A stretch of DNA of 10,115 bases from Promethearchaeia archaeon (GTDB lineage: Archaea; Asgardarchaeota; Lokiarchaeia; Sigyniarchaeales; SOKP01). The stretch is taken from contig JAHQWL010000016.1 in the NCBI GenBank assembly GCA_029856155.1, positions 1 to 10,115 on the forward strand, given 5' to 3'. Numbering within the stretch: the stretch's first letter is position 1; each line of letters opens with the position of its first letter. The translations under genes were made by a program, and so were the position numbers. The notes under the pieces were generated by a model. It did not search any database and was not told where the DNA came from. It worked only from the letters and a program-made list of their open reading frames with translations. Positions 1 to 10,115 of this stretch are shown here, piece by piece.

Positions 1-499
1 GATGATTGAGATGAAAATTCTGAGTTTTTCTACAAACTCTCTATTTAATTAATCATGAATTCTATTTAAGGATGATTTCTTTTACTTATTTTCTTTAAAC
101 TTTCATGGTTAGATACTATATCTTTTCTAATTATCAAAAACATTAGTTAAAAAATTCAAATTAGTTATTATAATACAGTTTTGTACTTCAGAAATAGTTT
201 AATGATAAAAACCCTTATCATTCTAGGGATTATTCTTTATTAGTGTATTTACATTTAATTCAATCTGAGAATGATTTTTAAGATAATCATTTATCATATG
301 TTAATACAATTCAAAGAACAAGATTGAAGTTTATGACTAATCAAAATTAGGAAATAATAATTATACCCTTTTTTAATCCAAGCAATAACCAATAAAAATA
401 TAAAAATAATCTCAATTGCAAGCTAATAAATATTCGAATAAAAATTTGAATTTAATGATTTTTTTAATCAAAAATGTTTTGTAATTGAATTAATATTAA

Positions 500-718
500 A
501 ATAAATTCTCACGAAATCCTCAGATTATATCGTTATATCTTGTTGGTCTTGGAAATTCTTTGATAATAAGTTCTTGGATGGCAGTAATTATTGTAATCAT
601 TTCCATAATTTTTTCACATTTTAGAATTTTAGGTGAGGAAAAAAGACTTACTGAACAATACGGTAACTCTTATTTAGAATATAAGAAAAAAGTACCACGA
701 TATTTTTTATTTTTTTAA
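500..718 (+). pseudogene. C-terminal remnant of an isoprenylcysteine carboxyl methyltransferase / PEMT (Ste14-like) membrane methyltransferase
   Basis: Hand translation: KFSRNPQIISLYLVGLGNSLIISSWMAVIIVIISIIFSHFRILGEEKRLTEQYGNSYLEYKKKVPRYFLFF*. It carries the SRNP / EE..L..YG..Y..Y...VPR signature. An in-frame TAA at 497-499 lies immediately upstream and the N-terminal half is absent. Confidence 0.85.
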
Positions 719-731
719 AGAATACATAAAA

Positions 732-947
732 ATGGTGATAAAAATAGAATTTATTCCAAAATTAGAAGTAGGATGGTTTAATGGGGGGATATTTTTAATG
801 ATTCAGGTATTTATACAAGTAAATTTTATATTAATCTGTCCAAAAGAAGTAAAGGTAAGATTATTTGAACAGCGGGGTTGAACTAAAACTCAGATAATTT
901 TTACTGGAATTGGCAAAATTAAAGAAAGACATTGTATTTTATTTTAA
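732..947 (+). pseudogene. N-terminal remnant of a membrane protein, probably a second tandem ICMT/PEMT-family paralog, with an internal nonsense codon
   Basis: Reads MVIKIEFIPKLEVGWFNGGIFLMIQVFIQVNFILICPKEVKVRLFEQRG*TKTQIIFTGIGK..., with TGA at 879-881 (likely from TGG). It has a GGTGA SD. The family assignment rests on recalled resemblance of the P.LE.GW.NG N-terminus and on adjacency. Confidence 0.55.
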
Positions 948-1130
948 TTCATTCCTGAGAATTAATTTCGCAGCATATTCTCCAGATTTATAAACACTAT
1001 TAACCATTGCTCCAGGAAACGTCCATTGTCCTGCTTGATAAAGTCCTTTTATAAATTTTACTTTTTGTTTCCATTGTTTCATCTCATCCCAACCCAAACT
1101 TGCCCCTTTTTGGTTTAATGTATAACGATG
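939..1130 (-). pseudogene. C-terminal remnant of a phytoene desaturase-like FAD-dependent oxidoreductase (COG1233 type)
   Basis: Hand translation: HRYTLNQKGASLGWDEMKQWKQKVKFIKGLYQAGQWTFPGAMVNSVYKSGEYAAKLILRNELK*. It matches the RYTxNxxGAxxGW ... GLYxAGxWTxPGxG...SG..AA signature. An in-frame TGA at 1152-1154 lies upstream and the N-terminal part is missing. Confidence 0.85.
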
Positions 1131-1425
1131 ATTATTCTTTAAATATTCATATCAAATATATGATTCGAAATTTAAATTGTAATTTAATGAAGCCTATTAT
1201 CAATTTTTTTTCTATTCAGTTCATAAAGAGGAATTCGTTTACAGTATTTTTTAATTTTTGACCAATTACTCCATTATCTTTTTATTTCTTAAAAACTGTA
1301 AAATTCTGAAGGTAAAATATTAATAGATTAACTAAAAATTCAAATTGGGATATTTTATCAATTATTATTTTAGTTTCTAAGAATCTCAATTTAAATAATA
1401 TAAGTAACAGTATATCTTACATTGC

Positions 1426-3426
1426 TCATCTATCATGATCTGCGGGACAATTGTCCAGACTCCAGTAAATTAATGGTACATCAGCTAGAAAACACCCTTT
1501 CAGTAATTTTGGCAACAAAAAAAGAATGGAATCGAATGTGGGCCCCCTTACTTTAATTCTATAAGGATATTGTCCCCCATCGCTTACCACATGAAAACAT
1601 AGCTCTCCTCTAGCACTTTCGACAAAAGATATTGCTTCTCCTTTTTGAATTTGATCCATGGGGCTAAATTCCACTTTAATAGGACCACCAGGTAACTTAT
1701 TCATACTTTCTTCTATTAAATTTAAGCTTTTTTCGATTTCTAGTCGTCTTACAAAAACTCTATGGTATACATCTCCATCGTTAAATATTGGCACATCGAA
1801 ATGAAGTTTGTCGTAGGCTGCATATGGAGTTGCTTTTCTCACATCAAATTTTACACCTGATGCCCTAATGTTGGGACCAGTAATATCAGATTCTATTGCA
1901 ATATCACGAGATATTTCCCCTAAATTGATAGCTCTTTTTCTGAAAACTAAATTATCCATAAAGAGGTCATCAAGAATTTTAAGTCTATTTTTTATATATG
2001 ATATTACATTCGGAGCATTTTTTTTAAATTCATCTGAGACATCACACCTCACCCCTCCTGGAATATTATATATTTGATAAATACGACCTCCACATAACGC
2101 CTCAAGGAGGAAAAGTATTTTTTCTCTATCCCCCCATACAAGCCTCGCTACTGTATCAAATCCACTACTATAAGCAACGAGCCCTAAATTAATTAAATGA
2201 CTTTGAATCCTTGATAATTCTGCCTGAATTACTCGTAGATACTTTGCTCTATCTGGAATTTCAAGTTCTAATAATTTCTCTAAGGCATTAACATATCCTA
2301 TTTCATATGATGCTCCATCTAACACACAAATACGTGATATAAGCATTATGTTTTGATACCACGTTCTATATTCAAAGAGTTTTTCAAGTCCTCTGTGGAG
2401 ATACCCCACAATACATACAGCATTGTATATTGTTTCTCCCTTAATATTTAATCTTAGCGAAAAATTACCTGATGCTGGATGTTGAGGGCCAAATGAAAGT
2501 ATCCTCTCATCGGTTCTAACTTTCTTTATGATTGGTTCTACTTTTAAATCATCTGTATTTCTATATTGAATCTTCTTCTTCGTTCTAACTTTTATTTCCC
2601 TCGGCTTATATCCACCTTCGATAGCTAGTATTGCATGGTAGGCAGCAACACCTATTGATTCTGGTCTAGTCGGACATCCAGCGATCCATATATCCACAGG
2701 GATATAATCATCAATCTTTTTTATGGTATTGTAACTATCCCAATATGTTCCTCCTGTCATAGGACAGTTTCCAAGAACCAACACAAATTTAGGTTGAGGC
2801 ATCGCTTTATATATACTAATTATCCTCTTTAATGTTTTATAAGTCACATAGCCCCCTATAAGAAGTACATCCGAATGTAACGGGCTTCCTTTTACAATCA
2901 TCCCAAATCTTTCCATATCAAATCCACTACCAACCCATGGTATTGCTTCTATGAAACAGCATCCAACAAAATAATTTGTTATCCATAAGCTCCTTGAACG
3001 CGCCCAACTTACAATACTTTTCCTCTTTGGTTTTTTAGGATGTTGTAACACTGGTTGTTGAGCCAACATTTCAGGTGTGAAAATTAAATCTTTTTTATTT
3101 GTCGAAATCATTATGGAAAAATTTGTTGTATCAAGAGCTTTTGTAGGACATAAATCGAGACATAGCCCGCAAAAACAACACTTTGAATAATCAATACTTG
3201 GATAATAGACAATTCTTCCATCTTTTTGTCGTTCTACCATATTAATCGCTTTATTAGGACAGATTCTAAAACAAATCCCACAAGATGTACATTTTTCTGG
3301 ATGAAAGATATGCCGTCCCCTAAATTTCTTTGAGATTGGTGACTCTGGAGGAAATTTGAATGTAATCGGTTTTTTTATAAATAGTTTTATCCCTGTTTTC
3401 AATATATTAAATGCTCTCTTAATCAT
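1426..3426 (-). CDS. Fused NuoI-NuoB-NuoD (MbxN-MbxJ-MbxL-like) peripheral arm of a complex I-like / MBS-like oxidoreductase
   Basis: aa 1-~125 form a NuoI-type 2x[4Fe-4S] domain (FRGRH, CTSCGICFRICP, CCFCGLCLDLCP). aa ~137-270 are NuoB-type (SWARSRSLW, GCCFIE, DMERFG, GNCPMTGG, VDIWIAGCPTRPE). aa ~305-666 are NuoD/large-subunit type (FGPQHP, GYLHRGLEK, RICVLD, ELSRIQSHL, GPNIRASG, VESARGE, PYRIKVRGP, SLDNCPADHDR). The frame is continuous and the start overlaps the nuoC stop (ATGA). Confidence 0.95.
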   Translation of the reverse strand: MIKRAFNILKTGIKLFIKKPITFKFPPESPISKKFRGRHIFHPEKCTSCGICFRICPNKAINMVERQKDGRIVYYPSIDYSKCCFCGLCLDLCPTKALDTTNFSIMISTNKKDLIFTPEMLAQQPVLQHPKKPKRKSIVSWARSRSLWITNYFVGCCFIEAIPWVGSGFDMERFGMIVKGSPLHSDVLLIGGYVTYKTLKRIISIYKAMPQPKFVLVLGNCPMTGGTYWDSYNTIKKIDDYIPVDIWIAGCPTRPESIGVAAYHAILAIEGGYKPREIKVRTKKKIQYRNTDDLKVEPIIKKVRTDERILSFGPQHPASGNFSLRLNIKGETIYNAVCIVGYLHRGLEKLFEYRTWYQNIMLISRICVLDGASYEIGYVNALEKLLELEIPDRAKYLRVIQAELSRIQSHLINLGLVAYSSGFDTVARLVWGDREKILFLLEALCGGRIYQIYNIPGGVRCDVSDEFKKNAPNVISYIKNRLKILDDLFMDNLVFRKRAINLGEISRDIAIESDITGPNIRASGVKFDVRKATPYAAYDKLHFDVPIFNDGDVYHRVFVRRLEIEKSLNLIEESMNKLPGGPIKVEFSPMDQIQKGEAISFVESARGELCFHVVSDGGQYPYRIKVRGPTFDSILFLLPKLLKGCFLADVPLIYWSLDNCPADHDR

Positions 3427-3917
3427 TTTCCATCATCTCTTTTAAACTCTGGCATCATTATGTTGAAATTCCTTTTGACATATTTCCTCCAATCAAAATC
3501 CTTTCTAAAGGGAGGTGGACCTATCCAATTTTCTAAGAACAATGGTTTTAACATTTTATTACCCTCAAAGATAATACCGAACATTTCCCATACCTCTCTT
3601 TCGTGCAACGCAGCATTCGGCCATAACTTGGATAAGCTTTCAATTTTTACATTCTTTCTTCGTGGAATACGTGTGGAAACTTTAATATAGATATTCTTGT
3701 TCATAATATGTAAGATAAAAAATATCTCAAATGAATCATCTTTTATCCAGTCCACCGCACTTAAAGTTAATAATCTTCGGAACCCATGGTCTTTGAGGTA
3801 TTTTGCGATATTGAGATAATCCTTTTTCCTAATTTTAAAAAAAAAGATATTTTTATCTTCCATATATTCTAATGAATCCTCTTTAAGTTGTTTTAAAAAA
3901 CTAATTCCTTCAGACAT
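3423..3917 (-). CDS. nuoC: Complex I 30 kDa subunit (NuoC / MbxK-like)
   Basis: Motifs TLSAVDW, LWPNAALHEREVWEMFGIIFEGN and PPFRKDF. A GAGGTG Shine-Dalgarno sequence lies upstream of the ATG. Confidence 0.93.
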   Translation of the reverse strand: MSEGISFLKQLKEDSLEYMEDKNIFFFKIRKKDYLNIAKYLKDHGFRRLLTLSAVDWIKDDSFEIFFILHIMNKNIYIKVSTRIPRRKNVKIESLSKLWPNAALHEREVWEMFGIIFEGNKMLKPLFLENWIGPPPFRKDFDWRKYVKRNFNIMMPEFKRDDGK

Positions 3918-3931
3918 ATAAAATTAACACC

Positions 3932-5440
3932 TCAACTATAAACAGATAAGAAAGAATCTACACATTTACAAATAATACCCCAAATGAATAACGACATAAT
4001 GGATACTAGTAGCATTATAATGAAAAGTGTTACCTCGGACGCTAATATCGTATTGTTTTTTTCTAAGGCATTATGAACTTCTTCTGAAATCTGATTTTCG
4101 GGAACAATGACTATGTTTTTTACTAAAACACCATAATAATAGCCTATAGAAATCACAGTGTTCACTACGATTATAATTGCGAGCATAATCCCCATCCAAC
4201 CAACTTGTTGTGATGATCCAATTGCAGCTTCTATCAGAAATAGCTTACTCCAAAACATAGCTAATGGTGGAAATGCTGCTAAGTAAAATGCGCTTAGGGC
4301 AAATATCATCCCTGCAACTTTCATTTTAGTTCCGATCCCCATCAACTTCTTTATTTCCCTTGTTTTCCCCTCTTTTATAAATGATCCCGCACAAATAAAC
4401 ATGGTCGCCTTTGATATTCCATGATTTAGAATATGAAATATTGTTGCTGCTAGTGCGAAAGGAGTACCTATCGCTATACCTACCATCATCAAACCTATAT
4501 TATAGACACTGGAATAGGCTAGCATTCTTTTTATATCTTCTTGTACTAGTGCAGTTAAATTTGGAATTGTTATAGTTAACGCAGATATTATAAGCAAAAA
4601 GATTACCATTATATTGTCAAAAGATAATAAAATCTCGTTATAAAAGATAGAGACTAATACTTTTATTAATGCGAACATTTCTATTTCAATAACAATTCCC
4701 GAAAGCATTGCACTTACTCCAGATGGAGCTGCTGAATGTGCGTCCGGCAACCATGTGTGGAGTGGAAAGATTGCTGCCTTCACACCAAATCCAAGTACGA
4801 ACATGATAAAAAGGAAATAATAAATGGTAAGGGGTTGATCATTTAATGCACTATTTAATTCTGTCAAATTAGTAGTGCCTGCGATGATGTAGACAAATGA
4901 TAGTGCAAACAACACTAAAGCAGCACCAATTGAGCCCATTATGATATACTTAAATGACGATTCAATAGATTCCTTATTTCTGTAAAAAGCAACTAGAATA
5001 TAAGCGGTAATTGCGAGAAATTCAGTAAACACAAAAAGGGTTATAAGATCACCCGAATATGCTACACCATTTAGTGCCGATATCATTAACAAAAGCAGAA
5101 AATAATATTCTGTTATTCGTTTTTCCTCTAAATAACCAATACTGTAAAGAGATATTATCGTCCCTAGAATGGAGGAAAAAAGTGATATTAATGCAGAAAG
5201 ACCATCAATTGCAATAATCGTTCCTCCAGTATGAAAATCGAGAAGAATTGGAGTAGTCAATGACTCAATAAGATTGCATAAGGAAAAGAACACAACTAGA
5301 AATAAACCACCTGTGCTGATAGCTCCTAATATTGCTTTATTTTCCCGACACTTTCCGGTTATTAAAACTATAATAGCTGTAATTAGTGGTATAATTATGG
5401 GAAATAGATACTTACTTATTAAAAATACTAATTCTGACAT
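3932..5440 (-). CDS. Antiporter-like proton-translocating subunit (MrpD/MbhH / NuoM-N family)
   Basis: 502 aa, highly hydrophobic. Motifs GDLITLFVFTE (TM5 Glu140), ESSFKY, GVKAAIFPLHTWLPDAH (TM7 Lys221), DIKRMLAYSS, FHILNHGISK and PPLAMFWSK (TM12 Lys399). It mixes M-like and N-like motifs, as MrpD/MbhH does. Confidence 0.92.
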   Translation of the reverse strand: MSELVFLISKYLFPIIIPLITAIIVLITGKCRENKAILGAISTGGLFLVVFFSLCNLIESLTTPILLDFHTGGTIIAIDGLSALISLFSSILGTIISLYSIGYLEEKRITEYYFLLLLMISALNGVAYSGDLITLFVFTEFLAITAYILVAFYRNKESIESSFKYIIMGSIGAALVLFALSFVYIIAGTTNLTELNSALNDQPLTIYYFLFIMFVLGFGVKAAIFPLHTWLPDAHSAAPSGVSAMLSGIVIEIEMFALIKVLVSIFYNEILLSFDNIMVIFLLIISALTITIPNLTALVQEDIKRMLAYSSVYNIGLMMVGIAIGTPFALAATIFHILNHGISKATMFICAGSFIKEGKTREIKKLMGIGTKMKVAGMIFALSAFYLAAFPPLAMFWSKLFLIEAAIGSSQQVGWMGIMLAIIIVVNTVISIGYYYGVLVKNIVIVPENQISEEVHNALEKNNTILASEVTLFIIMLLVSIMSLFIWGIICKCVDSFLSVYS

Positions 5441-5441
5441 A

Positions 5442-7526
5442 TTAACTCAGCTTCACCAACGCATATATAATAACAAGGGATAAAAATATACTGATAACAT
5501 AATAAAGCAAATTTAAATTTATCTTTCCAGTGTGGAATTTTCTTATATAATCACCACTCTTTCTAACACTATACGCAAGCCTGCAATAAAATTTATCAAT
5601 TGATTGATGAAAGTTTTTTGTGGCATTTCCTAATTTAGTAATCCTTTGGCCAATACCGTGATAAAGCTTATCAATTGATTGATGGAAGTTTTTTGTGGCA
5701 TTTCCTAATTTAAAAATCCCTTGGTAGAATGAATAATAAAGAGGATTAAAGATCACTCGCTTATTTAACAATTTATGTATATCCTTTATGAGATATTTTG
5801 ATGTTATAGCACGAGTAGAGATTTTTCTTGTGAAATAGAAAGGATAGGTTATTAATAAGCCCGTTATAAGTAATATAACAATTATATAAGTACCAATAGA
5901 CAACCATGTATTAGAAAGGAAATAAAATAGTTTATCAAATGAGATCTCCAGTGGAATACTTCTAGATATAAAATTAATAATAGTAGGGTAAAAAAAGATT
6001 AATCCAAAAGATAAAGTGGCTAAAATAATTAGAGGAACTGTCATTATGGAGGTAGGCTTGTGTATTTTTTCCATTGTCTCGATTTTTTTAATTTTCTCAC
6101 TCTCGGTCCCAAAAAATATAAGCCCAATCATTCTAAATATATATAGGTTAGTTAGGAGAAATGTCACGATAAATAGAATAGTAATCCATGCAGGGAGAAC
6201 AAATATTTCGTTAACTATAAGTTGAATGCTGAAATATCCCACCAATGGAGGGATTCCAACAATCGAAAATGCTCCTATCATCATTAAGATATAAGTCTTT
6301 TTCATATATTTTCTAAGAGAGCCCATTTCATAGACATTTTTGATACCTGTTGAGTGTATTATTAAGCCAGAACTTAAAAAAAGAAGCGATTTAAATATGC
6401 TATGTGCGAGGATAAAAAGAACACCTGCAACAAATGCTGAATAATTAAGATAGAGACCTGCAACACCGAATATAAAGAATATGTATCCCAACTGATTTGA
6501 AGTCGAAAAAGCAAGAATTTTCTCTAGATCCCTCGCTACTATTCCATAAACACCAGTCAATATAATAGTTATTAGTCCGCATATAATCGCAATTTCAAAT
6601 ATTAATGAGAGCTCAGAAGCAGCCGATAAAGAATATAAGTCATAATTTATTAAAAAGAGCCTGCCAAGTATATAAACACCTGCATTTATTGTAGTCGCGG
6701 AATGCATTAATGTGGAAGCAGTTATAGGCCCAACTGTCGACTCAGGAAGCCAATCATGAAATGGGAACTGAGCACTTATTGCGAGAGAACTTGAAATTAT
6801 CAATATTGAAAATAGAGGAAGGATTCCAGCATTTAAAAGTTTAGTTACCCAACAATTATCTTTACTAAGAGTCAAAAAATTTAAAGTAGGATGACCAAAA
6901 GAATTCATAGTAGCGAATTCGAGTAAAATAATTGCAACCTCCATAAAGCAACCAGCGATAAGTATAGTTATTAGTGCCTTAGTTCCACAGTGTCTATTAT
7001 ATTTTCCATCAGTATCAAAACTAGGAACCGGACTTGGGTTTGTTTTTTTATACCAGAATGAGATTAGTCCCCAATTACAAAGACTGACCATTAGAAATGC
7101 TAATAGCATTTCAATAAAATTATTCGATAATACCAAAAGAAACATAGAACCTAATGAGAAATTCATCCAGAACCAATATCGCCCTAAATCGATTTCTTCA
7201 CGCATGTATCCCAAGCTATAGACAAAAATCAAAATTGAAATAAATGCGATAATAATTATTATAAATACACTAAACTCATCAATTAATATACCAAATTCTA
7301 CATAAGCTACTCCAAAACCGTAAAATAAATTGAATGTGTCTTGGTGGGGGAGAGATAGTGGAAATGAGATCATATCATATAAAATTTTTAAAGATAAAAG
7401 AAAACACATAATTGAAATACCTAACGAAAAATATCCGGCGTATGACTTATTCCTCTTCGCAATCCCATATGCTATAAAGGAACCAATTAATGGAATTAAC
7501 CATATAGCCCAAACTTCTATATATAT
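5442..7526 (-). CDS. nuoL: NuoL/MrpA-family antiporter-like subunit with degenerate pumping residues and an extended lateral helix; start probably ATA at 7526 (the track calls ATG at 7409)
   Basis: Motifs FVYSLGYM, SAQFPFHDWLP, MHSAT, KILAFST..QLG, HSIFKSLLFL, GIPPLVGYFS and FHTG followed by a terminal TM helix. The frame stays open upstream of 7409 to 7529 and reads IYIEVWAIWLIPLIGSFIAYGIAKRNKSYAGYFSLGISI, a typical NuoL TM1 plus start of TM2. The family is secure; the exact start is less so. Confidence 0.88.
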   Translation of the reverse strand: MYIEVWAIWLIPLIGSFIAYGIAKRNKSYAGYFSLGISIMCFLLSLKILYDMISFPLSLPHQDTFNLFYGFGVAYVEFGILIDEFSVFIIIIIAFISILIFVYSLGYMREEIDLGRYWFWMNFSLGSMFLLVLSNNFIEMLLAFLMVSLCNWGLISFWYKKTNPSPVPSFDTDGKYNRHCGTKALITILIAGCFMEVAIILLEFATMNSFGHPTLNFLTLSKDNCWVTKLLNAGILPLFSILIISSSLAISAQFPFHDWLPESTVGPITASTLMHSATTINAGVYILGRLFLINYDLYSLSAASELSLIFEIAIICGLITIILTGVYGIVARDLEKILAFSTSNQLGYIFFIFGVAGLYLNYSAFVAGVLFILAHSIFKSLLFLSSGLIIHSTGIKNVYEMGSLRKYMKKTYILMMIGAFSIVGIPPLVGYFSIQLIVNEIFVLPAWITILFIVTFLLTNLYIFRMIGLIFFGTESEKIKKIETMEKIHKPTSIMTVPLIILATLSFGLIFFYPTIINFISRSIPLEISFDKLFYFLSNTWLSIGTYIIVILLITGLLITYPFYFTRKISTRAITSKYLIKDIHKLLNKRVIFNPLYYSFYQGIFKLGNATKNFHQSIDKLYHGIGQRITKLGNATKNFHQSIDKFYCRLAYSVRKSGDYIRKFHTGKINLNLLYYVISIFLSLVIIYALVKLS
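5586..5724. repeat. 75-bp-period tandem duplication inside nuoL (lateral helix)
   Basis: The 45-bp cores at 5593-5637 and 5668-5712 differ at one base, and the similarity extends into the flanks. Both encode KLGNATKNFHQSIDK. Confidence 0.97.
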
Positions 7527-7529
7527 CTC

Positions 7530-7856
7530 TTACCACCTAAGCTCACTAATTTTTTCAGCATCAAGTGTATTGAATTTTTCTTGCATCATATAAACAATAA
7601 TAAGAACAAACGCAGCAACAATTGCTGCTATTATTGTCGAGATCATAACGATTGTTACAACAAATGGATCTAAATTATTGCTTGCAAAATATACAGAAAA
7701 AAAGACTAGAAATGCATTTGCAGTGTTTATTAAAATCTCCACGCCTATTATTATCTTGATTACATTTTTACTAGTAGCAGCTATTACCAAGCTTATGAAA
7801 AATTCTGTCAATATTAAAAAAAATGTAAGTATTATTATATCAATCATTTTTATCAC
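7530..7856 (-). CDS. nuoK: NuoK/MrpC-family small membrane subunit
   Basis: Three hydrophobic segments, KNVIKIIIGVEILIN (conserved Glu), an MrpC-like LDP before TM3 and a C-terminal TLDAEKISELRW. The start is either GTG at 7856 (overlapping the upstream stop) or ATG at 7847, which follows AAGTGA-taaaa. Confidence 0.88.
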   Translation of the reverse strand: MIKMIDIIILTFFLILTEFFISLVIAATSKNVIKIIIGVEILINTANAFLVFFSVYFASNNLDPFVVTIVMISTIIAAIVAAFVLIIVYMMQEKFNTLDAEKISELRW

Positions 7857-8107
7857 TTCCCACCATTGGATCTCCTAATTTGTGTCGAAATACCTGCATA
7901 TACGCTGAGTAAAATAAAAGCTATTATGATCATCTCGAGCCCCCTATATTCCCAGATAAATTTTCCTATTAATGTATCAAATGCTTTATCATCCTCACCT
8001 TTTAAAATATCACTTGTGTTTTCTACATAATTGCTTTGAATATTCTCAAATTCAATGGCATAAGAAACAATAATTGTTACCATTAAGAACAATAACACAC
8101 ATGACAA
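7853..8107 (-). CDS. NuoJ C-terminal half (J2 / MbhE-like) small membrane subunit
   Basis: Two hydrophobic segments, the motif IGKFIWEYRGLEMIIIAFILL, and its position between J1 and K. The track start is TTG; the frame is open upstream to ATA codons at 8125/8128 behind GGAGG. Confidence 0.75.
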   Translation of the reverse strand: MSCVLLFLMVTIIVSYAIEFENIQSNYVENTSDILKGEDDKAFDTLIGKFIWEYRGLEMIIIAFILLSVYAGISTQIRRSNGGK

Positions 8108-8111
8108 TAAT

Positions 8112-8366
8112 TTACTCTTCTTTATTATCTTCCCCTCCTATTAAACATACTATATAAAAAAATAGAGTCGCCATCGAAGCAGAGTATAGCGTTATCTGAA
8201 ATATGCCCAAGAGAGTATAACCCAAAAAAATATAAATTATTCCTATTAAGATATTGAATACTGTAAAAAAAATAGCAGCGTACATTAATTTCTCTACAAA
8301 ATAGATTATTAATGTGATTAATATTACTAAAATAAATAATGACAGAGGAATAATAAGAATATTCAT
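8112..8366 (-). CDS. NuoJ N-terminal half (J1 / MbhD-like)
   Basis: Three TM segments. LGYTLLGIFQITLYSASMATLFFYIV matches the NuoJ TM3 pattern Q..VYAGA..VLF. The SD GGAGTGA lies 6 nt before the ATG. Confidence 0.82.
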   Translation of the reverse strand: MNILIIPLSLFILVILITLIIYFVEKLMYAAIFFTVFNILIGIIYIFLGYTLLGIFQITLYSASMATLFFYIVCLIGGEDNKEE

Positions 8367-8372
8367 ATTGAA

Positions 8373-9347
8373 TCACTCCAAACCAAATATAATGATTGTA
8401 ATTAAATTAAACATTGCCAATGGAATAATTACTTTCCAGAAATAGTTAATTACTTGATCAATGCGATATCTTGCAGTAATGCTCCTTATCATTGTTATTA
8501 TAAAGACAATTAATGATGTCTTGAGAAAGAACATTATAAAATTTAAAGTCTGATTAAGAAATAATAACTCAGGATAGTTAAAATAAGGGAATGTTGGACC
8601 ACCTAGGAAAAGGATGGCTCCAAGAGATGCCACAAAATACATATTAAGATCCGAAGAAAGTCTGAATAAGGCTAATGTTCTCCCACTGATTTCTGTTGAC
8701 CATCCTGCTACGATTTCTGACTCAGCATTTGGAGAATCAAATGGGACTTTTTCTATTTTTGCTATGCTACTAAATATATATGCAATAAAACTTAAAGGCA
8801 TGAATGATATAAGGGGAATACCCGATGATTGAAATAACAAACTTTCTTTTATAGTAAAAGATTTGGATATGGCAATAATAGTTGCTATTGATATTCCGAA
8901 AGGAATTTCGAAGGAAATTATCATCTCTGCCTTTCTTGCTGCACCTTCATTTGAATATAGGCAAGCAACAGAATAACCAGTTATTATAATTAAAAGATCT
9001 ATAAACACACCGATCCCGAATAATAAAACTAAATCACCACTAAACGAAAGTGGTGCATTAAAATCATAAATTGGAATAAAAAGTAGTATAAAAAACATTA
9101 GTGCGACTGATGATATTGCAGAGAATGTTATCAAAAAAGTATTACTTACTTTTGGAAATATACTCTCCTTGTTTAATAATTTAATAAAGTCCGCCAAGGG
9201 TTGCATTATTCCTTTGAAACCGGTCATTTGAGGCCCTATTCTATTTTGAAAACGTGCATATACCTTCCTATCAAACCACTCATAAAAAAGGGAGAATATA
9301 AACGATAGAAGAACCCATATCAATATCATAGCGATTTTAATCATCAT
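8373..9347 (-). CDS. nuoH: Complex I subunit 1 family (NuoH / MbxM-like)
   Basis: Motifs DRKVYARFQNRIGP, QPLADFIKLLNKE, ISFEIP, PFDSPNAESEIVAGW and RYRIDQ. Confidence 0.95.
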   Translation of the reverse strand: MMIKIAMILIWVLLSFIFSLFYEWFDRKVYARFQNRIGPQMTGFKGIMQPLADFIKLLNKESIFPKVSNTFLITFSAISSVALMFFILLFIPIYDFNAPLSFSGDLVLLFGIGVFIDLLIIITGYSVACLYSNEGAARKAEMIISFEIPFGISIATIIAISKSFTIKESLLFQSSGIPLISFMPLSFIAYIFSSIAKIEKVPFDSPNAESEIVAGWSTEISGRTLALFRLSSDLNMYFVASLGAILFLGGPTFPYFNYPELLFLNQTLNFIMFFLKTSLIVFIITMIRSITARYRIDQVINYFWKVIIPLAMFNLITIIIFGLE

Positions 9348-9648
9348 TCACTCTCTCTTTTTCCTTGGGAATAAAAAATAAAGAGAATGTGATCAAAATC
9401 AAGAAACTTAAAGTTATAATATTTAGTGAAAGAGAGGTAATTGCAACAAGAACTACTGCGGCATCAAATGCGATAAAAAGACTGGCATAATATATCCATG
9501 GGACTTGATATTTCACCTTATGTTCTATTAATCTTTCTCCACAATGATAGGTGTCACTATATCTTCGTTTTTTGCTTCCTAATAAATAAATTATAAATGC
9601 AACAAGGTATACGATAAGTAGTGATACTAGAAGTTCAATTATGATCAT
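9337..9648 (-). CDS. nuoA: NuoA-family membrane subunit
   Basis: Three TM segments, loop motif YHCGE (canonical FECG) and YYASLFIAFD. It is the first gene of the operon and overlaps the nuoH start. Confidence 0.85.
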   Translation of the reverse strand: MIIIELLVSLLIVYLVAFIIYLLGSKKRRYSDTYHCGERLIEHKVKYQVPWIYYASLFIAFDAAVVLVAITSLSLNIITLSFLILITFSLFFIPKEKERVNDD

Positions 9649-9656
9649 TTTTATTT

Positions 9657-9674
9657 AATGAATAATTATTCATT
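9657..9674. promoter_or_regulatory. Perfect 18-bp palindrome, candidate operator for the operon
   Basis: AATGAATAATTATTCATT is its own reverse complement and ends 8 nt upstream of the nuoA ATG. Confidence 0.55.
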
Positions 9675-9706
9675 TTTTTTTTTCAATTTTCATTATTACA
9701 AGTAAG

Positions 9707-9720
9707 TATAAAAATTTGTC
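9707..9720 (-). promoter_or_regulatory. Candidate archaeal BRE/TATA promoter
   Basis: The minus strand reads GACAAA-TTTTTATA about 60 nt upstream of nuoA. The AT-rich background weakens this call. Confidence 0.35.
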
Positions 9721-9791
9721 TTTTTTTTTTAATTACTTTAATATCAATCTCAATCAGATTTTCATTAATCATAAATTTCAATATTTTTTTT

Positions 9792-9953
9792 TTAAATTAT
9801 TTTAAAATCATTTTCAGTAATTTTCCTTGTACGCTGTACAAACCATGACCAAATTGTTGTTGTTGGGTATTTATCCTTAAAAACATCTAATTTTGCCCTA
9901 ATACTAGCATTAATGACAATTGGATTTTCAAAATTTATTTTAGTATCTTTAAG
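9792..9953 (-). pseudogene. C-terminal remnant of an EVE/PUA-like domain protein
   Basis: Reads LKDTKINFENPIVINASIRAKLDVFKDKYPTTTIWSWFVQRTRKITENDFKII*. The L..FK....W...Q....I.E.DF..I ending resembles EVE domains. It is preceded by an in-frame TAG (9954-9956) and has no ATG/GTG/TTG start. Confidence 0.6.
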
Positions 9954-10036
9954 CTATAACGATGATTTCACGAAGAATATTTCTAGAGAAAATTTTTATT
10001 TTATTGATAATGTTGACAAGGCATGGAATATCCATT

Positions 10037-10114
10037 TTACGCTACTTTTTCTTCCCCTTTTGAGTCTTTTACTATTGTATGGATAAGAAGAGGCTCCGAA
10101 CAAAAAGTGCAACG
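10037..10114 (-). CDS. 3' end of a gene running in from outside the window, with a CxxC motif (possible zinc ribbon)
   Basis: Reads ...RCTFCSEPLLIHTIVKDSKGEEKVA*. Only 25 codons are visible. Confidence 0.35.
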   Translation of the reverse strand, partial: RCTFCSEPLLIHTIVKDSKGEEKVA

Positions 10115-10115
10115 T

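Follow-up and report, generated by a model that had tools for sequence, protein, structure and literature searches.

The closest solved relative of the redox subunits considered below (I, B, C, and D) is MBS (formerly Mbx), the sulfane sulfur reductase of P. furiosus (PDB 6U8Y; PMC7684303), whose catalytic site is a three-Cys, site-differentiated proximal cluster (PMC7684303). In PMC6349859, the energy-converting hydrogenase-related (Ehr) complexes, credited to Marreiros et al. 2013, are an umbrella term and not a defined clade, and a link to formate dehydrogenase is proposed there for some members. In Freyarchaeia and Atabeyarchaeia, group 4 [NiFe] complexes feature two antiporters, with an L-like subunit bearing a full HL helix (PMC11291895), and shortened arms have been reported for the Heimdallarchaeia hydrogenases of groups 4j-4q (bioRxiv 10.1101/2024.07.04.601786). 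Another point of reference is complex I without the N-module (11-subunit Nuo, Fpo, and cyanobacterial NDH-1).

The locus compared here with these systems comes from a Promethearchaeia archaeon (Lokiarchaeia; Sigyniarchaeales; SOKP01; assembly GCA_029856155.1, contig JAHQWL010000016.1); the window, i.e., the whole stretch of DNA analysed, comprises 10,115 nt. Gene content, domains (assigned by Pfam and NCBIfam profiles), motifs, tree placement, distribution, and purifying selection were computed. According to the ORF calls in the window, nine genes, all on the minus strand, abut or overlap at their ends (overlaps of 4-11 nt or gaps of 1-14 nt) in the order A-H-J1-J2-K-L-second antiporter-C-I-B-D, where the last three are fused into a terminal gene with a product of 666 aa:

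9337..9648, minus strand: NuoA-like subunit, 103 aa (Pfam Oxidored_q4)
8373..9347, minus strand: NuoH-like subunit, 324 aa (Pfam NADHdh)
8112..8366, minus strand: J1, N-terminal half of a split NuoJ, 84 aa (Oxidored_q3, PRK06433)
7853..8107, minus strand: J2, presumed C-terminal half of NuoJ, 84 aa (position, size, weak colinear match)
7530..7856, minus strand: NuoK-like subunit, 108 aa (Pfam Oxidored_q2)
5442..7520, minus strand: NuoL-like subunit, 692 aa (Proton_antipo_M; PDB NdhF/NuoL)
5585..5741, minus strand: 75-nt tandem duplication within the L lateral helix (TRF)
3932..5440, minus strand: second antiporter-like subunit, 502 aa (Proton_antipo_M; PDB MbhH/MbsH/MrpD)
3423..3917, minus strand: NuoC/MbsK-like subunit, 164 aa (Pfam Complex1_30kDa)
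1426..3426, minus strand: I-B-D fusion, 666 aa (two Fer4, Oxidored_q6, and Complex1_49kDa)
3037..3426, minus strand: I domain of the fusion, residues 1-130 (2x[4Fe-4S] motifs)
2572..3036, minus strand: B domain of the fusion, about residues 131-285 (PDB 6u8y_J)
1426..2526, minus strand: D domain of the fusion, about residues 301-666 (PDB 6u8y_L)
1129..9975, minus strand: conserved cassette extent common to genome G109 (blastn of flanks vs. L003)

All nine ORFs were found on the strand and in the places given by the first-pass annotation; their reading frames are open, and all are under purifying selection (dN/dS 0.14-0.38 vs. L004). As it had also stated, none of the NuoEFG, FpoF, Mrp E/F/G/B, or hyp genes occurs within the window, and its count of just two antiporter-like genes holds true genome-wide, with 2 Proton_antipo_M genes per cassette-carrying genome (n = 3).

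The redox arm had been taken for an MBS/Mbx-type one, and this view is borne out: the best solved relative of D, B, C, and I is in each case P. furiosus MBS (PDB 6u8y L, J, K, and N, respectively), and the D domain falls into a two-Cys clade beside MbsL-like sequences, not NuoD. The B, C, and D motifs that the first-pass annotation likened to those of MbxJ/K/L do occur here, and they align with MbsJ and MbsL. The C subunit (Pfam Complex1_30kDa, 108 bits) matches 6u8y_K at 69 bits vs. 48 for the runner-up. The I domain, whose best NuoI-type PDB match is 6u8y_N, carries the motifs CTSCGICFRICP and CCFCGLCLDLCP of two [4Fe-4S] clusters, the Cys residues of both being invariant in 61 family members, and is presumed to be the point where ferredoxin docks and electrons enter; for MBS, too, ferredoxin is the likely donor.

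For the B domain, 6u8y_J is the best PDB match at 146 bits, with NdhK second at 122. Its GCCFIE lines up with GCGGIE of MbsJ and CCFIE of NdhK, and GNCP and GCPTRPE are also there. This proximal tandem CC is of the complex-I type, in contrast to the C-G three-Cys catalytic cluster of MbsJ; an MbsJ-like CG motif occurs in only 16 of the 69 members of the fusion family. Judging by the motif, the B domain is without the feature defining MBS catalysis, which weakens the sulfane-sulfur reading of the complex.

The D domain matches 6u8y_L end to end at 303 bits vs. 239 bits for Nqo4. It holds RICVLD and DNCPADHDR, i.e., the CxxD/CxxD arrangement of the MbsL type: as in MBS, the large subunit retains only the first Cys per Ni-Fe motif and has the same C-terminal SLDNCPxDxDR. 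Among the 61 family members, C367, D370, and C660 are nearly invariant, while D663 and the FeS ligands of the fusion are invariant. Equivalents of the quinone ligands His38 and Tyr87, sought in the D domain by alignment, were absent (His38 is deleted, and Val takes the place of Tyr87), as are quinone ligands in MBS; the protein terminates at DHDR, lacking a C-terminal maturation extension. Since two of the four Ni-Fe Cys and the quinone His/Tyr are missing, both H+ and a canonical quinone should be excluded as the acceptor. AF2 folds the fusion into a compact model (pLDDT 85.9, pTM 0.91) in which the linker between B and D (287-301) and some short loops are of low confidence; the top fold match of the model is 6u8y_L (TM 0.90).

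A phylogeny of the D domain, which the first-pass annotation had suggested as a check, was built with FastTree, the sequence classes being labelled by motif and PDB best match, not by curated named references. The fused I-B-D family is monophyletic (support 0.999), its sister is an unfused two-Cys family (0.936), and the next clade outward is MbsL-like (0.951; its representative P0127 scores 363 bits to MbsL); all three lie outside the NuoD and NiFe clades. The sister family, found in Bathyarchaeia and other lineages (e.g., L108), resembles the cassette in the D motifs RICxLD...DPCPADMDR, in the two antiporter-like subunits, and in the split J, and its D is about 46-48% identical to that of the cassette. 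It differs in being unfused, in the order J1-J2-K-L-M-A-B-C-D-I-x-H, and in an L that retains pump motifs. The surmise of an uncharacterised branch of the superfamily is thus only half upheld: although uncharacterised, the branch is covered by the published Ehr term, and the unfused two-antiporter sister family exists. According to PMC6349859, Ehr complexes are likewise kin of group 4 hydrogenases with incomplete Ni-Fe ligands and antiporter-like subunits; in the searchable portion of this literature, no Ehr with an I-B-D fusion, a lateral-helix A-H-J-K-L arm of complex-I type, or a degenerate L was found.

The description of the membrane arm as Nuo/Fpo-type stands insofar as H, L, K, A, and J1 are complex-I-like; its nearest relative, however, is the A-H-J1-J2-K-L-M arm of a two-antiporter Asgard group 4 NiFe hydrogenase. 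In the NiFe-type locus L104, the arm has this same order and follows a true NiFe B-C-D-I head, with identities of 45% for H, 42% for L, 41% for M, and 32% for A, which holds the same position. The Asgard complex-I-like group 4 hydrogenases also share with the cassette the two antiporters, the HL-helix L (PMC11291895), the lack of NuoEFG, and a proposed ferredoxin donor. They differ in their true NiFe large subunit (CGIC...DPCxxC and a tail) and CxxC small subunit, whereas the head of the cassette is a two-Cys C+IBD unit sited after the membrane genes.

The A subunit scores 29.8 bits to Oxidored_q4 (cut-off 23.3). H, the junction of the redox arm with the membrane, scores 250 bits to Pfam NADHdh, and its best PDB matches are NdhA/Nad1/Nqo8 (133-114 bits) vs. 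MbhM (91) and MbsM (66); outside its own clade, its top match, at 45% identity, is the H of a NiFe-type two-antiporter complex. J1 falls under the 33-bit cut-off of Oxidored_q3 (29 bits), matches the NCBIfam short-J model PRK06433, and aligns with an unsplit Asgard NuoJ over residues 1-86 of the latter (E 4e-4). J2, starting with TTG, has no family match in Pfam or NCBIfam and is weakly colinear with residues 78-118 of an unsplit NuoJ (E 2.4), and a similar-sized small gene stands at its position in L104, L108, L110, and L111; from position, size, and the weak colinear match, we infer that it probably represents the C-terminal NuoJ half. K (Oxidored_q2, 47 bits; start GTG) keeps the TM2 Glu (GVEIL); the second Glu is missing, likewise in the NiFe-type Asgard relatives.

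The L subunit (best PDB NdhF/NuoL, 154 bits vs. 93 for MbhH) has a C-terminal lateral helix and an anchor helix. The tandem duplication in its lateral helix (period 75, 2.1 copies) has a 25-aa repeat unit, KxG...NFH..xD.xY, which occurs 2-4 times in relatives. Its canonical pump positions are changed (Glu to Leu in TM5, Lys to Ile in TM7 and TM12, and Lys to Asn in TM8); the four residues are all retained in L104, L102, and L093-L098, and in L108 the TM5, TM7, and TM12 motifs were found and that of TM8 was not. The antiporter core of L hence appears degenerate and dead as a pump, and with these residues lost the complex probably has a single working pump. No ATG, GTG, or TTG was found in the L frame before 7409, and the frame is open back to the K stop; the start is an ATA at 7520-7518, aligning with the ATG of L003. 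In relatives (L110, L111, and L103) the gene is reduced to 344, 181, or 155 aa, with the tail retained and conserved even where the core is deleted. The dN/dS of L is 0.34 vs. L004 and a comparatively high 0.70 vs. L003.

The second antiporter-like subunit had been assigned to NuoM/N, an assignment which is to be abandoned: by PDB scores it is closest to MbhH (176 bits), MbsH (168), and MrpD (155), ahead of NdhB (128) and NuoM (113). Its pump residues (TM5 Glu, TM7 Lys, TM11 Lys, and TM12 Lys) are intact. MBS also possesses two antiporter-like subunits, one of them MbsH-like. At the same time, the cassette departs from MBS in the absence of the Mrp-type Na+ module (MbsA, B, C, F, and others), in H, L, A, and K that are complex-I-like and not Mbs-like, in gene order, in the fusion of I, B, and D, and in an L that has a lateral helix yet no pump residues. 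With complex I lacking the N-module it shares homologues of A, H, J, K, and L with the lateral helix, the tandem-Cys B, C, the ferredoxin donor (in NDH-1), and the split J (cf. the NCBIfam short-J model). That complex has three antiporter-like subunits vs. two in the cassette, whose D lies outside the NuoD clade and is without the His/Tyr quinone ligands, whose L is degenerate, and which has no FpoF/NuoEFG.

The gene block 1426-9648 is 97% identical at the nucleotide level to that of G109, a member of another genus, and 89% to that of G001. Its flanks match L003 in blastn only at 1129-1425 (94%) and 9649-9975 (96%) and diverge further out; a search of 21 genomes of the same genus did not find the cassette, which is apparently laterally mobile. 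The contig that carries it is 10 kb long and belongs to a MAG whose contamination is 5.7%; its assignment to this host (G000), and hence the genome-wide absence arguments for G000, could be wrong; the G109 and G001 cassettes, on 50- and 77-kb contigs, give the same antiporter result. No second NuoD, NuoB, or NuoH paralogue was found across G000, and no NuoF in G000 or G001. G000 is rich in FlpD/MvhD and ferredoxin-domain genes, and a 75%-identical copy adjoins an A/V-ATPase operon. Public data contain about 21 H-clade and about 70 fusion clusters. Outside the cassette, C+IBD forms a free-standing unit of two genes in genomes of Heimdall, Bathyarchaeia, and Hecatellales, whose NuoH genes lie in ordinary nuo operons; in L099 and L101, the unit adjoins FlpD-FdhA-FdhB. 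This location beside FdhAB in other Asgards recalls the formate dehydrogenase link proposed for some Ehr members in PMC6349859.

Overall, with slightly better than even confidence, the locus is considered to encode a mosaic ion pump that is driven by ferredoxin and has one intact pump subunit; it would belong to the Ehr/MBS class, a kind of complex that is not a hydrogenase and does not work on quinones. To our knowledge, MBS/Mbx is the sole characterised example of this kind.

Alternatively, it could be a ferredoxin:lipid-carrier oxidoreductase resembling Fpo without FpoF or the photosynthetic NDH-1, in which a tandem-Cys N2-type cluster would reduce a quinone or phenazine-like carrier entering via H. 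The complex I CC motif of the B domain, the affinity of H to NdhA/Nad1/Nqo8, and the lateral-helix L and split J, which are complex-I/Fpo traits, speak for such an enzyme, but the His38 equivalent is deleted and that of Tyr87 replaced, the D domain groups apart from NuoD, and an MqnA/D family search of the three cassette-carrying genomes gave no match, so this reading is deemed unlikely though of some weight. Complexes of the complex I/group 4 hydrogenase superfamily are reversible in principle, and reverse operation, where the ion gradient made by the ATPase would drive uphill ferredoxin reduction and supply low-potential electrons for biosynthesis, might draw on a weaker donor (e.g., a thiol, sulfide, or electrons supplied by an FlpD/Fdh-type partner). 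The FlpD-FdhAB neighbourhood of C+IBD in other Asgards, the numerous FlpD/MvhD and ferredoxin-domain genes, and a single working pump, which fits a small energy step, are compatible with this; still, the cassette is without a linked donor module, and in fermentative Lokiarchaeia reduced ferredoxin is expected in surplus, not deficit, which makes reversal quite unlikely.

It is highly doubtful that the cassette is what remains of an Asgard complex-I-like hydrogenase, decaying or no longer functional and heading for loss: the L without pump residues and ATG start, its truncation in relatives, its higher dN/dS vs. L003, and the patchy distribution would fit, but they are opposed by nine open frames, the purifying selection seen vs. 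L004, FeS and CxxD residues invariant or nearly so in 61 sequences, the persistence of the H-clade and fusion clusters in public data, and the L tail conserved even when the core is lost. That the cassette encodes a [NiFe] hydrogenase of group 4 reducing protons, similar to the published Asgard complex-I-like ones, is very improbable, since, despite a membrane arm homologous to that of a true NiFe complex and a weak Pfam NiFeSe_Hases match (19 bits, under the cut-off), CxxD replaces both CxxC pairs, the protein ends at DHDR without the maturation extension present in L104 and L102, and the small-subunit motif is CC, not CxxC.

As to the donor, the nature of the acceptor, ion pumping, and the role of L as a clamp in the favoured mosaic ferredoxin-driven pump, we infer the following. 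Reduced ferredoxin would deliver electrons to the N-terminal I domain of the fusion, whose two [4Fe-4S] clusters would hand them on to the proximal [4Fe-4S] cluster in the B domain; from there they would reach an acceptor bound in the chamber that the B domain, the D domain of MbsL type, and H form together. With MBS as a model, our guess is that this acceptor may be sulfane sulfur/polysulfide or another disulfide-like oxidant. Going by what is known of the family, the reaction would be coupled through H, A, J1/J2, and K to the single intact MbhH/MrpD-type subunit, whereas L would most likely be a scaffold only, its C-terminal lateral helix and anchor clamping the arm. In terms of origin, the complex seems to have arisen by a module swap, in which a free C+IBD unit would have taken the place of the B-C-D-I head of an Asgard two-antiporter complex-I-like hydrogenase. 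For the organism, the intact antiporter would export H+ or Na+ and thereby feed the A/V-type ATPase.

Positions 1426-9648 of the contig (C16, 10,115 bp in all) are filled by nine minus-strand ORFs whose ends abut or overlap; the contig belongs to a metagenome-assembled genome (G000) of 4.1 Mb with 30% G+C, 97% completeness and 5.7% contamination. By the names that its close homologues bear in public databases, it falls among the Loki-type Asgard archaea (Promethearchaeota). Pfam and NCBIfam assign the products to NuoA, NuoH, the N-terminal half of NuoJ (J1), NuoK, a NuoL-like subunit (L), a second antiporter-like subunit, NuoC, and a 666-aa fusion (IBD) of 2x[4Fe-4S] NuoI-like, NuoB-like and NuoD-like domains. 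The remaining ORF, J2, has no family match (Pfam at E up to 5 returned only noise for it, as for the shortened L proteins discussed below), and a BLASTP comparison with unsplit NuoJ gave a colinear but non-significant match; from its position, its size and this match, J2 is called the putative second half of NuoJ. The dN/dS values relative to L004, the copy of the cassette in genome G001, range from 0.14 to 0.38 over all nine genes (0.34 for L), and all nine are under purifying selection.

The L gene is devoid of a canonical start codon, and its frame is open back to the stop codon of K:

7520-7518, minus strand: ATA triplet at the start of L, aligned with an ATG in L003 (genome G109), whose copy is 97% identical

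Translation of L may rely on a near-cognate start or on re-initiation after K. In L004, L begins two codons upstream. The hexamer AGGTGG is found just ahead of the K stop codon of the window. The flanks (1-1425 and 9649-10115) are long and AT-rich, with 23% G+C at the left end; they harbor no ORF of at least 60 aa, tRNA, Rfam match or clear repeat.

The redox head most closely resembles that of MBS, the sulfane sulfur reductase of P. furiosus (PDB 6U8Y). Among all PDB chains, D is matched best and from end to end by MbsL (303 bits), followed by T. thermophilus Nqo4 (239); B is matched by MbsJ (146 bits), followed by NdhK (122); and C by MbsK (69 bits; the next match scores 48). The top NuoI-type match of the I domain is MbsN. 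All four parts find their best counterparts in 6U8Y chains, in agreement with the MBS-like redox arm proposed in the first-pass annotation. AF2 folds the fusion into a compact model (pLDDT 85.9, pTM 0.91) that has MbsL as its top fold match (TM 0.90), the low-confidence parts including the B-D linker (residues 287-301) and a few short loops.

In the D domain, the motifs RICVLD and, at the C-terminus, SLDNCPADHDR retain the first cysteine of each Ni-Fe motif, with Asp replacing the second. These cysteines (C367 and C660) align with C85 and C385 of MbsL, and both proteins share the C-terminal SLDNCPxDxDR. D663 and every FeS cysteine are invariant in the 61 full-length members of the family, with near-invariance at C367, D370 and C660. 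When aligned to T. thermophilus Nqo4 (2fug_4), the quinone-binding H38 falls on a one-residue gap (GPQHPAS-GNF vs GPQHPSTHGV), and the quinone-binding Y87 corresponds to the Val of RICVLD; the NuoD clade, by contrast, bears GPQHPSTHG...DRxDY. Annotation of the fusion as an ordinary Nuo "NADH-quinone oxidoreductase subunit D" was rejected: the cut-off of the NCBIfam NuoD model is barely passed (374.7 vs 360), and the annotation conflicts with the motifs, with the PDB ranking and with the tree.

The phylogeny of D was inferred with FastTree from 192 sequences and rooted on CxxC/CxxC hydrogenases, its clades being labelled by active-site motif and best PDB match rather than by named references such as MbsL or FpoD. 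In this tree, the fused sequences form a monophyletic family (support 0.999). Its sister (0.936) is an unfused family with the motif RICxLD...DPCPADMDR, and the next branch (0.951) is a small clade, one member of which (P0127) scores 363 bits to MbsL. The two-Cys clade as a whole (62 members, 0.886) stands apart from the NuoD clade bearing His and Tyr (85 members, 0.854). Nesting of D inside Nuo/Fpo, or inside a characterised clade of the same architecture, was named in advance as the outcome that would speak against a distinct branch, and the tree displays neither. A search of the D domain against 1.8 billion representatives recovered the fused family as one 50%-identity cluster (487 bits), the next match scoring 306.

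The proximal cluster follows another pattern. Catalysis by MBS requires a proximal cluster with just three Cys ligands, and in vitro the enzyme can do without the two cysteines of MbsL (PMC7684303). In MbsJ, the coordinating C28 is followed by a glycine (G29); the aligned pair in the B domain of the window is C-C, and its GCCFIE aligns with the CCFIE of NdhK and NDUFS7, i.e., the tandem motif of complex I cluster N2. Across the family, the motif is CC in 53 of 69 members and CG in the other 16. Hence, judging by sequence, the window copy is without the signature of the MBS catalytic site, and due to the absence of this three-Cys signature, sulfane sulfur is retained as the acceptor as a leading guess only.

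In the membrane arm, H is closest to NdhA, Nad1 and Nqo8 (133-114 bits), ahead of MbhM (91) and MbsM (66), and L is closest to NdhF/NuoL (154 bits; MbhH, 93). The second antiporter is matched best by MbhH (176), MbsH (168) and MrpD (155), above NdhB and NuoM, and retains the TM5 Glu as well as the Lys of TM7, TM11 and TM12. The H clade comprises about 21 clusters at >=70% identity; the best relatives outside it are about 45% identical. The top one of these sits in L104, an Asgard group 4 NiFe hydrogenase locus with the order B-C-D-I-A-H-J1-J2-K-L-M, where a true NiFe large subunit (CGIC...DPCIAC plus tail) is encoded along with a CxxC small subunit, and where L and M are 42% and 41% identical to those of the window. 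The C+IBD module appears to have replaced the NiFe head of such an Asgard two-antiporter complex.

The L subunit of the cassette is degenerate. Its alignment with ten L-type subunits, used to score the charged pump positions, revealed the following replacements.

Charged pump positions of L (canonical motif, motif in the window's clade, change)
TM5 Glu: GWE, FLM, E to L
TM7 Lys: GKSAQ, AISAQ, K to I (Lys kept in L004)
TM8 Lys: MVKAG, TINAG, K to N
TM12 Lys: FSKD, FSIQ, K to I

The residues are replaced in the window, L003 and L004, save for the TM7 Lys of the latter. All four charges are retained in L104 and L102 (a further group 4 NiFe hydrogenase locus) and in ordinary Asgard and TACK nuoL genes. 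In L108, the locus of the unfused sister D family, L displays the TM5, TM7 and TM12 motifs, and the TM8 pattern was not found. In three further relatives, the cassette layout is kept and L is shortened:

L110:11818-12852: shortened L of 344 aa, with an internal deletion of approximately residues 209-550
L111:7987-8532: shortened L of 181 aa
L103:8464-8931: shortened L of 155 aa
5585-5741 of the window: 75-nt tandem repeat in the L gene, encoding one 25-aa unit of the lateral helix, duplicated

None of the three shortened proteins has a Pfam match, and every one of them keeps the tail, in which a helix built from 25-aa repeats (KxG..NFH..xD.xY) precedes a terminal transmembrane helix. The relatives differ in how many copies of the 25-aa unit they carry, L111 having an extra one, so the length of the lateral helix seems to be variable. 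From these sequence features, L is read as a putative scaffold or clamp which no longer pumps; if so, one canonical pump and the H/A/J/K channel would remain.

The first-pass annotation counted only two antiporter-like genes and allowed that missing modules might be encoded elsewhere. The count of two in the operon holds genome-wide, since no further Proton_antipo_M gene was found in G000, G109 or G001. The NuoEFG/FpoF input module is absent from the window, and G000 and G001 contain no Complex1_51K match; neither a third antiporter (three genomes) nor NuoF (G000 and G001) was found at another locus. Distant FrhB/FdhB-like genes (23-29% identity) occur elsewhere in G000, unlinked to the cassette. 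No MqnA/D was detected in G000, G109 or G001, and no genes of the Mrp-derived Na+/H+ module (MbsA, B, C, F, etc.) in the window or the carrier genomes. G000 also encodes a group 3-type NiFe hydrogenase large subunit about 4 kb from its best FdhA homologue (G000:C33:27901-34040), as well as many FlpD/MvhD paralogues spread over at least ten contigs.

A survey of genomes for the same gene order recovered the nine-gene arrangement in L003 (97% nucleotide identity) and L004 (89%). The locus L100, with a fusion protein 75% identical, has the same M-C-IBD end adjoining an A/V-ATPase operon. In Heimdall, Bathyarchaeia and Hecatellales genomes, C+IBD forms a free-standing pair, and NuoH of these genomes sits in nuoBCDHI..KLM(N) operons of the ordinary kind, which have B, C, D and I genes of their own. 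The pair abuts FlpD-FdhA-FdhB in the Asgard locus L099 (5739-12007) and in L101 of Freyarchaeota (885-7032). The neighbors there are an MvhD-like FlpD, the alpha subunit of a molybdopterin formate dehydrogenase and a beta subunit of the FrhB/FdhB type, and the C+IBD pair is membrane-less; this gene set hints at a soluble or docking complex linked to formate. The unfused sister D family has a two-antiporter complex of its own (L108), and the MBS-type order H-H'-M-J-K-L-N is found, at about 40% identity, in Thermotogae and Thermoplasmata (L011-L021) and in other loci.

The distribution of the cassette is patchy. The full-length fusion was found in about 22 of the 301 genomes of the phylum sample, in a single genome out of 68 in the window's own family (G109, of another genus) and in none of the 21 genomes of its genus. 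The cassette is 97% identical at the nucleotide level to that of G109 (contig C17) and 89% to that of G001 (C75), the ATPase genes being merely 66-70% identical. The flanks diverge about 300 nt past the genes (the window shares with the G109 copy only the adjoining 300-330 nt), and the neighboring genes differ among the carriers. In G109 and G001, the cassette lies on contigs of 50 and 77 kb. Two explanations offer themselves: lateral movement of the cassette among Lokiarchaeia, or misbinning of the 10-kb contig C16. The genes flanking the cassette in L003, L004, L005, L006 and L007 are housekeeping or accessory ones without relation to it and give no clue to the acceptor.

As to the known classes, assignment to MBS proper is favored by the large subunit, which in MBS and in the window alike keeps two of the four Ni-Fe cysteines. 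It fails since the three-Cys proximal cluster gives way, at the level of sequence, to the C-C pair, and since both the Mrp-derived module and the H-H'-M-J-K-L-N order are absent from the cassette. Complex I/Fpo shares with the window the tandem CC of NuoB (the N2 ligands), but this assignment also fails: D lacks the quinone His and Tyr and lies outside the NuoD clade (by FastTree, with motif-labelled references), the antiporter-like subunits number two instead of three (L, M, N), and no NuoEFG or FpoF input module is linked to the cassette. Membership in the group 4 [NiFe] hydrogenases is dismissed because their two CxxC pairs and C-terminal extension (CGIC...DPCxxC plus tails in L104 and L102) are replaced by CVLD, CPAD and a DHDR end, the CxxC of their small subunit (GGCNGCDIE in the same loci) being likewise replaced by GCCFIE. 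Two other group 4 NiFe large subunits (P0242 and P0245, about 937 aa) contain an insert of about 550 residues between ERICGIC and the downstream conserved His; this insert in the region of the N-terminal Ni-Fe Cys motif is probably an intein.

Ehr complexes, as loosely defined in PMC6349859, are homologous to group 4 hydrogenases, lack the conserved Ni-Fe ligand set and possess antiporter-like subunits, a description which the cassette fits in that loose sense. We conclude that the cassette encodes a complex of the Ehr/MBS class, for which we infer oxidation of ferredoxin, translocation of ions and an acceptor as guessed above.

Elements of this picture have precedents. Complexes that combine two antiporters with an L-like subunit bearing a full HL helix (PMC11291895) and shortened arms (bioRxiv 10.1101/2024.07.04.601786) have been described. 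An MBS review (PMC8165549) does not mention Thermotogae, Bathyarchaeota, Asgard, Fpo, MBS homologs or MBS-like complexes, and an HMM survey (PMC12361115) lists CD and BCD fusions, but neither an IBD fusion nor any Asgard. Shortened ferredoxin-linked complex-I-like machines in Asgards are, as a general idea, already published, and the non-hydrogenase relatives are a named category. In the literature on Asgard and Lokiarchaeia complex I, Mbx and sulfane, no description was found of the I-B-D fusion, the combination of this head with this arm, or the decay series of L.

A bolder reading, which we consider improbable, treats C+IBD as a portable redox cartridge with its own chemistry, where the CxxD/CxxD site beside a four- or three-Cys proximal cluster (depending on the lineage) might bind a metal or substrate other than Ni-Fe, quinone or the polysulfide of MBS. 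Its partners would vary across Asgard and TACK archaea: in Lokiarchaeia it would be joined to a shortened complex-I arm having a single live pump, in others to FlpD-FdhAB. If this were true, the Loki cassette would represent a new type of energy-conserving reductase, and the decay of L would be a natural experiment indicating that the lateral helix remains necessary when its pump is gone.

Returning to the Ehr/MBS-class complex, its significance lies in the history of respiratory complexes. Complex I is thought to derive from membrane-bound hydrogenases via MBS-like intermediates, and the evidence for this scenario comes mostly from a few Thermococcales enzymes. The cassette would be a natural chimera that combines an MBS-type head with a cluster motif and an arm of the complex-I type, the arm bearing a lateral helix, suggesting that heads and arms were swapped as modules and that the whole cassette travels between genomes. 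The series of L forms, from full-length but charge-less through internally deleted to the tail alone, offers a ready test of the roles of the distal antiporter and the helix in coupling. The hosts of the chimera are Asgard archaea, a group with an energy metabolism that matters for models of eukaryote origin. In a few lineages of Lokiarchaeia, the cassette points to a putative ferredoxin-dependent chemiosmotic electron sink other than H2, and such a sink would alter the models of syntrophy.

Follow-up and report, generated by a model that had tools for sequence, protein, structure and literature searches.

How does a NuoL-type subunit persist inside an ion-pumping enzyme once the charged residues of its proton relay are gone, and what might it still do there? 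The coupling of redox chemistry to ion pumping in complex I and its relatives is disputed; disputed too are the contribution of NuoL/ND5 and its lateral helix and the bypass of blocked pump modules, on which laboratory mutants conflict. The question is raised by one gene in the window analysed here, a stretch of 10,115 nucleotides from a Promethearchaeia archaeon (contig JAHQWL010000016.1, positions 1 to 10,115). We refer to this gene and its product as L; around it the operon encodes the following subunits.

9337 to 9648, minus strand: nuoA (Pfam)
8373 to 9347, minus strand: nuoH (Pfam), with its conserved Glu motifs retained
8112 to 8366 and 7853 to 8107, minus strand: split nuoJ (Pfam)
7530 to 7856, minus strand: nuoK (Pfam)
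3932 to 5440, minus strand: N, a second antiporter-like subunit of the N/MrpD/MbhH type (Pfam), with its relay retained
3423 to 3917, minus strand: nuoC (Pfam/NCBIfam)
1426 to 3426, minus strand: NuoI-NuoB-NuoD fusion (Pfam/NCBIfam), its D part MbsL-like

Judged from its sequence, the enzyme is not an NADH:quinone complex I, and its redox head is MBS-like. The best solved relative of the D part is 6u8y_L (MbsL; E 5e-89), with RIC... and ...DNCP aligned, and the translated B domain reads GCCFIE, with tandem Cys as in complex I, to be set against the three-Cys proximal cluster at which MBS/Mbx enzymes reduce polysulfide. Alignment to 2fug_4 did not recover the quinone-site His and Tyr of NuoD (Nqo4 H38 and Y87; gap/Gly and Val instead), and there is no NADH input module NuoEFG within the operon. 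[quoted passage not shown] NuoK and NuoA each lack their second acid, as do those of the sister hydrogenases described below. We found no I-B-D fusion operon with a live L: in nine of nine other Asgard genomes, NuoC and I-B-D have no membrane genes beside them, and the same holds on two public contigs, one apparently from among the nine; NuoH is encoded elsewhere in the five of these genomes that were checked. A preliminary description of the window had reported that the subunit next to L keeps all three central relay residues, and N indeed retains TM5 Glu140, TM7 Lys221 and TM12 Lys399, together with the TM11 His/His/Lys; its TM8 Lys, however, is replaced by Glu252 (with Glu254 nearby), a clade-specific change.

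The extent and domains of L were established as follows.

5442 to 7526, minus strand: nuoL-type gene (Pfam PF00662 and PF00361; AlphaFold; N-terminal conservation)
5535 to 5747, minus strand: lateral (transverse) helix of about 70 residues (DSSP of the model, helices 594-632 and 637-664)
5585 to 5741, minus strand: 75-bp tandem duplication in the lateral helix (TRF period 75, 1.9-2.1 copies)
5448 to 5522, minus strand: TM16 anchor following the lateral helix (model helix 669-693)

Whether L is full length, as had been supposed, depends on its start: the frame is conserved from an ATA at 7524-7526 (694 codons), and read from there L is complete, whereas the first ATG (7407-7409; 655 codons) defines an ORF, 5442-7409, that lacks TM1. 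The 39 codons restored by the ATA match homologs that have ATG or GTG starts, and a canonical ATG start is absent in the window's sub-lineage of L. Both Proton_antipo_N (PF00662, 38.9 bits) and Proton_antipo_M (PF00361, 111.4 bits) exceed their cut-offs, and L scores below the NCBIfam subunit-L equivalog cut-offs (TIGR01974, 291.8 vs 407.5 bits; NF005141, 295.5 vs 556). Identity to solved NuoL is 20-24%. The AlphaFold model, a check that had been proposed, shows a confident and intact NuoL fold (pLDDT 88.9, pTM 0.85): a predicted 14-helix core with broken TM7 and TM12, then TM15, the lateral helix and TM16. Foldseek matches this model best to NdhF, NuoL and ND5 (TM-score 0.7-0.8 over full length). 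The 75-bp unit of the lateral helix is present in one, two or three copies across relatives.

We located the relay columns by HMMER alignment to solved NdhF/ND5/NuoL and by MAFFT alignment of 120 homologs, which agree. Leu106, Ile211 and Ile395 below are numbered on the ATG-defined ORF, and the Glu residues of L discussed later on the full-length protein.

7092 to 7094, minus strand: Leu (Leu106) replacing the TM5 Glu (E. coli NuoL E144 position; HMMER and MAFFT)
6951 to 6953, minus strand: Gly replacing the TM6 Asp (E. coli D178 position; alignment)
6777 to 6779, minus strand: Ile (Ile211) replacing the TM7 Lys (alignment)
6702 to 6704, minus strand: TM8 His, retained in the window (alignment)
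6390 to 6416, minus strand: TM11 motif, its first His now Phe (6414-6416), its second His (6402-6404) and Lys (6390-6392) retained
6222 to 6227, minus strand: Ile-Gln replacing the TM12 Lys-Asp (Ile395 at 6225-6227), the same in all seven clade members

The motifs from which these losses had been read by eye (AFLMVSLCN, ILIAG, AISAQ, LFILAHSIFK and YFSIQ) were all found in L by script, at coordinates matching those given, and both alignments confirm the columns. The claimed loss at TM6 stands in part: the Asp is gone, but the Arg was not lost within the clade, since Gly/Ser already occupies that column in the intact sisters. L thus does not carry the conserved ionisable axis, reading Leu, Ile, His, Phe-His-Lys and Ile-Gln along it; five of the 8-9 canonical ionisable relay positions are replaced, by Leu, Ile, Phe, Ile, and Gly or neutral Gln, and His375, which is invariant, and Lys379 persist in the window's L. 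Among 59 homologs outside the clade, the TM5 Glu is kept in 55, the TM6 Asp in 57, the TM7 Lys in 59, the first TM11 His in 56 and the TM12 Lys in 57, and at the TM7 Lys, TM8 His and TM11 Lys columns 58-59 of the 59 share the same residue; joint loss is therefore far from chance drift.

A comparison of close homologs had been proposed as a check, and it showed the substitutions to be common to a clade of seven lineages (68-94% identical; SH-aLRT 100), nested among the intact NuoL of Njord/Heimdall-type membrane [NiFe] hydrogenase operons. A further clade member (L020/L039) was left out of the L comparison, its contig stopping 62 bases before N. The losses at TM5, TM6, the first TM11 His and TM12 are common to all seven lineages: the TM5 Glu column is Leu in all seven and in the shortened L of genome G053 described below, the TM6 Asp column is Gly in all seven (Ile in the G053 protein, aligned by eye), and the first TM11 His is Phe, Tyr or Cys. 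The remaining relay residues have gone separately in different lineages. The TM7 Lys is lost in three, its Ile being limited to the window, L023, L003 and the at least 90% identical environmental variants that cover the site, and is retained in the four older members; the TM8 His is Phe, Asn or Ile in three other members, and the TM11 Lys is Asn or Thr in three. Set against average columns, three of the four still-present relay positions vary (binomial p = 0.2, with only four positions to compare). The clade stem is long (0.77 changes per site vs 0.30 for the intact sister), and the history read from these alignments is one of loss on that stem, then ordinary purifying selection, then erosion of the leftover relay residues.

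An eighth lineage, G053, carries the same operon with an open 369-codon L from which TM7-14 have been deleted in frame, so that TM1-6 are fused to TM15, a longer lateral helix and TM16. The retained parts of this mini-L have a dN/dS of 0.31-0.37. Loss of the core with the N-terminal and lateral helices retained suits a scaffold or clamp better than decay.

Selection on nuoL had likewise been named as a check, and pairwise dN/dS of L is 0.25-0.38 (670-694 codons), significantly below 1 (p 7e-8 to 2e-26). Given this constraint and the confident NuoL fold, L is not a pseudogene; for the clade as a whole that reading is ruled out by dN/dS and open frames, and it survives as a minor rival for the youngest branch. 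We also considered a special relaxation of L relative to its neighbours and rejected it: the dN/dS of L is only 1.2-1.6 times that of the other operon genes, and the L-to-N excess in an intact sister pair is similar or larger (L 0.20, N 0.07), making the ratio of L to operon undiagnostic.

Because the relay is lost, L is under selection and one relative does without the pump core altogether, we consider L most likely to be a cap and clamp; that is, on balance we judge it probable that this is a NuoL subunit with a dismantled relay, kept as a structural element and not conducting protons via its central axis. Protons would most likely no longer pass by the canonical route through L, which may instead cap the outer face of N, the single working antiporter-like subunit, while its lateral helix and TM16 anchor would hold the membrane arm together. 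N and the H/A/J/K part would then carry out ion translocation, so we infer fewer ions per turnover than with two live antiporter subunits. Precedents for parts of this arrangement exist: a Yarrowia subcomplex lacking ND4/ND5 retained half of its pumping (PMC3160329), and the Paracoccus transverse helix is purely structural (PMC9802314). Paracoccus ND4 relay point mutants showed slower catalysis, not lower stoichiometry (PMC9802314), and a blocked distal module is therefore not necessarily harmless. The scaffold half of the earlier proposal of a plugged scaffold is supported by the dismantled relay, clade-wide sharing, dN/dS, fold and core deletion; the simple plug fares less well, given four conserved new Glu residues in outer parts of the helices.

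These four Glu residues, which canonical NuoL does not have, are conserved throughout the clade and lie at the ends of TM5, TM6, TM9 and TM12b or in their outer portions; the outer side of L was assigned from known NuoL topology and Lys/Arg-rich loops. Two lie close to lost relay residues.

7110 to 7112, minus strand: clade-specific Glu (in NNFIEM), third position in the TM5 helix and six residues ahead of the lost TM5 Glu
6939 to 6941, minus strand: clade-specific Glu, one helical turn past the lost TM6 Asp, in six of seven members (Leu/Ile in sisters)

The NNFIEM Glu is present in all clade members and in the mini-L, and its column is Gln in 15 of 16 sisters. As an equivalent of the TM5 Glu it was rejected, for it lies six residues upstream and the column is Gln in sisters that retain the canonical Glu. 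Since the new conserved residues stand nearer the helix ends, some re-routing could nevertheless persist: L may be re-routed, not plugged, and share in ion transfer via Glu139, Glu196, Glu311 and Glu440 together with His375. Such a path may serve as an outward exit, supply a counter-charge for N's TM12 Lys at the N-L interface, or form a site for another cation. In its favour, the four Glu are clade-specific and conserved (Glu196 being Gln in one member); two are displaced toward the predicted outer side, by six residues from the lost TM5 Glu and by four from the lost TM6 Asp; Glu139 and Glu196 are retained in the mini-L, which keeps exactly the N-facing TM1-6; and N bears the matching clade-specific TM8 Lys-to-Glu change. 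However, three of the four are near helix ends and not mid-membrane, acidic residues are commonplace close to the outer surface, and Glu311 and Glu440 fall in the segment that G053 has deleted. We regard a re-routed L as unlikely.

Alternatively, L or the whole operon could be in the process of being lost, the constraint reflecting only the time that stop codons take to arise. The operon is sporadic, being present in 4 of 161 genomes in its class and in 2 of 54 in its genus, and homology to relatives stops at or within ~300 bp of its borders, as in a moving cassette; the window's sub-lineage lacks an ATG start, one lineage has suffered a large deletion, dN/dS of L in the closest pair (window vs L023) is 0.72 and not significantly below 1, and operon-wide dN/dS in the clade (0.2-0.3) exceeds that in the sister group (0.06-0.2). 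Yet seven lineages keep frames of 669-694 codons open, and the lineage with the deletion one of 369, in DNA of ~30% G+C, a composition in which stops often arise by chance; deeper comparisons give dN/dS far below 1 (p<1e-7); of the 20 changes along the branch leading to the window, most are conservative (Ala/Val, Ile/Val, Phe/Leu); and variants at least 90% identical that bear the same substitutions occur in ten assemblies from several archives. We think ongoing decay improbable. That the charged residues are merely shifted by misalignment and L is an ordinary pump is exceedingly improbable: although identity with solved NuoL is low, the two alignment methods are independent and agree, the flanking SAQFP.H.WLP, AHSIFK and GxPP..G anchor every position, and sisters at 39-46% identity align there gap-free with canonical residues.

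Returning to L as a cap and clamp, we also put forward, as a tentative and so far doubtful extension, that a distal antiporter was converted stepwise into an inert clamp within a working enzyme, with N releasing its ion at the N-L interface. The relay ends would have been lost first, then the scattered leftover residues, and last the core, leaving a mini-L of TM1-6, TM15, lateral helix and TM16; with relocated Glu on the helices that face N, the one live pump subunit would be able to unload its ion at that interface. If true, nothing passes through the terminal subunit in this branch of the complex I superfamily, and models in which every pumped proton exits via ND5/NuoL would meet a natural counter-example here. 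The literature searched yielded no report of a natural relay-dead NuoL inside a complete operon. The clade and its relatives offer a natural graded series under selection, from intact L (sister hydrogenases) through relay-dead L (seven lineages) to core-deleted L (one), which bears on whether the proximal pump can work alone, on the need for the lateral helix and on the exit point of the neighbouring subunit's ion. With this operon, Loki-type Asgard archaea also gain an MBS-like enzyme bound to the membrane; one published account draws their cultured Lokiarchaeales representative without a complex-I-type membrane enzyme.

Compared with known systems, L has the same domains, predicted 16-helix architecture and post-nuoK position as NuoL/ND5/Nqo12/NdhF (3RKO, 7P61, 4HE8, 6HUM) but has other residues in place of the TM5 Glu, TM6 Asp, TM7 Lys, first TM11 His and TM12 Lys-Asp, and, in contrast to complex I/NDH-1, only one further antiporter-like subunit follows it in the operon. 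Its nearest relatives (39-46% identity) belong to the complex-I-like group 4 [NiFe] hydrogenases of Heimdall/Njord-type Asgard archaea (Appler et al., bioRxiv 10.1101/2024.07.04.601786), which share the short arm A-H-J-J-K-L-N with two antiporter-like subunits only; there, however, the L relay is whole, B, C, D and I are separate genes and all four Ni-Fe cysteines are present, whereas in the window the head consists of NuoC and an I-B-D fusion that lacks a Ni-Fe site. The D domain is closest to MbsL of the Pyrococcus furiosus sulfane reductase MBS (6U8Y), retaining the same two residual cysteines of four (C85 and C385 in MBS; PMC7684303), and N is closest to MbhH/MbsH of MBH (6CFW) and MBS. 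Unlike MBS, in which MbsH and MbsH' are both described as live proton pumps (6U8Y; PMC7684303), the window operon has neither the Mrp-type Na+ module (MbsA, B, C, D, E, G) nor the MbsH/MbsH' pair, and its membrane arm follows the complex I pattern (NuoA, H, J, K, L). The G053 mini-L recalls MBH, where the lateral helix is carried on the small MbhI, described with two transmembrane helices (PMC7684303). Finally, the Yarrowia (PMC3160329) and Paracoccus (PMC9802314) complexes likewise show a proximal part that still works and pumps when no distal module is live, and a structural role for the transverse helix; those complexes are engineered or assembly-defective, whereas the state seen in the window is natural, inherited and under selection.

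Two alignments, HMMER to the solved NdhF, ND5 and NuoL chains and MAFFT of 120 homologs, agree that the NuoL-type subunit L (window 5442-7526, minus strand) carries the following residues at its charged relay positions, numbered from the ATG-defined ORF (5442-7409; full-length numbering adds 39):

TM5: Leu106 in place of Glu
TM6: Gly153 in place of Asp
TM7: Ile211 in place of Lys
TM11: Phe332 in place of the first His
TM12: Ile395-Gln396 in place of Lys-Asp

The 59 homologs outside the clade of relay-depleted L subunits hold Glu in 55 cases (TM5), Asp in 57 (TM6), Lys in 59 (TM7), His in 56 (TM11) and Lys in 57 (TM12). The preliminary description had reported these five losses, and both alignments uphold them; its codon coordinates were all correct on recheck, but its loss of the TM6 Arg does not stand, as the intact sisters (L of Heimdall/Njord-type hydrogenase operons) already have Gly or Ser there. 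That the charged residues are merely shifted by misalignment is highly improbable, given two concordant alignments. We also considered the Glu of NNFIEM as a shifted TM5 Glu and ruled it out, because it lies six residues upstream, where 15 of 16 sisters have Gln. The neighbouring NuoN/MrpD-type subunit N (window 3932-5440, minus strand) does retain its three residues, as first described (Glu140, Lys221, Lys399), together with the TM11 His-His-Lys. At the TM8 Lys position, N has Lys in sisters and Glu in the clade, with a second Glu two residues on (residues 252-254, window 4679-4687); the site reads Gly-x-Glu in the relative L020 and Lys-Ala-Gly in sister hydrogenase operons.

The same kind of L occurs in seven lineages (68-94% identity: window, L023, L003, L024/L010, L007, L008 and L006), and the substitutions proved to be conserved among these close homologs: all seven have Leu (TM5), Gly (TM6), Phe, Tyr or Cys (first TM11 His) and Ile-Gln (TM12). 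Other relay residues are missing in some lineages only: three of seven have Phe, Asn or Ile for the TM8 His, three of seven have Asn or Thr for the TM11 Lys, and replacement of the TM7 Lys by Ile is confined to the three youngest (window, L023, L003). Wherever environmental sequences with ≥90% identity to the window, drawn from several archives, cover these sites, the residues are unchanged. By maximum likelihood the seven lineages group together (SH-aLRT 100), with a stem of 0.77 changes per site vs. 0.30 for the sister, nested within the NuoL of genuine group 4 [NiFe] hydrogenase operons, in which all four Ni-Fe cysteines and the L relay are intact; judged from this nesting, the relay loss is derived. 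Short-armed complex-I-like hydrogenases have been published for Heimdall/Njord-type Asgard archaea (bioRxiv 10.1101/2024.07.04.601786), and the literature searched yielded no description of a naturally relay-dead NuoL in a complete operon. Outside the clade, two homologous proteins have lost relay residues independently: P0088 (L077 10001-12172, in an A-H-J-K-L-M operon) has lost the TM5 Glu to Ala and the TM12 Lys-Asp to Asn-Asn, and in P0114 four relay positions read Gln, Gln, Gln and Thr-Asn.

Decay in progress would account for the losses, and the closest pair (window/L023) leans that way, with an L dN/dS of 0.72, not significantly below 1, vs. 0.33 in the other genes (Fisher p 0.03). In all other comparisons pairwise dN/dS of L is 0.25-0.38 (Nei-Gojobori; <1, p 7e-8 to 2e-26); for the remainder of the operon the figure is 0.24-0.29 as ratios of proportions, with gene-wise values of 0.12-0.36. 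Most of the 20 amino-acid changes in L along the window's terminal branch are conservative. The modest excess in L is not peculiar to the relay-dead clade, since in an intact sister pair, too, L evolves faster than the other genes (0.20 vs. 0.07 in N and 0.06 in H). We consider decay unlikely.

Modelling of the structure returned an intact NuoL-type fold (AlphaFold with a 64-sequence alignment, pLDDT 88.9, pTM 0.85), showing the expected helices, including TM16, with breaks in TM7 and TM12 and a ~70-residue lateral helix; the top Foldseek matches are NdhF, NuoL and ND5. The 39 codons before the nuoL ATG (7407-7409) encode the conserved TM1, and from the nuoK stop (TAA) to this ATG (7407-7540) there is no ATG, GTG or TTG. 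The start codon is ATG or GTG in L006, L007, L010 and L008; the same codon is ATA in the window and L003, L023 has an ATG two codons past it, and a frame difference in L003 gives access to an upstream ATG within nuoK.

A class-wide search found the gene in only 4 of 161 genomes. One of these, G053, has the same operon with an open 369-codon L, in which TM1-6 are fused in frame to TM15, a three-unit lateral helix (25-residue units) and TM16; TM7-14 are absent, and with them every central relay position. The retained parts have a dN/dS of 0.31-0.37 against full-length members. This mini-L matches no Pfam family, and its model has good confidence over TM1-5, the remainder being predicted as helical with low confidence. 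The G053 operon continues as far as it can be read, since the gene for the NuoI-NuoB-NuoD fusion (I-B-D) starts at the contig end.

Four Glu residues absent from canonical NuoL are conserved in the clade (full-length numbering):

Glu139, TM5, six residues ahead of the missing Glu
Glu196 (Gln in one member), TM6, four residues beyond the missing Asp
Glu311, TM9 start
Glu440, TM12b end

A path re-routed through these residues is possible but rather unlikely. The model puts Glu139, Glu311 and Glu440 near helix ends and Glu196 deeper; by known NuoL topology and Lys/Arg-rich loops, all four would lie on the outer side, and Glu139 and Glu196 persist in the G053 mini-L. They do not fit a plain plug. 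Of the plugged scaffold or cap first proposed, the loss of the core pumping residues stands, and the clade-wide substitutions, dN/dS, fold and mini-L favour a scaffold; a plain plug is the less secure part. We infer that L has probably lost its own conduction path and would be kept to cap N and carry the lateral-helix clamp, with pumping falling to N and the proximal part. Precedents support this reading: a Yarrowia subcomplex without ND4/ND5 retains half of pumping (PMC3160329), the Paracoccus transverse helix has a structural role only (PMC9802314), and in MBH the lateral helix is borne by the small subunit MbhI (PMC7684303).

The operon is tight and on the minus strand (nuoA, nuoH, split nuoJ, nuoK, L, N, nuoC and I-B-D), and, across the whole genome (4.1 Mb, 97% complete), PF00361 occurs in no genes but its L and N. 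The window is a complete contig of 10,115 bases. Homology to relatives stops at, or within ~300 bases of, the operon borders, and a 94%-identical copy is present in another genus, which together point to a putative moving cassette. The flanks (1-1128 and 9976-10115; ~23% G+C) align with no relative and hold only short ORFs resembling gene ends (e.g. a weak Amino_oxidase C-terminus, 939-1097), and a tyrosine-recombinase-like gene follows the operon in L006; taken with the copy from the other genus, these features suggest either cassette transfer or mis-binning of the contig.

In NuoA and NuoK the second acid is absent from the window and the sister hydrogenases alike, and NuoH keeps its conserved Glu motifs. 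The closest relatives of N are MbhH and MbsH. I-B-D is common across Asgard and Bathyarchaeia records; with NuoC it stands without nearby membrane genes in all nine other Asgard genomes fetched and on two public contigs (L068-L076, L021 and L022, the last apparently the same contig as L068 of the nine), and NuoH is encoded elsewhere in 5/5 such genomes checked. Among these loci the window (1426-3917) is the exception in joining the pair to a membrane arm; in L022 it adjoins formate dehydrogenase-like and FrhB-like genes. I-B-D of L003 has Ile (IIKRVF, 7242-7244) where the start Met stands in the window and L006, and the gene caller picked a later start (658 residues). The D part lacks the quinone-site His and Tyr, and its best relative is MbsL of Pyrococcus sulfane reductase (6u8y_L, E 5e-89). 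Because the D part is MbsL-like and NuoC with I-B-D occurs elsewhere without a membrane arm, the operon is, on sequence grounds, a chimera of a hydrogenase-type complex-I-like arm and an MBS-like head.

Two residual cysteines are common to MbsL and the window D part (PMC7684303). In the lateral helix the repeating unit is 25 residues long, encoded by a 75-bp tandem repeat with 90% matches (window 5585-5741; L043 7300-7700). L006 has one such unit, the window, L024 and L008 have two each, and the core-deleted L of G053 has three; in contrast to the description in PMC7684303, the length of the helix here does not follow the number of antiporter subunits.

Follow-up and report, generated by a model that had tools for sequence, protein, structure and literature searches.

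The lateral helix (HL) of a NuoL-like subunit encoded by a Loki-type Asgard archaeon, Promethearchaeia archaeon, is built from three tandem 25-residue repeats, which would be long enough for three antiporter-like partner subunits although the genome encodes only one. Relatives retain this strap, with its two membrane anchors, even after deletion of the rest of the protein, and thus the strap rather than the pump is the part of NuoL that selection preserves. The window, the whole 10,115-nucleotide stretch analysed (contig JAHQWL010000016.1), encodes a nine-gene complex-I-like operon on the minus strand with the following features:

5442-7526 (minus): nuoL-like gene, 694 codons if it starts at the ATA at 7524-7526 or 655 codons from the first ATG at 7409; a PF00361 + PF00662 core followed by TM15, the lateral helix and TM16
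5832-5897 (minus): TM15, first membrane anchor of the strap (predicted helix 544-565 of the 694-residue form)
5751-5831 (minus): linker that runs over the L core before the repeats begin (predicted short helices 571-589)
5676-5750 (minus): lateral-helix unit 1, starting FNPLYY
5601-5675 (minus): lateral-helix unit 2, starting IDKLY, with a core near-identical to that of unit 1
5526-5600 (minus): lateral-helix unit 3, starting IDKFY and ending FHTG
5586-5724 (no strand assigned): 75-bp tandem DNA repeat
5448-5522 (minus): TM16, second membrane anchor (predicted helix 669-693), with the motif G-K-I-N-x-N-L-L-Y
7092-7094 (minus): Leu codon where homologs have the TM5 Glu (AWEM becomes AFLM)
6777-6779 (minus): Ile codon where homologs have the TM7 Lys (GKSAQ becomes AISAQ)
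6225-6227 (minus): Ile codon where homologs have the TM12 Lys (FSKD becomes FSIQ)
3932-5440 (minus): the single MrpD/NuoM/N-like partner gene (502 residues)
7530-9648 (minus): nuoA (9337-9648), nuoH (8373-9347), split nuoJ (8112-8366 and 7853-8107) and nuoK (7530-7856)
1426-3917 (minus): nuoC (3423-3917) and the fused nuoI-B-D gene (1426-3426)

The repeat noticed in the sequence-only reading is confirmed. Tandem Repeats Finder (TRF) detects a 75-bp period at 5586-5724 with 1.9 copies, 90% matches and a score of 236, and the minus strand of 5526-5750 translates to exactly 75 residues from FNPLYY to FHTG, against 49 residues from FDWLY541 to ENG589 in E. coli NuoL, so that the earlier figure of about 50 was right. 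The three units share D/N2, K3, Y5, K14, G16, F22 and H23, while the core common to units 1 and 2 is identical at 44 of 45 nucleotides. The hydrophobic moment is coherent over the whole HL, with z values of 4.6-8.5 against shuffled sequences. In contrast, the proposal that the duplication is recent is not supported. Orthologous units are more alike (72/75 nucleotides) than paralogous ones (57/75) and the duplication therefore predates the species splits, the identical core reflecting gene conversion. An assembly artefact is extremely unlikely, although the window is a short (10-kb) metagenomic contig and this judgement rests on assemblies alone. The three-unit layout, with lineage-specific substitutions, is assembled independently in the relatives G018 (on a 77-kb contig), G141, P0005 (contigs from two sequencing runs), P0007 and P0245 (here and below, G and P numbers denote relatives, G000 being the genome of the window), and the two copies differ at 18 of 75 positions, so they cannot be collapsed or expanded by a simple assembler error.

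The NuoL-like protein displays the Proton_antipo_M core (PF00361, 111 bits) and the Proton_antipo_N domain (PF00662, 38.9 bits), both above their cut-offs, but it falls below the curated NuoL cut-offs of NF005141 and TIGR01974 (295.5 bits against 556, and 291.8 against 407.5). The 39 codons upstream of the first ATG are open and conserved, and G018 has ATG where the window has ATA. An AF2 model (pLDDT 89) contains the C-terminal TM15, lateral helix and TM16, and its full-length Foldseek matches are NuoL, NdhF, ND5 and MrpA (E 1e-25 to 1e-28 to NuoL/NdhF/ND5). Confidence in the HL and TM16 of the full-length model is, however, only 47-75, with a low-confidence break predicted at the GNAT of unit 2. 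Of the proton-channel residues of complex I antiporter-like subunits, namely the TM5 Glu and the TM7, TM8 and TM12 Lys, only the TM8 Lys is kept, as the others are replaced by Leu, Ile and Ile, respectively. The TM7 change is shared only with P0005. Thus, the suggestion in the sequence-only reading that this NuoL is inactive is consistent with the loss of channel residues, whereas the 502-residue partner retains the TM5 Glu and the TM7, TM8 and TM12 Lys.

The 4.1-Mb, 97%-complete genome of the window contains only two PF00361 genes, both within the window. Similarly, profile searches of the other near-complete genomes (97-100% complete for the four together) recovered only L and one partner gene in G018 and G141, and a single PF00361 gene in G046. 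Orphan nuoM/N genes, the alternative source of partners raised in the sequence-only reading, are thereby excluded in these four genomes. Other Mrp/Mbh membrane modules that might fill the slots were also absent from G000, where MnhB (PF04039) and MbhD (PF13244) returned nothing and the only NuoK/MnhC-type gene is that of the window. A rule of one unit per partner holds in the three cases in which it could be calibrated: a Njordarchaeales-type operon (P0027) combines a 26-residue HL with one partner gene, E. coli combines 49 residues with nuoM and nuoN, and an archaeal operon (P0030) combines 79 residues with three PF00361 partner genes. This agrees with reports that HL length scales with the number of antiporter-like subunits (PMC8165549) and that a 26-residue HL insertion accompanies the extra NuoM (PMC9040806). 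The clade of the window breaks the rule, as it displays 2-4 units with a single MrpD-like gene, and unit number varies from 1 to 4 among relatives that all carry one partner gene. The gene order is the same in all the homologous operons.

The strap survives loss of the pump. In G046 the L protein is 369 residues long, has no PF00361 core and carries 4 units, while thirteen clusters of 116-181-residue proteins consist only of TM15, units and TM16, one of them lying between nuoK and the partner gene in an otherwise intact operon. The strap-only operon L024:4475-8506 comprises A, H, J1, J2, K, a 141-residue strap and a 501-residue partner. In a tree of the partner gene (mafft and FastTree) the two losses are independent. 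TM15, which aligns with the N-terminal helix of the strap-only proteins, the units and TM16 always remain, and in the strap-only forms the linker over the lost core is about 16 residues shorter while the three units are kept. In the Loki-type clade 17 of 21 sequences have 3 units, and the exceptions sit at tips next to three-unit sisters, with 2 units in P0008 and P0257 and 4 in G046 and P0247. The last unit and TM16 are nearly invariant across full-length, truncated and strap-only forms. AF2 models the strap-only protein as one continuous 86-residue helix between two TM helices. A structure search with this model returned only generic long helices (Z 6.2 at most), and its superposition on straight 87-residue helices at 2.4-2.9 Å served solely to judge that the modelled helix is straight. 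Pfam assigned no family to the strap or to the strap-only proteins, and a profile search of 1.84 billion representative sequences with the strap alignment found strong hits only inside this clade, a few weak hits resembling C-terminal pieces of other NuoL proteins, possibly from cut genes.

The analysis establishes that the array is real, is shared by at least six lineages, changes by gain or loss of whole units, is homogenised by gene conversion, forms one coherent amphipathic helix and is the part of NuoL that selection keeps. It is inferred that the strap works as in complex I, as a clamp of set length lying on the cytoplasmic membrane surface, with TM16 docking where it docks in one-unit relatives and a rod of roughly 110 Å holding in place whatever lies between the two anchors. 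A length-specific clamp is considered somewhat more likely than not. E. coli mutagenesis shows that the helix is a clamp and that loss of TM16 destabilises the complex (PMC3274701). This view rests on sequence and predicted structure rather than on an experimental structure or stoichiometry, and the 2- and 4-unit variants indicate that length is not strictly fixed. In addition, dN/dS of the units (0.32-0.67) is higher than that of the L core (0.21-0.33), although on too few sites to separate the hypotheses, and gene conversion alone could keep internal units alike without any function.

The interpretation offered in the sequence-only reading, a molecular ruler recruiting several copies of the single MrpD-like protein, is partly supported: a helix about one unit longer than the canonical NuoL lateral helix, the match of one unit to one antiporter slot, the single partner gene and the loss of channel residues in NuoL hold, but recruitment of several copies is not demonstrated and is regarded as a tentative variant of the clamp. 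In this view three like units would dock three copies head to tail (two or four in variants), with NuoK/J as the proximal cap and the dead L core, or TM15 alone in strap-only relatives, as the distal cap. The extra copies would replace the pumping lost in L, whose core would have become redundant, which would explain why it is inactive here and deleted in relatives, and pump stoichiometry could change by one unequal crossover in a 75-bp repeat. This is consistent with the calibration cases, with the absence of other PF00361 genes, with the dispensable L core and with the intact channel residues of the partner. The internal units also keep D/N2, Y5, G16, F22 and H23 of the ancestral single unit that lies on the partner and are homogeneous, unlike the divergent units of the operon with three partner genes, and the TM16 motif is the same as in one-unit relatives, suggesting the same docking site. 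However, the homogeneity follows from gene conversion alone, no homo-oligomeric array of antiporter-like subunits is known or described in the papers searched, and the 2- and 4-unit variants would mean that stoichiometry changes between near-identical relatives. Two- and three-unit straps also occur in relatives whose L keeps its channel residues and whose large subunit matches the [NiFe]-hydrogenase family (P0010, P0011, P0017), where, by a rough estimate, ferredoxin-to-proton electron transfer could hardly drive four or five pump modules. A complex prediction with two copies of the partner (residues 1-500, own alignment) gave a score of 0.00 without controls and counts neither for nor against binding.

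An equally tentative alternative is tolerated slack, in which TM16 docks beside the single partner as in one-unit relatives and the extra one to three units, products of a repeat-prone sequence, lie on the membrane surface or loop out with no role tied to their length, the strap being kept after loss of the core only because TM16, and perhaps the last unit, is needed for assembly. Unit number changed in at least three sublineages while gene content stayed the same, and the close pairs P0007/P0008, P0011/P0017, P0009/P0010 and P0254/P0257 differ by exactly one unit with almost the same TM16. The far better conservation of the last unit and TM16 than of units 1-2, the raised dN/dS and the predicted break in unit 2 point in the same direction. 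Moreover, Ca. Manganitrophaceae carry HL insertions in complexes without extra subunit genes (PMC9040806), so an over-long HL need not be filled, and E. coli tolerates flexible inserts of 6-7 residues at some HL sites (PMC3274701). In contrast, three units remain the mode on both sides of the deepest split of the clade, where partner proteins are only 65-68% identical, although the array is visibly mutable. TM15 and all the units, not just TM16, survived two independent deletions after which the linker but not the units was shortened, and polar and aromatic positions are conserved in every unit in a coherent amphipathic phase. Less likely is a second variant of the clamp in which the units span the partner, the NuoK/J/A bundle and then NuoH, so that TM16 anchors near the junction with the peripheral arm and ties the lone pump module to the base. 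Three slots of about 37 Å would, by an estimate from published complex I dimensions, add up to roughly that length, and this variant would explain why the strap is needed without the L core and why three is the preferred number. TM16 and its entry motif are, however, the same in 1-, 2-, 3- and 4-unit forms and resemble the QTG..Q/N.Y motif found across NuoL proteins, arguing for one common docking surface rather than three, and a fixed arm does not explain the 2- and 4-unit variants. Some other clamp geometry is a remote possibility.

Among described systems, the strap occupies the same C-terminal position and displays the same fold, NPxYY/FDWLY entry and QTG/ENG exit motifs and amphipathic character as the TM15-HL-TM16 element of NuoL/ND5 in respiratory complex I, from which it differs in its length, its near-identical tandem units, its single partner gene instead of two and the decayed L core. 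It shares an extra stretch of about 26 residues with the HL of the '2M' complex I of Nitrospira and with the HL insertions of Ca. Manganitrophaceae (Chadwick et al. 2018, as summarised in PMC9040806), although its units are homogenised repeats and, with no second nuoM-like gene in the four near-complete genomes and a partner count of one rather than two, the excess is two slots. P0030, with 79 residues and three partner genes, represents an archaeal operon of the 2M kind and served as a positive control for the partner-gene count. The operon type (A, H, split J, K, L, one M-like gene and B/C/D/I without E/F/G) is that of the complex-I-like group 4 [NiFe]-hydrogenases of Asgard archaea with a short membrane arm, for which an HL on the L-like subunit with two antiporter-like subunits is reported (PMC11291895; bioRxiv 10.1101/2024.07.04.601786), and the nearest named homologs are Njordarchaeales and Promethearchaeota proteins. 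The enzyme of the window differs in its fused I-B-D subunit, which carries only two of the four [NiFe] cysteines, one at each site (RICVLD and DNCPAD), with a weak PF00374 match of 19.4 bits against a cut-off of 25.8, whereas Njord-type homologs do carry PF00374. Neither paper, in the parts consulted, reports variation in unit number, decay of L or strap-only proteins. The strap-only relatives resemble MbhI of the Pyrococcus membrane-bound hydrogenase (PMC8165549) in being small proteins of TM helices plus a lateral helix in a complex with one antiporter-like subunit. They arose, however, by deletion of the L core within this clade, are not homologs of MbhI by any test applied here, and carry a helix about three slots long whereas the MBH helix spans one.

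The lateral helix of complex I has long been debated as a piston or a clamp, and its length follows the number of pump subunits. This clade provides a natural experiment in which the pump carrying the helix is dying or already gone, yet the helix and its anchors are kept at about three slots, indicating that the strap has a function of its own. The strap-only operon is also the smallest system in which to address the question by structure prediction or cryo-EM. If the slots do not hold copies of one subunit, the enzyme shows that an over-long strap can be accommodated, which would caution against inferring subunit number from helix length, as is done for 2M-type complexes. If they do, pump number in this enzyme family could be tuned by repeat number, and the complex would be a living model of the homo-oligomeric ancestor usually assumed for NuoL/M/N.

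The 10,115-bp contig belongs to a 4.1-Mb, 97%-complete assembly, and the nearest named homologs of its proteins are from Promethearchaeota and Njordarchaeales. The window is filled by one minus-strand operon comprising nuoA, nuoH, a split nuoJ, nuoK, a nuoL-like gene, a single partner gene, nuoC and a fused nuoI-B-D gene, while nuoE/F/G are absent. The features relevant to the description below are:

7853-8366, minus strand: nuoJ, split into two genes of 84 aa each, a split conserved in all Asgard operons of this type
7524-7532, minus strand: nuoK stop codon TAA, in frame with nuoL, followed two codons later by an ATA codon of nuoL
5442-7409, minus strand: NuoL-like gene (L), counted from the first ATG
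5526-5750, minus strand: three 25-aa units of the lateral helix (HL) of L
5586-5724: 75-bp tandem repeat
3932-5440, minus strand: MrpD/NuoM/N-like partner gene (502 aa)
1426-3426, minus strand: fused NuoI-NuoB-NuoD protein (666 aa)
560-718, plus strand, and 939-1097, minus strand: short frames downstream of the operon

This operon type is published as the complex-I-like group 4 hydrogenase of Asgard archaea with a shortened membrane arm (PMC11291895; bioRxiv 10.1101/2024.07.04.601786). The NuoI-B-D fusion is conserved in the Loki-type relatives (658–667 aa) and its two [NiFe] ligand motifs read RICVLD and DNCPAD, with one Cys each, suggesting that the enzyme is probably neither a hydrogenase nor a canonical quinone reductase. 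Only 4 of 161 genomes of the class carry the operon and these are spread over three genera. Comparison of the whole window with the corresponding contigs of the genomes G141 and G018 reveals that G141, from another genus, has a partner protein almost identical to that of the window and a strap (TM15, HL and TM16) 93% identical, which points to lateral transfer or to mis-binning of this 10-kb contig. The 1.4 kb downstream of the operon (23% G+C) holds only short frames that look like C-terminal scraps of a methyltransferase-like membrane protein and of an FAD-oxidoreductase-like protein, and these may be gene remnants.

Tandem Repeats Finder (TRF) reports a 75-bp period at 5586-5724 (1.9 copies, 90% matches). 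At the protein level, 5526-5750 encodes exactly 75 aa between the FNPLYY and FHTG motifs, which divide into three 25-aa units with conserved D/N2, K3, Y5, K14, G16, F22 and H23. Units 1 and 2 share a 45-nt core with one mismatch. In contrast, E. coli NuoL displays 49 aa from FDWLY541 to ENG589. Thus, the sequence-only reading, which had described a helix of three 25-aa units against about 50 aa in E. coli, is correct in every detail that was checked.

The distance between the two motifs is quantised among homologs, with 25–26 aa in most Asgard L + one-partner operons, 50 or 75 aa in some Asgard operons, 54 aa in Nitrosopumilaceae-type proteins, about 53 aa in bacteria and 79–80 aa in a few archaea. 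Three cases calibrate a rule of one unit per partner: a Njordarchaeales-type operon with 26 aa has one partner gene, E. coli with 49 aa has nuoM and nuoN, and the archaeal operon of the homologous protein P0030 with 79 aa has three PF00361 partner genes around L, while P0031 looks alike. This agrees with the literature, in which HL length follows the number of antiporter-like subunits (PMC8165549) and 2M-type complexes carry a 26-aa insertion (PMC9040806).

The clade of the window breaks this rule, since all operons of the Asgard L + one-partner clade that could be read have a single partner gene, whatever the number of units. P0017, with 2 units, is left out of this count because its contig ends inside the gene after L.

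Lateral-helix units in Asgard operons with a single partner gene, named by homologous protein.
P0027: 1 unit
P0008: 2 units
P0010: 2 units
P0011: 3 units
P0005: 3 units

Genome-wide, the assembly of the window (G000), G018 and G141 (97–98% complete) hold only L and one partner, while the related genome G046 (100% complete) holds only the partner. In addition, G000 lacks Mrp/Mbh small-subunit genes outside the window. Partners encoded elsewhere, the alternative raised by the sequence-only reading, are therefore excluded in these genomes.

The duplication, which had been read as recent from the sequence alone, is not recent, as orthologous units are more alike than paralogous ones. Unit 1 of the window matches unit 1 of P0005 at 72/75 nt while it matches unit 2 of the window at 57/75 nt. 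The three units are shared by the window, G141, P0005, G018/P0006, P0007, P0245 and the strap-only proteins described below. The identical core reflects gene conversion: position 19 is Met (ATG) in units 1 and 2 of all other lineages but Thr (ACA, two base changes) in both units of the window and P0005, and the Gln/Leu at position 24 behaves likewise. A tree of the L core places the 25-aa state at the base of the clade with expansions in three sublineages, and several close pairs differ by exactly one unit. In the strap-only protein P0256 the last unit, rather than an internal one, has been duplicated, while P0265, a bacterial-type 145-aa piece, carries a perfect internal repeat FDL(R/K)VIDGIVNGV. 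Tandem duplication of HL units therefore also occurs outside this clade.

NuoL is decaying but the strap is retained. In the window, L displays Leu in place of the TM5 Glu, Ile in place of the TM7 Lys and Ile in place of the TM12 Lys, whereas the partner keeps all of these residues. The ATG start of L found in G018 is ATA in the window and in P0005, and the 39 codons upstream of the first ATG are open and encode a conserved TM1. In G046 the L gene (locus L050, 3201-4310, on contig C9) encodes a 369-aa remnant that aligns to residues 1–209 and 552–691 of the window's protein, such that TM helices 6/7 to 14 are deleted. The remnant has no Pfam match and carries four units, the rest of the operon is intact up to the contig end and the genome has one PF00361 gene. 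Similarly, in the contig of P0130 (NCBI GCA_030592305.1) a gene of 141–155 aa, consisting only of a TM15-like helix, three units and TM16, lies between nuoK and the partner gene in an otherwise intact operon. Such strap-only proteins of 116–181 aa (locus L024, 6532-6999, and proteins P0244, P0247–P0257 and P0260) have no Pfam match and form thirteen clusters with two, three (eleven of them) or four units. On the partner-gene tree the strap-only clade is sister to the rest while G046 is nested among full-length forms, and so the core was lost twice. In the strap-only proteins the linker that used to cross the L core is about 16 aa shorter but the units remain, and the last unit and TM16 are nearly invariant in all forms. 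Overall, 17 of 21 sequences of the clade have three units.

The whole HL displays one coherent hydrophobic face (z 4.6–8.5 against shuffles). AF2 models L well overall (pLDDT 89), but the HL and TM16 only at 47–75, with a predicted break at the GNAT of unit 2. In contrast, the strap-only protein is modelled as a TM helix, one continuous 86-residue helix and a second TM helix (pLDDT 66–84), and the predicted long helix superposes on straight 87-residue helices at 2.4–2.9 Å. Seventy-five residues of helix correspond to about 110 Å, or three slots of about 37 Å.

The proposal of the sequence-only reading, that the helix is a ruler holding three copies of the one partner, is possible but not shown. 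It is favoured by the calibration rule, by the homogeneous units that keep the features of the ancestral partner-contacting unit, by the unchanged TM16 docking motif and by the redundancy of the L core. However, no precedent is known, variants with 2 and 4 units exist, and gene conversion alone explains the homogeneity of the units. In addition, 2–3 units occur in relatives whose L keeps its channel residues and whose large subunit matches the hydrogenase family, where four or five pump modules seem, by our own estimate, energetically excessive. A brace reaching over NuoK/J/A to NuoH would fit the preferred number of three but not the constant TM16. Pure slack fits the variation and the published tolerance of inserts, but neither the long conservation of three units nor the retention of TM15 and all units after loss of the core. 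On balance a length-specific clamp is favoured with moderate confidence. Within it the ruler remains only a tentative possibility, the full-arm brace is less likely and another geometry is improbable. Slack is about as possible as the ruler, while other explanations or artefact retain little weight.

The finding is real and is more than had been read from the sequence alone. The array differs from the known lateral helix, whose length follows partner number in the calibration cases, in carrying three units beside a single partner gene, and the unusual possibility that these hold three copies of one subunit remains open. The occupants of the two extra slots are a matter of inference, whereas the data show that the strap is a selected element in its own right and that its length is conserved although it is mutable, which fits the clamp role established in E. 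coli, where loss of TM16 destabilises the complex (PMC3274701).
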